In this document: piece after piece, positions 1 to 64,000 of the stretch | Position numbering within the stretch: position 1 is the stretch's first letter | Layout of the letters: every line of letters begins with the position of its first letter | Virus record (IMG/VR): IMGVR_UViG_2595698834_000001 | Coordinates: 64,001-128,000 of that record | Length of the DNA: 64,000 nt | Origin: a virus | Lineage: Duplodnaviria > Caudoviricetes | Direction: 5' to 3' (one strand) | Notes under the pieces: generated by a model | The model's database searches: none | Told to the model about the DNA's origin: nothing | What the model saw: only the letters and a program-made list of their open reading frames with translations | Program-made: the position numbers and the translations under genes

Positions 1-61
1 TCCTGTCAGAGAGTAAAATTCGTATAACGCTTCACTTTGCTTTCTAGTTATCTTAATCATT

Positions 62-376
62 TTAGTTTTCCTCCTTGATAAATCCGTTTTCTTTTAACTC
101 GTTATACATAGCCGTTAAAATGCGAAGCTCTTTGGGGGTAAATGCATTAGCAGTATACTTGTTGTATATATTCTCGGCTGATGCTCTTAGTTTATATTCT
201 CCAGTTAGGACAGCACCAAGAACGTCATATTTGTGAAGTCTATTGATATAAATATACTGGCTCGCAATTTCTCCAGAGTGTAAAATCAAATGAATGACAT
301 CCTTATGAGGTTTTCCATTACAGATATAACATAATCTTTCCATATCTTCAAATTCTTTTGGGCTTAGATATAACAT
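62..376 (-). CDS. hypothetical phage protein
   Basis: 104-aa ORF with AAGGAGG SD upstream, in a tightly packed minus-strand operon. Confidence 0.7.
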   Translation of the reverse strand: MLYLSPKEFEDMERLCYICNGKPHKDVIHLILHSGEIASQYIYINRLHKYDVLGAVLTGEYKLRASAENIYNKYTANAFTPKELRILTAMYNELKENGFIKEEN

Positions 377-377
377 T

Positions 378-611
378 TTAGTTTGCCTCCTTGATAGTTA
401 CTACTTGATCGTTCCATGACTCGAAGGTCTCAGCCATGATGTGTCCGTCTTCCAAAAGTCTTCCTATGAAGTATATAGAACTCTTGGAATAGTCAACCTT
501 TTCCGCTGGGATATTTGGGGTCAGGTATTTTCCAGTGCTATTTGAAAACATTGTGTAGCCGTAAACGTCAGTGCCAATAATTTTGAGTCTCGCCTCGATT
601 GGTTTACTCGT
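378..611 (-). CDS. hypothetical protein with apparent ACG (non-canonical or mutated) start; not in ORF track
   Basis: Open frame (M)SKPIEARLKIIGTDVYGYTMF...KEAN* fills the gap exactly; ACGAGTAA overlaps the upstream stop; GAGGGG SD 8 nt upstream. Confidence 0.55.
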   Translation of the reverse strand, partial: TSKPIEARLKIIGTDVYGYTMFSNSTGKYLTPNIPAEKVDYSKSSIYFIGRLLEDGHIMAETFESWNDQVVTIKEAN

Positions 612-951
612 TTATAAAACCCCTCTCTTTTAGCCTTGCAATGGCGTATGCTACTCCATCCTTTTCAGCAATATCAAGTCTACTGTCAGCGTGAAGCTCC
701 TCTAATACTTCTTTAATGGTCTTTTGAGTTTCCCACACCCCGCCAGTAGCAATATATAGCAAGTTATTGAATGGAACCTTGTTGAGTGGCTCAAGTGCAT
801 TTACCCAATCCCCATGTTCACAAATTATATAGTCAACCAACCTTTCCCTTTGTTCCACTGGGTCATTGTTTAACTCGCTGTATCCTTTTATCAAGCACTC
901 AAGTGCCTCAGCTTGCTCTCTTGATAGTACAACTTTTCTAGCTTCACTCAT
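604..951 (-). CDS. hypothetical phage protein
   Basis: 115-aa ORF, AGGAGG SD. Confidence 0.75.
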   Translation of the reverse strand: MSEARKVVLSREQAEALECLIKGYSELNNDPVEQRERLVDYIICEHGDWVNALEPLNKVPFNNLLYIATGGVWETQKTIKEVLEELHADSRLDIAEKDGVAYAIARLKERGFINE

Positions 952-970
952 TTTCTTTTCCTCCTCCTAT

Positions 971-1306
971 TTAGATATTTATTTGATTTTGAATATGTAT
1001 AACTTTTTTTCCGGTTTCGTCTGACTGATCTAGCAATCCATGGTCAACACGTATTCGGCACATTTCTCTAAACTCTTCTGAGAAATATGTTGTAGTTATC
1101 CGTTTTCTTTTAGAATATCTGTGCCTAACGGATAACTTATTTCTTCGTGCGAAATACCTAAATAATTTTTCCCAATTTCTGTTCGAAGACATCCCGGGTA
1201 TCCAAACTCTACTATTAGGGTTACGGTATACTACCTGCTTCAGCTGATCGCTGCTTCTTACGTAACCTTTAGCTTTTAAGATAGCTCTTCTACGTGGTTT
1301 TCTCAT
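971..1306 (-). CDS. basic hypothetical protein (start revised to MRKPRRRAILKAKGY)
   Basis: AGGAGG SD precedes the ATG at 1304-1306; the longer track start lacks an SD. Confidence 0.7.
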   Translation of the reverse strand: MRKPRRRAILKAKGYVRSSDQLKQVVYRNPNSRVWIPGMSSNRNWEKLFRYFARRNKLSVRHRYSKRKRITTTYFSEEFREMCRIRVDHGLLDQSDETGKKVIHIQNQINI

Positions 1307-1547
1307 TTTCTTTTCCTCCTCTATTTTCCGGATTAAGTACATCTCCATAGTTTGCGCTCCAAAAGTGAAATCCACTATGGTCCGGTACGAAAATTCCTCT
1401 TTTTATAAACCAACGTCTAACTTTCTGTTTGGATGATGGAGGGATGGCTCTATGATCTCCTTTTATGAAAACCGTATTACCACCAAAACCTCTTGACTTA
1501 ACATACCCTTTCGCTTTAAGAATGGCTCTCATACGTTTAGATTTCAC
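1290..1547 (-). CDS. basic hypothetical protein (start revised to GTG, MKSKRMRAILKAKGY)
   Basis: GAGGTG SD before GTG at 1545-1547; N-terminus resembles that of the neighbouring gene. Confidence 0.6.
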   Translation of the reverse strand: MKSKRMRAILKAKGYVKSRGFGGNTVFIKGDHRAIPPSSKQKVRRWFIKRGIFVPDHSGFHFWSANYGDVLNPENRGGKENEKTT

Positions 1548-1809
1548 TGAGTATCTGCACCTCTGTTCCATCCTCAAACCAGTATAACCACACAGTATCC
1601 CCATTATCTTTAGTTGGATCAGCATCAACAGCTTGGGAAGCATCAATCAAGATAGCCACATCGCTAGGGAACATCATCTTGTCAGACGCTCCTAGTTCTT
1701 CATTGTTTACAAGATTCGATTCAGGTAGTCCCGAACAGTCAACCTTTCCAGTCTCCTTATTAATCTTATAAACATCGTCAGCAGGTATATAAAGCTTTGT
1801 CATTCCCAT
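1537..1809 (-). CDS. hypothetical phage protein
   Basis: Acidic 90-aa ORF, GGAGG SD; start may be ATG 1803 (ATGA overlap). Confidence 0.7.
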   Translation of the reverse strand: MGMTKLYIPADDVYKINKETGKVDCSGLPESNLVNNEELGASDKMMFPSDVAILIDASQAVDADPTKDNGDTVWLYWFEDGTEVQILSEI

Positions 1810-1958
1810 CGTCTATTATCCTCCCTAACCTTCTTTTTTCTCACTTCACGAATAATGGTTTTAGTTACTAAAACAACTCCAAGAACATATATTGACCCAA
1901 CGAAAAGAGAGAATCCGGATACTATAATAATCATACAAATTATCCCTACCCATTCCAT
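1800..1958 (-). CDS. small single-pass membrane protein (52 aa; not in ORF track)
   Basis: MEWVGIICMIIIVSGFSLFVGSIYVLGVVLVTKTIIREVRKKKVREDNRRWE*; hydrophobic helix plus basic tail; AGAGGT SD. Confidence 0.65.
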   Translation of the reverse strand: MEWVGIICMIIIVSGFSLFVGSIYVLGVVLVTKTIIREVRKKKVREDNRRWE

Positions 1959-1962
1959 CTCT

Positions 1963-2188
1963 CTACCTCTCCGTTCCTTCTATGGCGTCTATAACATCTC
2001 CTGCGTACAGACCATCGTCCCAATTCATATAACCGACAAGACTATCTACCCTGTATAGTGCTTCCTCCGCTTCTGTGATCGCTTCTAGTTGTGCAATAGC
2101 TAAGTCCAACGCCTATCTAAGCATAGTGTGTGTGTGTCTCCGGGGGATAGCTAGACTGGATTATTCGTACTGCTTCTTCATGAGTCAC
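1963..2188 (-). pseudogene. disrupted small phage gene (frameshift in (AC)6 tract plus in-frame TAG)
   Basis: GTG-started MTHEEAVRIIQSSYPPETH joins TMLR*ALDLAIAQLEAITEAEEALYRVD... only if 4 nt are removed from the (AC)6 run at 2126-2137. Confidence 0.6.
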
Positions 2189-2759
2189 TGTTTTCTTCCT
2201 CGGTATATTCTGCTGCATAGGTGTCCCACTGAACTCTGTCAGCGTATTTCTGAAGGTCTACAATGTCTATGCTTGAGAATGTATCAAGTGTCGATACTAA
2301 CACATCAAATCTTTGAACTTCGTCTCTAATGTTTTTGATCGTGACAGAAGTAACAGCGTAGTCATTCCCTAAACTTTCAAGGATGTGTAAAAGTGTTACG
2401 TCAAATGGAACCATTATAAAATCTTTCTGTCTGTTACGAGAGAAAATCAGTAGCGGAACTTTACTAATACGGCGTGCGTCTCTAACGACTTGAGCCCACC
2501 ATTCTTTAGGCTGCCCAATGTCTAGTAGGATGTGATCAAATGTCCACGACTCTCTTTTCTTGCACTCAATAACAAAGGGGAAATTCATACCAGCAGGCGG
2601 TACAATATCTCCCGCTACTCGCTGGTCGCTTCCCCACTGGAGACCGCCGGAGGCAGGAACTCGTGAGAAGTTCCCTCCCCACCAGTTGCCCATAAATTTT
2701 GCAATTTTAAGTTCATACCCTGCGCCTTTTGTTTTGCTTAGTTTCGACACAGCAATCAC
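2178..2759 (-). CDS. Holliday junction resolvase (PD-(D/E)XK fold)
   Basis: SKTKGAGYELKIAK...RVPASGG...GDIV...FVIECKKRE motif; syntenic position downstream of dUTPase/primase. Confidence 0.85.
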   Translation of the reverse strand: MIAVSKLSKTKGAGYELKIAKFMGNWWGGNFSRVPASGGLQWGSDQRVAGDIVPPAGMNFPFVIECKKRESWTFDHILLDIGQPKEWWAQVVRDARRISKVPLLIFSRNRQKDFIMVPFDVTLLHILESLGNDYAVTSVTIKNIRDEVQRFDVLVSTLDTFSSIDIVDLQKYADRVQWDTYAAEYTEEENSDS

Positions 2760-3121
2760 TCCTTCTCGTCTTTTTGTTCATCAGCGAGAGTTTCGTCTCC
2801 GTCTCCGATTTCATCAGCTTCTGCTAACTCTTTCATGTACTCTTCTTGAGCCTCTTTGAAAATATCACCTGTTGGGTCAAGTCTTTCGATAACTTTATGC
2901 TGCACGTTGACATGATCGATTAAATTCTGCACTAATTGGCGGTCGGCGTTAGTAACAGCTCGTGCAATAGTAACGACATCGGCAACGTTGATTACTTTAC
3001 GTAGTGTATTTTTTAATAGCTTCTGTTGGCTTTCGTCTGCTAACTTTCCAGTCATTAGGTACATTACCAAGCGGCGTAGTTCTTTTTCGTTTAGTGAGTC
3101 TGCTGTTTGTTGTTTTGTCAT
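2756..3121 (-). CDS. conserved hypothetical protein
   Basis: 121-aa ORF, packed in replication operon. Confidence 0.75.
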   Translation of the reverse strand: MTKQQTADSLNEKELRRLVMYLMTGKLADESQQKLLKNTLRKVINVADVVTIARAVTNADRQLVQNLIDHVNVQHKVIERLDPTGDIFKEAQEEYMKELAEADEIGDGDETLADEQKDEKE

Positions 3122-3122
3122 G

Positions 3123-3443
3123 TTAATTTTCGTCTCCTTCGTCCAAGACGTCTAAGATGTCATCTTGGCTCTCTTTTAGTTTTAATCTAATATTTTCTTG
3201 ATATTCTTCAGGAAGTGACTCTACAAGTACTCTGTAGCGTTCCTCCTGTACTTCTGTTAAGGTTTCAATAGTTCGAGATAACCCGCTTAACACTTTCATT
3301 AAAGCATTAGCAGTCTCCCCTAGTGTTACTTTGTCTGAGAGGGGAATGTTGTCTAGTTCCTTTTCAAACTGCTCGTCTGACATGTCTCCATATTCGTGCT
3401 CTATGATCAATGATAATACATCATTAAGAGTTTGTTCTCTCAC
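3123..3443 (-). CDS. conserved hypothetical protein
   Basis: 106-aa acidic helical ORF, GTG start with AGAGGAGG SD. Confidence 0.75.
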   Translation of the reverse strand: MREQTLNDVLSLIIEHEYGDMSDEQFEKELDNIPLSDKVTLGETANALMKVLSGLSRTIETLTEVQEERYRVLVESLPEEYQENIRLKLKESQDDILDVLDEGDEN

Positions 3444-3455
3444 TGTGTTCCTCCT

Positions 3456-4073
3456 CTACTTGACTCCGGAGCTACCTAAACCTTTTTCTCCTCTTTCACT
3501 TGGGGGGAGTTGGTTGGTTTCTTCGAAGACAGCTTTGATTTTAGGTAAGAAAGAAGCTTGGGCAATTCGCTCACCTTTACGAATGTATACAGTTCCACGA
3601 GGAACAACATCTCGATAAATTTTTCGGAACCCGTCTTCATCTGGGTAACCAATAAGTTCAATATCTTTCTTAAGTTGATCAGCGGCTGATTTCTTTGCAG
3701 CACTCGCTACCTCTTCCAACGGAACCTTGTTACCTTGGATATCAATTGCAAAGTCCACCATTGTGGAGTCTACGAAAACATTTTTGACAAGAACTTGAAT
3801 CCCATCTCGGTATGTACCTTCTACAATACCCGGTGCGTTCGCAACGATCAACGGAGTTTTAGCGGCGATACCGCTTCGCAGTGTGACAAACATGCCTGCC
3901 TTGACTGGATCAAACGCTAATTTAAGATTCGTAGGAATACGAGTCGACTGAAAGGTTGCAGTCGGAACTAAACGACTTTCAGCAGCATAGATGTCATACG
4001 CAAAGTCATTTTCATAACCTTGAGTAGGGTGTGTAGCATCATTCTTTAAAACGTGAACTTTAAGTTCTTCCAT
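3456..4073 (-). CDS. dut: trimeric-type dUTPase with internal insertion
   Basis: Motifs AYDIYA, LRSG, GIVEGTYRDG, KGERIAQ, RGEKGLGSSG. Confidence 0.85.
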   Translation of the reverse strand: MEELKVHVLKNDATHPTQGYENDFAYDIYAAESRLVPTATFQSTRIPTNLKLAFDPVKAGMFVTLRSGIAAKTPLIVANAPGIVEGTYRDGIQVLVKNVFVDSTMVDFAIDIQGNKVPLEEVASAAKKSAADQLKKDIELIGYPDEDGFRKIYRDVVPRGTVYIRKGERIAQASFLPKIKAVFEETNQLPPSERGEKGLGSSGVK

Positions 4074-4107
4074 AAGTAAATTTTCCTCCTTAGTAAGCTG
4101 TAACTAC

Positions 4108-4136
4108 ATAGTATCATATAGTCTGTAACTTGTCAA
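4108..4136 (-). promoter_or_regulatory. sigma-A-type promoter for dut operon
   Basis: TTGACA-17 nt-TACTAT with TG extension. Confidence 0.75.
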
Positions 4137-4144
4137 CTATCAAT

Positions 4145-5215
4145 TTACATATTCGCTAACTGAAGTCTCATTTGCCCTTCACTATCGGCTAGAAAGGCAT
4201 TTGCTATAAGCTCTGAGCATCTTTCGATTCCGAGGTCGTTGGCATCCTCGTCTAGTCCACTAAAAACAAAGTAGACTTTTAGATCAGATGCCTTACTCCG
4301 AATCTGCTTAGCTGTCTCTATCATGTTGTACCAAGCGTCACTGTCGAGGAAAAGATAGATCGGTAAGCTTCTCTCTCGTGCAGCGTTAATGAGTAGGTCT
4401 AGCTGTATCTCGGTTATTTGCTTACCAAAGGTTGCTACTCCCGATCCGGGAGTCATGAAGCTATTGAACACACCCTCATGGACAACGATCTTATCCGTAT
4501 TCTTGGCGTTGTTCAGGTTAAATATCGTAGTTGCTTTTGAATGGCACCCGTCCCATGCTGGGGCGTTAATTGACTTAACGTATGCTTTCTTATCAATAGC
4601 TCGAGTATTCCAATATAGCGGGTTACGCTTATCGTCAAAAGTAAAGAACACCACATGGTTCATAATCCGCATTGGCTCTTTACCTTCTTGCTGTACCATC
4701 CCGTCCACGACATAAGAAATGTTATGTTCATGGATCTGCTCTAGTGTAACCCCTCGACCATGTAAGTAAGTCAAGAACGGGTATGCTTCAGGGTTGTTCA
4801 TATTAGCTGCTAATGTTTTCATTCCACTCGGTATCGCAGGGCACTTGAGTTGCTGATTTTCCTCATCCTCTTCAAGTGGTCGACCTTCTCTTGTTATGTA
4901 CATCAGCAGCTTCTCTTCTTCTGTAAGGTCGTTACCGTATGTTTCCATACTCTTTCTGTAGTCTGATCTCTCATAAGCGTCGTAGTCGTACACAGCTAAA
5001 ATATCAGCAGCTTCATGGAAATCGCAGGAGTAGTACTCTTTCACGAAAGAAATAGCATTCCCTTTAAACCCACACTTCCAGCATTGCATAATTCCTAGTT
5101 CTTTATGTATGTATAGTTTGTAACTTGTTTCTGAACAGAAGGGGCAGTTAAATCGTAAGTTGTTACCATCATCCTTATAACTGCCAAGTTCTTCTTTTGC
5201 TAGGTCAATAAACAT
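4145..5215 (-). CDS. DNA primase
   Basis: N-terminal CPFC...CWKC zinc finger; TOPRIM-like EGVFNS and LDSD motifs. Confidence 0.9.
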   Translation of the reverse strand: MFIDLAKEELGSYKDDGNNLRFNCPFCSETSYKLYIHKELGIMQCWKCGFKGNAISFVKEYYSCDFHEAADILAVYDYDAYERSDYRKSMETYGNDLTEEEKLLMYITREGRPLEEDEENQQLKCPAIPSGMKTLAANMNNPEAYPFLTYLHGRGVTLEQIHEHNISYVVDGMVQQEGKEPMRIMNHVVFFTFDDKRNPLYWNTRAIDKKAYVKSINAPAWDGCHSKATTIFNLNNAKNTDKIVVHEGVFNSFMTPGSGVATFGKQITEIQLDLLINAARERSLPIYLFLDSDAWYNMIETAKQIRSKASDLKVYFVFSGLDEDANDLGIERCSELIANAFLADSEGQMRLQLANM

Positions 5216-5218
5216 GGG

Positions 5219-5845
5219 TTACTTCACCTCGATAAAACGTCTCATCAATCTCAGCATATTGTAAATCTCACCATATAGGATAAACTGGTCTTCCTCTTCT
5301 CTTGTAGCTACAGTATATATTGTAGCATACCAGTCCTCATTTCCACTGTTCGGGATGTGACGATCCTCTAGTACTTCTTCAGCAGTTAGACTGTCTAGGT
5401 AACGCTTTGCGATCTTCTCGTTTAGAGCATCCAGTGCCTCAGCTAGCTTTATGTGTCCTGCTTTAATGTCGTCCTGTGTTAAGGGATTTACGCCTAAGTC
5501 CAACAGGTTAGGGATGCCAAGACGCTCTGCTGCATAAACCACATCCCAGTTGCGGTCACTTACCTTGTCTTGGTAGAAGAACCCTTCCACCTGCAAATCC
5601 TCAGAATCGAAATACTGTATGTCATTATTACCCTCAGAGTGCTTATACACATCCGTGTTTTTGTATCCTCTATCCTTACATAAATAGAATTTTTTTCGAG
5701 TAGGGGAGTACTTGTACATGTAGTTACTGTTAAATGGGCACACATGTAGAACCTCTTCTAAAGACAACTCTAAATCTTTAGTCCCTCCTTCTGTAGTTTC
5801 CACGGTCATAATAAAAGTATCTTTGTCTTTTCTTGTTAGTTTCAT
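5219..5845 (-). CDS. conserved hypothetical protein
   Basis: 208-aa ORF between SbcC-like gene and primase, ATGA overlap. Confidence 0.75.
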   Translation of the reverse strand: MKLTRKDKDTFIMTVETTEGGTKDLELSLEEVLHVCPFNSNYMYKYSPTRKKFYLCKDRGYKNTDVYKHSEGNNDIQYFDSEDLQVEGFFYQDKVSDRNWDVVYAAERLGIPNLLDLGVNPLTQDDIKAGHIKLAEALDALNEKIAKRYLDSLTAEEVLEDRHIPNSGNEDWYATIYTVATREEEDQFILYGEIYNMLRLMRRFIEVK

Positions 5846-7746
5846 GTTTTTTCTCCTTCAGTTAGTGTAGAAATTCCGTCTCGGTCTTTGACAACCGTGA
5901 TTACTTGATCAAATAGCGGTTTAAGGTGTTCGTTGTGTGTAATGACGAATATTGTCCCTAAGCTGTTTAATCTTTCTTTGAGAAGAGTTACGACATTCTC
6001 TGCTCCTACAGAGTCTAATGCGTCGAACACTTCGTCATAGACTGCAATGTTAAATGTGCTCTCTGATCTACTAAGAACTAAGTCTTGTAAAGCTAGTGCG
6101 ATAGACAGGTCAGCACGTTTCTTTTCTCCTCCGGAGTTAGACTTGTAGTTGTCTCCTCCTGAAGTGTTGATAACTTGTACATCAAATTTATCTGAGAATT
6201 CTCCGTTTTTATTTCTCGTTTGTGTAGTGAAGTTCAGCTCCATATCAGAACCGGACAGCATTGATAAGTACTTATTCCCTCTTTCGTTAAGGAAAGGTGT
6301 TTTAAGATCAAGTACATGAGACTTAATACCAGCATTTGAGTACGTCTTAACAACATTCTCTAGCACCATCTTCTCTTTTTCGAGATTAACTGCCACGTCT
6401 TTAGCAGCCTTGATCTTCTTCTTGACTTCAGCTCTTTCGCTTGTACGTTTCTGTGGTTGTGGCATGTCCCTTAAGCTAGCGAGGTTATCTTTAATACTAG
6501 ACAGCTGAGATTCGTAGGATTGCTTTCTATGAGTATACGAATTTAATGCTTGCTCTCTAGTATGTATTTCCTGTACAACTTGGTTATACTGACCCATTAG
6601 CTGATCGTGGCTGCCTTTTACTTGCATGTACACTTCATGAGCATTAGCATTCTCTTGTTCTTTTTTAGTAATGTCTATCTTAAGGTAATGTAACTCTGTC
6701 AGGATCGGCTTAAGTTGCTCTCGGATCTCGAGTTGCTCTTTCTCTTTATGTGAGGTGTCAAGAGAGTTCCCACATACAGGGCAATTCGTGTTCGTTGACA
6801 GCTTCTTGTACTTACTGGTTAAGTCTGCTTTTTGATACTCTAGCTGTGACTTCCGATGGTTGAGCTGGTTGATCTCGTTCTGGACGGCGTTAACGGTGTT
6901 TGTTTGGTTGTTTAGATCATTACTAGTGTTAACTACCATTGAATCTCGTTTCTTCGTTAAGGACTCGATCTCGTCCTGCCAGTTGTTGAAGTTCTCAATG
7001 TTGCTTGTAACAAACGTCTCGAACTCTTTGAGCGTTCTATCATAGTTCGATTCTCCGTTAGCGATTGCTTGCTTTATAGACTCATAGTTTTTGGTGTCCT
7101 GCTCTTCAAGGACATCTACTTGACCTAGCTCCCACTCAAGTCTTTCTACTTCCCTATGCTGCGCTGCAATCTCTGCATCTTTCCCGCTTACCTTTGACTT
7201 CGCAACCTGTTGCGCTTGTGAGTAAATATTCAAGTTTAGAAGATTCTCTAAAATTTCTTTTTTCTCCCTGTCAGTAGCAATAGCAAACTTTCCAGCGCCC
7301 TCTCCTTGCGAGAACATGATACTGTTAATAAAGGTGCGGTGATCAATACCTACTAACTTTTCAATTGTAGCATTCGTATCTGTAGTGGATTTCCCTGTGA
7401 TCTCGTCTCCGTTACAGAAGAGAAGTACCTTGTTCTTGTGCTTACTATGTTTTCTGTATCGTTCAATCCTGTAAAGGTCTGCCCCTTTATAACCTTCTAA
7501 AGCGACCATAGTATTCTTCCCTACGTGTCTGTTGATTACCTCGTCAGCTCGTATGTTCTTTGATGTTGTATCATAGAGTGCGTATATAATAGGTTCTAAT
7601 AGAGAGCTCTTGCCAGCTCCATTACTTTGAAACTTTTCGTTTGTAGAGTTCTTTCCTTCGATCAAGATAATTCCTCGATTGTCGAGGTCTAGCTCAAACT
7701 CTTTAAACGATAGAAAGTTCTTTGCTTCTAGCTTTGTAAGTCTCAT
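5842..7746 (-). CDS. SbcC/Rad50-like recombination exonuclease ATPase subunit
   Basis: Walker A NGAGKS, coiled coils with CPVC zinc hook, SGGEK signature, Walker B VYDE, H-loop ITH. Confidence 0.92.
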   Translation of the reverse strand: MRLTKLEAKNFLSFKEFELDLDNRGIILIEGKNSTNEKFQSNGAGKSSLLEPIIYALYDTTSKNIRADEVINRHVGKNTMVALEGYKGADLYRIERYRKHSKHKNKVLLFCNGDEITGKSTTDTNATIEKLVGIDHRTFINSIMFSQGEGAGKFAIATDREKKEILENLLNLNIYSQAQQVAKSKVSGKDAEIAAQHREVERLEWELGQVDVLEEQDTKNYESIKQAIANGESNYDRTLKEFETFVTSNIENFNNWQDEIESLTKKRDSMVVNTSNDLNNQTNTVNAVQNEINQLNHRKSQLEYQKADLTSKYKKLSTNTNCPVCGNSLDTSHKEKEQLEIREQLKPILTELHYLKIDITKKEQENANAHEVYMQVKGSHDQLMGQYNQVVQEIHTREQALNSYTHRKQSYESQLSSIKDNLASLRDMPQPQKRTSERAEVKKKIKAAKDVAVNLEKEKMVLENVVKTYSNAGIKSHVLDLKTPFLNERGNKYLSMLSGSDMELNFTTQTRNKNGEFSDKFDVQVINTSGGDNYKSNSGGEKKRADLSIALALQDLVLSRSESTFNIAVYDEVFDALDSVGAENVVTLLKERLNSLGTIFVITHNEHLKPLFDQVITVVKDRDGISTLTEGEKT

Positions 7747-7777
7747 TTTTCTCCTCCTTACTCTAGTCTATAACATG

Positions 7778-7807
7778 ATTATAACAGCATCTATAACGTA
7801 TTGTCAA
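7778..7807 (-). promoter_or_regulatory. sigma-A-type promoter
   Basis: TTGACA-18 nt-TATAAT with TG extension. Confidence 0.75.
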
Positions 7808-7810
7808 TAT

Positions 7811-7833
7811 AAAAAAGAGCCTTAGTTAGGCTC
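7811..7833 (-). terminator. intrinsic terminator
   Basis: GAGCCTAACTAAGGCTC hairpin followed by T-run. Confidence 0.7.
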
Positions 7834-8091
7834 CTATTTTACTTCCTCGTATGTTTTCTTGAATACTCTATCTTTACAAGCCCATATCTCGCCTTCGACT
7901 CCCTTGAGAATCCAATCTCCTAGATGGGCTAGCATGTCTCCCTCAAGAGTATGAATGATTAGATCATGGGTTTGCTCACCGAGGAGAATATCGTCCCCTG
8001 CAAATCCCTTAAGCTCCTCGATGCTTTCAGATGTTCCAGTCCATTGCACTGCCTCTACAATTGCTGTTTTTCGGTACCGTCGTTTTGTCAT
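7834..8091 (-). CDS. small conserved phage protein (YRK..VEAVQWTG...TLEG...GDWI..GVEGE family)
   Basis: Recognisable widespread phage motif; inserted between the two nuclease subunits. Confidence 0.75.
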   Translation of the reverse strand: MTKRRYRKTAIVEAVQWTGTSESIEELKGFAGDDILLGEQTHDLIIHTLEGDMLAHLGDWILKGVEGEIWACKDRVFKKTYEEVK

Positions 8092-9143
8092 AGGTTATCT
8101 CTCGCTTCCCTTAGAATGTCGAGCGCCGCTTCAGTTGCCTCCGGATAGAACTCTTTAGTATACTCTGAGACGATTTGCTCTTCGGTGGAGTCCATTTCTA
8201 TGCCTATTCGAGTCTCGACTTTGTAATGTTTTGTTACTTCTAGTCTAAAATTGTCGGATTTCTCCTTAAACACTTCTACTTCCTTGACCTGCTCTTTAGG
8301 AAGAACGAGTCGGACGTAGTGATTCTCTACTAGGTCTTGTGTGTTTTCGTCAATCTTCGTTAGTGTAATAAACTGCTTGTTCGCTATTGGAATGAAAGTC
8401 GGCTTACCCTTCGCAGCTAGGTCGATCAACATAACACCCTTCTCTTGACCTTCATCAGAGAAACTCGTTTGAATGGTGTTCCCTGTGTAGAATACGTTAT
8501 CCGTACCACCGAGGAACTGCCGTTTATGGTAGTGCCCTAGCGCTACATAGTCGAAAACGTCAGGTCGTAGGTCAGCAACGGAGAAGGCACCTGCTAGTCG
8601 ATGGTTGTATCGTCCAACTTCACTCCCATCTACACCGATGTGACCTGCTAGTATGCTAGGATTGGGTGACTGTTTGGCTATGTGTGACCACAGTTCTACA
8701 TTTTCCTTTAGTTCCTCGATGTTATCAGAGTAAGGAAGGGCAAATAAGTTAAACAAGAACCCGTCCTTTTCTACCTCTCGCCATAAAGGAACACTAAATA
8801 CGGTCACATTCGGGAGGAAATCAAAAACTTCCAACCAATTACGAGACTTTGTTGAATTGTCCCTTGAATCATGATTCCCTCTGATCATATAAACCTCAGT
8901 ATCTGAGTTTTGAGCAAACACTGTGAAGACTTCGTTGAACACGATGTCATCCAATGTCTTTCTTTTATGAAATAGGTCTCCACCAAACACGAGAATCGCA
9001 TCATGCTCTCTTGCAATTTCAAACACTTTATGTAAGGTATTAATCTGGTCTCTGAAGCGGTCTGTAATAAACCGCTTATCTGGCTTAGAGAAATCCTCGA
9101 AGATATGTGCATGGAAATCGCTAAACGTTACTATTTTAGTCAT
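8088..9143 (-). CDS. SbcD/Mre11-like metallophosphoesterase nuclease subunit
   Basis: SDFH, GGDLFH, GNHD, GHYH metallophosphoesterase motifs. Confidence 0.92.
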   Translation of the reverse strand: MTKIVTFSDFHAHIFEDFSKPDKRFITDRFRDQINTLHKVFEIAREHDAILVFGGDLFHKRKTLDDIVFNEVFTVFAQNSDTEVYMIRGNHDSRDNSTKSRNWLEVFDFLPNVTVFSVPLWREVEKDGFLFNLFALPYSDNIEELKENVELWSHIAKQSPNPSILAGHIGVDGSEVGRYNHRLAGAFSVADLRPDVFDYVALGHYHKRQFLGGTDNVFYTGNTIQTSFSDEGQEKGVMLIDLAAKGKPTFIPIANKQFITLTKIDENTQDLVENHYVRLVLPKEQVKEVEVFKEKSDNFRLEVTKHYKVETRIGIEMDSTEEQIVSEYTKEFYPEATEAALDILREARDNL

Positions 9144-9144
9144 A

Positions 9145-10617
9145 TTATGCCCCTCCTCTAGCAGATGTTATCGCTTTGTTAATCTCCGAGCTAAAGTCGG
9201 GCATATCAGCGTTGTCTCGGTTTCCTTTTTTCTTACTCTTGAAGGCAGCATCCATCCGGCTGTCAACTTCTTCTAAGATTGCAATGTGTTCTTTTCGTTC
9301 CTCTTCAGTTTTGTAATCCCTTACTCGCTGCATACTTCCTACAACTTTCATTCCGATCATACGATCAAAGTGTCCTTCAGGAGGGTTACGGAGCTTATCA
9401 GCGTACAATCTTAGGAACCCTGCATTAAACTCTTCTTGGTGCTGGTTGACTACGAGAAGAAGCTCTACGGCGTTTTTCTTACGTAGCCCACCTTCAATAT
9501 GCTCCGCTGTTTTGATTAAGGCGCTGTAAGCTGAGCGGTTCATCTGTGAAGCTGTCCACATAACAACATTAAAGTCTTGTGCAATTCTTCGCATCTCTTC
9601 AAAAAGCTTTCCAGCGTCTACACCTTCATTACCAGTTGCTTTAGGATTACGAAGTAATTCAGGGTAGTCAATAAGTACAACGTCGACATGCTTCCCTTTA
9701 CGAAGAGTTACATCGGAGATTAGTTGCTCGATTTTAGCAGGGGTAATTGCCCCCGGAGAGTAACGGGAGAAATATAGATTTCCAAGACGTTCCTTGTTTT
9801 TCTCGTACACACTTTGACGTTTGTTGAACTCCTCCTCGTTGAGTTGTGTCCCATTCAAAATCTGACTTCTTGTTCTCCCTAACATGCTCTGCTCGAACTT
9901 TAAAATCATACGATTCTCTAACTCCTCTAAGGCAATAAACAGAACGTTGTAACCCATTTTCACGTAGTTTGTCGCTAAATTTGTTAATAGAAGCGTTTTA
10001 CCTGTACCTGAGATGGCAGAGATAAGACCTAGCTCGCCTTTAGCTAAACCACCGCTATTGAGGGTGTCAAGAGATTTAAAACCTGTAGGGATGGTGTTCG
10101 TATGTAGAGTAGAAAGAGACTCTCTCTTATACTCTGCATCATGCAGGACATCAATAATCTCCTGTTCTTTACCGCTGATATCCATTCGCATTGTATCTCT
10201 AAGATTGTCTGCGATGTCCTCTAAGATGTCTTCTTTATCAAGATTTTGTGCGGCTTTCTTAAGTAAGTCCATAACCATATGCTTGCGTATATATTTCTCA
10301 ATCTGCTCGTCGATAACGGTGTCATCACTACTATCACGAACAGTGTATAACTCAGATATATCGTTGAAGTACTGCTGCTGCACTTCTGCACTCTTTTTCA
10401 TTCGATCCAGCTTCTCTTCAGCTAGAGTACATAAGGTGTCATACGTTAATGTAGCCGAGTTAGACTCGTAGTATCTCTTGATGATGTTTGATATGTCCTT
10501 GTAAACGTCATTGTCTTCGAAAATGGATAAAGGTGCGTTTGGGAGAACCTCCTTAGAAAATATAGGAGACTCAATCGCCTTCTTAAGAATCTGTTTCTGA
10601 ATTGGTGATACTGTCAC
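9145..10617 (-). CDS. DnaB-like replicative DNA helicase (start revised to GTG 10617)
   Basis: Walker A SGTGKT, ALEE, IDY, TASQMNR motifs; GGAGG SD before GTG. Confidence 0.9.
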   Translation of the reverse strand: MTVSPIQKQILKKAIESPIFSKEVLPNAPLSIFEDNDVYKDISNIIKRYYESNSATLTYDTLCTLAEEKLDRMKKSAEVQQQYFNDISELYTVRDSSDDTVIDEQIEKYIRKHMVMDLLKKAAQNLDKEDILEDIADNLRDTMRMDISGKEQEIIDVLHDAEYKRESLSTLHTNTIPTGFKSLDTLNSGGLAKGELGLISAISGTGKTLLLTNLATNYVKMGYNVLFIALEELENRMILKFEQSMLGRTRSQILNGTQLNEEEFNKRQSVYEKNKERLGNLYFSRYSPGAITPAKIEQLISDVTLRKGKHVDVVLIDYPELLRNPKATGNEGVDAGKLFEEMRRIAQDFNVVMWTASQMNRSAYSALIKTAEHIEGGLRKKNAVELLLVVNQHQEEFNAGFLRLYADKLRNPPEGHFDRMIGMKVVGSMQRVRDYKTEEERKEHIAILEEVDSRMDAAFKSKKKGNRDNADMPDFSSEINKAITSARGGA

Positions 10618-10659
10618 TTGTTTTCCTCCTTTTTTATACAAGTGGTAGAGAGTAAGGGT

Positions 10660-12360
10660 CTAATCCTCAAACTCTCCATCAAAAAAGTTATCTAGCGTGT
10701 TCTCGTAGTCAACGTGACTCTCAAGCTTGTAAGTCTTCTTTTGAGTGATAGCGGCAAGGTCAACCTCTTCTTCCTGTACTTCTTTAGCCTCTAGCCCTTC
10801 CATGAAACGAATAATCTGCCCTACATCGAGGATTGATAGGTCGTCTAACGGAATACGTTCTTTACCGTACTCTTTAAAAGCTTGTTGAATATCAGATAGG
10901 GAGACGAGCAACCCTTTTCGCTCTAAAATTAAACGCATAACGAGTCTTGTTTCATCGAGAGTGTTACGCTGGTATATATACTCTCTACCTTTCTCAACTT
11001 GTTCTGCTGTAGATAACGTAGGGTGAGTAAGCATACCGAGCATAAGACTTTGAGCATATGCCAATCTCTCAGAGTTCGTCTTCTCATCTACAAATGGAAC
11101 TTGTGACCTAGCAGAAGCAACCACAACTTCTGTATGCTCAGAGGAAAGAATCATGTGAGCAGGTAAACGTGTTACGCCACCTGTTATAATCATAGACTGC
11201 GTTAAGATAAACTTCTTAATAGTTTCACGAGTTTTCAGTGATACTCCTTCTTCAATCATCGTGTCTTCCGATAGGCGGTAGAAGTTCGCTAAGTGATACT
11301 CTTCATCAGACGAGTAGTCACCGCAAAGGAAATCATCTACTGCGTGACGATACTGTAGTAAACCTACACCGCTGTCAGCTGTCTTGTAACCATCTACAAG
11401 AGCTCGCACAGCATAATCATCCGGAAATTGAATCGGGATGTGTTTATAAGCAGCATACGCACGACTCACTTTCTTTTGGAAGTTACAGTAGTCGTTATAC
11501 ACATCGTAGCTTGCATCGCTCATTAGAGCGTTAACGAACGGAAGGAACTTTTTACTACCGTTGTTTCCTGATGTGAAGAGAGATCGACCGAACTGGGCTG
11601 ATAGGTAGACAGCCGGGTCAATATCGTTCTCTTCACAGAAAAGTCTAAACTTTTCAAACTGGTTCCACTTAGGAGAACCATAGAAAGCTTCCGGCAAGCA
11701 ATCGTAGTCGTTAGATACAGCAGGTACTTGAGTTCCCTCTCTGTATACCTTTACTTCTGCATTGTGCTTGTCTGTAAACAAAGCAGCGTAACGGTTGTAC
11801 AAACGTGAGATTAAGTATGTACGATAGTTACCTACAGGATTATCCGTCTCTTGGAACCATTCCCAGTTTGGAACGCCTTGCAAGTCCATTAGCTTACTAT
11901 TCATAGCATCATATTTGTTCTGCTCTTTTTCTTTTAAAAATCTTGATTCTAGCACTTGCTTTTTCGTACGTCTTTTTCTTGTAGTCTTTTTAGGCGGCTT
12001 CTCTTTCTTAGGCATCTTCTTATCGACGATGTCGTCAATACTAATAGGCTCATCAGAGTTGATCAGCGCCTTGTCAGATGTTTCAAATTTAACTAATTTA
12101 GTGTTCAGAAGGATGACTGTCCCTTTGGAACGACCTCTAACACCTTTTGTCTGTATAATTTCTTTTTCTTCAAGTGCTTTCAAATATCTTGAAACCGTTC
12201 TAGTGTCTTTCCCTACCATGTCAGCTAGTTCCTTCTTCTTGAAGGATACAGCCACGTCTTGTAGTTCTTTAGCCTTGGCTACCAACATACCTAGAAAATC
12301 TAGCACTCTAGGCTTGAGATCGACAATAGAGGACTCCAAATATACACCACCGTGTTCCAT
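10660..12360 (-). CDS. HTH-containing Rep-like / replication-associated DNA-binding protein
   Basis: N-terminal winged HTH (KKELADMVGKDTRTVSRYLKALEEKEII); position between the two helicases typical of Herelleviridae. Confidence 0.7.
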   Translation of the reverse strand: MEHGGVYLESSIVDLKPRVLDFLGMLVAKAKELQDVAVSFKKKELADMVGKDTRTVSRYLKALEEKEIIQTKGVRGRSKGTVILLNTKLVKFETSDKALINSDEPISIDDIVDKKMPKKEKPPKKTTRKRRTKKQVLESRFLKEKEQNKYDAMNSKLMDLQGVPNWEWFQETDNPVGNYRTYLISRLYNRYAALFTDKHNAEVKVYREGTQVPAVSNDYDCLPEAFYGSPKWNQFEKFRLFCEENDIDPAVYLSAQFGRSLFTSGNNGSKKFLPFVNALMSDASYDVYNDYCNFQKKVSRAYAAYKHIPIQFPDDYAVRALVDGYKTADSGVGLLQYRHAVDDFLCGDYSSDEEYHLANFYRLSEDTMIEEGVSLKTRETIKKFILTQSMIITGGVTRLPAHMILSSEHTEVVVASARSQVPFVDEKTNSERLAYAQSLMLGMLTHPTLSTAEQVEKGREYIYQRNTLDETRLVMRLILERKGLLVSLSDIQQAFKEYGKERIPLDDLSILDVGQIIRFMEGLEAKEVQEEEVDLAAITQKKTYKLESHVDYENTLDNFFDGEFED

Positions 12361-12398
12361 ACATGTTTTCCTCCCTACTCTGTAGTGCTCTTGATTAC

Positions 12399-12426
12399 AT
12401 TATAGCATAGTCTGTATTATACGCAA
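12399..12426 (-). promoter_or_regulatory. sigma-A-type promoter
   Basis: TTGCGT-16 nt-TATAAT with TG extension. Confidence 0.55.
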
Positions 12427-12447
12427 CCGTTATTTTCAGTTATAGGC

Positions 12448-12657
12448 TTAGTTAGCTTCGAATGTATAGGTCTTAATATTGTCATTGCTTATTCGTGAAC
12501 TCTTGTACACCACTTCAGCTTCCCCTCCACAGTCAAGACACTCGAACCATTCTGCGTAGTAATTAGCCTGTAGCATGTCATCCATGCAGAGCATATTTTC
12601 TGTTCGACAAGAAACACATGTCATACCTTTTCTAGGAACCATTTTGATGTGTAACAT
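12448..12657 (-). CDS. small zinc-ribbon protein
   Basis: CVSC...CLDC, AGAGGAAGG SD. Confidence 0.7.
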   Translation of the reverse strand: MLHIKMVPRKGMTCVSCRTENMLCMDDMLQANYYAEWFECLDCGGEAEVVYKSSRISNDNIKTYTFEAN

Positions 12658-12676
12658 TTATACCTTCCTCCTATAA

Positions 12677-15600
12677 TTAAGACTTTTTCTTACCTATTTC
12701 TTTTACGTCAAACTTCTCTTCTAGGAAAATCTTTTTACGTTCCTTACTATGGTTTAGTAAGTACTGGTTAGTCTGATCTTTGAAGTCGAAGACCATAACG
12801 CTGTTACCGTCAATGCCATTTAGTCGTAGTCCTCGCCCGATACGTTGGAGCTGCTGTCGCATGGATTTACCTCCAGCTGCTAGAATCATACAGCCAATAC
12901 TCTTCATGTCTACACCTTCGTCAATGATAGTAGACGCAATCAAGATAGGAAGCTCCCCTTGCGAAAATCGGTGTAGCTGATTTGTTCTATGGTCCGCCTC
13001 TGAGCCTCCGTTAATGAACTCCACCTCTTGATCATGGGCACGCAATAACTCGAGAATAGTTTCTCCGTGTTCAATCTCTTTAACACTGATGAGGATTCCA
13101 CCCGGTCGTCTCTTTCTATAGGCTACGGCTAGATCAGCTATGGCTTTGTTCCGGTGCTCATTTTGTACAATGCCTAGCTTGTAGGCTTCCATAAAGTTAT
13201 CTACCAACTCAATATTTCTCGGTTGCGTGATAGGGAGGATGCGAATTGTTGGTTTCGATGAAATACCTTTATTAATCAAGAAATCATTAGATACCTTTGA
13301 TATAACTCGGTCAAACACAGCCTGTAGTCTTTGATACCCCATCTTATCTTTCTTGTCGACAGTACCGGTTAATCCTACTCGGTAAATGGCGTTATCACAA
13401 AGAGATAATGACTCGTACCATGTCGTTGCTTTGGAGTGATGAACCTCATCCGCTATCATTACTTTGATTGACTCGAGGAACTCCAAGGTCTCCTTGTATT
13501 TCTTATACTTTTTATCGTTTTTCTTCTCCATGATTTTTTCAAACTCTACTATGTATTTATTCAGGTGCATTTGAGCTGATTTATCTGTAAACTTTTTGTC
13601 ATATGCGACGTATGTAAGATGTGTTTCAATGTCCTGCCAAATTTTTGTTGTTTGGCTGTTATTTTTTATGTAGTTTCGGATAAGCTGCCGAGTATTTTGA
13701 GTGTTCTTAAACTTAGGTACAATATCCTCGGCAATTGTCTTTATTACTCGATCCTTATGAGAGAACTTAACTCCCTTCTTAGGGTCTTTCAGTGCCGACA
13801 CTAGAGTAGGAACCATAACAAACACTATCTGCTTTCGTTTGATATCGAACTTCCCGTCACCTATAAATCCGATATCTTTTAGTCTAATGTTTAGACGTTT
13901 ACAGATACGTTCGGCTGAATGGGCAAATATTTCCTTACTGTGTGTAAAGAAAGCGATGCGCTCTCCTCTCTCAAGATACGGAAGTACTTGCTGCATGACT
14001 CCGGAGGCTACTTCCGTGTTATGGTTGATAATTCCATCCGCAATAAAACTATGTGTCTGCGGCATAGCCACGTCAAACGTAGGCTGTTTACCTAGAGATT
14101 GAACTTCCGTAACTCGTTCGTAAACAAATCTAGGTGAAGTGATCTCTAAAATTGTTTCGTACATATCATTTCGTGTAGAGTTTGGATGTTCCATAACAAA
14201 ACTTCTTAGCCTTTCTTTAGATACTGAGGTAGGTACAAAAAATCTAGGTTTTTTGCCTTTTATCGTTTTGATATACGCTTCGGTTAGTTCCTTACCGAAC
14301 GGGACAGTCTGTTTACTGCTTACAGTTCCTCTCCCTTCAGTTGCTTTGAAAAACTCGTCTAATTGCTTGGATCTTTGAGAAGATGTGAAGTCTAGGCGTT
14401 TTAGTAGATGCTTAGAATCTCGGACACCCAATGAAAGAACATAGTAGTTGTTTTGTTCATACCCTTTTACTTTTTTCGATGCAACTGTTGGAGTATATCC
14501 AAAATTTCTTAACATTAAGCTTATTTGCTGAACCAAAGTGTGGGAAGCACTTGTTACATCTAAGTTCCCTTTACTTTTAGTTATGCTGCATTCTGACTCG
14601 AGGTAGCCCGAGAGGAATGCCAATTGAATCTCAGAAGGAGCTTGTAAAATACAACTCGGAACATGCTTATCTTTTGCTACTCCGTATTTGATTTTAAATT
14701 TGTCGTGCCACGCTTTAGTTGATTTCCTATTATGCATTCTAACCTGTTCTGCACCTTGTTGTTTATTGTTTTCGTATAGAGTAGGCTGTTCTTTATCCTG
14801 AATTGCTAGTAGATACTTCTTTACTCGTTCCATAACTTCCGGCTTATTTGAAGTAAAGTCAATACGATCATTACTGCCTAAGTACCCGTCAGCTATGATA
14901 GCGCCTATGGCATAAGCTTCTTGGCAGTTCACGAGATTGTTGTTCCCGAAAACTTCGTCTCCAATAGACCCTACGAGATAGTCTCCGATGCCGATATTTC
15001 CTGCTTTTTTCCATTCAAACTTTCCGGAAGGAGATACAACTAGAAGAGGGTGATTGCGGGTTACTCGGTTTACTGTACCTCTATGTCCTTTAATCTCTAT
15101 GAGGTCTCTGACACCATTAAATGTTAAATGGCTCGGTGTCTCCAGTTCTCCATATCTGTTTACTAGGGAAATGTCTCCAAAGTAATCGACGACTCTCTCC
15201 TCTGCGCTTAGCTGGTGACCTGCTGCATTGAAAAATTCTTCAACCGTCATTAGTCCTTCAGATGTCATCAAAAATGAGCTCGGATGAAGACATTTTCCTC
15301 CGTTTGTAGCGATGTTTACAATTCCTACTTGTTCTTGAAACACCTTTTTGACTGCATCGTACTGATAGTCCCGAAGTGTGATAGGCGTTTCATCTCCATT
15401 GCCTAGAATGATCTCTTCGTCAATCGCTTCAGCGTTTAACATGGGACTCGGTCTTTCATCTATAATTTCGTATTCGACTGAAAGGTCCTTCTCCTGAAGT
15501 GCTCGTAGTCCTTCTAGGAATTGATCAATCAGACCCGTGTGAAACTTGTCCTCTTTGAAGTCATAAAAGTCTGTAATCCCATCCCAGTGACCATTCATAT

Positions 15601-15733
15601 AAGCTCTAGCATAGTGTACGTTTTCTTCTTTGATTCCAAGAGTTGTATGAGCCATATCATGTACCTTGTCTTTAAGAGAGACCTTACCTTCGAAGTCGAT
15701 ATATGTATACATTGTGTTTATTTTAATTTTCAT
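12677..15733 (-). CDS. superfamily 2 (UvsW-like) DNA helicase precursor containing an intein
   Basis: LRDYQ, split Walker A ATNGGK|T, DEVH, TGT, QRIGRGLR; about 593 aa after splicing. Confidence 0.92.
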   Translation of the reverse strand: MKIKINTMYTYIDFEGKVSLKDKVHDMAHTTLGIKEENVHYARAYMNGHWDGITDFYDFKEDKFHTGLIDQFLEGLRALQEKDLSVEYEIIDERPSPMLNAEAIDEEIILGNGDETPITLRDYQYDAVKKVFQEQVGIVNIATNGGKCLHPSSFLMTSEGLMTVEEFFNAAGHQLSAEERVVDYFGDISLVNRYGELETPSHLTFNGVRDLIEIKGHRGTVNRVTRNHPLLVVSPSGKFEWKKAGNIGIGDYLVGSIGDEVFGNNNLVNCQEAYAIGAIIADGYLGSNDRIDFTSNKPEVMERVKKYLLAIQDKEQPTLYENNKQQGAEQVRMHNRKSTKAWHDKFKIKYGVAKDKHVPSCILQAPSEIQLAFLSGYLESECSITKSKGNLDVTSASHTLVQQISLMLRNFGYTPTVASKKVKGYEQNNYYVLSLGVRDSKHLLKRLDFTSSQRSKQLDEFFKATEGRGTVSSKQTVPFGKELTEAYIKTIKGKKPRFFVPTSVSKERLRSFVMEHPNSTRNDMYETILEITSPRFVYERVTEVQSLGKQPTFDVAMPQTHSFIADGIINHNTEVASGVMQQVLPYLERGERIAFFTHSKEIFAHSAERICKRLNIRLKDIGFIGDGKFDIKRKQIVFVMVPTLVSALKDPKKGVKFSHKDRVIKTIAEDIVPKFKNTQNTRQLIRNYIKNNSQTTKIWQDIETHLTYVAYDKKFTDKSAQMHLNKYIVEFEKIMEKKNDKKYKKYKETLEFLESIKVMIADEVHHSKATTWYESLSLCDNAIYRVGLTGTVDKKDKMGYQRLQAVFDRVISKVSNDFLINKGISSKPTIRILPITQPRNIELVDNFMEAYKLGIVQNEHRNKAIADLAVAYRKRRPGGILISVKEIEHGETILELLRAHDQEVEFINGGSEADHRTNQLHRFSQGELPILIASTIIDEGVDMKSIGCMILAAGGKSMRQQLQRIGRGLRLNGIDGNSVMVFDFKDQTNQYLLNHSKERKKIFLEEKFDVKEIGKKKS
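14018..15292 (-). mobile_element. intein (425 aa) with LAGLIDADG homing endonuclease domain, inserted in helicase Walker A
   Basis: Begins CLHPSS after GGK, ends FIADGIINHN before Thr; block B VTRNHPL; LAGLIDADG-like AIGAIIADG and LAFLSGYLESE. Confidence 0.93.
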
Positions 15734-15770
15734 TTATCCAGCTTCCTCCTAGATTTTAGTCTGTAACTTC

Positions 15771-15800
15771 ATTATACCATATAACCTGTCCGGATTTCAA
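15771..15800 (-). promoter_or_regulatory. sigma-A-type promoter for helicase operon
   Basis: TTGAAA-18 nt-TATAAT with TG extension. Confidence 0.65.
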
Positions 15801-15863
15801 CCGAAAATAGCATATTTTAAATCCTTTTACACCAATAGTTACAGCTTGTTTTTGTCATATACT

Positions 15864-15976
15864 TGTCTTATTTTAATTTTATAGTGTCCGTATTATATAT
15901 TTATTTATATAATTTATATAAAATATATAAAGATAAATAATACCGAGCCTGTAAAAGGAAAATGAGACAAAAAAAG
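15864..15976. repeat. AT-rich origin-like element, copy 1 (inverted homologue at 58951-59080)
   Basis: Near-pure AT core flanked by outward-facing AAAAT(A/G)(A)GACA boxes; reverse complement of 15864-15903 matches 59041-59080 at 33/40 nt ungapped. Confidence 0.7.
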
Positions 15977-15987
15977 ATACCCAAGTG

Positions 15988-16161
15988 TCAGGTATCTTTG
16001 TTGTCCATCTTTTCAATCAGTTTATTTAATTTATTTTCTAATTTTGTAACCTCTTCCAACTTAGCATCGAGGAGCCTTTGGGATTGAACCAAAGACCTTT
16101 CTCGAGGGGTTGGTACAAACAACCTAGCTTTTGAAACAGGATCACGTCTTTCTAAAGGCAT
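15988..16161 (-). CDS. small coiled-coil virion-associated protein (57 aa; not in ORF track)
   Basis: MPLERRDPVSKARLFVPTPRERSLVQSQRLLDAKLEEV...; AGGAGG SD; last gene of baseplate operon, ends in a terminator hairpin. Confidence 0.75.
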   Translation of the reverse strand: MPLERRDPVSKARLFVPTPRERSLVQSQRLLDAKLEEVTKLENKLNKLIEKMDNKDT

Positions 16162-16184
16162 ATAAGCTCCTCCTAGACTTATTC

Positions 16185-19100
16185 TTATGCTTCGTCCTTA
16201 AATACAGCAGTCAGACGTCGAACTCTAGGTCTAACGAATCGGTTATCCGCTCGTAACTCCAGTTTCAACTTAAGCCGCTTGTTAACTGCGGTGCTAGAGA
16301 CCAGTTGAGCGTATTTGTATCGACTGAATTCTGCTGATTGGCGGGTAGATGTTGGGTTGTTCGTGAAAGTCTTCCACGTTTGTCCCCCATCTGTTGAGTA
16401 CTTAGGTGTTACTTTTGTTCCTGCTGGCAGTGCAGCGTCAAATTCCACAGTCAGCCTGTTATACGGGGCATCTGTAGAGTCAATGTTTAGTGATACATAA
16501 TCTCCTGATGTTGCGGACACAAAGCTTACAAAGGACAAGTCATCAAGAGTCAGCATAGGAGAAATGTATCGGTTAGACTTAAAGCGTGCTCTAAGTTTAA
16601 CAAGTCCTATAACCGTGGCTGTCTCCTGCTCAATGTAGTTAGCAAGCGGCTGCCATGGTATACTATCTATTGAAACAGAACCTACATCAGCTTTAGCTAC
16701 AGCTTTGATCTCCCAAATACATCCTGTGTTTGCAGGTGTAAGGTAAGTAGCCATTAACAATAACATGTCAGAGTCTAGGTCTTCCATAACGTTAAACTCA
16801 ACAATAGCTTCCTCTTGGAACTGGGCAGTGTAGACATTGAACTTCATGTCAGACTCTTGGTGAACAGTCCAAGTACGTGCGTTTGAAGAACTGAATAGTA
16901 CGCCGTTTACGTACGGTTGAGAAACTACACGATTAGCTGGGTTGTTGATATGTGTTTGACCTAGTGTTGCGATCCATGCTGTGTAGTCGTTACTATCTGT
17001 AATAAGTACCAAACAGAAACTTTGACCTGCTTTACACATTAACGGATCATCTAGTGCTACCTTAGTTGCTACAGTACCGTTTGCAGATACTTTGACATCA
17101 GCTGGAGTCAGGATTCTTTCGGCATATACAGTTTGGTTAGGGAACCCTCCATCTGATAAACCTCGGACTTGCACGATCAAGTTATCTGTGGTAGACTTAG
17201 AAGCCATAAAGATATCGAAACTAGTTACAACTCGGTCTTGTGGGAATACGAAAGATTGTGCTAGTGGGTCGTATAAGTTGACTGTAACTCGAGTTTTTGT
17301 GATAACTTCTTCAGTTGTCTTTAAAGTACCTTGAGCCGTGAATGTAGCAATAGCCATGTTAGTGCTATTCATTAACGAAACTTCACGTATACCAGTTCTG
17401 ATACCAGCCGGTATTTTGAACTTACCGCTCGCTCTTCCGTTAGCATCCGAACGAATTGTACCTGCCTCTGACCCTGCAACTGTTGATCCTGTCGGAGTAA
17501 TCGGAATCCGTACACCATCAAAGGATAGATAAAGGTTGTTAGAGTTCTTTTGCAAGTTTTCCGCAGCAAAGGCTACCTCAATCTGTCTCATGTACTCGAT
17601 AGCAGATGAACGAACTGTTGAAGCTACATCTGTCAGAGTACCAGTACGACCATTCTTTTTATCATAGTCAAGACTTTGTCCCATGTCCCATTGTTGGTTA
17701 CCGTCTAAGTCAAGGTTGTTTACAATGTCTCTTAGGCTCTTGTCTTTTGTAGTGGTACGGTTATGTCTCCACCATCTGTCGACTCGGATTGTCTTAGCGT
17801 CCTCTTTGTTAACTGTGATTTTTTCTTTCTCAATCCAGTTATCTGCTGAAGGAGTTAACTTAAGTACGCCTAGCTTGTTGTAAACTGCGTACGGGTTAAC
17901 GTTCATCGCTTCAGTTGCGAATGGTTGTGAAATTTCCTTGATCTCTGTGTAAGGTGCTGTGACTAGACGTCCCCAGCTCTTAGCTACAGATGACCCAGCA
18001 GCGAACTCAGGAGCTCTTACTTGATCGTCAGGAGCATCTACCATAAGCGTGATACTTGCGTCGTCGAAGCTTACTGCGACCGTAGAGGCATTCAGGTCCA
18101 TACGAGTAAAGTCTACGAAACCGTCTGCAAAAACTCCTCGAAGGTTTAGAGGGTCATCAGTTATGATTGACTGGTTCTCTAACGCTTGAATTGCTTGGTT
18201 ATACTCTACGTTTTCTAAGCGATCTTTCATGTTTACGACTTGAGCCATTGTTAGACGAACAATTCCGTCATTTTGAGCTTCTCCCATATCCGCATTCGGG
18301 TAAACGAAGGCTGTGCCGATTTTAAGAGTTAACGGGTCTTCGTGTACTGGTGGAACTGCGATCTCTCTACGATCCGGCTGCCCTTCGATAACAGTAAAGT
18401 TTCCTTTGCTATCTAGCGTGATAATGTCTACACGAGCAAGGTAGTAGTCGTAGCTAACTCGGATGATTCCTTTGTCTTTTGGCTTAAGGCCTGTCATTCC
18501 GTTGAAGTCAATTTCTGTGTTCCACCCAGCGTCTCCTTCGATAGGAGTAGTCGTTACTTTGTAGTCAACGCCTTGTTGCATGATGCGGTCGTAGTCAAAT
18601 GTCATATTGTAGGATGTACCTGTTGCAGGCTCCTTACCATTAAGTCCTGTATTCCAGTTAACGTATTGAACGCCACTGTCTTCGATGATTGTGAAGTCGG
18701 TTCCATATGTAAAGAACTGCTCAGGGGAAGTTGTCCATACTACAACCGTGTCAGAAATTAAGCTTGTGTACTGACCCGGGAGTGCGTCTCTACCATCTTG
18801 GGCACCTTTAGAAACTTGAATGCCGCCTGCCGGAGATTGTGTTCTTGCAATGACTTGTTTAACTTCTTTAACTGACGTACTGCCTATGCGGTTCTTGCGA
18901 ACTGCTGTATCATATGAATGTGTTTCTTGAGCAACATTTTTGAAGTCTGTAGATTTTCTCAAAGGAATACGTGTTGACTGGGCTTTGTTAATTCGGTAGC
19001 CTAGTACATAAGCAACACCACGGTCAACAATTAAGTCAACTAGGGTGTTATCTTGGCTTTTCTCTACCCACATTGAGAAGCCTTCTACTTGATACGAACC

Positions 19101-19670
19101 TTGCTCTTCGTATGTACGCTGTGCGAGAACATCGTTAATTTTTGAATACTCAGGTCGATCCGGCTGAACGAATAACACACCATCGTTAAACTCGTAAATT
19201 GTTGGAGATTCTTCATCGTTGTTTGTTAGAACTACAACCTCTTCCAATCGGTCAGCTCCCGGTGAAAGATAACTGTCGACTCCCTGTGTTTGATCTAGTA
19301 GGGTAGGGTCTAATTGGTAGTCAATAACCTTCTGATCTATCTTTACGCCGATCTTCTCTACACCTTCACCTGTAAATGGAATAGTTTGCTTATCGAAAGC
19401 TCGTACTTTCCCTGCCAAGTAAACAGTTCCATTCTCAACAGTGATAGTTCCTTCTTCCTCGTTTACAGAGAAGGACATTCCAGTTTGCATATCTCCATCC
19501 GCAAAAATAGTATCCCCTAATGTTCGGATACTGTGGGCTGCAATGGACTGCAACTCGTTAAGCTCAGCTTGTTGCAACGGTCTGTCCGGGCGGAAAAGAA
19601 CTCGTGTACGGTTACTTTTTGGATCAAACCTGTCGTTATATGGTGATTGGTTTAAATTAATATCTGCCAA
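16185..19670 (-). CDS. large baseplate/adsorption-associated tail protein
   Basis: 1161 aa; N-terminal SPYNDRFDP...LFRPDRPLQQAELNELQS motif typical of myovirus baseplate wedge/adsorption proteins. Confidence 0.85.
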   Translation of the reverse strand: MADINLNQSPYNDRFDPKSNRTRVLFRPDRPLQQAELNELQSIAAHSIRTLGDTIFADGDMQTGMSFSVNEEEGTITVENGTVYLAGKVRAFDKQTIPFTGEGVEKIGVKIDQKVIDYQLDPTLLDQTQGVDSYLSPGADRLEEVVVLTNNDEESPTIYEFNDGVLFVQPDRPEYSKINDVLAQRTYEEQGSYQVEGFSMWVEKSQDNTLVDLIVDRGVAYVLGYRINKAQSTRIPLRKSTDFKNVAQETHSYDTAVRKNRIGSTSVKEVKQVIARTQSPAGGIQVSKGAQDGRDALPGQYTSLISDTVVVWTTSPEQFFTYGTDFTIIEDSGVQYVNWNTGLNGKEPATGTSYNMTFDYDRIMQQGVDYKVTTTPIEGDAGWNTEIDFNGMTGLKPKDKGIIRVSYDYYLARVDIITLDSKGNFTVIEGQPDRREIAVPPVHEDPLTLKIGTAFVYPNADMGEAQNDGIVRLTMAQVVNMKDRLENVEYNQAIQALENQSIITDDPLNLRGVFADGFVDFTRMDLNASTVAVSFDDASITLMVDAPDDQVRAPEFAAGSSVAKSWGRLVTAPYTEIKEISQPFATEAMNVNPYAVYNKLGVLKLTPSADNWIEKEKITVNKEDAKTIRVDRWWRHNRTTTKDKSLRDIVNNLDLDGNQQWDMGQSLDYDKKNGRTGTLTDVASTVRSSAIEYMRQIEVAFAAENLQKNSNNLYLSFDGVRIPITPTGSTVAGSEAGTIRSDANGRASGKFKIPAGIRTGIREVSLMNSTNMAIATFTAQGTLKTTEEVITKTRVTVNLYDPLAQSFVFPQDRVVTSFDIFMASKSTTDNLIVQVRGLSDGGFPNQTVYAERILTPADVKVSANGTVATKVALDDPLMCKAGQSFCLVLITDSNDYTAWIATLGQTHINNPANRVVSQPYVNGVLFSSSNARTWTVHQESDMKFNVYTAQFQEEAIVEFNVMEDLDSDMLLLMATYLTPANTGCIWEIKAVAKADVGSVSIDSIPWQPLANYIEQETATVIGLVKLRARFKSNRYISPMLTLDDLSFVSFVSATSGDYVSLNIDSTDAPYNRLTVEFDAALPAGTKVTPKYSTDGGQTWKTFTNNPTSTRQSAEFSRYKYAQLVSSTAVNKRLKLKLELRADNRFVRPRVRRLTAVFKDEA

Positions 19671-19684
19671 GTTTACTCACTCCT

Positions 19685-20224
19685 TTATAGTACAACTATG
19701 AACTGCTCTAATGAGTACAAGTTGCTAGTTAAGTTGTACGCTTTTCTATTTTCATAAAATCTAAGTGTACCAACATCTGTTACCTCGGACGGCAGCAGAT
19801 TTTGTTTTGTAAGTCCATTCTTTGGTACCAAATCTACGTGAATACCAACTTGTCTGTATTCTCCATTAGGAAACTCTTCAGGTTGTATTTCAGCTTCTAT
19901 GTATACCCATCTAGCTTTTTCTTCGTATGCTTTACTAACAGGCACTAGCGCCCACTTCTGATCTCGGTAACTAACTACCGGATATTCTACGTCTTCCTCA
20001 TTTTCTCCGTTAGCTAAAGGACGAGCTAGGGAAAAATTCTTTACTTTTTTATATCCAATAACTTCTTGGACTGTTTCAACGTCCGCAATTTCTTCAGGCG
20101 GGTTTTCTTCGTCTGTCCAAGCAGTAGATTTTCCGATTACAAGGTACGCACTCTCATATTTTGCTTGTAGCTGAATTGCGTCAGCGATGTGCGATTTAGT
20201 AGTCGAGATAGCCATTAAATTCAC
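19685..20224 (-). CDS. baseplate structural protein
   Basis: IGKSTAW..E..PP, YRQVG motifs; synteny. Confidence 0.75.
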   Translation of the reverse strand: MNLMAISTTKSHIADAIQLQAKYESAYLVIGKSTAWTDEENPPEEIADVETVQEVIGYKKVKNFSLARPLANGENEEDVEYPVVSYRDQKWALVPVSKAYEEKARWVYIEAEIQPEEFPNGEYRQVGIHVDLVPKNGLTKQNLLPSEVTDVGTLRFYENRKAYNLTSNLYSLEQFIVVL

Positions 20225-20249
20225 CCTCTCTATTCAACGTGTCTATAGA

Positions 20250-20259
20250 TAATATAGCA
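20250..20259 (-). promoter_or_regulatory. putative late promoter (TGCTATATTA); same motif at 24806, 41106, 50783, 52622, 54632, 61611 (minus) and 61646 (plus)
   Basis: Recurring T(G/C/A)(C/T)TATATTA box with no -35, in intergenic gaps upstream of structural genes; resembles the extended -10 late promoter described for kayviruses. Confidence 0.7.
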
Positions 20260-20294
20260 GTATCTTGTCTCATAAATTAATTATACCACATAAG

Positions 20295-20321
20295 AAAAAA
20301 GAGCCACGCTTTGCGGCTCTT
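20295..20321 (-). terminator. intrinsic terminator
   Basis: AGAGCCGCAAAGCGTGGCTCT hairpin plus T-run. Confidence 0.75.
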
Positions 20322-21708
20322 ACTCGATCTCTTTTAAGGTGCCAGTATTGGTTACTTCCTGTACGCCTATTTTGATCGTCGGTCTAATTGCTACTTCTTT
20401 ACTAAAGCTTAGTTCAAAGAAGTGCAGGTGTGCCTCATAGTCGGACATCTCTTCATTAGGTTCGAATAGGATTCGAGAGAATACAAGATATTTCTCAGAC
20501 AAATAGTTAGAAAAGTCTGCTATTTTCACTTTGTTTCCTTTTTGCCTGAACACAGCTTGGCTCTCGTCTACAGTCGCCCATTCACCTGTCTCGAAGTTGA
20601 ATAGCTGTATTTTAAAGTCTGTAGGTTCTGTTGGTGATACTGCTGCTTTCAAATTGTACAGGATCGCTGTGTTATCCATTAGCGATAAGTATGTATTTTT
20701 TGTATAATTCCCGCTTGGCTCTACCTCACGCAGGTATGCGCTGTAGCGAAGATCGAAGAACGTTCCAACGTCTAATGTAAAGTACATATAGCTTTCTTGG
20801 TCTGCTGGAAGAAGCTGACTAGCGTACTGGTCTGAAGTGTCTCCGGTCTTAGCGTAGAAGTCAGGGGACATCTCTGTTGTACTATTTTGTACATCTGTCA
20901 AGGAAGTCGCTTCTGTGATCTCTATGCTGTCGGTCGAGAACGATGCTAGGTTAAATGCCGGGTTTGTGACTGACCTTGCTCCGGCTAGCTTGTCTAACGA
21001 GTTTAGCTTCGACTTGTTCAAGATGAATATTCCTTGATCGTCTCCATCTGCTCTTGACCGTGTTGTCAAGTTTAGATGTCCTCGAATACGGTCGTTCATA
21101 CCGTTCATTGTTCTCAATCGTGTAGAAGTCTCTACAAGGCTCACTCCTGCTTCGATAACAGGTGCATTAGGGTTATGGGAGCCGGAACGATAAGTAAGCC
21201 TTACAGTGACCCCTGCGGGCTTAAATTCGTTGATTAGATCAATGATGCCCGGAGGGAAGGGTCGAGATATACGAATGTCGATAACTGCTACAGTGTAATA
21301 GTGACCTAGAAAATGGTCGGGACCATTTAGTTTGGACTTATTGAGGATGAACACATTTTTGTATGGCTCGTAAATCTCAATATGAGAATCATAGTCGTTG
21401 AGAAACTCACGAATAGCTGCAATAATAGCAGGTATTGTTCCTCTCCGTAGCAACACGTAATTAATGATACGCTGCCTGTAAGGATCATCTAGCTCATTAT
21501 CTCTCCTTAGAACTCCGAAGAGCTTTCCATAGTAGTCTAACCATTCCTCAGTTGCAGTGTCTAAGGCTAATAAAAGTTTTCCTTTTATAGCCTCTCTCTC
21601 TGTATCCTTTAGTTCCTGTTCGATAGCGTTTAGAATGGCTCCGTTAGCAGTCGTCTTATTCTGTAAACTGATCTTCCAAGCAGGCAGTAAATGTTTTAAA
21701 AATGACAT
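20320..21708 (-). CDS. baseplate protein (gpI-like wedge component)
   Basis: ATEEWLDYYGKLFGVLRRDNELDDPYRQRI and FKPAG motifs; follows baseplate J. Confidence 0.8.
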   Translation of the reverse strand: MSFLKHLLPAWKISLQNKTTANGAILNAIEQELKDTEREAIKGKLLLALDTATEEWLDYYGKLFGVLRRDNELDDPYRQRIINYVLLRRGTIPAIIAAIREFLNDYDSHIEIYEPYKNVFILNKSKLNGPDHFLGHYYTVAVIDIRISRPFPPGIIDLINEFKPAGVTVRLTYRSGSHNPNAPVIEAGVSLVETSTRLRTMNGMNDRIRGHLNLTTRSRADGDDQGIFILNKSKLNSLDKLAGARSVTNPAFNLASFSTDSIEITEATSLTDVQNSTTEMSPDFYAKTGDTSDQYASQLLPADQESYMYFTLDVGTFFDLRYSAYLREVEPSGNYTKNTYLSLMDNTAILYNLKAAVSPTEPTDFKIQLFNFETGEWATVDESQAVFRQKGNKVKIADFSNYLSEKYLVFSRILFEPNEEMSDYEAHLHFFELSFSKEVAIRPTIKIGVQEVTNTGTLKEIE

Positions 21709-21723
21709 CGGTTATCCTCCTCT

Positions 21724-22770
21724 CTATTTAAGTGTTACTTTTACCTCGCCTGCTCGGATAATTTCCGACCCTTTCAGAACAACATTGCTTTTTAAGTTGT
21801 CAAAGCTGACATCGTAGATAAGCTGTCTGTCTATGTACTTGATTACGCTGGATAGATCGGACAGTACAAGGCTTTGAGATGTTTGCATGTTGTTTAGGTA
21901 CCTAGTAATTTCTGTTGTAATCTTTTGGTTGAAGGCGCTTGTGATTCCTGCTTTGTTATTCAGTGTGACAGTCACACTCACGTCTACATTCTTTTTCTCT
22001 ACTGGAAGAACTCTTACTTGTATGCCAGCAGGTCTGTAGTCTTCAAGTGTATTAAGAATTTTTTCTTTCACATCATCCGGAAGATTTCCGTTTCGATCAT
22101 GGGCGTAAATGTTAACTCGACCTGTCTCTTCCTCGATCCAAACCCCGGCGACTTCCGTGACTGTTCGTGTGCCGTACTCTAAAGCAGGTACTGTAGCTCG
22201 GCTAAGTGCAGTAATAAAGGCGTTAAATCTTGAGCGCTGTTCTTCTAGAGGTTCTTGATCCTGACCTGTTTGGAAAGCTGCGGGGTTGTTTACTTCCTTG
22301 ACGTTAGATATAGGAGACTGCATGACGTCAATCACATCTTCAGGAATGTTCCCAGTAGCACCCGGAGATAAGCAATACACTTCAAACTCAGCTAATACTG
22401 ACCCTCTCGGAATCACATAATCAACTCGTGTTTCATATAGCTGCGTGTATTGCGGCATACTCGAGCTGAATCTTGATCCCCTTGAGATAGTGATATCGGT
22501 TTGTGTCGAATTATGGAAGGAAACTTGCACCACTCCATACGCTCTAACTGCCTCTTTACGCTTAAACCCGAAAGCATTGTAGACTCCTTGCTCTACAGCT
22601 TCCAGCATGTTTTCCCGGGTTAACACATAGAACTGTTCCAGTTCAATTGCTATAGACTCATAAATGGCACGCATAGCACTTCCTACAGAGAAGTCGTTAA
22701 CATCGTGTGTGTTGGTAATGGTGTTATCTACAAGCCTTGAATAAATCTCTGACATTCGTTTAAAACGCAT
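21724..22770 (-). CDS. baseplate J-like protein
   Basis: DFSVGS, PGATGN, GQDQEPLEEQRSR, YRPAGI motifs. Confidence 0.88.
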   Translation of the reverse strand: MRFKRMSEIYSRLVDNTITNTHDVNDFSVGSAMRAIYESIAIELEQFYVLTRENMLEAVEQGVYNAFGFKRKEAVRAYGVVQVSFHNSTQTDITISRGSRFSSSMPQYTQLYETRVDYVIPRGSVLAEFEVYCLSPGATGNIPEDVIDVMQSPISNVKEVNNPAAFQTGQDQEPLEEQRSRFNAFITALSRATVPALEYGTRTVTEVAGVWIEEETGRVNIYAHDRNGNLPDDVKEKILNTLEDYRPAGIQVRVLPVEKKNVDVSVTVTLNNKAGITSAFNQKITTEITRYLNNMQTSQSLVLSDLSSVIKYIDRQLIYDVSFDNLKSNVVLKGSEIIRAGEVKVTLK

Positions 22771-22783
22771 ATTGACCCTCCTC

Positions 22784-23521
22784 TCATGTTACTAAGTCAT
22801 TGAAACTATTTAGTAGGACGACTGTCCCTTGATCTGCGGATACAATAAAATCGAAAGCATCCTCTAGTGTGATAGATGAAACTTTAAACTCTGCCGCATA
22901 GGTATTACCAATAATGCGGCGCCTAACCAACTTACAAGTTGTAACCCTTGTGTCTGTTCGAAGTGCCCGCTCGATCTCAATATCAATTAGAGAAGCATTC
23001 TCCTCGGTATTCTTTTTACCGAGATATAGATGAAGTCTTGAACCGTATAAAGGATGACCTATGTAACTTCCTTGCGGTGTGATCAGTCTCACAAATAATG
23101 ATTGCTTTAAATTATCTACTCCTCGTACAGTAGCTATTCCACCTTTATTGTCTCCCTTAAGTTCTAGTATTTCTGCGTCCTGCCCGGGGTCGGTCATGCC
23201 TTTAGGGAGCGGCAAGATATTTAGGTCCTTTCCTAAAGCCAATGCATACAGCTCGTCTTGGCTATACTCCGAACTACGCTTTAGCTCCTGTATAAGGGTA
23301 GACTGTACGTCATCATCTACTCGCATCAGGATTGTGTCACCTATAGTCACTAGATGATCCGGATTCTCCATCTTTTCTTTCAGTGTGTCAACGATGTAAG
23401 GGTATCTTAGGTCATTAAAAGAGACTAGCTCCGTCCACAAGGACATATCACCTAGTTTCTCTTGGGCAATAGCTTGCATGGTGTCTCCATCCCTTACGAT
23501 ATGTTCAACGAATTTTGACAC
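22784..23521 (-). CDS. baseplate wedge/sheath-initiator protein (LysM-like N-terminus, gp25-like C-terminus)
   Basis: HIVRDGDTMQAIA N-terminus; RLITPQGSYIGHPLYGS gp25-like motif. Confidence 0.8.
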   Translation of the reverse strand: MSKFVEHIVRDGDTMQAIAQEKLGDMSLWTELVSFNDLRYPYIVDTLKEKMENPDHLVTIGDTILMRVDDDVQSTLIQELKRSSEYSQDELYALALGKDLNILPLPKGMTDPGQDAEILELKGDNKGGIATVRGVDNLKQSLFVRLITPQGSYIGHPLYGSRLHLYLGKKNTEENASLIDIEIERALRTDTRVTTCKLVRRRIIGNTYAAEFKVSSITLEDAFDFIVSADQGTVVLLNSFNDLVT

Positions 23522-24024
23522 TATCTACGCCCCCTTTCGTTTAGTATTACGTCGATCTGATTTTCTAAGTACCCAAAGGAAATGTTCATGTCTCGGAGAA
23601 CTTCGATTAGCCCGTAATACTTCTGTTCAGTACTGAGAAAGTCAGTAATGAAATTTAAGTTTGTTCGTGCTTTTCGGATGTCTGAGTGTGACACGTACTG
23701 TAGGTTTCGGAACTCGCTGTCTATTGTGTAAAGAAGTGAGAAGGCTTCTAGTACAGTTGCCCGCAGCAGCATGTAAATATCCGGAGCATAAGAACCTAGA
23801 TCACTATCTAGCGCTTTGTAGACAACTGTCTCCGGTTCAAGCTCTTCAGCCTCTACTTCTATTTTACCACTTTTGAGCTCAGACTGGACAAGTCGTGCTA
23901 CAGTGGACAATGAATATACGGGTTCGTACAGTTCTGATTGGAACTTAGGGGATACAGGAATAGTTCCGTCATTCAGTGTAGGTATATTAGATACGAACCT
24001 AATTAAGTCTTCAGCGTATGCCAT
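23521..24024 (-). CDS. baseplate/structural protein
   Basis: 167 aa, coupled to neighbours in baseplate operon. Confidence 0.7.
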   Translation of the reverse strand: MAYAEDLIRFVSNIPTLNDGTIPVSPKFQSELYEPVYSLSTVARLVQSELKSGKIEVEAEELEPETVVYKALDSDLGSYAPDIYMLLRATVLEAFSLLYTIDSEFRNLQYVSHSDIRKARTNLNFITDFLSTEQKYYGLIEVLRDMNISFGYLENQIDVILNERGRR

Positions 24025-24797
24025 TACTTCTTCCTCCTTAAGTAGTAACCAATGGAGTAACCTAGACCACCCATCCCATATGTGTAGGACGTAGAGGAGG
24101 GTGCTTGTGGGTTTACTGCATCGTTACCCGGTGTTGTCGACATAGGAGAGTTATTAGAAGTTCCCTGTGACTGGTTAACAACACCGCTGTTATAGATTTT
24201 ATCGTTTCCTGAAGTCGGGTCGTACGGATTGGCTTTGTCTACGTCATAAGGGCTTCGTTTACCTTCTTTACCTTTTGGCAGTGACGGGAACCTGTTACCG
24301 ATTTCCGGGGAGAGCCTCTCCTCGTCAGAAGGTTCATTAGCTTCTCGTAGAATTACAAACTTGATGTCGTATCTGTAGGTAAGCGGAGAACTAACGTCTT
24401 GTGTGTAAGTAACCCCTTCAGGAGATAAATGGACTACGTAGCTCTCGTCATTAGTGAAATCATGGAAGAAAAGATCGCTAGCTGACTTGTTCCCGTTTCC
24501 TCCGAGACGAGCGTAGTAAATTAAATAGTCTTTCATTTCTTTAATTTTATTAATACCTCGATCTGATGTTTTACCTGTTGGGTTAAATCCTGTGGTTCCG
24601 CCAATCGTCACAGTCGGGATGTCATCTTGAAAGTCCTCTATAACGATTCTACTCTTCGTTTTTACGGCTGTTGCTCTATGGGGTCTGCTATAGACGATAC
24701 TTTCAGGGTTCACAGCGAATCTATAAAATTTGTTCCCTAGTTGGAACGCTATTTTCCTTAAATTAGTTTTGCCATCTGACATGGTCATCTTAATCAC
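24024..24797 (-). CDS. baseplate hub/tube-initiator-like protein
   Basis: FAVNPE...KTKSRIVIEDF...GTTG motif; synteny. Confidence 0.72.
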   Translation of the reverse strand: MIKMTMSDGKTNLRKIAFQLGNKFYRFAVNPESIVYSRPHRATAVKTKSRIVIEDFQDDIPTVTIGGTTGFNPTGKTSDRGINKIKEMKDYLIYYARLGGNGNKSASDLFFHDFTNDESYVVHLSPEGVTYTQDVSSPLTYRYDIKFVILREANEPSDEERLSPEIGNRFPSLPKGKEGKRSPYDVDKANPYDPTSGNDKIYNSGVVNQSQGTSNNSPMSTTPGNDAVNPQAPSSTSYTYGMGGLGYSIGYYLRRKK

Positions 24798-24876
24798 CTC
24801 ATTCTTAATATAAGAAAAGACGGGAAGAATCCCGTCCTACTTAAATGGTTTATTCGGTTGTTCCTTTAGAAGCTAC

Positions 24877-25158
24877 TTAGGCTCCACCCTCAAGGGCGTC
24901 TCTTTCTTCCTTCGTAAGAGCAGCCTCCGGAAGACCAATATCGATTAGCATCTGCTTAGTAAGCGGTCTTTGAGCTACAGGTACTTTATCAAAGTCCCAG
25001 TTTCCTAGGAGGATAAAACCGACGTTAATTCGAATAATCGGAGGGTATTTCGCACGAATAGCGTCGTACTCTTCCATAGTTATTGGAAGTCTATATCCTG
25101 CCCCCATAGTAGTTACCGTTTGTTCTTCGATTACCTTGTTGCTTAGTATATTCTTCAT
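24877..25158 (-). CDS. hypothetical protein in tail fibre region
   Basis: 93-aa ORF, GAAGGGAG SD, followed by a terminator at about 24814-24836. Confidence 0.65.
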   Translation of the reverse strand: MKNILSNKVIEEQTVTTMGAGYRLPITMEEYDAIRAKYPPIIRINVGFILLGNWDFDKVPVAQRPLTKQMLIDIGLPEAALTKEERDALEGGA

Positions 25159-25204
25159 TATAAGTAGTTGCTCCCTTCAAATTATGATCTCGTTAATGTA
25201 GGTC

Positions 25205-25657
25205 TTAGGCTTCCTCCTCTATCGGAACTTCACCGCCGCCGTCGTTAGCTGGAGGATCATCGAGAGGGTTTTTACCTAACTCAGAGAGAAGCTCAGAGAT
25301 AAGGACTATGTAGTCTTCGTTCATTTTCGAAAGCATTTCGACCTTTTCTTTCAAACCTGCGGTCTCATCATCCTTTTCCTTAAATATTTTCTCGATGTTC
25401 TTAAGGATTTCTTGTCGTCTTTTCTCTGCTTCTTGCCTTTTTTTCTCTTCCTCTAAGTCTTTCTCCCATCTACTGTTATCATAGATTAATTCGTCGTTAT
25501 CGAGTCTATATTTTCCGGGACTTCTAAAGAAAGGATGGTCTTCTTCTATTTCGTATGGAATTGTTCCCGGTGCATCTGAACTTGACCACCCGTCCACATA
25601 AAGTACCCCTTCTGTTTCTGTTCTGATGCACCATAAATAAATTTTTCTTTTTGCCAT
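25205..25657 (-). CDS. putative tail fibre assembly/chaperone protein (start revised to MAKRKIY)
   Basis: Follows fibre gene; beta-rich N-terminus plus coiled coil; GAAGGG SD before ATG 25657. Confidence 0.6.
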   Translation of the reverse strand: MAKRKIYLWCIRTETEGVLYVDGWSSSDAPGTIPYEIEEDHPFFRSPGKYRLDNDELIYDNSRWEKDLEEEKKRQEAEKRRQEILKNIEKIFKEKDDETAGLKEKVEMLSKMNEDYIVLISELLSELGKNPLDDPPANDGGGEVPIEEEA

Positions 25658-25685
25658 TAAAATCATCCCTTCGTATATGTATAGT

Positions 25686-28088
25686 TTACCAAGTGTACAC
25701 GTACCGTAAAACGGACGTGTTGTTGGGTGATACACTATTCTGATTGTGACCGACTATTGTCGTATCTGTTACGTAGATATATTTAAAAACAGGCTGTATT
25801 TTATCTACACCTCCAGCACCCGTGGTAGGGTCGGCGCCTAGGGATTGAACCATACCTCCTGCTGTCAGGTTGCTAAATCTTTTGGGTACATAGATGAAGT
25901 TCCAAAAAGAATTGTAAGGTTCTCCTCTGTCGTACCTACTCCAAACCATAATCCACCCGTTAGGGCATTTTGAGATTGCCCTACTAGGGGTTATTGTCTG
26001 CCTGGCGTGCATGTACTGATACCCTGACCATAACTCTTCAAGCCCTTGGCGATCGGTGAATACTACGTTGTCGTTTAAGTACCCTACACCGTCCATCACC
26101 CTATTCCAGTCGTAGTCTGCGACGTTAGCACTGTTCTCAGGCGTACCTGTTTTAGCCCACATTAGCCCTTCTCCTCTTACGTTGGCAGGGTCATTAAAAT
26201 ATAGACCGTTCAACCCTGTAACATCAGAGTTGTTTAGGAACATCGCCCCTGAGCCTTCGGTAGCTCCTGCGTAAATGTTCTGCCCGAACTCTACTGTGCC
26301 GTTAATCTTAATTGAGTATTCTTTGGAAGGGAAATCAAAAAATCCAACAGCTTTTAAGTCCGGGTCAAAGAACTGTATGGGTCTACCAGCAGAAATCACG
26401 TAGTCTTTTGTGACTGTAGATAATTGATCAACGGCTTCAATTTGAAGATTGAAAGTCATTAGTTCGCTCAAAGTTATAGTTTGTTCTACAGTGTAAACAG
26501 TTGGTCCTCCTGTTTTAAGCAAGTTCCACCACTGACCCCATGCAGATGCACTAGCTAACTTCCACCTAAATTTTAAAGATTTAAGGGAGTTTTTGTTGGT
26601 AGATCCTACATTTAGCGGTTTGAGCGTTACAGTTTTTGCTAAGTTTGTCGCTGCCTCAAACCCGTTATTGCGTGTCACCGACACCGAGATGTTAGGATTT
26701 GAGTACGGTACTATAGTGACTGCTCGGGTAACAGATGTAGAAAACCCTCGACTGTCAGTTGCTTTGATTGTAATGTTAGTATTAGACGGAGATGAAACTG
26801 TTCCGAAAGATATTACTACGTCAGAAGTCGAGTAGTTCTCTGTTTTCGTTACTCCGTTGACAGTTACCGAGTACGTTTTCATGACGGCGCTATTTTGTGC
26901 TGTAGCGCTAGAGGACGATGGTATGGTTACCTGTAAGTTTGACTTGTTTTGAACGATTACCTGATCGTTGGTGGTAATAGCAGTTGTGATCGTATTTACG
27001 TCCTTATAGGTCACACCATTTGCTGTGAACACTGGTTTGTTTGTGCTTGGGTTCGCTACATATGTAAAAGTCTTGTTTGTTGGTATACCTACTTGCGTAT
27101 TTCCGTAATACGCCGTTACTCGAATGTTGGCACTATTTGAAGAAGACTGCCCTAGCTGTGAATAGATAGAGCTTTGTTCGGAAGCTGATGGGGTCCATGA
27201 AGTGCTTGTGCCTACTCCTGTAATCGTCTTTCGGTAGTTTCCTGTACTAATCTCAACAGTGTGTGTAAAGCTGCTGTTAGACCTGTTAAGTCCAATTGTG
27301 AACGTCTGATCTACATACACATTAGTAGCTGATCCACCTTGACCGTTCGTAGAACTTACCGAAGTTAAGCTAGGTATCGTACACGTCCCGTTGTAAGTCG
27401 TAGTTCCTACTCTGCTGCTACCACTATAGGTGTTTACATTCCACCTAACATCAGCCGATGTTCTTCCATCTAGTTGCTTAAAAATATTCTCGAACTCAGT
27501 GCTCGTAAAACTAGTAGACTTAGAGGTCTGTGATGTGGACAAATCAACTCTTGTGATGTTGACCCATGACCCGCTTCGATTCTTGATGTCTAAGTATACA
27601 GTGTGACTGAACGTTGAAGATGCTCGGTTCACTGTGACGGTTCTGTTGCTACCTGCTGTTAATGATGCGCTTGAACTCATTGTTGAAGCTCTTGGGATAG
27701 TTGGCAAGCTAAACGTTTTAGCAGATATAGTAATACGGGTCCTCATTACTCCTTGTAATGTGACTTGAGGGCTGAATTCTCCGCTAATTCGTACACTACC
27801 TGACCCATTGCCGCTATGCTTAACTGTTTTAGACTTTGTAGCAAGAAGCTTCTTTTGGTTAGGGTTTAACGATGGAGTAGCGCTAAAGCTGTAGTCTGTC
27901 CCATCAATAGTTATTTTCCCACTACGGGTCATAGACGAGTTCACCCTGCCGTACCCATTTAAGGCTTCCCAGTAAATCTTCGCAGTAACCGTACTTGAGT
28001 TGTTAGACACGTTCTGTGTCGCAGTCCACGATACAGAAAGCCTCCAGTGCGAACCTACGTTAGTGTAAATAGTTCCTGATCCTGCCAT
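25686..28088 (-). CDS. tail fibre / receptor-binding protein
   Basis: 800 aa Ser/Thr-rich beta-sandwich repeats (RASSTFSHTV / RSNSSFTHTV); C-terminal LWSG...CPNGWIMVWSRY domain. Confidence 0.75.
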   Translation of the reverse strand: MAGSGTIYTNVGSHWRLSVSWTATQNVSNNSSTVTAKIYWEALNGYGRVNSSMTRSGKITIDGTDYSFSATPSLNPNQKKLLATKSKTVKHSGNGSGSVRISGEFSPQVTLQGVMRTRITISAKTFSLPTIPRASTMSSSASLTAGSNRTVTVNRASSTFSHTVYLDIKNRSGSWVNITRVDLSTSQTSKSTSFTSTEFENIFKQLDGRTSADVRWNVNTYSGSSRVGTTTYNGTCTIPSLTSVSSTNGQGGSATNVYVDQTFTIGLNRSNSSFTHTVEISTGNYRKTITGVGTSTSWTPSASEQSSIYSQLGQSSSNSANIRVTAYYGNTQVGIPTNKTFTYVANPSTNKPVFTANGVTYKDVNTITTAITTNDQVIVQNKSNLQVTIPSSSSATAQNSAVMKTYSVTVNGVTKTENYSTSDVVISFGTVSSPSNTNITIKATDSRGFSTSVTRAVTIVPYSNPNISVSVTRNNGFEAATNLAKTVTLKPLNVGSTNKNSLKSLKFRWKLASASAWGQWWNLLKTGGPTVYTVEQTITLSELMTFNLQIEAVDQLSTVTKDYVISAGRPIQFFDPDLKAVGFFDFPSKEYSIKINGTVEFGQNIYAGATEGSGAMFLNNSDVTGLNGLYFNDPANVRGEGLMWAKTGTPENSANVADYDWNRVMDGVGYLNDNVVFTDRQGLEELWSGYQYMHARQTITPSRAISKCPNGWIMVWSRYDRGEPYNSFWNFIYVPKRFSNLTAGGMVQSLGADPTTGAGGVDKIQPVFKYIYVTDTTIVGHNQNSVSPNNTSVLRYVYTW

Positions 28089-28167
28089 TTTCGTCCTCCT
28101 TTATACATCAGCCACCCTTGTCGTCTCATCTATATTATATCAATAATGGACAGGGCGGACTAATGGT

Positions 28168-31100
28168 TTATTCTATGTTTGGTACAACTGCCCAGCCGTT
28201 GCGAACAGAAGAGGTAATATTCAAAATTTTTACTCTACCCATTGTTATTTCGTCCTTAGCTCGTAACTTTTTGGTTACAGTTTCTTCCCCATTTAAGTAA
28301 AATATCTTTTCAAAGTTTCCTGTACCGTCCGGGTCGTAGAATCCTGCAAACTCTGTAGGCGTGATAGCGGTATACCCAATCTCATTTCTGTCAGCATCTA
28401 GCTGCGAAACACGAATACCCTGTAAGTTCATTCTAACATAAGTGTTATAAACTTCCCCAGTTGCTAGTGACCATTTAAGAGGAATGTCTCCGATTGTTAG
28501 CATAATACCAGTTAAAGTAGCGTCTACATCGTTAGACCCAATGAACCGAACTGTAATGTTGTCAGTTGTAGGGGTGAACGTAATATATTCAGATTCATAC
28601 CCGGAGGTTATAAGGGATGAGTTATCCGCTATCTGCGTTTTAATGACGCCATCTTCTAAAATCTGCACCCAAAATCGACCTCTACTTGAATTTCCTGTTG
28701 TACGTTTATTTAGGTACCACGATAAAGTGTAAGGCTGCCCCTCTATTACAGATACATTTTGGTTTACTCCTTGGTACAACCCGTCAGGCTTAAACACAAA
28801 ACCACTACCAAACCCTAAAGAGTCAAGCTCTAGTGTGCTAATGGTCGAAACTGTCGAAGCATTGCCGGGGTATGTTAGTGTCCAAAAGTCTAAACCGGAG
28901 AACCCTATACTGTTTTTAATAAGGTTCATTCCGCCTGCTGCGCTAAACTTGGCGGTGATGTCATTAGCTGTCTGATCAAGTTGTGACTGGGTAACATACG
29001 GCGAGAAGTCGATGCTGTCAAACGTGTCTTTTATCTTTTTATCAACATCGTTAGTTAGATCGTCTATTTTGTCGTTAGTAGCGTAGTTTCCTAGATCGTC
29101 TGTGTTGGCTTTACTCGCTAGGGCGAGTTGGTACGATACTGAACTTGTTACAGTATTAACGATAGCGTCGTCTGTTATGGACTGCTCAGCTTCAGATATC
29201 CTCCGTTGTAGTATCGGAATAATATACTTTAGGTTGTCTGTTATTGTGGCAAGGTTTAAGGCGTACTTTATGTAACCACTCTGTATAGTTGGGGTACCTA
29301 GAGGGTACTTTAATTCAATGTTATTTACTCCTGTCTTTAAGCCTAAGACACCATCAAACGGAACAGAGACTTGGACTAGTGTAGCTAAACAGTACAGTAT
29401 TTGGTACATGTTAACTGAGAACTCGGATATAGCAAAAGAATTTCCAGAAGGTACTGTTGTAACGGACCTAGCAAGGTCGGTGTCTTTTAATGGGTGCCAA
29501 GTTTTAGTACCTGTTTCGTTATAGTTACTTCCGAATGTTCCGTCACACATCTTCCACCCGAGGAAATATGCTTTCATTTCTTCCGGAGAAGGACTGTAGT
29601 TCTCTCCCCACCCAGTATCACTGTCTGCAACGGATATATATAAATCACCGTCACTGTTTAACTGGGCTTGGTCTACTGTAGTAATTTCGGTTGTTGTTGT
29701 CAACAGCTCTCCCGTAGACTTAACTCCTGTTACAGTGGCTCCGATAACGTCGGAACCGAATGACCGAGAAACTAGACTCTTAAACCCGTCCTTGTCGACT
29801 GCAAGCCCCCACTCGTAGGAGTCGTCAATTAGTATGTCTTCCCATCTTTTTTCTTTTGTTAACTCTCCAGTAGTTTCCCATTTGACCCTGTCGTAGTAAT
29901 CTCCTTGCCCGTAGAACTTACCATACATGGTTAGTGCGCCCTCTCCTAAGAACGAAGGGTTTGTAACAGGCACTATTCTGTTTCCGTTCGAAACCCATTC
30001 ATTAGGCGGGTTAGCGGGGTCTATTCCGTTAGCGACCCACCCATCAACGTGACTTCCGTGGAATTCAGGAAGACCTACACTTGCAATAGGTGAGTTTATC
30101 ACCACAATATTTGAAGATGAAGTAATAGGAGCCGTCTCAAACTCTCCCGCTTTACTTACTGCTTGAATTGCGTCTCTTACTGCTCCTTCTCCGACTTGAT
30201 CCGCATATTGCTGCTGTCTCTTCTGTATCTCGGTGTTTAGTAAATGGTACCGAAGTTTGTAGTTGTTCCAAGCGTCATCCCACGTAGCCGAGTCAATTGT
30301 AAGACTACTAGCGGTGTCAATATCCCATGGTTTCGGTGTTAAATCTCCGAGGTATGTTCTCAGTGCAGAGTACGCATTACCGAAGTTTACGAAAAACTCG
30401 TTGATACTAGATACTCCGATATCACTGGCAGCCTTTCGAATAGCGTAAGCTTGACCTAGTTGACTTGCGTCAATTTCTTCTAGGGTCGGCATACTCTCAT
30501 TGGACTCAAGGAACCTTCCTACGATATTTGCGATCTCAGCCCTTACAACGCTTCTCTCATACCGTGTGAGCTTGCTATCAGAGTCTAGGTCTGTTACCCC
30601 GTTGTAAGCATCCTTAACTTGCTGATCTGCGTTAGGATCAAGCTGCGCTAAGTTCAGGGGACCTGTTTGCTCCCATTCTCCTGTTGCCTCTCTGAAGATG
30701 TAGAATTTGAATGGTTCTTGAGACGTATTAACCCATATCATCCCGTCTGTAGGGTTTTCCGGTGGAGTTGGTGAAGTAGCAATGTCGTTCAAGTTTACAA
30801 GTGTCTTTTGTCCTGAAGAGATGATTCGTCCTTGGACTGCCTTTTTGCTCACGTCGACAATAAGGTTACTCGTTCCTTTTACATCCGCAGAAGGGACAGT
30901 TACTTTATCTCCGGTAACCGATGTATACTTTTTGACCAGCTCTCCATCAGACTTGTAGAGTGCCCACGCAAAGTTAAAGTCACTAGTAGGGATGATTGTA
31001 CCGTTTTGAGTTAGCTGTGCTGTAAACTCCACAGACCCTACTCCGTTTTTGTAAACAGATGATCCGAGAATGTCCGCCATAATAGGGTCTTGGAAGTCTC

Positions 31101-31923
31101 GTGCGATAACCACACCCGAATATTTAATTCCGGTTGTAGGTGCCGTAGCGATACAGCGGAATCCTTTTACTCCGTCAATTGCACTCGCAGGTACTGAGAT
31201 CTTTGAAGTTGTGTACCCAGTGACATCGTGGTTGTTTGTATCAGTTAGCAGCTCCCACCCGTCTCCACCATCCGCATCTCCTAGATTTTCCGAGGTCGCA
31301 TCAGCATTTTGAATGTACCACTTAAACGCAGTAGGTGTTACTTTATCCGACCCTTTGTACATGTCTGCTTGTATCTCTACTCGACCTGCACTGTTTCGGA
31401 TCGTGTCGCCTTTAGGAGTCCAGAGATTGATGAAGTAAGCATCCACACCTGAAATACCGCTGTCTACTTTAATTACTTCGAAACTAGCCTTGACGATAAT
31501 GTCGAAGTTTGTTAGTGTCTCTGTATATGTAACAACGCAAGTGAAAATCTGATTTGTTTGGTTAGCAAGGTTAGACTTAATGACAAGCGTTTTAGTTACA
31601 GTTGTTGCCGGGTCAGCAGTTAATGAGTATGCTAGCCCGCTAGGTGTTGTTCCAGCATCCGTTTCAGCTAACGGGGTATCTGTTTGAGTCCCTTCGTACC
31701 ATTTGAGTGACTTTACATTAGCAGAAGGAAGAAGGTTTGTACCATCTCCTCCTGAAACGTAGAGCTCCGGTGTGATTCTTAAGTTATTATTTGTGAAGTT
31801 AGGCGTGTAGGTTCCTTTGTTCGGGTCGAATATTTGAGTACGTACATTACCGTTTAGGTATAGCACGTACTGTTTCGCATCATTCAGGTTTGTTAGCGTT
31901 ATCTGCCCTGCGGTTAATGCCAT
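28168..31923 (-). CDS. tail fibre / minor tail protein
   Basis: 1251 aa; GQITLTNLND N-terminus, PPENPTDGMIW, GGMNLIKNS carbohydrate-binding-like C-terminal part. Confidence 0.78.
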   Translation of the reverse strand: MALTAGQITLTNLNDAKQYVLYLNGNVRTQIFDPNKGTYTPNFTNNNLRITPELYVSGGDGTNLLPSANVKSLKWYEGTQTDTPLAETDAGTTPSGLAYSLTADPATTVTKTLVIKSNLANQTNQIFTCVVTYTETLTNFDIIVKASFEVIKVDSGISGVDAYFINLWTPKGDTIRNSAGRVEIQADMYKGSDKVTPTAFKWYIQNADATSENLGDADGGDGWELLTDTNNHDVTGYTTSKISVPASAIDGVKGFRCIATAPTTGIKYSGVVIARDFQDPIMADILGSSVYKNGVGSVEFTAQLTQNGTIIPTSDFNFAWALYKSDGELVKKYTSVTGDKVTVPSADVKGTSNLIVDVSKKAVQGRIISSGQKTLVNLNDIATSPTPPENPTDGMIWVNTSQEPFKFYIFREATGEWEQTGPLNLAQLDPNADQQVKDAYNGVTDLDSDSKLTRYERSVVRAEIANIVGRFLESNESMPTLEEIDASQLGQAYAIRKAASDIGVSSINEFFVNFGNAYSALRTYLGDLTPKPWDIDTASSLTIDSATWDDAWNNYKLRYHLLNTEIQKRQQQYADQVGEGAVRDAIQAVSKAGEFETAPITSSSNIVVINSPIASVGLPEFHGSHVDGWVANGIDPANPPNEWVSNGNRIVPVTNPSFLGEGALTMYGKFYGQGDYYDRVKWETTGELTKEKRWEDILIDDSYEWGLAVDKDGFKSLVSRSFGSDVIGATVTGVKSTGELLTTTTEITTVDQAQLNSDGDLYISVADSDTGWGENYSPSPEEMKAYFLGWKMCDGTFGSNYNETGTKTWHPLKDTDLARSVTTVPSGNSFAISEFSVNMYQILYCLATLVQVSVPFDGVLGLKTGVNNIELKYPLGTPTIQSGYIKYALNLATITDNLKYIIPILQRRISEAEQSITDDAIVNTVTSSVSYQLALASKANTDDLGNYATNDKIDDLTNDVDKKIKDTFDSIDFSPYVTQSQLDQTANDITAKFSAAGGMNLIKNSIGFSGLDFWTLTYPGNASTVSTISTLELDSLGFGSGFVFKPDGLYQGVNQNVSVIEGQPYTLSWYLNKRTTGNSSRGRFWVQILEDGVIKTQIADNSSLITSGYESEYITFTPTTDNITVRFIGSNDVDATLTGIMLTIGDIPLKWSLATGEVYNTYVRMNLQGIRVSQLDADRNEIGYTAITPTEFAGFYDPDGTGNFEKIFYLNGEETVTKKLRAKDEITMGRVKILNITSSVRNGWAVVPNIE

Positions 31924-31936
31924 TTAAGTCTCCTCC

Positions 31937-33973
31937 TTATTGATCTTGAATCTCACAGTTAAACGTAGCACGAGCCCTTACATCGGCTGCGGTGATTACT
32001 ATGGATTTCTTCCCGACAGCATTTGCGCTATTCCAATTCATATCCTCAGCGGCATCGTCTGATACTCTGGTCCATTTAAAACGACTAGCATCAATTGAGT
32101 CTGTGATCTCTTGGTCTCCTCTAAACACTTTACAGAAGATAGTTGTATTAATCAGCCCATCCTTAAACACGAGTCCGTTTGTACTGAAAATCTCTGCCTT
32201 ATAAGGTACCTTCTTTTCGACCTCTGTTACTCGATCATTAGTATTTTGAATGTCTTCCGTTGCCTTTTTCTCAACGTCTGCGATTTTCGTGTTAACGTCT
32301 GAGACAGCTTTAGTAAACTCCTCTGATTTGACACGACTCTTGATCTCATTATCGAGAATAGTAAACTGTGCCTCTGTATACCTCCTAGATGCGTTCTCAG
32401 CTTCTTTAGCCATGGATAGTGCTATTGCATCTGCTGCCTTTTGAAACGCCGCAGAGAGGTTAGCAATAGCTGTTCTGTAGTCTTGGAAAGCTCCGTTAAC
32501 TGCTTGACGGTCTTCATCGGTTATCTTTCCGTCCTGTATTGCAGCGTTAATGATGTCTATAAGCTCAGCGAATTTGCTATCATAGGCGCCTTTGGCAACT
32601 TCTAAAAAGTCATGTTGCTCCGTAGGCAAGTACTCGTTACTAATCATTTCTTCGTACTTTGCGTCAAGATCAATCTTCTCAGTTCTAAGGTTGTTTATGT
32701 ATGATTCAATGACCTTGGCTTCAGCTTGGTCAATAATTCCGTCTTGGAAAGCTCCTTCGATGTAGTCGTCAAGATTCTTTATAACATCGTTAAGGTCATC
32801 AATTTCTTTCTTGGCTCCGTCATAGAGTTCCTTTGATTTCCTCTCGACTTCTTCAAGATCAACGTCTAGCTCTTCTCTACTTACCTTCATATCTATTTTA
32901 CCATTAACGACTGTAATTTCTGTTTTTATGTTGTTGAGGTCGTTAATAATGTCCTCTAGTGGGTTTTCCCCGGGTTCCCCTCCGCCCCAAGAGGATATCG
33001 GTTTTCCATTTATGTAAACACCTTTGCTGTTGACTGTAAGCTCATGTTCTCTTGACTTCATGATTACGTCTCCGTCATCATTTATGCCAATCTTAGAAAA
33101 CTTCTCCGGATCACCTTCAGGGTCAGTAGTCCCTTTGTTTTGGACAATGTGAAATGTACCATCCGTAGTCATCTCCATGAAGGTGATTCCGGTCCCTTCT
33201 TTGTGCCTGCTGCCCATTCTAACCGTACCGTCTGCCTTAATGAAGAATGTTACCCTATGGCTCTCGTAAATGCCTTGGTGGACATACAACACAGTCGGAG
33301 AAGCAGCTGACTTTGGCTCTATTAACTCGCCATTAGCGTAGCGGGAACTAGGGAGATCGTCATAGTCAAACCCTCCGTCCTGCACATAGGAGTTGTCAGG
33401 ATCAGAGTCAGTTATGTATAAAAATGACTTGCCTGAGAAGGTTACTTCTTGGTTTCCATGTCCGTCAATGTTTCTATAAGTCATAGAAGGATATAAAGTG
33501 AATAGCTGCCACAGCTCTTGTTGGATAGCCTCCTGAGACTCATCAGCGCTAGAAAATGTTGTTCTTGTGAGCTGAGATTGGTTATCTGTATCTCCGTAAA
33601 TATTTAGAACGATAGGCTGATCCTTGCTGCCTTCGAGGTAACCTATTAAGACAAGTGATCCTACAGTCATTAGTGTGTTACTTCCGTATACGTTCCCGTC
33701 AGGAGTTGTACCTCCAAAAGCTACAGGTAGTCGTGCTGAGAACTTTCCGTTGTCGTTAGGGTTTCCTCCGGTCGTGTTCTTGTAGATTGTTGTAGTAACG
33801 TCTACTGTATTATATTTGTAGTTAACTTTCGTTACTCGAGCGAGGGATAGTTTAACAACTTTGTCTCCTTCTTTGTATCTACGCTCCCGTTCAGCTCCTA
33901 GTGTAGACTGGAACCTCATAGGCTCTAACGGGTTTAAAAAGTTTCCAAATTCGTTATCTGCCATTACATTCAC
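31937..33973 (-). CDS. tail spike / central baseplate protein
   Basis: OB-fold-like N-terminus (LARVTKVNYKYNTVDV...GSLVLIGYLEG), coiled coil, C-terminal FKWTRVS domain. Confidence 0.7.
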   Translation of the reverse strand: MNVMADNEFGNFLNPLEPMRFQSTLGAERERRYKEGDKVVKLSLARVTKVNYKYNTVDVTTTIYKNTTGGNPNDNGKFSARLPVAFGGTTPDGNVYGSNTLMTVGSLVLIGYLEGSKDQPIVLNIYGDTDNQSQLTRTTFSSADESQEAIQQELWQLFTLYPSMTYRNIDGHGNQEVTFSGKSFLYITDSDPDNSYVQDGGFDYDDLPSSRYANGELIEPKSAASPTVLYVHQGIYESHRVTFFIKADGTVRMGSRHKEGTGITFMEMTTDGTFHIVQNKGTTDPEGDPEKFSKIGINDDGDVIMKSREHELTVNSKGVYINGKPISSWGGGEPGENPLEDIINDLNNIKTEITVVNGKIDMKVSREELDVDLEEVERKSKELYDGAKKEIDDLNDVIKNLDDYIEGAFQDGIIDQAEAKVIESYINNLRTEKIDLDAKYEEMISNEYLPTEQHDFLEVAKGAYDSKFAELIDIINAAIQDGKITDEDRQAVNGAFQDYRTAIANLSAAFQKAADAIALSMAKEAENASRRYTEAQFTILDNEIKSRVKSEEFTKAVSDVNTKIADVEKKATEDIQNTNDRVTEVEKKVPYKAEIFSTNGLVFKDGLINTTIFCKVFRGDQEITDSIDASRFKWTRVSDDAAEDMNWNSANAVGKKSIVITAADVRARATFNCEIQDQ

Positions 33974-33979
33974 CTACCT

Positions 33980-36124
33980 TTAGGGTCTTTTAACATGCCC
34001 ATTAAATTTCTGCCACCAGTAACCACTAGTCATATCCGCTTCAGCGATACCGCTGCTACTTTGTGCTCCGATAAATTTACCGTTCCCGTTGTAGATACCG
34101 ATATGCCCATCCCGCTTATATGTATCAAAATACACTAGGTCTCCTTTTTGCAGCTGTGCTTTTGCTGCTGTCTTAGACGACCCCCTAGAACTAACAGTTC
34201 GTAGCTGAGGATCACTAGCAATGGTGTCTGTAGTCATTCCTGTCTTTCCACCTTTAAGTGTTATTCCGTTAAGATAGAAACACCACCAAATGAACGAAGA
34301 ACAGTCAACGTTTACAGTTCCGCTGAGGAATGGGTTCTTTCCATTTCTTCCTCCGCCAAATACATACTTCGACTTTCGGGACGTGGCTGCTTGAGCTGTT
34401 TGAAGGGCTCCCATGGCTCCTCCGCTACCAGTACCACCTCCCCAGTCTCCTCCGCCGTTCCCATCTGCGGGAGTGCTACTGGCTTCCTGTTTCTTTCTCT
34501 GTAGCTCTGCAAGGGAAAGTTCTCCTAGATATCCTCCTAGGAACTCCTTAGATTTTCCCCATAGATTTCCGAACCGGTTTGAGCCTCCGTTAGGTAGACC
34601 TCGAGTAACCCCTACAACAGTTGTGTACCCATTAGCAAAGCTGAACTCATGTTGGACAGCCTCAATGTAAAACTCCCACGTAGTATCCCTCTCAAAGTCA
34701 ACGTAGTAAAGTTTCGAACCTACTCTATATGTAGGTGACCCTATAATACGAATATCTCCATTATAGAAGTTAGCATTCTCGCAGTACCAGTTAAACAGTT
34801 TTTGTGTAAATGCTTCTAGCTTGTCAGTAGCGATAGAGTTTTCTTTGTTCACGCTCTGCTTTTGGTCAGATGTACCCGTCTCTGATAGGATGTCTCGGTA
34901 CCTCTCACTTGTAAGGTCGTTATCTTTTAAGGCATCAATAATTTTGTTAATTGACCCTTTAGTTAGAGTTGGGAAAGTAGTCGCCATTTCGGAGAAAATA
35001 ACGTTTCTTTGTGTTCTAATAACTTCCGGCTCATCAAACTTATTGTCAGAAATAAGTCCTAGAACTTCCCCATACTTAGGGGCGTCTCCCGTAATGTTTT
35101 GAACATTCGGATTTGTTGAAGCAGTGATTGTACCGGATAGAAGGTACCTATTTTGGGCGTCTAGTCTCTTGTACCCGTATTTCTTTATTAGATCTGGGTG
35201 GAACTTAGGGAATACTCCTAAGTCGATATTGTTGAACTCAGCTAAGTTAGGTGCCTGTACAACGAACAGGGAGTACATTTCTGCGTCAGATTTTCCGAAC
35301 GTTTCTTCTACAACTACATCCGAGGTTATTCGGTACACTGGTAGCTGCGCCCATTTATCAGGATCGAATGGAGTTGGTCTCATTAGTGCTGCACATTTAC
35401 CGTCCTTCGTGAACTCGAAGAACAGTTCGTTGAAGGGTTTAGCAGTAACATCATCGAGAAACTGCCGGATGCTGCCCTCATAGTTGATAAAAGGTGTGCT
35501 GTCTCCTAGAGATTCATATTCTTCCCAGCTAGAGAAGCTGTGCTCTAAGAAATCCGGTAAGCTTTTCCCGCCTGCGAACTCGTATGTGGCATACTGATAA
35601 ATAAATCTATTCATCAATTCATTTCCGATACCTGCTGCGGTGTTTCCTGAAAATTTTAACCCTTTGTCTTCTCCATCCGGTAGCCAACCAATTGTTGGCA
35701 CGTTAGCTGACACTTCTTGGATTACTCCTACTTCAAAGTCAATAAGTGCCTTTGTCATTGCTCGACCAGTAATACGGTAAAGAATAGTTCCGTCTGCGTA
35801 TTCTCCGTCTCTTCGAATGTCAGAAATCATGCCTACCATTATGTACGGGTTATCTGGACTAGGTTTTGTTCTATCTGGGTATACTCTAATACGCACTGCA
35901 TCTCCAGAGCTTAGGAGTGTATCCCATTTCTCTTTAGCTAGTAGAACCAGTGAGAACACGGGGCTGTCATCTGACGAGGCATTTTTCGTGCTGAAGGAGA
36001 TGAGCGATTCTTCGAAGTCTTTTGACGTTAGCGCTTTTTGTGTATCGTACACTATGTTGTATGAATTTTCTTGTGTATAGAAATTTATTTTGAATGTTGG
36101 GTATCTTTTAACTGCGGTTGTCAC
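33980..36124 (-). CDS. baseplate hub / tail lysin with C-terminal NlpC/P60 peptidase
   Basis: YVFGG...VDCSSFIWW...GDLVYF...GHIGIY catalytic Cys/His motifs. Confidence 0.88.
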   Translation of the reverse strand: MTTAVKRYPTFKINFYTQENSYNIVYDTQKALTSKDFEESLISFSTKNASSDDSPVFSLVLLAKEKWDTLLSSGDAVRIRVYPDRTKPSPDNPYIMVGMISDIRRDGEYADGTILYRITGRAMTKALIDFEVGVIQEVSANVPTIGWLPDGEDKGLKFSGNTAAGIGNELMNRFIYQYATYEFAGGKSLPDFLEHSFSSWEEYESLGDSTPFINYEGSIRQFLDDVTAKPFNELFFEFTKDGKCAALMRPTPFDPDKWAQLPVYRITSDVVVEETFGKSDAEMYSLFVVQAPNLAEFNNIDLGVFPKFHPDLIKKYGYKRLDAQNRYLLSGTITASTNPNVQNITGDAPKYGEVLGLISDNKFDEPEVIRTQRNVIFSEMATTFPTLTKGSINKIIDALKDNDLTSERYRDILSETGTSDQKQSVNKENSIATDKLEAFTQKLFNWYCENANFYNGDIRIIGSPTYRVGSKLYYVDFERDTTWEFYIEAVQHEFSFANGYTTVVGVTRGLPNGGSNRFGNLWGKSKEFLGGYLGELSLAELQRKKQEASSTPADGNGGGDWGGGTGSGGAMGALQTAQAATSRKSKYVFGGGRNGKNPFLSGTVNVDCSSFIWWCFYLNGITLKGGKTGMTTDTIASDPQLRTVSSRGSSKTAAKAQLQKGDLVYFDTYKRDGHIGIYNGNGKFIGAQSSSGIAEADMTSGYWWQKFNGHVKRP

Positions 36125-36225
36125 TTACAATCACCCTTTATATTTTTTATCACGTAAATCAACCCCCTCATATACTATTATAACACGAGTATTCTAAGTT
36201 ATCTAGGAACAACAAAAGAGAGCTG

Positions 36226-39200
36226 TTACGCCCTCTTTGTCTCTTTAGAGTAGAAATTTGCCGAGCTGTACACTCGTGCTTGCACCGCTTGCCCGATTTT
36301 TTTAAGCTCACTACTATTCTTAACCTTCTCAGCTACAGACTCGTTACCACTAACTGAAACGTTAATATTTGAGTTGACCTGTAGTTTGCTACTTGAGGCA
36401 GTCGCTGTAGCTGCTCGTGATTTGCTATTGTCTTTATACTGAGTGGAACCGAATTTGTCATAAAAGTCTTGAGCATATTTTTGACGTTTCGGCATTGCTG
36501 ATCCTCCTGACCGTTCGAAAGCTTTCTCGAACAGTTCAGTAGCGTTAGACACGTTAGCTCCTTTAAGGGCATCCATACCTCCATTACGGTTCAATATAGA
36601 CTTAAAGGTGCTCTCTCCGCCGTTCATTTCTTTCCACATGAATTGGAGCTGTGTGTCTAGTGAGTTGACGTCCATTCCGCCCTTTTTAGCAAAATCGTGA
36701 AGGTTTTTCTTACGTCCTCCTAGCCATTGACCTACACCGAACGCTCCACTAGAGCTATTCTTGGCTGTAGGATCGAGACCTGATTCTTGCTGTAGGTTCC
36801 CCATGATACCCGCTATCGCAGACGGCTTAAAACCTTTGTCAGAAAAGAAATTCCATATCTTCTCTGAGTTGCTATTCCCTTCAAGAGGACCAGCAGCTAC
36901 TGTACCTGTAGCGTCATTAGACGTGTTGGAGCCGAAGATACCATTTTGAAGTCTTGCTTGGTTTAGCATGGCTTCTGCTCTTGATAGGAGGTTTTCGTAA
37001 ATCTTAAGGTTCTCTCGCTCCTGAGCAATGTTATCGGTTCTTTTTGTTTCTGCTCGATCCTTGGTGTTGGTGTTCTCTTTGTCTAGCTGATTCTTTACGG
37101 TAGCCTCTTGGGTCTTGGATGTGGTTTCATTTGTTTGCGTTGCTGCCGCAGCAGTTTCGTTTTTACCTCCATCAAACATTCCACCAATCCATCCACCTAA
37201 GCTACTACCTGCGATACCTCCGACGATACCTCCACCAATACCTCCGACAATGTTACCGACTCCCGGTACAATACTCCCTAGAGCTGCTCCGGCTGCTGCA
37301 CCTGCTCCGATACCACCTAAGATACCTCCAGCTGCTGCACCTGTAGCTTCACCCTTCTTGTCTTCAGGTGCCATAACGATAGACCCTACTCCGGTTGCAA
37401 TACCGATAGGGAGTGCTGCTTTACTTAGGAATGATCCTGCTTTTGAAAGCATACCACCCGAAGCTCCCGTTGCTGCTCCTTCTACGGCTCCACTTGCTGC
37501 GCCTCCGCCTCCGAACCATCCTCCGATTTTACCTAGGATGCCTTTAGAACCTCCGGATGCGCCTTCAGCTGCTGCGGTTGCGGCAGATGATATAGGTCTG
37601 CCATCTGCTCCGACAATGCCTCCAGTACCAGCTGCTCCAGTACCAGCTGCGACACCTCCGCCCCCGCCGGGACGTCCTCCAGTGCCTGCTGCGAATGTTG
37701 TAGCACCTCCGGGTCCTCCTGTAGCATGTTGCCCTCTACCGAACCTGCCGGATAGAGCACCTACGCCTTTACGAAGTAATGCTGACCCGCCTAATGAGGC
37801 TGCTGCTGTTGCAGCTGCGACAGTGAAGGCTCCCATAGCTAGGATACCAGCGTAGGTAGCAGCGTTGAACCCTGACATGCTTGCATTAGCTTTACGAAGA
37901 ACTTCTCCGTAGTCGTAGAGTTGCGTGGCTTGTTTCTGTGTAGTTGCGTCACTTTGGTTATCAGTAGCCTCATGTGACTTTTGGTACTGGTCTAGCTTAT
38001 CAGCTCCTGCCTCTGCACCTACACCTTTGTTACCTTCAAGAACACCTTGTAGATTCTCTTTTGTTAGAGATCCGTTCCTGTATAGTCCCATAAGTCCTTC
38101 TGTCTGAGAGGATGTTATATCTACTCCTAGCTGAGATTGGACGATTCTTGCAAAGGCTTCATTCTGTCCGGACTCATCGGTAGTCACACTTTCCGCAGCA
38201 GCTGCGAGGTCACGTATGTTGTCAGGATTACTTATCCCTTTCTCCATGCGTTCTCTGAGCTCCCAGCTTCCGCTTAGACCTTGGTACTTCGTACCTTGCC
38301 CCATAAGGAGTCTTAGTTGCGGGTTGTTAACACCTTGACGTAAACCTTCATTCATATTCGTTAAGAGTTGCCCGCCTTGTTCTCCTTGAAGCGATCTAAC
38401 ACCTGTACCAGCTAACATAGACTGCATTCCCATGACGTTCATGACGTCTTGGTTATTTAGGGCTCTACCATTTGAAACGCTCCCTAGAAGCCCCTGTAAA
38501 GCTTTTAATTGATCCTTCTCTCGACCTTCCATACCGCTTTGCTTGATAGCGCCAATGAAGCCATCTTGAATGTCTTTCACTTGGTTACCGCTAACTGCTC
38601 CTGTCTTGAACATAGAGCTAAAGAAGTCACCTGTAGTCTGTGCATCTATTCCAGCTGAACGGGAGAATCTCGCTTGGTTTACCATTGCAGAGTTAAGATC
38701 GTCCATATTAGAGAATCCATTTGCAGACATATACCCGCCTTGGAATTGCAACATCTCTTGACCTGTGAAACCTAGTTTATCCTGTAGTCCACCTTCAAGA
38801 GCCGCATCTCTAATTTGGCTACGCCATTGGTCTCCTTCAAGACCTGCGTGGCTACCCATACCGATAACATCGTCACGCATACCTTTATTCAAAGAAGCGC
38901 CTTGCATATATAGACCGCCTGCTACAGCACCTACAGCACCCGTCATCGCAAAACCTAAAGCAGGGGCACGTTCATAAGCCATACCAAGAGCAGTTCCTCT
39001 ATCCGGTTTAACCTCTACTCCGCCATTCTTTGATACACGTTGATTATACTGTTTCATGTTCTCAGTAGTTCGGTTAAGGACACGGTCAAACTCCATACGT
39101 GCTTCTCTTTCTTTATCTAACGCTTCGATAGTCTGTTGAAGAGCGACCTTCTTATCAATCTCAGCTTGTGTAGCTGCTGGATTGTTTTCAATATCTTTAA

Positions 39201-39978
39201 TCTGACTACTAATGTCTGTACGTTTCTGACCTATCTTGGTCATCTCGTTAAGGTTTTGCTCTCGCTGCCTTGTATAGTCTTGTGTTGCTGTGAAGTAGTC
39301 TTTTTTAAAGTTCGAGGCTTGTTGGTGAGACATATAGTTGGAGGCTTCAGCTCGTCTTGATAAGCTCTCAGATCGACGATCAAGTTTCATTACTTCTTGA
39401 ATTTGTGTCTTCAGGTCTTTAACTTTGCTTGTAACTCCGTCGGTATCCTGTGCCATTTGCTGCATAACACGTTTTGCTCTATCGAAGTTCTCGGCACCGG
39501 AAGGTAAGTTGTACACATCGTTAGAGTTAAAGATGTGCTTAAAGTCTTTGCTGGACTTCTGTTGGAAACTTACAGTCTCCCTATGTCGTGCTAAGGTTTT
39601 TTCGTATTCTCGTTGCAGCTGCCTTTGTTGCATAATAGCGTTACGAGATTGATCGTCCATAGCCTGTTTTAACTTGTTTATTTCCTGTCTCTGCTGCTCG
39701 GTAGCTCCCTTTGGTATCTGAATACTTGAAGACATATCTCTCATCTTCTGCTTCAACTGGTTAAGGTCTCCGCTCATGTTTCGATACATTCTAGTCAGCT
39801 GCGACATAGATCGTAAACTTTTGTCCATATCCTTTTGGGTAGTTGTGGAGTAGCTGTCTACACCTTTGTTACGTATGTCTTCGATAGTCTGCATGTGCTT
39901 TTCAAGCTCTTGTAACTTTGCAACTGCTTTACTAGTTTCAGCATCAACATTAAAAATATACTGTTCTACGTTAGCCAT
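36226..39978 (-). CDS. tape measure protein with C-terminal phage tail lysozyme domain
   Basis: Long helical N-terminus, Gly/Ala-rich hydrophobic segment, AIAGIMGNLQQES...GVGQW...FER lysozyme motif. Confidence 0.88.
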   Translation of the reverse strand: MANVEQYIFNVDAETSKAVAKLQELEKHMQTIEDIRNKGVDSYSTTTQKDMDKSLRSMSQLTRMYRNMSGDLNQLKQKMRDMSSSIQIPKGATEQQRQEINKLKQAMDDQSRNAIMQQRQLQREYEKTLARHRETVSFQQKSSKDFKHIFNSNDVYNLPSGAENFDRAKRVMQQMAQDTDGVTSKVKDLKTQIQEVMKLDRRSESLSRRAEASNYMSHQQASNFKKDYFTATQDYTRQREQNLNEMTKIGQKRTDISSQIKDIENNPAATQAEIDKKVALQQTIEALDKEREARMEFDRVLNRTTENMKQYNQRVSKNGGVEVKPDRGTALGMAYERAPALGFAMTGAVGAVAGGLYMQGASLNKGMRDDVIGMGSHAGLEGDQWRSQIRDAALEGGLQDKLGFTGQEMLQFQGGYMSANGFSNMDDLNSAMVNQARFSRSAGIDAQTTGDFFSSMFKTGAVSGNQVKDIQDGFIGAIKQSGMEGREKDQLKALQGLLGSVSNGRALNNQDVMNVMGMQSMLAGTGVRSLQGEQGGQLLTNMNEGLRQGVNNPQLRLLMGQGTKYQGLSGSWELRERMEKGISNPDNIRDLAAAAESVTTDESGQNEAFARIVQSQLGVDITSSQTEGLMGLYRNGSLTKENLQGVLEGNKGVGAEAGADKLDQYQKSHEATDNQSDATTQKQATQLYDYGEVLRKANASMSGFNAATYAGILAMGAFTVAAATAAASLGGSALLRKGVGALSGRFGRGQHATGGPGGATTFAAGTGGRPGGGGGVAAGTGAAGTGGIVGADGRPISSAATAAAEGASGGSKGILGKIGGWFGGGGAASGAVEGAATGASGGMLSKAGSFLSKAALPIGIATGVGSIVMAPEDKKGEATGAAAGGILGGIGAGAAAGAALGSIVPGVGNIVGGIGGGIVGGIAGSSLGGWIGGMFDGGKNETAAAATQTNETTSKTQEATVKNQLDKENTNTKDRAETKRTDNIAQERENLKIYENLLSRAEAMLNQARLQNGIFGSNTSNDATGTVAAGPLEGNSNSEKIWNFFSDKGFKPSAIAGIMGNLQQESGLDPTAKNSSSGAFGVGQWLGGRKKNLHDFAKKGGMDVNSLDTQLQFMWKEMNGGESTFKSILNRNGGMDALKGANVSNATELFEKAFERSGGSAMPKRQKYAQDFYDKFGSTQYKDNSKSRAATATASSSKLQVNSNINVSVSGNESVAEKVKNSSELKKIGQAVQARVYSSANFYSKETKRA

Positions 39979-39996
39979 GAGATCACGCTCCTTTCA

Positions 39997-40029
39997 TAAA
40001 AAGTGGGTAAGGGTGCAGAACCCTTACCC
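39997..40029 (-). terminator. intrinsic terminator
   Basis: GGGTAAGGGTTCTGCACCCTTACCC hairpin plus T-run. Confidence 0.7.
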
Positions 40030-40619
40030 TACAGTGCGGTGAAGTCGTCATCGTCATCATTCTCACCATTGAATAGTGAGATAGACTTATCCATTACTTC
40101 CTTGTTTAGTACTGCCGAGCTATCGTCCTGCTTACCTTCGATAATTGCTCGGTCGTCCACAAGTTTACCTTTTCCACCAGCAGACTCTATATCTTTTGCT
40201 TTATCAAGAGCCTCTTGAAGTCGTTTGTTCATGTACTGCTCTACTTCAGTCTCTTTGGCAGTTTGTCCGCCTTCTTCTCGATATTGACTATACTCGTCAA
40301 GACCTTCAAACTTACTATCAAGATTTTTCATATCCTCTTGTTTAGTAAGTTTCTCGACCTGCTTGGCGATGTCTTCAGCGTCATGATCGTCTTTAAGTAC
40401 ATCCCATTCATCAACATCACGATCCCATACTTCCTCATCGAATGTTGTATCGTAGTGTTCAGACTCCACAGTAAGTCCTTTTCTTGCAAGTTCCATCTCT
40501 CTAGCATCCTCATTCATAGACATAATCAGTAAAGTGATCTGTTTGTCTGACAGGTCTCGGAAAGAGGGGTCGGTTGGCAAAGTCTTAAACGTCTTCATGA
40601 TTCCCCAAAGGTTCCTCAT
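40029..40619 (-). CDS. tail assembly chaperone, second (T-like) segment, probably expressed as a +1 frameshift fusion
   Basis: Directly upstream of TMP; frame stays open back through 40679 into the upstream gene; no well-spaced SD before its ATG. Confidence 0.75.
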   Translation of the reverse strand: MRNLWGIMKTFKTLPTDPSFRDLSDKQITLLIMSMNEDAREMELARKGLTVESEHYDTTFDEEVWDRDVDEWDVLKDDHDAEDIAKQVEKLTKQEDMKNLDSKFEGLDEYSQYREEGGQTAKETEVEQYMNKRLQEALDKAKDIESAGGKGKLVDDRAIIEGKQDDSSAVLNKEVMDKSISLFNGENDDDDDFTAL

Positions 40620-40665
40620 ATACGGTGTTCTTGCTAAGACTTTGTAACCACCTAGTGAATCTACC

Positions 40666-41073
40666 TTAGCGTCGAAAGGAGTTTAGCCACTCTTGGAAAT
40701 CCTTCCCGATAGTATATAAAACGTCAAGGTTATAGATGTCCTCGTCATTAGCTAACTCTTTTGGAACGTCAATACCTACTACACGTAAAGAAGCAAGCGC
40801 ATTGTAACTAACAATAAAGTAGTCACTAGCGTAGTTGTTCATTCCGTTTAAATAAACAGCTGTACGAGAATGAATTTTACCAGCATCAATAGCGTTAGGC
40901 GCTCGTAACTTTACTGTGAAGGGTTTATCAAACTCTGCGAAGTCGTACGTTTTCTCGAATACATCATTAACCCCTCGGATGATACGATCAATAGCTTTCT
41001 TCTGTTCAAACTGCTTTTCGACAGCAAGCTCCTCAGAAGTTTTTTGTGTATTATTTTCTAAATTTTCTGACAT
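40666..41073 (-). CDS. tail assembly chaperone (G-like)
   Basis: 135 aa ending WLNSFRR; two genes upstream of TMP; late promoter box at 41106-41115. Confidence 0.8.
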   Translation of the reverse strand: MSENLENNTQKTSEELAVEKQFEQKKAIDRIIRGVNDVFEKTYDFAEFDKPFTVKLRAPNAIDAGKIHSRTAVYLNGMNNYASDYFIVSYNALASLRVVGIDVPKELANDEDIYNLDVLYTIGKDFQEWLNSFRR

Positions 41074-41155
41074 GTTTAAATCCTCCTATGTAATGTCCTT
41101 ACTAATAATATAGCAGTGTATAGTGTCCTATTTACATTATAACATACAAAAGGGA

Positions 41156-41740
41156 TTACTCCCCTTTGTACCGGTAGTAACCCCAACTTGCTTTTGTAAC
41201 TCTCGATTCATACTCCCTAACCTGTTGGAGTAGGGCGTACATGGAATGTGTCGGAATGTTTCTCTTTTCTAATTCTTCTTTAAGTTTGTTAAGGCTAATC
41301 GGCTCTTTGGCTTCTTTTAGGATGTGTACAACAAGCTTAGCGACTTTCTTAACGTCTCGTCTATCTGACCCTGATCTCGATGTTTTATACTTGCCTCGTC
41401 TCTTTCCTTTGTTAGCAGACTTACGAGGAGACGTTGTAGCAAACGGCAATGGAATATCATCCTCTCTTTCATTGTCGTCAGTTACGTTAAATGAGTTATT
41501 TTGGTTATAGGCTCTCACGACTGCTGCTGTAATGCTATCATTTTCTGTTCCCGTATTATTTTCTATTTTATTTTCATCTATTAGTGGAGTACTAATTGAA
41601 TCTAGCTTTTCTATTTTTTCAACTACGCCTTTGAGTTCTTCTTGTACCATTTCTATACGATATTGGCGGTAAACCACCTGCTGTTTAAGATATTCTGCAT
41701 ACATACGGTTTGCTTCTCTTTCTGTGTACATCTTTTCCAT
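41156..41740 (-). CDS. hypothetical protein with C-terminal winged-helix-like domain
   Basis: Coiled-coil N-terminus, basic linker, ILKEAKEPISLNKLKEEL...KASWGYY; own promoter TTGACA-17-TATTAT at 41787-41815. Confidence 0.7.
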   Translation of the reverse strand: MEKMYTEREANRMYAEYLKQQVVYRQYRIEMVQEELKGVVEKIEKLDSISTPLIDENKIENNTGTENDSITAAVVRAYNQNNSFNVTDDNEREDDIPLPFATTSPRKSANKGKRRGKYKTSRSGSDRRDVKKVAKLVVHILKEAKEPISLNKLKEELEKRNIPTHSMYALLQQVREYESRVTKASWGYYRYKGE

Positions 41741-41850
41741 TGTTCGAACACGCTCCCTATTAGTTTATTTTTCTCTCTGTAAGGTAATAATACTAGAGGT
41801 TGTAGCATATGTCAACAAGATAATAAAAAAAACAGGAGAAAAATCTCCTG

Positions 41851-42459
41851 TTAGTTCTGGACTGTAACATTTACTGTTTTACGTCCGAATTGCAATGCGT
41901 CTGATCTGTTTGGCATGAAGATGTCAATGCGGTTTCCTTTAATTGCTCCGCCTGTATCTGCTGCGATGGCTTGTCCGTACCCTTCAACGTATACTGTAGA
42001 GCCAAGTGGAATTACATTAGGGTCTACGGCAATGACTTTTTGGTTAGGGTTAGATCGTAAATCGACTCCTGTAGCTGTGATCCCTGAGCATCCGTAGCAG
42101 TAAGCTGTATATGCTGTAGCAACTACCTGTAGGCTTCTTCCATTAACAGCTTGCTTTCTTTCTGCGACGGGCTTGCTTTCTACAACAGGTGAAGATTTTT
42201 TAGCAGTCTTATAGGAAACGGCACTAGATTCTCCTCGTAGTTTACTTAGTAATTTGATGTTTTGTTGTTCAGAACCTCTGTATTCAGAAATACCGATCGT
42301 GTCTGCAAGCTTTGTTCTGTTATCAAAGCTCGCATCTTTTCCTTGTGCGGCTAGATAGTCAACCACGCTGTTTCTGTCGTAAGCTGACGCAGCGCCTGTG
42401 CTTGAGAATAATGCACCTACTGTTACTGCACAAGTAATGAGTACCTTCTTCAAATTCAT
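41851..42459 (-). CDS. secreted 3D-domain (YocH/MltA-like) cell-wall protein
   Basis: Sec signal peptide (ASA|Y), SVVDYL...YRGSEQQNIKLL cell-wall-binding domain, ATAY...IAVDP..IPLG...AADTGGAIKGNRIDIF 3D domain. Confidence 0.88.
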   Translation of the reverse strand: MNLKKVLITCAVTVGALFSSTGAASAYDRNSVVDYLAAQGKDASFDNRTKLADTIGISEYRGSEQQNIKLLSKLRGESSAVSYKTAKKSSPVVESKPVAERKQAVNGRSLQVVATAYTAYCYGCSGITATGVDLRSNPNQKVIAVDPNVIPLGSTVYVEGYGQAIAADTGGAIKGNRIDIFMPNRSDALQFGRKTVNVTVQN

Positions 42460-42548
42460 TGTGTTGCCCCTCTCTAGGTTTTGTACATTATTTTGTACTT
42501 ACTATAATGTAACACATATCATGACTGTAATCTACAAATTAGAGCGAT

Positions 42549-42565
42549 TGTAACATAACTGTAAC
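42549..42565 (+). promoter_or_regulatory. WalR (YycF) box-like direct repeat upstream of the 3D-domain gene
   Basis: TGTAAC-ATAAC-TGTAAC matches TGT(A/T)A(A/T/C)-N5-TGT(A/T)A(A/T/C). Confidence 0.6.
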
Positions 42566-42683
42566 ATAGAGAGTAGTAAAAAAGACCCGTTAGGGTCTTT
42601 AATTAGAGCAATGTTAGTTCAGTCGACTCTCGCATCAAGGAACGAACCCCTCTACAGTCAAAAGATACTTATCAGTTGTTTAC

Positions 42684-43046
42684 TTACAAGCAGCTATACT
42701 CATCGAAAAGCGTTAAAATTTCTCCTAGTATTTTGGCTTTTTCCCTGTCATGTCCATATGCATCTTCCATACATCTTTCAATAATATGTTTTTCACTCAC
42801 TTCTGTCGTAAATCTTCCTGTTATCGCTGCCGTGATAAGATCGCTAAGCTCTATATCCCCTAAATGGCGATATACCGTACCCTCTTCCTTATGCGGAACC
42901 TCATTATTCCAACATTCCCACTTTTCCATAACAATTTTAGTTAACTCGAATTGATCGTAACGTTCTCTGATCGCAAGCAAAGCTGCCTCCTGAGATAGGG
43001 TGACGACAAGTCGTCCTTCATTAAACATTCTTGGGCTTTTAATCAT
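42684..43046 (-). CDS. hypothetical protein
   Basis: 120-aa ORF, GGAGG SD, flanked by terminators at about 42578-42600 and 43141-43166. Confidence 0.7.
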   Translation of the reverse strand: MIKSPRMFNEGRLVVTLSQEAALLAIRERYDQFELTKIVMEKWECWNNEVPHKEEGTVYRHLGDIELSDLITAAITGRFTTEVSEKHIIERCMEDAYGHDREKAKILGEILTLFDEYSCL

Positions 43047-43186
43047 GTTATTTCCTCCTACTAACTATTTTATACTCTGTATGTTACAGTCTTTTCCTGT
43101 TTAATTCAACTACATTTTGTATAAAACTTTTAAAAACAATAAAAAAAGAGACCTTAAAGGTCTCTTAATCGTTGGTATATCAATAG

Positions 43187-43612
43187 TTAGCTTCTTACAT
43201 TCGCAGATGTTAAAAAATAAAATCTAGCGCTCTCACTGCTAATCTCTCCAACACTTGTAGTTTCGTTGTATGTATCAATAGAGCACCCACGGTATGCAAT
43301 GATAACTTCTTTTGTATAGTTATCGAACAGTACGATGTCCATGATGTCCATTTGAAGTACTTCTTCTCCAAGAGCAGCTAAACCAAGTTTAGCTAAGTTT
43401 TCTTTCTTCATTCGGAAACGCTCTACGGTTACAGAGCCTTCATAGCGAAGATATACGTGCTCTTGCGGCATGATAGAACCGATTTGATATACCCCAGTAG
43501 TTCCGAAAGAACGTTCAGCTGAGATAGACTGTGCCCGTGCGATGGGAACGTTTTTAATCATGAAGTACACTGTATTACCAGTTTGTACGGATTGGTTAGT
43601 AACACTTGCCAC
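43187..43612 (-). CDS. tail tube protein
   Basis: ASVTNQSVQTGNTV...ERSFGTTGVYQIGSIMPQEHVYLRYEG, characteristic of Herelleviridae tube proteins; follows sheath. Confidence 0.92.
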   Translation of the reverse strand: MASVTNQSVQTGNTVYFMIKNVPIARAQSISAERSFGTTGVYQIGSIMPQEHVYLRYEGSVTVERFRMKKENLAKLGLAALGEEVLQMDIMDIVLFDNYTKEVIIAYRGCSIDTYNETTSVGEISSESARFYFLTSANVRS

Positions 43613-43663
43613 AGGTTTTCACTCCTATTCTATTAGTTTAGGGGAGACTTGCTCCCCCGTTCG

Positions 43664-45376
43664 TTAAGCAGTTAGTTCGTTATCCTCATAAGTCATGTAA
43701 ACGTTGATAAAGTCAAGACCTTGAGAAGGTTGAACTGTTAAGTTAATACGGGCTGTGTTGCCGCTGATAACAACCTGAACATCGTCCGGGTTATAATCAA
43801 CGATAAGTCCGCCAACGTTCTTTTGCAGATCAAGGAATGATTCAACTCTGTTCTTAATGATAGATGCAGAAGTTTGTCTAATACGGGTACCGACAAACTC
43901 AGTGTCAAGAACTTCTCGTAGTTCAGTTGTTAAGAAGTCTGAAATCTCTCCGAGAGAGATACGATTCTGAACAGGCTCAGTGCTTACGTTGTAAGTAGTT
44001 GGATCACTTACAATACGGAAGTGAGAAGATGCACGAGTTCTTACAAATTCGAACATGATGACTCCAGAGCTGTTAAGCTGGTCAAGTTGGTCTCCTGTGA
44101 ACTTGCGGTCGAGAGACTCGATGTTCAAACGTTTGTATGTAAGTGGCTCCCCTACGTCAAGTCCACTAGCGATACCAGCTACCATAGCGGCGGTCATGTA
44201 GCCCGGAATGTTGTAGATACGTCCATCAGACATTCTGCGAGATCCTGACGCCCCTACAAGCCCTACACGAGCGTTACGGAGGTTCATTTGACGACCTCTT
44301 AAGGATTCAAGAGACTCATTGATTCCTGCCCCTACAAAGCCTCTGAGGTGTGCTCCGTTGTTTGACTCGTCACGTAAGAACTGAGAAAGCTCTCCGTGTA
44401 CTGCCGCATCTGAAGTCAATGGGACGATGTAGTAAGCGCCCATATCAGCTACTTTAGCAAACAAGCTAGCCCATGATGCAGGAGCTGGTTCTGTTTTAGC
44501 GCCTGAAAGGTTTGTAAGTGCGATTGTTGCAGGAACCGCTTGAAGACGGTTAACTTCGACTTCTATGTATGAGTCACTTTCAATTTGGTTTTGTAAGTCA
44601 GCACCAATAGCTTTAATTACAGCGTCTTTTCCTTTAACGTCTGTTGCATCAAGAGCGTCTAGGTAGTCAGTGAAGATGTTCTTGTTTCCACCTAGGGAGT
44701 TCATGCTTGCTTTGAAGTCAGGCAAGTTGTTAATGTCGTTTACAAGTACGTGAACGTCTTGGTAGACACCTTGTCCTAATTCATAGGTACGAACAGCTGT
44801 TAAAGATTCAGCATCGGCACCTACGCTTAGGATTAAGCGAGTAGCCATCTTAGAAGTTGAATCAACTTCAACCTTTACGGAAGCTGCTGCTTCTTCTCCA
44901 GTGTACTGGACGCTGAAGATGTTTCCAATGTTGTCGTATACTTTCTCATAGCGTTCTTTTGTGAAGTAGATGCTTAAACGCTTAGAGTTTGTAATAGTGT
45001 TATCAGCAAGTTCTAGTTGAATAGAGTTTGCGTCTACTCCGTAAAGTTTAGACTTAAAAGTAAGTCCGCCTTGTGATAAAGTAGCTTGTGTTGCTTCATC
45101 TGTACGAATAGCAACAATTTTACCTGCGCCTGCTACGTTTGGAGATGGGTTCCAAGCTAACTCAATAGCATCTAGTAACTCTCCACCACGGAAAATGTCA
45201 CGAGCTTGAGCATAGTTTGTGATCGTAACTGGCGTGTGTGGTTTTCCACCATTAGCGGAACCAACTAAAATAAGTGATTTTTCAGATGTTGGGTTAGCAG
45301 CACCTAATGAACTTGAATCAAGGAAAATCTCAGTTCTTGGGCGGACTCTGCTGTGACCATATGATTGTTCTGCCAT
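43664..45376 (-). CDS. contractile tail sheath protein
   Basis: 570 aa; RPRTEIFLD, AIELAWNP, YYIVPLT motifs; synteny. Confidence 0.92.
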   Translation of the reverse strand: MAEQSYGHSRVRPRTEIFLDSSSLGAANPTSEKSLILVGSANGGKPHTPVTITNYAQARDIFRGGELLDAIELAWNPSPNVAGAGKIVAIRTDEATQATLSQGGLTFKSKLYGVDANSIQLELADNTITNSKRLSIYFTKERYEKVYDNIGNIFSVQYTGEEAAASVKVEVDSTSKMATRLILSVGADAESLTAVRTYELGQGVYQDVHVLVNDINNLPDFKASMNSLGGNKNIFTDYLDALDATDVKGKDAVIKAIGADLQNQIESDSYIEVEVNRLQAVPATIALTNLSGAKTEPAPASWASLFAKVADMGAYYIVPLTSDAAVHGELSQFLRDESNNGAHLRGFVGAGINESLESLRGRQMNLRNARVGLVGASGSRRMSDGRIYNIPGYMTAAMVAGIASGLDVGEPLTYKRLNIESLDRKFTGDQLDQLNSSGVIMFEFVRTRASSHFRIVSDPTTYNVSTEPVQNRISLGEISDFLTTELREVLDTEFVGTRIRQTSASIIKNRVESFLDLQKNVGGLIVDYNPDDVQVVISGNTARINLTVQPSQGLDFINVYMTYEDNELTA

Positions 45377-45403
45377 TATCTATATCTCCCTTTCTACTTT
45401 GTA

Positions 45404-45664
45404 TTAGTCTTCAATTTTGAAGTGCTTCTTTAGTTCTTCCAAAAATACCTTCTCGTCATGCTGGTAATGACGACCTCGCATTTTCGCTTTAAACCCTGCT
45501 ACCTCTACCGAGGACAATTCATAAAGATGTTGTGCGGTTTGTAAGAAAGTATTGATATGGATATATGATCTAGGCTTTGGGTAAACAGCCTTTTTCACTT
45601 CTTTGACTTCTTTGACTTCTTTTTTAACTTCTTCAGAACGCTTAGTGTTCTTATTCTCAGCCAT
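45404..45664 (-). CDS. small conserved virion protein
   Basis: 86 aa, YIHINTFL..AGFKA.M motif upstream of sheath. Confidence 0.72.
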   Translation of the reverse strand: MAENKNTKRSEEVKKEVKEVKEVKKAVYPKPRSYIHINTFLQTAQHLYELSSVEVAGFKAKMRGRHYQHDEKVFLEELKKHFKIED

Positions 45665-46523
45665 CTGCTCTCTCCTCCTGTTCGTTATTTAAATGGACAG
45701 TTACCTTAATGTGCTCTAGTATAGCGTCAGTGATAGGGGAGTCTAAGCTGTAGGATGATGTATAAGATACAATAGTCTCTCTCCCATAAAGGATTTCAGG
45801 TTTTACATCTGTGTTGACGGGTATCTCTTCTGTCTGACCAAACTGAAGCTTTTGAAGTTGAAAGTTATTGCTCTCTTCTGCATTACTACGCATTAAGATC
45901 ATAATTGCCTTGATAATAAGATCGAGGCATCTTACAGTGTCCATGTTTGTAGATATCGCAAGGATAGAATACTGTTCAGTGGCAGTAAATCCTCGCTTGA
46001 ACCCTGCTTCTTCATCGCCTTTGACTTCATAGTGTACTGTAACATCCATCCCTATAAGTTCTTCGTCGTATGTGAAGTATATACGGTTACCTTTAGTGGT
46101 TACATTATCCGACGTAGCAAAGGTTATTTCAGCTACGTTTATCAATAAACCAATTTCCTTTTCTACTTCGATGAATAACTTTGAGTTGTCTGCTGATGCT
46201 TGAATGGTAGACGTCTCGGTTACTGTGCCTTCTTCTTTAAACAGATAGTCACCTTCGAGGTTGCCAATGCTACTTTTACTCTCTACGCCTTCTCGAAGAC
46301 CTATGTAAATAGCTCCCTTTTGGGTATGCCTATCTTGAGGCATAGCGTACACTATAGGTATTTCATTTACGGTGTCTGCACCTGCGTAAGCATTTATAAA
46401 GTTAGCGGCGATGCTAGGTTTAACACCTTTTAATATTTCCTCTATAATATAACGGTTCTCAAGAATTATTTTGAGTTTACTCTCTATTTCGTTATGTAGA
46501 TAAGTGTCCACACTTACTATCAC
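45657..46523 (-). CDS. tail terminator / neck protein
   Basis: 288 aa in head-tail joining block. Confidence 0.7.
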   Translation of the reverse strand: MIVSVDTYLHNEIESKLKIILENRYIIEEILKGVKPSIAANFINAYAGADTVNEIPIVYAMPQDRHTQKGAIYIGLREGVESKSSIGNLEGDYLFKEEGTVTETSTIQASADNSKLFIEVEKEIGLLINVAEITFATSDNVTTKGNRIYFTYDEELIGMDVTVHYEVKGDEEAGFKRGFTATEQYSILAISTNMDTVRCLDLIIKAIMILMRSNAEESNNFQLQKLQFGQTEEIPVNTDVKPEILYGRETIVSYTSSYSLDSPITDAILEHIKVTVHLNNEQEERADG

Positions 46524-46535
46524 GAGTATAACCTC

Positions 46536-47177
46536 CTACTTCCAACCGTTCTTCATCTTCCACTTCATAAGTCGGTTGACGTTGCTGACAAATGTTTTAG
46601 AAGTGTCGTCAGAGTTAACCCGGTCTCTATTAATTATCCAGCTGCTTGCTGGTGATTTATCAGATACCGTCCGGAATGCGACGTATGTATGTCGATTCGT
46701 TCTCGTTTTGATCTTAGTAATGTTGTTTGATTTTGGCTGGTAGTTGAGCATACTTGCTCCGGATTGCTGTCTACGGTCATATAGATAGCTTGAGACAACT
46801 GTTTTTTGCTCACTAGGGGATATGTCAAAGGAGTTTAGCTGTTTATACATCCTACTTGACATACCACGTCTCTTACGTCTTATAGGGACTCGTAGGTACC
46901 AACCTCCGCCTTTCTTCATCTTCTTGTGAGAACTTCGAGCAAAATACTGCTTAAGGTCGATGACTCCTAACTTGTCTAATCGCTTCTCGGTTACTTGCAA
47001 ATACTTAGGTTTCCTAGTAATCTCTACTTTGGTACCTCTAGTATTTTGCTGGGACAGAGATGCGGCTTCTGCTCCTGCATCTATCGTCTTCTGAATAAGG
47101 GCATTCCCTAAGTTCTGCATCGCTGTCTTAGGTGCTTGCGGGTTTTTAAATAACCTTGGTCTACGGTTTCTGGTCAA
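46536..47177 (-). CDS. basic neck/head-completion protein (start revised to TTG 47177)
   Basis: GGWYLRVPIR, YVAFRTVSDKSPASSWI motifs; GGAGGT SD before TTG. Confidence 0.72.
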   Translation of the reverse strand: MTRNRRPRLFKNPQAPKTAMQNLGNALIQKTIDAGAEAASLSQQNTRGTKVEITRKPKYLQVTEKRLDKLGVIDLKQYFARSSHKKMKKGGGWYLRVPIRRKRRGMSSRMYKQLNSFDISPSEQKTVVSSYLYDRRQQSGASMLNYQPKSNNITKIKTRTNRHTYVAFRTVSDKSPASSWIINRDRVNSDDTSKTFVSNVNRLMKWKMKNGWK

Positions 47178-48006
47178 AACGATTACCTCCGCCTCTAAAG
47201 AAACCATTAAGTCCGTCAGTAGAAGGTTTACGTTTAGGATCAATCATCTCTTGTACCTCTGTATTGCTGGCTCCTACTTCAAAGGCTTCTTTATCAATAA
47301 ATATGTCTTCTCTCTTAAGAAGAAGTTTCTGCTGCATTCTCACAGCTTTCTCCGTTGGGGTAGGTGCATACCTATGTTCTTTTAGAAGATCGGCTACCAT
47401 ATATCTTAAAGTTGTCATAATATTTATAGAAATTACTTGCCCTAACAACTCAGGTTTTGGGAAGAATAAATTGTTTTTCAGGTCAACTGTGTAGTCTTCA
47501 CCTTCATAGAGCTCACCTTTTACAGACACGGCTAGTGTTATTTCCTTGACATCGTATACCATGAAAAATCCATTTTTGATACGTCTCTCAGAAACATCAA
47601 AGATAAAGGACTGAGAAATGCTGGTGTGCGGTAGAGTGATTCGGTCTCTAAACGATATGGTTAGGTTCCTATCCTGCGGGGTGCCAATAGCAGTTCCGGA
47701 GTCTAGGATGCCGAGATCGCCGTTAAATACACCTTTCTCTTGTGACTGGATCATCAGCTCTATGGAGGCAGGAGTTAGGTATGCTATTCCTCTTCCTTTG
47801 CATATTGGACATGATTGATTGGGTTGCCTAGTACTACGATCTCTACAAGGACACAAATAAGATCTTTCCCAAAGAGCAGGCATACTAACGTTAGATGTTG
47901 CAGCATCGAACATATCAGGTCTAATGTTAGCCATAGACATGCTGCCGTTTATGGCTGGTCGTTCAGTAGGTGGAGGACTACCTAGTATTGACGGTTTCTC
48001 TGCCAT
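47161..48006 (-). CDS. head-tail joining (neck) protein with Cys cluster
   Basis: LWERSYLCPC...CPICKGRG; synteny. Confidence 0.75.
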   Translation of the reverse strand: MAEKPSILGSPPPTERPAINGSMSMANIRPDMFDAATSNVSMPALWERSYLCPCRDRSTRQPNQSCPICKGRGIAYLTPASIELMIQSQEKGVFNGDLGILDSGTAIGTPQDRNLTISFRDRITLPHTSISQSFIFDVSERRIKNGFFMVYDVKEITLAVSVKGELYEGEDYTVDLKNNLFFPKPELLGQVISINIMTTLRYMVADLLKEHRYAPTPTEKAVRMQQKLLLKREDIFIDKEAFEVGASNTEVQEMIDPKRKPSTDGLNGFFRGGGNRFDQKP

Positions 48007-48019
48007 TGTTTACCCTCCT

Positions 48020-48892
48020 TTAGATGAGTCCTACATTTGTTCCGTAGTAAGACTTCAGTCCTGTATATAGTTTTCCTATGTCTTCATTGAGCTGAACGAT
48101 ATCGGCAGAAGCTCCTCCATACATCGCACTCTGTGTAGTGTCAATGCTTTGTGTGATGCCGTCGATACCGATAGACATGTTGGCAATACCTGCACCGATA
48201 ATAAGCCTACCCCATTGCTCGAATACTTCTTTGAGTGCCAGCTTAATAATCATGTTCCATAAGTCAGGGTGCATTTCATTAGGTGCTGTTACTCCTCTTC
48301 TTGAAGGCGGTAACATACCTCCTACGTACTCTACATGGAACATTTGAGGGGCAAAGTTTTTCCCGCTTGCAGGTAGTCCGGATAGTACGGGCATGTTTCC
48401 CTGATAGGCTTGTGAAAGAGATAATCCGTCGCTTCCTCCGGACAGCAGTGTGTTCGGCATTATCTGGAGGTGTCCGGGGAGGTTGTAAACTTTCCACCAT
48501 CGAGTCGGATATCTATACAGCGTCCCTGTTCCGTATTCAAGCGTGATCTTCTCTACTTGCAGTACTGGTTTATGGAACGTGTGTATGAAAGCGTAGCTGT
48601 TGTAATCATTACTATAGAAGTCATGATGCTCTGTAAGAGCTCTAGGAAGGATTACGATGTCTAGCATCTTTTCAGCTTGCGATACGGCAGCTTCAATTTT
48701 TGACTCATAAAAGGCGTCCGGAAGGTATTCACCAGTCCTCGGGTCAGTTACAGATACACCGAAGTGGTTGAGTTTGACAGCGTCTACTGTAAGTCCGTAG
48801 TCGCTCAGTGTATACTTGTCTACATCTTCGATGTTAATGTTCTTAGGGTTATTGTGTCCGTACGGGGAACCTGCTTCTTCATTTGTAAACAC
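48020..48892 (-). CDS. head-tail adaptor/connector protein
   Basis: GRLIIGAGIA...IDG..QSIDTTQSAMYGGASA motif; follows capsid. Confidence 0.78.
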   Translation of the reverse strand: MFTNEEAGSPYGHNNPKNINIEDVDKYTLSDYGLTVDAVKLNHFGVSVTDPRTGEYLPDAFYESKIEAAVSQAEKMLDIVILPRALTEHHDFYSNDYNSYAFIHTFHKPVLQVEKITLEYGTGTLYRYPTRWWKVYNLPGHLQIMPNTLLSGGSDGLSLSQAYQGNMPVLSGLPASGKNFAPQMFHVEYVGGMLPPSRRGVTAPNEMHPDLWNMIIKLALKEVFEQWGRLIIGAGIANMSIGIDGITQSIDTTQSAMYGGASADIVQLNEDIGKLYTGLKSYYGTNVGLI

Positions 48893-48915
48893 TATCGTAA
48901 CCCTCCTTATCTCCC

Positions 48916-49161
48916 TTATTTCTTGTTAGTCTCTTTTTTACTAGTAGATTTCTTTGTTTTCTTTTCTTCTTTAGGCTCCTCTTTCTTGTCCTCTTTAACA
49001 TTTTGTGTCTTTTCTTCAACTACAATATATCCTGCTAATCCGTCAAAAGCTTTCTCTTGTTCCACCTTTAGGTCGTTGCATTCTCCTTTTTCGTTAAATG
49101 AAAGTTCTCCGAATGAAGAAGCTACCTTTAAACCTGCCAGTCTACTGTTAATTAATGTCAT
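48916..49161 (-). CDS. small virion-associated protein
   Basis: 81 aa, Lys/Glu-rich tail, AGGAG SD. Confidence 0.7.
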   Translation of the reverse strand: MTLINSRLAGLKVASSFGELSFNEKGECNDLKVEQEKAFDGLAGYIVVEEKTQNVKEDKKEEPKEEKKTKKSTSKKETNKK

Positions 49162-49182
49162 AGTTTTCCTCTCCTTTTAAAT

Positions 49183-49213
49183 AAAAAGGGAGCAGATTTT
49201 CTGTCTGCTCCCT
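49183..49213 (-). terminator. intrinsic terminator after major capsid gene
   Basis: GGGAGCAGACAGAAAATCTGCTCCC plus T-run. Confidence 0.85.
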
Positions 49214-49242
49214 ATGAATTTTTCTATTTAGTTATTTTCTGC

Positions 49243-50667
49243 TTATTGCGTGATTGAAGTCTCAGCCGCTAGTGCAGGAATGTAACGAACGTTCTTGATA
49301 CGAACCCATTTCTTAGGAGCGTAAAGTGCAAGAGCTCCGTACCATAACACAGTGAACGTGTTTGTAGCGTTCATTTGTGCAAGAGGTAACTTCATCATTG
49401 GAAGCAGTTGAAGTAAGCTGATAACGTTCGGGCTCATCTCGCCAATGAATACGTCAGTTGTTTCAGGAATAACTTCGTTTGTATCAGTGAAGACGATTTG
49501 GTTGCTTTCGTTCACTTTAGAATATGGTACACGAGCGATTTGGAAGTAGTGACCAGTCTCTGCACCTTGACGGTAGATTGTAACAAATTGAGGAGCTGCT
49601 TGGTACATTGGTTGTAGTGTAATCTTAAGCTCTACTGCGTCTGTGTTGTTTGTAATTGTAGCTGCTACTGCTTCTGAAGATGGTGACTCTGCGCTTTCAG
49701 CGTTAACAACAACTTTGTAAGACAAGACGTTCTCTTTGTCTTTGTTGAATTTACCTTTAGCATTTGTTTTAACAGTTGCTGCCACTGCTTGAGCTGGAAG
49801 TGGAGCGTTTTGCTCAGGCATACGATTTTCGATAAGAACGTTGTCGTTCTCCATGATTGTAGAACCATGTAAGCGGATGTTTCCACGGCTTGACATAAAC
49901 TCAGTTACTGCGAAACCAGTAGACATACCGCCCGCACCTGATGGCATAAGTGCTCTTTGACGATCTAGTAAGCTGTTAGTGAAGTCAGCTTGTACTCCAA
50001 TAGGCATGAACGCATCTGTAGCGATTCCGTAACCTTTACCAACAACAACTGCTGCTTTGTTAAGAACCTGCTCAGTAAGCCCCTCGCCACGAAGGTCAAG
50101 AACGTTAGTTTTTTGATCAATAAGCTTATGTAATCCGTCGAACTCAAGACCAGCTTGATCGTTTGTTGGGTCATTAGATAGAGAAGCATCTCCGTAGAAT
50201 GTAGCCCACTCGATAGTCTTAGCAAGAACTGAAACTGCATCCTGTGTTAAGAAAGTCATTGGATCAGCAACGTTACGAACTAATCCAGCTGCAAGAGATT
50301 GTTGTTTAGTATCAGATAAGAATTTCATCTGTACGGTCTTTTGACGTAGGCTTGGAGAGTTGATTGGTGCTACTCCTACCTCACGTACGAATCGGCTTGA
50401 GCCAGTACGTCCATGTTGGTTAAAGATTGGGTACTGGTATACAGTACTTGTTACTTGAGATTTGTTCAACATTGGGTAAATCGTAAAGTCATCGTTACCC
50501 CAAGTTAGTACGTGTACCTCATCGTCGAGTAGTTCGTATCGTAGAGCCGCTGCGTCATGTTGATCTTCTGAGTTAATTGCGTAACCAGTCGTGAATGTCT
50601 TTAAAAGGAAATCTTCAGCTTCTTTTGGTAAGCTTACTTGTCCTTTTTGGAATTTTGATTCGCTCAT
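49243..50667 (-). CDS. major capsid protein precursor
   Basis: LK|TFTTGY processing-type motif, AAALRYE.LD, GLEFDGL, VLWYGALALYAPKKW; Herelleviridae-type. Confidence 0.95.
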   Translation of the reverse strand: MSESKFQKGQVSLPKEAEDFLLKTFTTGYAINSEDQHDAAALRYELLDDEVHVLTWGNDDFTIYPMLNKSQVTSTVYQYPIFNQHGRTGSSRFVREVGVAPINSPSLRQKTVQMKFLSDTKQQSLAAGLVRNVADPMTFLTQDAVSVLAKTIEWATFYGDASLSNDPTNDQAGLEFDGLHKLIDQKTNVLDLRGEGLTEQVLNKAAVVVGKGYGIATDAFMPIGVQADFTNSLLDRQRALMPSGAGGMSTGFAVTEFMSSRGNIRLHGSTIMENDNVLIENRMPEQNAPLPAQAVAATVKTNAKGKFNKDKENVLSYKVVVNAESAESPSSEAVAATITNNTDAVELKITLQPMYQAAPQFVTIYRQGAETGHYFQIARVPYSKVNESNQIVFTDTNEVIPETTDVFIGEMSPNVISLLQLLPMMKLPLAQMNATNTFTVLWYGALALYAPKKWVRIKNVRYIPALAAETSITQ

Positions 50668-50796
50668 TTATGTATCTTCCCTTCTAATTGTATGTATAAT
50701 TTTTAGAAAATTCTGATAAAGGAGACTAGAGAATTAGGAGGAAGGAACTCTCTAGTCAAAACCCTTTAAGGTGTTCTGCTAATAATATAACACTTG

Positions 50797-51756
50797 TTAC
50801 TGGTTTTTCTGGTCTTTTACGATTTCTTTGAAAACTTCAATGTCATGCTGCGTAGGAGTACCTCGTTTTACCCGAGACATTGCTTGGAAAACAGTGTTTC
50901 TGTCTCCTGCACTAATAGTCTTAGCGTGCTTATCACAGTAGGCAATAACGTCCCCAATATGTTTACTTGGGTCAAAGGCTTCTTCTTTAGGCTCTTCTGC
51001 TACTTCTTCTTGAGCTTCTGATTCCGCAGGGTCTTCAGTTGAAACTTCAGGTGCACCAGCTGCTCCATCAATAACTGATTTTGTAACATACTCGGCAGCT
51101 TTGCCTTCCGGAATCTCTTCTTCGGATTTGACCACGACTTCTTCCTCACTAGAGAAGGAGATGTTTGTGTCGTTAAAGACAACAGCATCTTTAGGTTGGC
51201 TAACAGCTTCAAGAACTGCTTCAAGAGTCTTTTTCATACTCTCTACTTCCTTAGCTAGTTCGGAATGGGATGTGTGAACCTTTCCATAGGATTTAACAAC
51301 AGATTCAAAGACTTGAACGACATCCTCGGTTACTGCGAGTTCATAAGCGCTCTTTTTAACAGACTCTTCGTCCTCTTCTTTTGCTTCTTCTTTTTCTTTT
51401 GCTTTGTCTTTCTTCTTTGCTTTGTCTTCTTTCTTGTCTTTCTTTGCAGGTTTGTCTTTTTTCTCTTCTGCTTCTTCGTCTTTCGACTTTTCCACAGTTT
51501 CAGCCTCTTCGGATTCTTCAGCAACTGCTTTAGCTTCTTCTGCCTCTTCCTCTTTAGCCTCTTCGACAACATCGGATTTTTCTTCTTCTTTTACTTCTTC
51601 CGCTTTCTCTTGCTCTTTTGCTTCTTCTTTCTCTTCAGCGGCGTCAGCTTTTTCAACATCTTCTTTAACTTCAGCTTCATCGCTTTTCTCGACTGGCTGT
51701 TCTACAGCTTCATCTAACTCTTCAGCGATCTGCTTAAGTGATAAATTTTTACCCAT
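50797..51756 (-). CDS. acidic scaffold-like head protein
   Basis: Glu/Lys-rich low-complexity protein between protease and capsid, with many (E/V/K)KS sites. Confidence 0.75.
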   Translation of the reverse strand: MGKNLSLKQIAEELDEAVEQPVEKSDEAEVKEDVEKADAAEEKEEAKEQEKAEEVKEEEKSDVVEEAKEEEAEEAKAVAEESEEAETVEKSKDEEAEEKKDKPAKKDKKEDKAKKKDKAKEKEEAKEEDEESVKKSAYELAVTEDVVQVFESVVKSYGKVHTSHSELAKEVESMKKTLEAVLEAVSQPKDAVVFNDTNISFSSEEEVVVKSEEEIPEGKAAEYVTKSVIDGAAGAPEVSTEDPAESEAQEEVAEEPKEEAFDPSKHIGDVIAYCDKHAKTISAGDRNTVFQAMSRVKRGTPTQHDIEVFKEIVKDQKNQ

Positions 51757-51760
51757 TTGT

Positions 51761-52552
51761 CTACTCCTCTCTTGATCTTAAAATTTGATCTACTTTCTTA
51801 ATAGCTTCTGTTCTCGACATACCTTTTGCGAGCTGTAAGAAAACAACAGCGCTTTCCGGGGATGTCCGTCCCATAGCATCTAGGTAACTACCAACATCTT
51901 TCCACATAGTCTCAAAGTCCTTTTTGTTTTCAAAATGCTTATATGACTGAGCTAGGTTATGTATACTGCGCCCGAAAGACTCAACTCTAAGGGCAGCGGC
52001 GTCTACCTGTTTATCAGGGTTTATTTCGTACCCTGTTACAAAGCTCTTTGCGAAAGCTTCCCAACTAGTTTGAGGATTAGCCGGGTTTGTAGTGACAGCA
52101 ACGTTCGTGATCATACACTCTCGAATAATTCGTCTGTCATGTTCATCCCGCTTTTTAACGAATCCTTCAATAGAGAATCCTAGTGGGCGGTGAATACCGG
52201 ACTTCTTAACTTCTTGAGCATGGTTCCACATTTCCGCTGCGTACGGGTTTCCTTTATAGAGCTTTCCTTCTATATGAAGTCCAACGTCATCCACGTAGCA
52301 GTTTTCGGTAGGTACTCCGATGATGAAATCCTTACCTCTATGATGCTCGTAGTTCAAGTAGCCTTGCTCTATAAAATAACTAATGGATAGTCCTTTAGGG
52401 TCAACTATGTCATCCTGTAAATCAAGATCAGGAGTAGTAGCGTAGCCTTTCAGGTACCATGATTTTTCTTGAGGGTTAGCGGAGTTTTTCTTGACCGTTT
52501 CTTCTAGGTCGATAGGAACAAAAACATCTACCTTTTTACTAAGAGCTTCCAA
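51761..52552 (-). CDS. prohead (capsid maturation) protease
   Basis: GYATTPDLDLQDD, NYEH, GFSIEG, VAVTTNPAN motifs of HK97-type proteases. Confidence 0.9.
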   Translation of the reverse strand: MEALSKKVDVFVPIDLEETVKKNSANPQEKSWYLKGYATTPDLDLQDDIVDPKGLSISYFIEQGYLNYEHHRGKDFIIGVPTENCYVDDVGLHIEGKLYKGNPYAAEMWNHAQEVKKSGIHRPLGFSIEGFVKKRDEHDRRIIRECMITNVAVTTNPANPQTSWEAFAKSFVTGYEINPDKQVDAAALRVESFGRSIHNLAQSYKHFENKKDFETMWKDVGSYLDAMGRTSPESAVVFLQLAKGMSRTEAIKKVDQILRSREE

Positions 52553-52668
52553 GGGCTTTCCTCCCTTCTATCATAACATAGTTTAATGTTTTACCCTTCG
52601 TTACATAAATGTTACTGTCCATAATATAGCAGATACACTATCTAGTTACGGAAAACAGAGACTGGGAG

Positions 52669-54327
52669 TTATGCTTCCCAGTCGTTTACTACATTTCCGT
52701 TATCATCTTTTCCGCCTTGCGGTGTTGAGTTTGTATTAGCCTGCTGTTTTGATTGACCATCTTTTCCTACGTTTTGGTTGAACGAGTCTTTACCATTAAC
52801 ATTGTCCATGTTTCCATCATAGCCTGTTTGCTGTGCTAAGAATTGATTGGCGTCCATTTGACGTTGGTACTCGACTTGTTCTTGCTGCATAATCTGACCT
52901 AGTCGCTGTACATGTACGCCTGCAAGTGTAACATCTCCGCCCTCAGTATCAGGGTATCCAAGCTCTTTACGAATATCATTGATTGTAAGACCGATCTTAG
53001 CTTTAGACTCTAGGATAGAGATGATTTCAGCCTCTGTCTTGGCATCCCCGCCCACGAAGTTGAATACGTAGTCTCCACCAAACTGGGAAACGATATATTT
53101 GTTTACTGCGTCTTCGATAAACTTTAAAAGAGGTTCTAATCCTTTATCCTTAGAGTTTCGATACTTCTCTGCACTACTTCCTTCATTCAGCGTGTTACCC
53201 GAATGACCTGTTGCTCCTCCTCTATTCGGGAAGTTAATTTCTGAGGGGTCAATAGAATAAATGGAACAGATAACGTTGATCAAGTAGTTTAGCCACTTCT
53301 CGAACTCCATATCTTTCGACGACTGTGTCATGTTGACAAACTTAACGTCTTCTGCTGTAATAACGGGTATCTTCCAAGCTCCGTTTATTCCACTGAACAT
53401 TGAAGTCCATTCTCTTCTGAACGAGGTGAGCGCTTGGTTAGATTGTTCTTGTCCTGTTTTAATATGTAGCAGTCCTCGAGTTGTCCCGCCTTGAGCGAAG
53501 AACCTAGCGTTAAACACCTCGGTGTTGTCGTGATACTGTAAGTGGTTTAAAGCGATCTCTAGTTCAGGGTATCCGTACTTACCAACTGTTAGGTCTGTTC
53601 GAGGGTTACTTACTTCCCAAGCCATTTCTTTTGCCTTAAACTTAGCAACCACTTTGTCGTCTATGACTTGCACATATCGAACACCATCTTTGGCTTTTCG
53701 TTCCTTACCGTCTTCATCTACTGCGACATATACCGTAGAGGCGTCCACAGCTTTAAAGTTATGTAAATCACCAAGTTTGTCATATACTAGCTCGAAGTTT
53801 ATCTTGTCATATGTAAGTCTGTCTCTAACGAGCTTCTTAACGAATGATCTAAAGTTATCACGAGTGAAATCGTTATCTATTCGTCCAGTCTTCTCGATAA
53901 AGTTCTCAATTTCCTTAATCTTCTTCTTATTATGGTCATTAGGTTCTTGCAGAGGGTCTTTTAACCTAATCTCATACCCTACGCCTTTATCACTGTTACG
54001 AGCGGGTGTACAGAACATAGAAACTTGGTTTACCCTAGTTATGATAATTGCGTTGAGGATGATATTCTTCCTCGACCATAGCTTGAGCATCTGAAGGAGG
54101 TTTTGCTTCCCGTGTATAGAAGGAGCTTCTTTGAAGTCCGGGTTCATTGACATACTACCAATGATCGGCTCCTCGTACGCCTTTGGCTTGTTTGACTTCG
54201 TATTCTTTCCTTTTTTTAGGATTGCATCTTCCTCTATCTGCTTGATTCGGACAGCCATGTCATCGTTAATGTCTATAATATTGTCCTGCTGTTTTCTGCC
54301 TTTAAAAAATCCGTCTAGCAAACCCAT
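52669..54327 (-). CDS. portal protein
   Basis: RNPR-like SNPRTD..YGYPELE, RFFAQGGTTRG, DMEFEKWLNYLIN, IDPSEINF motifs. Confidence 0.93.
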   Translation of the reverse strand: MGLLDGFFKGRKQQDNIIDINDDMAVRIKQIEEDAILKKGKNTKSNKPKAYEEPIIGSMSMNPDFKEAPSIHGKQNLLQMLKLWSRKNIILNAIIITRVNQVSMFCTPARNSDKGVGYEIRLKDPLQEPNDHNKKKIKEIENFIEKTGRIDNDFTRDNFRSFVKKLVRDRLTYDKINFELVYDKLGDLHNFKAVDASTVYVAVDEDGKERKAKDGVRYVQVIDDKVVAKFKAKEMAWEVSNPRTDLTVGKYGYPELEIALNHLQYHDNTEVFNARFFAQGGTTRGLLHIKTGQEQSNQALTSFRREWTSMFSGINGAWKIPVITAEDVKFVNMTQSSKDMEFEKWLNYLINVICSIYSIDPSEINFPNRGGATGHSGNTLNEGSSAEKYRNSKDKGLEPLLKFIEDAVNKYIVSQFGGDYVFNFVGGDAKTEAEIISILESKAKIGLTINDIRKELGYPDTEGGDVTLAGVHVQRLGQIMQQEQVEYQRQMDANQFLAQQTGYDGNMDNVNGKDSFNQNVGKDGQSKQQANTNSTPQGGKDDNGNVVNDWEA

Positions 54328-54351
54328 GCGTTTATCACATCCAATCTTCCT

Positions 54352-54615
54352 TTACTTGTACTTGTGTTTAAAAACTTTGCGACTGCTTAGAACTGTTTGA
54401 TAGTCCTTTTCTACATCCTCTCCGTCCGAGTCTGTAAGTAGTACTGTATTGTCATTAAGAGCTGTTTGTATCTCAAACATCTCTCCGTTTAATACTGCGT
54501 AAACAGTAACATCTTCGCCTTGAATATGATGATAGTAGGATACTACTTCAATCCAGTCAAGGTGACCTACAGCCCGTTTAGCTTCCATCCATTTTTTATC
54601 TTGGCTAAATTTCAT
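54352..54615 (-). CDS. small conserved protein upstream of portal (start revised to MKFSQDKKW)
   Basis: AAGGAGG SD before ATG 54615; late box at 54632-54641. Confidence 0.7.
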   Translation of the reverse strand: MKFSQDKKWMEAKRAVGHLDWIEVVSYYHHIQGEDVTVYAVLNGEMFEIQTALNDNTVLLTDSDGEDVEKDYQTVLSSRKVFKHKYK

Positions 54616-54748
54616 AACATCCTCCTTAATATAATATAAGACTAAGGTGCCTCTATTTACAATTATATCATACACAGGTACTTACGCTTGCTTACCTTAA
54701 AAAGAGAATAGAAAAACCACACCATAGGGGTGTGGTTTGTAGTAGTTA

Positions 54749-54871
54749 TTAACTTCGGCTAGCTACAGCGTGCTTATCTAAGTCCCACGCACCTGTCATA
54801 TGGAAACCTGCTTGTTTAAATCCTAGTCCCATTCCTCCCGCACCACAAAAGAAATCATTTACTTTAAGCAT
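54749..54871 (-). pseudogene. truncated DNA (cytosine-5) methyltransferase remnant (40 aa)
   Basis: MLKVNDFFCGAGGMGLGFKQAGFHMTGAWDLDKHAVASRS*: SAM-binding motif I (FxGxGG) and motif II only; SD AGAGGT; terminator follows at about 54712-54738. Confidence 0.8.
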
Positions 54872-54889
54872 CCAGTTACCTCTATTTTG

Positions 54890-55264
54890 TCATTCACTTG
54901 GAAGTCTCCCTTCCTCAAACAGCATTTTAGCTGCACTATTGCCTAGCTCATACGCCGACACTCGCAAGTCCAATTCAGTCGTACGGCTAGCTTGGTCTGC
55001 TGCCGATTGGTCATAAAAGAGTGCAGACCGCCCATAGTCTAAAATTGACGATCCTTTATACCCTCCAATAACAAAACCGAACATTTCACAGGCTTCTATA
55101 ACTGCTTCACTGTTATTTTCTTGTTCATTCTTAAGCTTTGCTAAACTTGCTGCTGTTTCTTCCAGTTCCTTCTCGAGTCTAGCAATGTCACGATCTAGCT
55201 GACCTTCTCTGACGTTGTGAATGTGCTTCATGGTTTTAAATACCGTATCTTTCAGATAGTCCAT
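54890..55264 (-). CDS. hypothetical coiled-coil protein
   Basis: 124 aa, AAAGGAGG SD. Confidence 0.72.
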   Translation of the reverse strand: MDYLKDTVFKTMKHIHNVREGQLDRDIARLEKELEETAASLAKLKNEQENNSEAVIEACEMFGFVIGGYKGSSILDYGRSALFYDQSAADQASRTTELDLRVSAYELGNSAAKMLFEEGRLPSE

Positions 55265-55286
55265 TTCGTATTCCTCCTTTTTTTGA

Positions 55287-55359
55287 TGGGTCCCAAGGGA
55301 TTCGAACCCCCTCTCTTACCAGTTATGAGCTGGCAGCTTTACCACTAAGCTAGAGACCC
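55287..55359 (-). tRNA. tRNA with CAT anticodon (elongator Met or Ile2)
   Basis: Full cloverleaf GGGTCTC...CTCATAA...GGTTCGAATCC...GGGACCCA; paired 1:72, so not initiator; no encoded CCA. Confidence 0.9.
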
Positions 55360-55532
55360 ATAAGTTAGTGTAGGGTCAAACCGGCAACCACCCTACCTGT
55401 ATTCAGCTCTCTTACCTGAGACCCGAGGGTACCACTCGGCAGGTAAAATTACCTCTACGGTTTTATTTCATTCGGTTTTTAAAAGTACTCTCGGGGGTCC
55501 GCATTGGCAAGAGGCGTGAGAGCTTCTATGAC

Positions 55533-55808
55533 GTAGAAGAGGAAGAAAAAATTCATTATATCTTGTAGTTGCTACATTCCATAGCCCAACGTGCGGTGAA
55601 CCGGATTATTTGTACGTCGTCCGTCGTTAATCGTATACCCGTTTCCCATTGTCACCAATATTGGATTGTTAGTAATGTCCCTATTTGAAAGGTTAAATAG
55701 TTGAGATATGCTCTCAACAAAAGCAGGTTTTCCTCTTCTACTGCTGGTTTGCACCAGCTATCAAGGTAGAGATTGTCTACCCTCATAGCTAAGGCAAATG
55801 CCTAGCTG
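55533..55808 (-). ncRNA. putative structured ncRNA immediately 3' of DIP1984-like gene
   Basis: Three 5' hairpins (one with GCAA tetraloop), perfect 12-bp closing stem 55730-55741/55533-55544, internal hairpins and a 7-8-nt periodic tract at 55601-55680. Confidence 0.65.
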
Positions 55809-55809
55809 C

Positions 55810-56331
55810 TTACATGTACTTATCAGCGTTTCCAAAAGAGATGTAGTGAGTATGGTTTGCTCTTTCAATGGCGTTAGAAAGTGAGTTAGCAAACTTCTCT
55901 AGTTCCTCTCCTTGAGATTTGAGCGACTTAGGATCGAACTGGGCGTACTTGTATTCTACTTCTGAGGAGTTGTAACTTGGTAAACGTTCAGTTTTCTTAG
56001 CTTGACCATAACGTTTCAGAAGAGAAGCTTCTGCTCTCAGTTGCTTAGCTAACTCCAAAGCTTCAACAATTGTGTAAACTGTACCTGTTGCAGTTTCGAC
56101 AGTCGATCCTGAATTGGCTGCTGCGATCTTTAAAGAGATTTTTCTGTAGTCATTCCGAACATTATTTAGCTCTTCTGTGACTTCTTCGAATGTTCTCTCA
56201 GGTTTTTCGTACTCTTCACCTTTCTGAGCTGTTACGAATGCGATATCTTCACGTTCACGTACCAGTTCATGAAGTTTACGAGAGATGGCATTCTTTAATG
56301 GTAATGCCTCAAACAAATAAACTTTTGTCAT
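55810..56331 (-). CDS. DIP1984/DUF6847-like helical protein
   Basis: L.EAL.L...I...L..L N-terminus, I..AN, TI.EAL, C-terminal FD.........L.......L...I...N pattern; family call by recognition only. Confidence 0.7.
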   Translation of the reverse strand: MTKVYLFEALPLKNAISRKLHELVREREDIAFVTAQKGEEYEKPERTFEEVTEELNNVRNDYRKISLKIAAANSGSTVETATGTVYTIVEALELAKQLRAEASLLKRYGQAKKTERLPSYNSSEVEYKYAQFDPKSLKSQGEELEKFANSLSNAIERANHTHYISFGNADKYM

Positions 56332-56364
56332 ATTTATCGTCTCCTTTAATTTGACTGTAACTAC

Positions 56365-56394
56365 ACTATAGCATATAGCATGTTATACTGTCAA
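56365..56394 (-). promoter_or_regulatory. sigma-A-type promoter of DIP1984-like gene
   Basis: TTGACA-18 nt-TATAGT with TG extension, followed by GTAGTTACAGTC. Confidence 0.78.
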
Positions 56395-56403
56395 CAGTTT
56401 TTT

Positions 56404-56700
56404 CTATACTCTGTAAATAATATCTCTTCGTTTAACTTCTTCACCGCTGTTAACTCTTTTAATGAGTTTTTCGTACTTTCTAACTTTTTCTTCATATGCC
56501 TTAATCCTCTGTCTCAGCTCTCCGTCTAGGTATTCTATTAGTCTTTGTGCACCAATCTCAGAAATACCTCTCTTTGTCACATCTCTTAAAATCTCCGATT
56601 CTGCTATCTTGCACTTTTCTAGTTGATACTGAGCTATTTCTAAAATTTCCTGAAGACTTTCGATAGACACGACTGTGCCTAATAAATCATAGTTAGCCAT
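56404..56700 (-). CDS. hypothetical protein
   Basis: 98 aa, AGGAG SD; own promoter TTTACA-18-TATAGT at 56747-56776. Confidence 0.7.
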   Translation of the reverse strand: MANYDLLGTVVSIESLQEILEIAQYQLEKCKIAESEILRDVTKRGISEIGAQRLIEYLDGELRQRIKAYEEKVRKYEKLIKRVNSGEEVKRRDIIYRV

Positions 56701-56903
56701 GGTTAACCATCTCCTGCCGTTTTATCAGTATGTTTACTGTAACTACACTATATCATACAACATCTTACATTGTAAACACTATTTATATAAAATAAAAAGG
56801 GTCAGACGCATCCGACCCTAGTAAGTATATGCCGAAGCAATATACCGCAATTAATTTTATTATATCATATTAAACCACTAGGATATACTCTCCATGGTAT
56901 TAC

Positions 56904-56975
56904 TGGTTGGTCTAAGGGAGTTGAACCCGTACCTGTCTGGCGAAAACAGACTGTTCTATCATTAAACTAAGACCA
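56904..56975 (-). tRNA. degenerate tRNA (TTC anticodon, Glu-like), probable pseudo-tRNA
   Basis: D arm, GTCTG/CAGAC anticodon stem, GGTTCAACTCC, terminal CCA; acceptor stem only 6 bp and T stem mismatched. Confidence 0.55.
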
Positions 56976-56983
56976 CACGAAAA

Positions 56984-57052
56984 CTGCCTAGAGAGGAGTT
57001 GAACCTCTCTTATGGGGGTGTTTGAGCCACCAAACTAACCGTAGATAGGCAG
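56984..57052 (-). ncRNA. tRNA-like element (acceptor stem and T arm intact, D/anticodon arms aberrant)
   Basis: CTGCCTA/TAGGCAG stem and AGAGG-TTCAACT-CCTCT arm. Confidence 0.5.
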
Positions 57053-57501
57053 TAATATAATTATACAAGTATAAGCGTGCCATAAGGAGATCGTTCTTAA
57101 GTTAACCCTTCCGTCTCTTCTACGGGTAGTCACCCTCGTAGATTCTGTGCAGAGTACGAAGCTTAAGATCAAAAAAAAACACTCTTCGGTAGCAGAACCT
57201 TGACGGGGGATCAGCCCGCTGCACTGATCAGGTGCTTAATAGCTCTGCTACCTATAGAGTATGATTCTCAGTAAAGAAACCGATTAAGACCACTGAGAAC
57301 GAGGTCGCTTCGCTTGGCAGAACCACTCAAACCCAAGCTAGACTCCCCTGTCTTATTTTATATACCTCTTTATCACAGGTGGTTAGATATGTGGAGGCGG
57401 TAAAAGTTGCCCCGTCTAAGCCGCAGGGGATGACATTTGCAATATTATCTAGTCCCAATGCAACGGAACAACCTAATTGCGCTGGTCTATTAACGTGACA
57501 A

Positions 57502-57903
57502 CTACCGTCTCAGGAGTTGTACATCCATTTTTTCTACAATCTCTCCGTCTTTTAGTAGGTAGTAGTGGTTAACTAGAGCTTGCTGGTTGTTATCCGGTAA
57601 CGTGTATACGCTAACTGTTCTGTTTCTAACAGTCAGTGTGTTTGGTAAAGTTGTTTCAAAGACCTTATGATCATCGGTTACTTCTAAGATGTCATTAGAT
57701 GGGTTGTTAGCCCAGTGGTTAGTAGTCTCACTGAACGGATTCTCCTCAGTACCTCTAAATCTGTAGAGGACGTGTGGGCAGCTATACATTTCTACGTACT
57801 CAGTTAAACTACCTTTGTTGAACTTATAAGTCACTTCTAAAGAGATACCTACAGTCGGGTTACTGCTTCCCTCGGGGCTCTCTTCAACAATTTTTTCGTT
57901 AAT
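57502..57903 (-). CDS. hypothetical protein, probably starting at ATT 57903 (track start GTG 57834)
   Basis: Frame open from ATT 57901-57903, 9 nt after AAGGAGG; no SD at the GTG. Confidence 0.6.
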   Translation of the reverse strand: MNEKIVEESPEGSSNPTVGISLEVTYKFNKGSLTEYVEMYSCPHVLYRFRGTEENPFSETTNHWANNPSNDILEVTDDHKVFETTLPNTLTVRNRTVSVYTLPDNNQQALVNHYYLLKDGEIVEKMDVQLLRR

Positions 57904-58052
57904 GCTACTTCGCCTCCTTGTTCAAAACCTAACCTCCTAGGCAGGGATGTGAGTCTAAGGTGAAAATATAGTCAGGTGTGAGATAGTATACTAGAGGTAA
58001 TCACACCAATTACCTCTGAGCAGGTTGCATTTAATGACTGTTTCCTAGTCTA

Positions 58053-58125
58053 TGGACTGAGAAGGGTTCGAACCTCCGACACAGGGATTTTCAGCCCCCT
58101 GCTCTACCGACTGAGCTACCAGTCC
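58053..58125 (-). tRNA. tRNA-Phe (GAA)
   Basis: GGACTGGTAGCTCAGTCGGTAGAGC...CTGAAAA...GGTTCGAACC...CAGTCCA cloverleaf; no encoded CCA. Confidence 0.92.
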
Positions 58126-58248
58126 AAGGTGTCTCACCTCTCGTAAGGGTATGAGGTTGAGCGGTGATAGAGTCACCTCCATAGGATTACGGGAGCATTC
58201 ACTGGAGCCCCCTTGCATATAGAAGTGGCTAGCTAGCCCATTTAAGGA

Positions 58249-58314
58249 CGATCTGAGAGGAGTCGAACATCTTTACCTGCCGCAGCACTGCTTTTACCAA
58301 TAAGCTACAGACCG
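58249..58314 (-). pseudogene. pseudo-tRNA with truncated anticodon arm
   Basis: Acceptor stem, D arm GCTT/AAGC and TTCGACT loop present; anticodon arm reduced to TGC-TGCG-GCA. Confidence 0.6.
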
Positions 58315-58474
58315 ATATAAAAAAGTACACGAGCGTTTATACAGAGTGTATAAGTGAGCTCGCATACGAAGTGGGGTCGGGGGAGGTGACCCCTATCTAC
58401 ATCTTTCTCGCCTGAGACGTAGATGGTCGAAAATAAGGTAATTACACAAGTTAAGGTACTTTTTAAGGTACCAA

Positions 58475-58546
58475 CTGTCGTAGTAGGACTCGAACCTACA
58501 ACTTCTTGATTAACAGTCAAGCACTCTACCATTGAGTTATACGACA
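58475..58546 (-). tRNA. tRNA-Asn (GTT)
   Basis: TGTCGTA...CTGTTAA...GGTTCGAGTCC...TACGACAG cloverleaf; no encoded CCA. Confidence 0.92.
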
Positions 58547-58797
58547 AGGTTCAGGGTATGTAAGGGAGTACACGGTGGTGGTTGTATAAACTCCCTGTTA
58601 CCCTGAGTGTATTTCTGTCTTAAGAGTTTAGAACCTACGACAAATTTCACATAGTTGTGTTAAATAAAGGAGGAATAACCAACGTATGTTTAAGATACAA
58701 GATTCACCGCCTCGTGGCTGATGTCCAGTGAATCTTTATCTATATACATTATAACATACTCTGATGTTATAGGGAGCCCTTTATTCGAATTTTCTTT

Positions 58798-58890
58798 AAA
58801 AAAGTTTAGTAGAGAAGAGTTAACCTCTCTACTATAGGAGAAGAGAAGAGGAAGAACACGGTGGATGTTTGTCCTGCGCCTTCAACCTAT
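58798..58890 (-). ncRNA. putative standalone small RNA (about 90 nt)
   Basis: TTGCAA-17-TATAGT promoter (58895-58923), no ORF, C/U-rich body, AGTAGAGA/TCTCTACT hairpin followed by T-rich tail. Confidence 0.6.
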
Positions 58891-58950
58891 AACTACTATA
58901 ACATAATTTTCTGAAGGTTGCAACATCTTCTGTGATTTTTTCGGCGGCGC

Positions 58951-59080
58951 TTTTTTGTCTATTTTTTTTTGACGTCGATCATAATATAAATATTATATAA
59001 AAGTATATAGATAAGTGTATAAATAAATATATAAAGTATTTAAATATATAATACAGAGCACTTAAAATTAAAATAGGACA
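58951..59080. repeat. AT-rich origin-like element, copy 2
   Basis: Same architecture as 15864-15976 in opposite orientation; 33/40 nt identity in the conserved arm. Confidence 0.7.
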
Positions 59081-59219
59081 CGAATATATTAAAAGGAGTC
59101 AGAAACCCTTATGTACCAAGGGAATAAAATAGGACAAAAATTTTAAAATACCTTGTTTACCTTTAGAATAAGTTATGGTAGACTGACTGTGAGATACTAA
59201 GTGTAAAGGAGAGTCAGAT

Positions 59220-59825
59220 ATGTATAACAGTAACTCTAAACTATACAGAGTATGGACTACTATGAGACAGAGGTGCAGAGACCAAAAAGCAACAGGGTAC
59301 AGCAGTTGTGGAGGAAAAGGTATCCAAGTATGCTCAGAATGGCAATCTTTCTCTAATTTTGCTGAGTGGTCTTCGAGTAACGGATACTCAGAAGGTAAAT
59401 CACTCTCTAGGGTTGATCTTAACAAAGACTTCTGTCCTGAGAACTGCAACTGGATCAGCAAAGACAAGAGTCTCTCTAAGGCTAGAAAAGCCTTAAGGAG
59501 AAAAGAGGACAAGGAGCAGTTAAGGAAAAATTATTTCTACAGAGGGAAATACAGAACAATTACAGAGTTGTCAGAGATTACTGGTATTAGTTTTTCCATC
59601 CTATATGACAGACTATTTAGTCGTGGTATGCAAGTTTCAGAGGCACTAACCTTTACGAACTCCGCAACAATGTACTACTATGACGGTAAACTGAAAACAC
59701 TCAGAGAGTGGGCAGAGGTTACTGGTATCAGCTATAGTGCTCTTTATACTAGGTTAGTTCGACTTAACTGGGAAGTATCCAAAGCGTTTACAACCCCAGC
59801 TAAGGTAAAAAGTAAGAAGAGGTAA
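59220..59825 (+). CDS. HNH-type homing-endonuclease-like protein with two C-terminal DNA-binding repeats
   Basis: YRVWTTMRQRC...GGKGIQVCSEW..F.NF..W...SLSRVD....FCPENCNW; repeats YRGKYRTITELSEITGIS / YDGKLKTLREWAEVTGIS; promoter TTTACC-17-TAGACT at 59156-59184; terminator at 59817-59839. Confidence 0.78.
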   Translation: MYNSNSKLYRVWTTMRQRCRDQKATGYSSCGGKGIQVCSEWQSFSNFAEWSSSNGYSEGKSLSRVDLNKDFCPENCNWISKDKSLSKARKALRRKEDKEQLRKNYFYRGKYRTITELSEITGISFSILYDRLFSRGMQVSEALTFTNSATMYYYDGKLKTLREWAEVTGISYSALYTRLVRLNWEVSKAFTTPAKVKSKKR

Positions 59826-59992
59826 CTGCCTCTTTTTTTGTCCTATTTTATGTATAACTCCATCCCAGATGAAACAAACTAAACGCATCTCGGAATGAAA
59901 CGCCCTTTTAAACTCATACGAAAATAGGTGTTGACTTTTAATCAACATTGCGGTAAGATAGGTTTACAAGCAAACGATGGAGGTTATTAAAC

Positions 59993-60313
59993 ATGGCAAC
60001 AGTAGCAAACAAACCAGTAAATAAAAATAAAACAAAAGAGGGTGGCAGCATGAAAACTGTAAAGAGACTTAAAAAAATTAGGATGGATGCAGGATATTCG
60101 ATTTACACACTTGCAGCAAAATTAGAGGTAGACTCGTCTACGATATCTGTTTGGGAAAACGGTAAACGATTCCCACGTAGGAATGTATTGGAGAAGCTTG
60201 AAGATCTATTTAATGTCAGCTACAGAGAACTATTCGAAGACTTAACTGAACCAGAAATTAAGGAGATCGAGAAACGAATGACTAGGATGTATAAAACAAG
60301 CGAATGGTATTAA
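59993..60313 (+). CDS. XRE-family HTH transcriptional regulator
   Basis: LKKIRMDAGYSIYTLAAKLEVDSSTISVWENGKRFP; promoter TTGACT-17-TAAGAT at 59931-59959. Confidence 0.88.
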   Translation: MATVANKPVNKNKTKEGGSMKTVKRLKKIRMDAGYSIYTLAAKLEVDSSTISVWENGKRFPRRNVLEKLEDLFNVSYRELFEDLTEPEIKEIEKRMTRMYKTSEWY

Positions 60314-60340
60314 AAAAGAGACCTTGTGAGGGTCTCTTTT
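60312..60340. terminator. bidirectional intrinsic terminator
   Basis: AAAAAAGAGACC-TTGTGAG-GGTCTCTTTT between convergent genes. Confidence 0.85.
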
Positions 60341-60575
60341 ATTCGTAGCCTACTACGACTTCGACGATCATTTGAGGATTGATATACTTCATGTCCCCTG
60401 TCAGATCAACATTAGGGTACACTTTAAGAAGTTTTGCTGCACTACCTGCAATATGATTCCATATAACTGCTTCCGGTTGTTCAGGGATACCAAAAGATTC
60501 CCTGATTGTAGGATCTACGTAGTACACTGCGTTGTTTATTAGTTTAATCTCAATCTTACTAACCTTTTTTGCCAC
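60339..60575 (-). CDS. hypothetical protein
   Basis: 78 aa, GTG start with GAAGGG SD. Confidence 0.65.
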   Translation of the reverse strand: MAKKVSKIEIKLINNAVYYVDPTIRESFGIPEQPEAVIWNHIAGSAAKLLKVYPNVDLTGDMKYINPQMIVEVVVGYE

Positions 60576-60597
60576 TAGTTAAACCGCCCTTCACTCT

Positions 60598-60924
60598 TTA
60601 TTTTCCGCTAATCATGCTGAAGAGGTATGTAATTAGACCGCCAAGGAAAGCCATGAGTGCTTTTTCAATCAACTCCCGTTGTTTATCGCTTTTTCGATCT
60701 CCTGCACTCTCTAGCAGCTCTAGCTCTCTTTGAAGCTGCTCCATCTTGTAGTAAAGGTGGGACTGTTTTTCTTGCTGGATTGCAATGTCTTTATCTAAAG
60801 AAAAGACGATGTTTTTGAGCTCGTCAACAACCCCACGTAACTCTGTAGTGTCTGTGTCTCGGTCTTGTATTTTACCTTCAACATTTCTTAGTCTCTCGAT
60901 AAGTTCACCATTTTGGTTAGTCAT
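60598..60924 (-). CDS. coiled-coil protein with C-terminal membrane helix (XhlA-like architecture)
   Basis: Coiled coil followed by ALMAFLGGLITYLFSMI. Confidence 0.65.
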   Translation of the reverse strand: MTNQNGELIERLRNVEGKIQDRDTDTTELRGVVDELKNIVFSLDKDIAIQQEKQSHLYYKMEQLQRELELLESAGDRKSDKQRELIEKALMAFLGGLITYLFSMISGK

Positions 60925-60950
60925 TCAAACCCCCACCTTTTTATGATATA

Positions 60951-61301
60951 TCAAATGATGCCTTGCCTCCCTATATCCCCTAACTCAGTGTCGTAGGATA
61001 CATAGAAACTCTCTAAGACTTTCCTGCTCTCCTTCTCTGCTATACTGCCGTAGTTTGAGTCTGTATCAATTTTAAAGTAAGCTGAGCCAAACTCTTTCAG
61101 ATCGAGCTTTACCTCTATGAACTTGTCGTCTGTTGTATTTCTGCAATACTCGTAGGTGAAGTCAATTAAAACACCAAGGTGAAGTAATCGATGGATTGAG
61201 TACATATGAAAAATTGATCTGTCTGTATTAATAAATGCTCCGACAAGATCTCTAAACTCAAGTTTTACTGTACTATGATACTTATTCTCGCTAATCTTCA
61301 T
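60951..61301 (-). CDS. hypothetical protein
   Basis: 116 aa, coupled to upstream gene. Confidence 0.65.
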   Translation of the reverse strand: MKISENKYHSTVKLEFRDLVGAFINTDRSIFHMYSIHRLLHLGVLIDFTYEYCRNTTDDKFIEVKLDLKEFGSAYFKIDTDSNYGSIAEKESRKVLESFYVSYDTELGDIGRQGII

Positions 61302-61581
61302 GTCGTCTCCTTCCTGCGGTAACTATAACCAGTACCGTAGGGAGAGCTAAGCTTAACAGTACCGCATTCTTAATTATAATTGAGCTATGCAGAGTCAAGT
61401 CAAATAGTATGACATCTGATATAATGGAGATATATGCAACTCCAATAAAGAGAGTAGACTTAATGACCGGGCTGTATAAAGAGTACTTAACTCCCTCGAA
61501 CAGGATAGCCGCAGCGAAGAAGGTTAGGTAGCAGATGTTAATATACAGTAAAACTGTTGTAGTAGCTGCCATAACTAACAT
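61291..61581 (-). CDS. membrane protein (about 3 TM)
   Basis: Three hydrophobic stretches; GAGGAGG SD; late box at 61611-61620. Confidence 0.7.
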   Translation of the reverse strand: MLVMAATTTVLLYINICYLTFFAAAILFEGVKYSLYSPVIKSTLFIGVAYISIISDVILFDLTLHSSIIIKNAVLLSLALPTVLVIVTAGRRRHED

Positions 61582-61688
61582 TTTTATCCTCCTCGCCTTG
61601 ATTCTATTACTAATATAGTACTTCTAAACGTAATTTTTCGTAATCCTCTATATTATAACTAAGAAATTACACTACTGGAGGTGCTTGC

Positions 61689-61961
61689 ATGTTAAGTCGT
61701 AGACAACTTGTAATCAAGATAGCGCTTGTAATTGTGGCAGAGGCAATCGCAATGACAGCTACGATTGGATTTTCTCACTATATATACCCTATAAAACACA
61801 TCATGCCGATTCACATTATCTTCGGTGCTATACTTGCCGTTGTCATCGTAGGAACGTATAACAAACGCATTAAGAAACGTAAGAAACGAGTTAAAGAGGA
61901 AATTAAAGAACTAGCGAGGGTAGCATTAAAACAGCTTCCCGACGACATAGACGATAAATAG
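61689..61961 (+). CDS. membrane protein (2 TM, basic C-terminus)
   Basis: GGAGGTG SD; first gene of terminase operon. Confidence 0.7.
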   Translation: MLSRRQLVIKIALVIVAEAIAMTATIGFSHYIYPIKHIMPIHIIFGAILAVVIVGTYNKRIKKRKKRVKEEIKELARVALKQLPDDIDDK

Positions 61962-61963
61962 AG

Positions 61964-62488
61964 GTGAGACAAATGCTTAACCCGAAAAAGATTGGAAAAT
62001 TGTTTCAAGATATAGAAGAGCTTGTCTATGACGAGATAACGTACACAATTATTCCAAAGGCTATGTTTTTTGTTCCTAGTAAACAAACATCAGAAGGGAA
62101 CAAAGTCAACGATAGGTACCTGAATAATCTTATCGAGGATGTTCTATTAGTTGTAGAGACATGCGGACAAGAAATGCTTCTTCGCTACTTCGAGTGTAAA
62201 GAAAAGAATGCAAGCGAAGACTTGATCATTAAGGATCTTAAAGAAGAGTATGTCGAAACCATATACAACCAGTTTGTTAGACTGGGCATCACCACTACAG
62301 TTGATACAAGTAAAATTTTTGTATACCGATTAATGTTACAGCTCCCTAGCATCTATCTTGTACACAGTGGAGGAATAGACTTCGATAAAGAATACGACGA
62401 TTGTATGAAACACTATGAGGAGATGGAAGATTACGTTGAGGACTTCCTTGACAGAGACGACGAGGAGGGGGAGGTCGATCTTGACTAG
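61964..62488 (+). CDS. conserved hypothetical protein
   Basis: 174 aa (start possibly ATG 61973) upstream of terminase. Confidence 0.7.
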   Translation: MRQMLNPKKIGKLFQDIEELVYDEITYTIIPKAMFFVPSKQTSEGNKVNDRYLNNLIEDVLLVVETCGQEMLLRYFECKEKNASEDLIIKDLKEEYVETIYNQFVRLGITTTVDTSKIFVYRLMLQLPSIYLVHSGGIDFDKEYDDCMKHYEEMEDYVEDFLDRDDEEGEVDLD

Positions 62489-62753
62489 GAGAGAACTTGT
62501 CGAAAAACGTAGAATTGTATACGGGAACTCAAAAAAGTATAATGTATTTAACGTTGGAGACAAAAGGGTCCACTCCCCAAGGTTATGTGTAGTATGCTCG
62601 AGACCGTTGACGTCACTTGTGCTTACAGAGCAGAGGTATGTGACAGCGGTCTCCCACGTGCACGCCCATCTCTCAGGAGGCATTACTATCGACATGTGCG
62701 CTAATATTAAATCATGTTCCAGCAGAATTGAAAAACTACGAGAGGAGAGCTGA
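62481..62753 (+). CDS. small Cys/His zinc-binding protein (start revised to TTG 62481)
   Basis: CVVC...HAH...C....C; GGAGGT SD before TTG. Confidence 0.65.
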   Translation: MTRRELVEKRRIVYGNSKKYNVFNVGDKRVHSPRLCVVCSRPLTSLVLTEQRYVTAVSHVHAHLSGGITIDMCANIKSCSSRIEKLREES

Positions 62754-62758
62754 CGAAT

Positions 62759-63175
62759 ATGTCTATGGCAGAGAATATAAAGAAACGATTATCACAGAAA
62801 AAGGACGGAACTTCCGAGAGCCAAGTTCGTGAGTTAATGAACACAGCTACTTCAAAAATGCTTGAACAGTTCTTGCAGCGAGTTACAACAGGTGAGATCC
62901 CTATAGACAACGTTGCAGACTTGCAACGTGTATTCTTGTTGTACAAAGAGATAAACGGAATTAACGATGCAATGGAAGGAGCAGGCGGACAAGGAACGCT
63001 ACCGGAGATCAACATGAAGCAAGATAAAGTTATACAAGACGTAACTTCTGAAGGTACTGTAACGATTGACGACGAAGGAAACCTCGATGTTAGTGACCTT
63101 TCTGTAGAAGAAGCAGCAGAATTAGTACGGCAGATGGACATAGCCCAGAATGCCGAAAATGAGGGGACGTTCTAA
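62759..63175 (+). CDS. putative terminase small subunit
   Basis: 138 aa immediately upstream of and coupled (TAATG) to terL. Confidence 0.65.
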   Translation: MSMAENIKKRLSQKKDGTSESQVRELMNTATSKMLEQFLQRVTTGEIPIDNVADLQRVFLLYKEINGINDAMEGAGGQGTLPEINMKQDKVIQDVTSEGTVTIDDEGNLDVSDLSVEEAAELVRQMDIAQNAENEGTF

Positions 63176-63546
63176 TGAGTATTGTAAACCCAATTGACGG
63201 AAAAATGATTCAGAATATTGCGAAACAAACATTCGGAAAGACTAGTTTAACAAAGGACGAGCTGGCGTATGTACTAACTATGCTTAACCCATCTTCGTAC
63301 CTCTTGAAGCACCACAAAGTAAAAAACCACCCTATCACATTTCACGTAAGCGGGCACGACTCCGTGAGAGCACAAGCGCACAGACCATGGCAGGTTCAGA
63401 TGGTTAATGATATGCATAAGGATAAAGCAGTCATAAAGTCACGTCAGCTGGGTTTATCTGAGCTAGGGATAGGTGAAATGATTAACTTTGCAGATTTACA
63501 TAGCTATGCAGGCGTTAAATGTTTATACACATTCCCGACCAACCGT
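63175..63546 (+). CDS. terL: terminase large subunit, exon 1
   Basis: HRPWQ and KSRQLGLSE Walker A-like motifs; ends YTFPTNR at the intron. Confidence 0.92.
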
Positions 63547-63790
63547 TAACATTGGCGGTTACAAAACTCCCTTAATTGACTGGGACCCCCTAACAGGCAA
63601 GGCTGAGGGAAATCAGCAGCGAAGCCTCAACCGAGGAACGTTCAACGACTAGTAAGACCTTATAACAAGGCATACACTCAAGCGAGTGGAAACAGGGAGC
63701 CCCTTACGGGGATGATATAGTCTGATCTACATGGAAACATGTAGCTGCCAAATGGCGGGCGAAAACTAGCGCACTTCGTCGAACAAAATG
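63547..63790 (+). mobile_element. group I self-splicing intron (244 nt, ORF-less) in terL
   Basis: P1 AACCGU/GCGGUU with U-G at 5' splice site; P AATTGACTGGGA, Q AATCAGCAG, R GTTCAACGACTA, S GATATAGTCT; P3 CTCCCT/AGGGAG; terminal G; splicing restores FPTNR|QMKDFV. Confidence 0.93.
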
Positions 63791-64000
63791 CAAATGAAAG
63801 ACTTCGTTGCAACACGTCTTAACCCTTTACTAGAAACAGGATACTACGGAACAATAACGGATAAGCACACAGACTCACTTGAGAAGAAGAAGATAAGAAA
63901 CAGTTTCCTTATGTTCCGTTCTTCTTCCAAAGGAGGAGCCGTAGAGGGTGTCGACATCGACTATCTGTCTCTCGATGAGTATGATAGGGTATCAGCTTCA
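63791..64000 (+). CDS. terL: terminase large subunit, exon 2 (runs off window)
   Basis: QMKDFVATRLNPLL...AVEGVDIDYLSLDEYDR (Walker B). Confidence 0.92.

Follow-up and report, generated by a model that had tools for sequence, protein, structure and literature searches.

A gene for a DUF6847/DIP1984-like protein and the structured, periodic RNA that follows its stop codon form a real, conserved module. We analyzed positions 64,001–128,000 of the Caudoviricetes record IMGVR_UViG_2595698834_000001, a stretch of 64,000 nt called the window below, with emphasis on the feature at positions 55533–56394. The phage infects Bacillus and was compared with three other Agatevirus phages. Gene and cognate RNA are regarded as one module because the protein was assigned to a family, related RNAs follow homologous genes, the register of the repeats is conserved, and the 5′ domain of the RNA occurs beside the gene only. 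The original prediction had reported a protein gene with a downstream structured periodic RNA; this observation is confirmed, and the interpretation as a whole is partly supported. What the analysis shows is the conserved adjacency of gene and RNA, the RNA structure and its covariation, the conserved register, the clade-specific motifs, and the coverage of a prophage homologue by RNA-library contigs.

Organization of the locus

A direct check of the sequence placed all elements on the minus strand, where the original prediction had put them (Table 1). The promoter is near-consensus for sigma-A, as had been proposed, with TG ahead of the -10 element, and it is the one basis on which early expression of the module might be suggested. 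A search for a separate promoter of the RNA found none. In the phage, the RNA sits within a tRNA cluster; no terminator-like site was found between the RNA and tRNA-Met, which is probably carried on the same transcript as the module. The extension that connects the two is not common to the prophage homologues, where a terminator takes its place. This 172-nt, phage-only sequence was rejected as a part of the same RNA fold, being absent in prophages and weakly structured (z -1.53). Prophage and chromosomal loci have a terminator after the closing stem and no tRNA nearby. A search for conserved neighboring genes found none in any clade, the neighbors being unrelated housekeeping genes.

Table 1. 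Features of the locus in window coordinates.
Feature	Position	Strand	Evidence
Sigma-A-type promoter, TTGACA / 18-nt spacer / TG-extended TATAGT	56365..56394	-	11/12 consensus matches, TG present
Ribosome-binding site AAAGGAG, 9 nt ahead of ATG	56341..56347	-	Read off the sequence
173-aa DUF6847/DIP1984-like ORF, ATG at 56331	55810..56331	-	ORF, Pfam, PHROG, AF2, PDB 3KDQ
Hairpin H1, GCUAGGC / GCC-U-UAGC	55788..55806	-	Folding; 94.5% of cells paired, 13 homologues
Hairpin H2, UAU.AGGGUAGA / UCUACCUU.AUA	55759..55787	-	Folding; 99.2% paired, one compensatory pair
Hairpin H3, GCUGGU-GCAA-ACCAGC	55743..55758	-	Folding; 95.4% paired, AU/GC/GU exchange at one pair
Closing stem P4, 5′ strand GUAGAAGAGGAA	55730..55741	-	99.1% paired; both-side changes in 4/9 counted pairs
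Hairpin H5 within the closed loop, GUUGAGA-GCAUA-UCUCAAC	55700..55718	-	97.8% paired, 2 compensatory pairs
Periodic tract	55590..55647	-	Five clear NNNN-AC(G/A) units, then two degenerate units AAUAAUCCGG, UUCACCGCACG
Small hairpin H7, GUAG-CAA-CUAC	55566..55576	-	MFE only; weak support
Closing stem P4, 3′ strand UUCCUCUUCUAC	55533..55544	-	Folding, pairs with 5′ strand
Phage-specific conserved non-coding extension, RNA to tRNA-Met	55361..55532	-	Kept among phages; fold z -1.53
tRNA-Met (CAU), directly downstream	55285..55360	-	Context

Protein family and fold

The Pfam profile DUF6847 (PF20935) matched residues 39–161 of the protein at profile positions 22–138 of 141, with 33.5 bits (E 4.8e-8) against a curated gathering score of 27 bits, and the whole-genome search agreed. 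The NCBIfam profile DIP1984_fam (NF038048) matched near full length with 40.8 bits (E 2.4e-10), below its 70-bit cut-off; judged from its sequence, the window protein is a divergent relative and not a DIP1984 member by the NCBI threshold. The protein also matched phrog_25222 (E 1e-113), and a profile built from 112 relatives matched PDB 3KDQ (E 5.4e-13). The AF2 model (pLDDT 97.5) predicts four long helices (residues 6–31, 48–75, 88–109, and 134–161) with short strands, in agreement with the helical protein of the original prediction. Residues N73, R99, S152, and N159 are conserved. Foldseek against the PDB gave 3kdq_C (E 2.2e-5, TM 0.68/0.75) and nothing else below E 0.4. The HMM search and the profile and fold matches to 3KDQ bear out that the protein is a DUF6847/DIP1984 relative.

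Other searches returned only uncharacterised phage proteins (viral fold library), clusters named 'hypothetical' and 'DIP1984 family' (ESM Atlas), and, beyond DUF6847, two sub-threshold DUFs (Pfam scan). The PADLOC defence models gave no match at E up to 0.1, and membership of the protein in a defence system was rejected on that ground; the guide, decoy, and anti-defence roles named in the original prediction are conjectural. The 3KDQ entry, which has 4 chains, is described as a 'functionally unknown conserved protein from Corynebacterium diphtheriae' (DIP1984 family). It shares family and fold with the window protein, which belongs to a divergent branch of longer proteins (173 vs 154 aa, 23–24% identity). 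In the literature searched for DUF6847, DIP1984, septicolysin, and 3KDQ and on the discovery of structured RNAs, the abstracts describe no function, RNA, or RNA partner; a supplementary motif list may contain the RNA under a different name. The family is acidic: the median pI is 5.44, that of the window protein is 6.36, and 5 of the 112 relatives have values above 7. Such an acidic pI is unusual for an RNA-coating protein.

Structure and covariation of the RNA

The non-coding RNA of about 285 nt (55809–55526) starts 1–2 nt after the stop codon and consists of three hairpins followed by a stem-closed loop. The 284-nt RNA folds with a minimum free energy of -85.5 kcal/mol, compared with an average of -60.3 for its shuffles (z -5.44), and none of 200 shuffles was as good. 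This value and the covariation described below substantiate the structured non-coding sequence that had been noticed directly after the stop. H2 is present as predicted but is longer than had been noted (Table 1). P4 is the perfect 12-bp stem of the original prediction, and the loop estimated there at about 185 nt has exactly that length. The purine and pyrimidine strands of P4 resemble a Shine-Dalgarno/anti-Shine-Dalgarno duplex.

The covariance models of Rfam 15, including GOLLD and ROOL, gave no match at E up to 1 to the RNA in the window or in 8 homologous and 18 further loci, and a known RNA family was rejected as an explanation. Elsewhere in those loci, the Rfam matches were tRNAs, riboswitches, and a group II intron only. 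The RNA is conserved at 87–93% in three other Agatevirus phages. No reading frame within it is conserved, as the four phages compared differ by frame-disrupting indels of 1, 2, and 6 nt; a small ORF was rejected on account of these indels and of the absence of family matches.

The same RNA, altered by compensatory base changes, accompanies the Bacillus prophage homologues, whose proteins are about 50% identical. Covariation was evaluated in 13 distinct sequences over 38 pairs in 5 helices. Pairing was retained in 97.6% of cells, compared with 37–51% in slid controls, and both sides had changed in 8 pairs, compared with 0–3. The covariation score was 0.239 against at most 0.095 in the slid controls and was reached by 0 of 500 shuffles. 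Independent compensatory events are few because most changes split just two lineages, phages and prophages.

Co-occurrence of the RNA and the gene was examined by searching 91 Bacillaceae genomes with a covariance model built on the 5′ domain. Strong matches (115–148 bits) were obtained at exactly those 4 loci that have a close homologue of the gene, and each match begins 1–4 nt after the gene stop. The phage genome gave one copy, and no orphan strong copies of the 5′ domain were found in the 91 genomes or in the phage genome. One genome (G068) gave a weak match away from its gene copy (24.5 bits, E 0.006), which was treated as noise.

Periodicity of the tract

The five clear units GGAAACG, GTATACG, ATTAACG, ACGGACG, and ACGTACA (55647–55611) follow each other at a spacing of 7–8 nt, and the degenerate units AAUAAUCCGG and UUCACCGCACG align with clear units of prophage homologues. 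A chain of five AC sites as in the window was reached in 2 of 300 dinucleotide shuffles, and the ACR chain in 1 of 100. The run of units given in the original prediction holds for these five; conservation among the four phages does not extend to the upstream ACTAACA and ATCCAATA. The terminal AATCC, which had been offered as a family signature, is restricted to the phages, and the prophage homologues lack it.

Five AC(G/A) sites in a chain with 7–8-nt steps were present in 23 of 25 phage/prophage loci (shuffles, 0–5 per 100), and 5 units were reached in all 13 cluster representatives of this clade. Seven units at a spacing of 6–9 nt were found in 8 of 9 prophage representatives (shuffles, 0–3/300). 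In the phage/prophage alignment the AC columns are conserved and the intervening bases are variable; within this clade, the predicted 7-nt register with variable content was recovered. A DUF6847-associated RNA was defined for working purposes as one that begins within a few nt of the end of a DUF6847 coding sequence and has a loop, closed by a long stem, with a row of AC cores about 7 nt apart; such an RNA was found in the window and in 13/13 clade representatives.

The tract had been called weakly paired, which is only roughly right, as its predicted unpaired probability in the window is 0.52 vs 0.41 for the rest of the RNA. Across the tested RNAs the corresponding ranges are 0.34–0.52 and 0.34–0.42, and by thermodynamic folding the tract is not clearly single-stranded. 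RNAalifold pairs a part of the tract, with 0 compensatory changes in those pairs.

Every clade shows maxima of the pooled AC autocorrelation at 7, 14, and 21, and these are absent in coding and upstream controls. Single-sequence tests were significant in 2 of 6 RNAs of the second Bacillaceae clade. Among the 14 canonical RNAs, the AC test was significant only for L040 (0/300 shuffles) and L037 (4/300), and the 3-mer test only for L034 (0/100) and L041 (3/100). Periodicity in single sequences outside the clade of the window protein is weak. As these strict tests were mostly not significant, family-wide periodicity is based on the pooled autocorrelation and on by-eye alignments.

Distribution of the module

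The module occurs in phages, prophages, plasmids, and several bacterial phyla. A profile search of the family gave 230 clusters at 50% identity, and the distribution of the gene is sporadic (9/91 Bacillaceae genomes and 21/401 Bacillota genomes). In PLSDB, the gene is on 371 plasmids, 342 of them from Acinetobacter, where it is often mislabelled 'septicolysin'. The motif of the RNA varies with the protein clade: phage/prophage RNAs have ACG/ACA, those of the second Bacillaceae clade (A/C)CC, and those after canonical DIP1984 genes G(U/C)A(C/U). Distant Bacillota members have a stem-closed RNA after the stop, with a repeat motif that differs by clade and weaker periodicity, and one plasmid each from a cyanobacterium, Enterococcus, and Acinetobacter likewise has a stem-closed RNA behind the gene. 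In the metagenome sample, a conserved G-rich RNA tail lies 165–245 nt past the stop in 65 of 73 loci with a canonical gene. A recognizable RNA signature is missing from the other 8 and from 3 of 20 Bacillota loci (L032, L035, and L036). The expectation that related structured RNAs follow homologues in other genomes was borne out in prophages, in the second clade, after canonical genes, and on plasmids.

Coverage of a prophage homologue by RNA-library contigs

RNA-library contigs from 4 studies cover the gene and the RNA of one prophage homologue (L009), although such contigs are no proof of transcription, of its strand, or of one joint transcript. In run X5 the cover is confined to 2984–3829, a stretch that begins 17 nt ahead of the ATG and ends at the predicted terminator. 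One contig bridges the stop codon. In all 4 runs the contigs were deeper over the RNA than over the coding sequence, which is a weak hint only. Parts of the locus had no cover in runs X4 and X6, and contigs break inside the tract; these gaps were not read as a signal.

Proposed mechanism and alternative explanations

We lean, with moderate confidence, toward the reading that the gene and the RNA together form a self-contained, mobile module of two parts whose product is a protein-RNA particle with protomers on the periodic sites. The strong sigma-A promoter would transcribe the DUF6847 gene and read straight on into the RNA. Three hairpins after the stop would be followed by the long stem, which would clamp the ends of the 185-nt loop, and the loop would present a row of 5–7 short sites with the core (A/U)AC (here ACG or ACA) 7–8 nt apart. 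Several copies of the four-helix-bundle protein would each read one site, with the RNA wrapped along or around the oligomer in a geometry that may be likened to TRAP (11 triplets) or HutP (UAG every 7 nt). The particle, rather than the protein alone, would be the working unit. The inferred parts of this scheme are direct contact between protein and RNA, a ratio of one protomer to each unit, oligomer formation, and the function of the module. That the module turns up sporadically in phages, prophages, and plasmids suggests that it may act in conflicts of mobile elements with their hosts.

More tentatively, DUF6847/DIP1984 and its adjoining RNA may represent a previously unrecognized multi-phylum class of RNP on phages, prophages, and plasmids. 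In this wider proposal, a four-helix-bundle ring or short filament would place one protomer on each 7-nt unit of a stem-clamped loop, with a clade-specific code (ACG, ACC, or GUAC), and would serve mobile elements against hosts or rival elements; the SD/anti-SD-like stem might act as a decoy or mimic of the 16S rRNA 3′ end.

Several other explanations have to be weighed against the particle. The RNA could be a cis-acting 3′ UTR that only stabilizes or autoregulates the upstream mRNA, as a 3′ exonuclease block or a self-repression site, with the job of the protein elsewhere. Its start 1–2 nt past the stop, the absence of a promoter of its own, the single contig spanning gene and RNA at L009, and the terminator after the closing stem in prophages and chromosomes would all suit such an element. 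However, a conserved register and five conserved helices in an RNA of about 285 nt go far beyond the needs of a stabilizer, the motif shifts with the protein clade, the protein has no other conserved partner gene to act on, and the greater contig depth over the RNA (4/4 runs) is a weak hint in the same direction; we consider a cis-acting 3′ UTR unlikely. The original prediction had also suggested a type III-like toxin-antitoxin system. In such a module the protein would be toxic and neutralized by a bound repeat RNA, and the pair would stabilize mobile elements or abort infection. The defining features of such systems were not found, as the gene order is reversed, with the RNA downstream, no terminator separates the RNA from the protein gene, the units are 7–8 nt long instead of tens of nt, and the protein has no PADLOC match and a fold that matches 3KDQ only and no known endoribonuclease. 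A toxin-antitoxin function is improbable, even for a self-contained cassette of protein and repeat RNA that occurs sporadically (9/91 and 21/401 genomes), on 371 plasmids, in prophages, and in phages.

An RNA that acts independently of the protein, as a regulatory RNA, a tRNA-processing platform, or the site of a host RNA-binding protein, and merely shares its transcript is quite improbable in our estimate. The position of the phage RNA within a tRNA cluster, its continuation into tRNA-Met without a terminator, and the acidic character of the protein speak for it, but the RNA still adjoins the gene in prophages, chromosomes, and plasmids without a nearby tRNA, has no orphan copies in the 91 genomes or the phage genome, and co-varies in its motif with the protein clade. 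That the feature reflects chance, low-complexity sequence, or a small protein gene missed in annotation is scarcely credible. A 60-aa ORF (55572–55754) does overlap the tract, and the annotations of phages Bobb and Bp8p-C place small ORFs there; against these stand the frame-breaking indels among the four phages, the lack of a family match for the 60-aa ORF, and the differences in the annotated ORFs from phage to phage, and chance is opposed by the fold z of -5.44 and the covariation.

DUF6847/DIP1984 is a widespread orphan family with a solved structure and no assigned function. The conserved structured RNA that accompanies nearly every member provides its first testable hypothesis, namely an RNA-binding protein with a dedicated partner, and brings to light a sizeable class of RNA that Rfam lacks. 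Should periodic binding prove true, the module would be a new bacterial and phage RNP architecture with a simple, evolvable recognition code, relevant to RNA biology, to work on conflict between phages and hosts, and to designing programmable RNA scaffolds.

Comparison with known systems

In ToxIN, CptIN, and TenpIN, the RNA lies ahead of the toxin gene with a terminator between them, and the toxin is an endoribonuclease; the repeats of ToxI, CptI, and TenpI are tens of nt long and form pseudoknots. The present module likewise pairs a single protein gene with a single repeat RNA in a compact, mobile cassette on phages and plasmids, but its RNA is downstream, without an intervening terminator, and its units are of 7–8 nt. 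Neither PADLOC (E up to 0.1) nor Pfam matched the protein to the type III toxin families (ToxN/AbiQ, CptN, and TenpN), and 3KDQ was the only fold match.

Y RNA is a structured RNA encoded beside its presumed protein partner, Ro60, and GOLLD and ROOL are large ornate RNAs among phage tRNA genes. The module shares with Ro60/Y RNA the position of a structured RNA beside a protein gene and with GOLLD and ROOL the location among phage tRNA genes; it differs from them in its architecture, with no Rfam match and no Ro-like protein.

TRAP (MtrB) of Bacillus forms a beta-sandwich 11-mer and recognizes (G/U)AG at intervals of 5–6 nt in the trp leader RNA, the 5′ leader of an operon under its control. 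HutP of Bacillus subtilis is a homo-oligomer that reads UAG motifs, arranged as two sets of three and each with four variable bases behind it, in the hut terminator RNA, and it serves as an antiterminator upstream of the hut genes. The module differs from TRAP in its four-helix bundle without Pfam relation, its 7–8-nt spacing, and the location of its RNA 3′ of its own gene in a stem-closed loop, and from HutP in sequence and fold, in its 5–7 units, and in its extra helices and closing stem. The Pfam scan and Foldseek gave no homology to either protein, and the RNA is not a 5′-leader or terminator target, since it lies after the stop of its own gene and is followed by a tRNA in the phage or a terminator in prophages. 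The likeness lies in the RNA, which has evenly spaced motifs with variable spacers of the TRAP/HutP type: as proposed here, identical subunits would each read one such motif, with about 50 nt wrapped as in TRAP, and a trinucleotide with four variable bases makes the 7-nt register of HutP.

Locus and gene

The phage record that contains the window is 149,844 bp long with terminal repeats, and the nearest relatives of the locus are the Agatevirus phages SDFMU_Pbc, Bobb, and Bp8p-C (hosts Bacillus pumilus and Bacillus subtilis; 87–91% identity). The non-coding stretch downstream of the 173-aa gene is 449 nt long, extending from 1 nt past the stop codon up to tRNA-Met. The 172-nt extension preceding the tRNA was more than 90% conserved across four Agatevirus phages and weakly structured (z −1.53); it is absent from the prophage homologues, where a terminator stands instead, approximately 45 nt past the closing stem. 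Because no terminator was found between the extension and tRNA-Met, the stretch from the RNA to the tRNA may be a single precursor cleaved by RNase P.

Features of the locus in window coordinates
Feature	Position	Strand	Basis
Promoter TTGACA-18-TATAGT with TG extension	56394-56365	−	11/12 consensus positions
Ribosome-binding site AAAGGAG	between promoter and 173-aa ORF	−	sequence
173-aa ORF	55810-56331	−	ORF reading
Structured RNA	first 284 nt of the 449-nt non-coding stretch	−	sequence
Three hairpins	55806-55788, 55787-55759, 55758-55743	−	fold
Closing stem, perfect 12 bp, enclosing 185 nt	55741-55730 with 55544-55533	−	fold
7-bp hairpin inside closing stem	55718-55700	−	fold
Periodic tract inside closing stem	55647-55590	−	sequence
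Non-coding extension, 172 nt	55361-55532	−	conservation
tRNA-Met, at downstream end of non-coding stretch	55285-55360	−	

Other features were observed on the same strand. A fifth, weak tRNA-like match to the Rfam tRNA model lies at 58248-58314 (30.7 bits; gathering score, 29), where ARAGORN called no tRNA. A 40-aa ORF (54749-54871) containing DFFCGAGGMGLGFKQAGF resembles, by eye, a truncated motif I of DNA cytosine-5 methyltransferases; it may represent a fragment of a gene or part of a split one. A 107-aa ORF (54352-54675) matches phrog_1108, which is annotated as a portal protein, and is directly upstream of a 552-aa ORF (52669-54327), which occupies the position of the portal gene annotated in related phages. 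The 107-aa product is possibly a small head protein in its own right; alternatively, the family may be mislabelled.

Protein family

The window protein passed the gathering score of Pfam DUF6847 (33.5 bits vs 27) and fell below the cut-off of NCBIfam DIP1984_fam (40.8 bits vs 70). It belongs to phrog_25222, a family with no assigned function, and had no match in PADLOC. Searching 1.84 billion representatives with a profile gave 230 clusters at E ≤ 0.001. The AlphaFold2 model, built with a 112-sequence alignment, has a pLDDT of 97.5 and shows a few short strands besides its four long helices. The sole solved relative is 3KDQ from Corynebacterium diphtheriae, whose function is unassigned (profile E 5.4e-13; Foldseek TM 0.68–0.75). 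The viral relatives by structure are uncharacterised proteins throughout; BFVD matches to the model (md1a39dcf957d) at TM of approximately 0.6 were from Aeromonas, Vibrio, Erwinia, Cronobacter, and Acinetobacter phages, and weaker matches were from giant viruses. In the family, which is acidic (median pI 5.44), N73 is invariant and R99, S152, and N159 are nearly so.

Structure and conservation of the RNA

The 284-nt RNA folded at −85.5 kcal/mol, compared with −60.3 kcal/mol for shuffled sequences (z −5.44), and none of 200 shuffles equalled it. The fold reproduced the hairpins and the 12-bp stem of the original prediction, including the enclosed 185 nt. The 5′ strand of this stem is purine-rich and the 3′ strand pyrimidine-rich. 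Across the four phages, conservation of the non-coding stretch (87–93%) was on par with that of the gene. Homologues with a protein identity of just 47–51%, found in Bacillus chromosomes and 17 prophage-like IMG/VR contigs, are followed by the same RNA with its three hairpins, long closing stem, inner hairpin, and tract, as had been anticipated.

Covariation was counted in 13 sequences mutually less than 97% identical, using a hand-specified structure of 38 pairs. Paired cells amounted to 97.6%, against 37–51% with the partners slid by 1–3 columns; eight pairs were altered on both sides, against 0–3. The covariation score was 0.239 (slid, ≤0.095), which was reached by 0 of 500 shuffles. Most changes divide phages from prophages, and the independent events are therefore few. 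A covariance model built on the 5′ domain was run on 91 Bacillaceae genomes. Its strong matches fell at the four loci that have a close gene homologue and at no others, each starting 1–4 nt past the stop codon; the phage genome gave one match, and a lone 24.5-bit match elsewhere among the 91 genomes was regarded as noise. No Rfam 15 family matched these RNAs in the window or the homologous loci, those of the other clades described below included; this release does not contain the RNA. One of these loci (L007, Bacillus sp. WMMC1349) carries a group II intron (RF00029, 52.5 bits) with a 600-aa ORF at 4400-6299 (−), approximately 900 nt past the module on the opposite strand.

Periodic tract

The window units GGAAACG GTATACG ATTAACG ACGGACG ACGTACA place five AC(G/A) motifs at 7–8-nt steps, a chain matched by 2 of 300 dinucleotide shuffles. 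The chain was present in 23 of 25 phage/prophage loci (shuffles, 0–5 of 100), L054 and L055 falling short, and every one of the 13 representatives had it; among the nine from prophages, eight have seven units at 6–9-nt spacing (shuffles, 0–3 of 300). The alignment retained the AC columns with variable bases between them, in agreement with the predicted fixed register and variable content. Outside the phages, neither the predicted upstream units nor the terminal AATCC was retained. The predicted unpaired probability (tract, 0.34–0.52; rest of the RNA, 0.34–0.42) does not make the tract clearly unpaired by folding.

RNAs of other clades

In the second Bacillaceae clade (protein identity 35–41%), one long hairpin follows the stop codon, and then a closing stem (A)UAGAAGGAG / CUCCUUCUAU with strands approximately 130–150 nt apart encloses two hairpins, one of them GGUCGNUGACC, and approximately seven units whose core is CC/ACC; a terminator follows the stem. 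A strict periodicity test was significant in just two of six RNAs. At five loci of this type (L014-L018), the stem AGAAGGAG / CUCCUUCU, approximately 30–45 and 175–195 nt past the stop codon, approximates a Shine-Dalgarno/anti-Shine-Dalgarno duplex, as judged against the 16S 3′ end; the likeness is possibly a coincidence, since the stem of homologous locus L022 is unrelated.

A sample of 401 Bacillota genomes yielded canonical DIP1984-like genes in 21. A 200–240-nt RNA follows the gene at 16 of 20 Bacillota loci (L032, L035, and L036 deviate). Its closing stem covaries, with compensatory changes in 10 of the 12 predicted pairs; it also carries G(U/C)A(C/U)NNN units and an ACUACC box, and its G-rich tail reads RGGGYGGG-N-GGG. 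In the metagenome scan, 586 matching stretches were examined and 540 of them encode relatives. Eighty loci were kept; downstream sequence of at least 260 nt was available for 73, and the tail is present in 65 of those 73, mostly 165–245 nt past the stop codon. The tail is very conserved as GAGGG(U/C)GGG-N1-7-GGGG after canonical genes (L023-L041, L061-L140, L142), but the phage clade and the Acinetobacter plasmid form lack it. The tail may act as a G-quadruplex-like element or as a binding site for protein.

The gene is present on 371 PLSDB plasmids, 342 of them from Acinetobacter, and in five phage records. The RNA has the canonical form on a cyanobacterial plasmid and a related form on an Enterococcus plasmid. 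On an A. baumannii plasmid its closing stem is 10 bp long and its units are GUUAC, and the G tail is missing. For every clade, pooled AC autocorrelation peaked at 7, 14, and 21; coding and upstream controls gave no such peaks; the metagenome peak was broader, at 7–8. No neighbouring gene was conserved in any clade.

Possible transcription of a prophage homologue

RNA-library contigs from four studies cover both gene and RNA of a prophage homologue (L009). In run X5, cover was limited to 2984-3829, from 17 nt before the ATG through the predicted terminator, with empty flanks, and a single 721-nt contig spans the stop codon. Depth over the RNA exceeded that over the coding part in four of four runs, by approximately 1.4- to 13-fold, although contig depth is a poor measure. 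Contigs reveal neither the strand nor whether there is one transcript; the cover is therefore consistent with, and not proof of, transcription and accumulation of the RNA.

Interpretation

These results establish a two-part module, a DUF6847 gene with its own structured RNA attached. The short motifs of this RNA are fixed in register and shift with the protein clade. At the level of titles and abstracts, the literature searched ties DUF6847, DIP1984, 'septicolysin' (a frequent mislabel of the gene on Acinetobacter plasmids), and 3KDQ to no function or RNA; supplements could name the motif otherwise. We regard the module as a candidate for a new kind of ribonucleoprotein.

In the most economical mechanism, several protomers of the protein would bind the stem-clamped loop, with one motif per protomer. 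We lean modestly towards this binding model, in which the binding, the oligomeric state, and the biological role are putative. Two observations weigh against it: the pI is acidic, and periodicity is weak in clades other than that of the window. The RNA might instead be a purely cis-acting 3′ UTR, which we consider unlikely, or form a toxin-antitoxin pair resembling type III, which is less likely again, as the defining features of that type are lacking. Action of the RNA independently of the protein appears more doubtful still. An artefact or a small ORF is very improbable; indels of 1, 2, and 6 nt among the four phages exclude a conserved ORF.

The model would have approximately 49 nt of RNA read in seven steps, comparable to TRAP, which takes up 55 nt in eleven steps. 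HutP uses a 3+4 register, which the tract shares.
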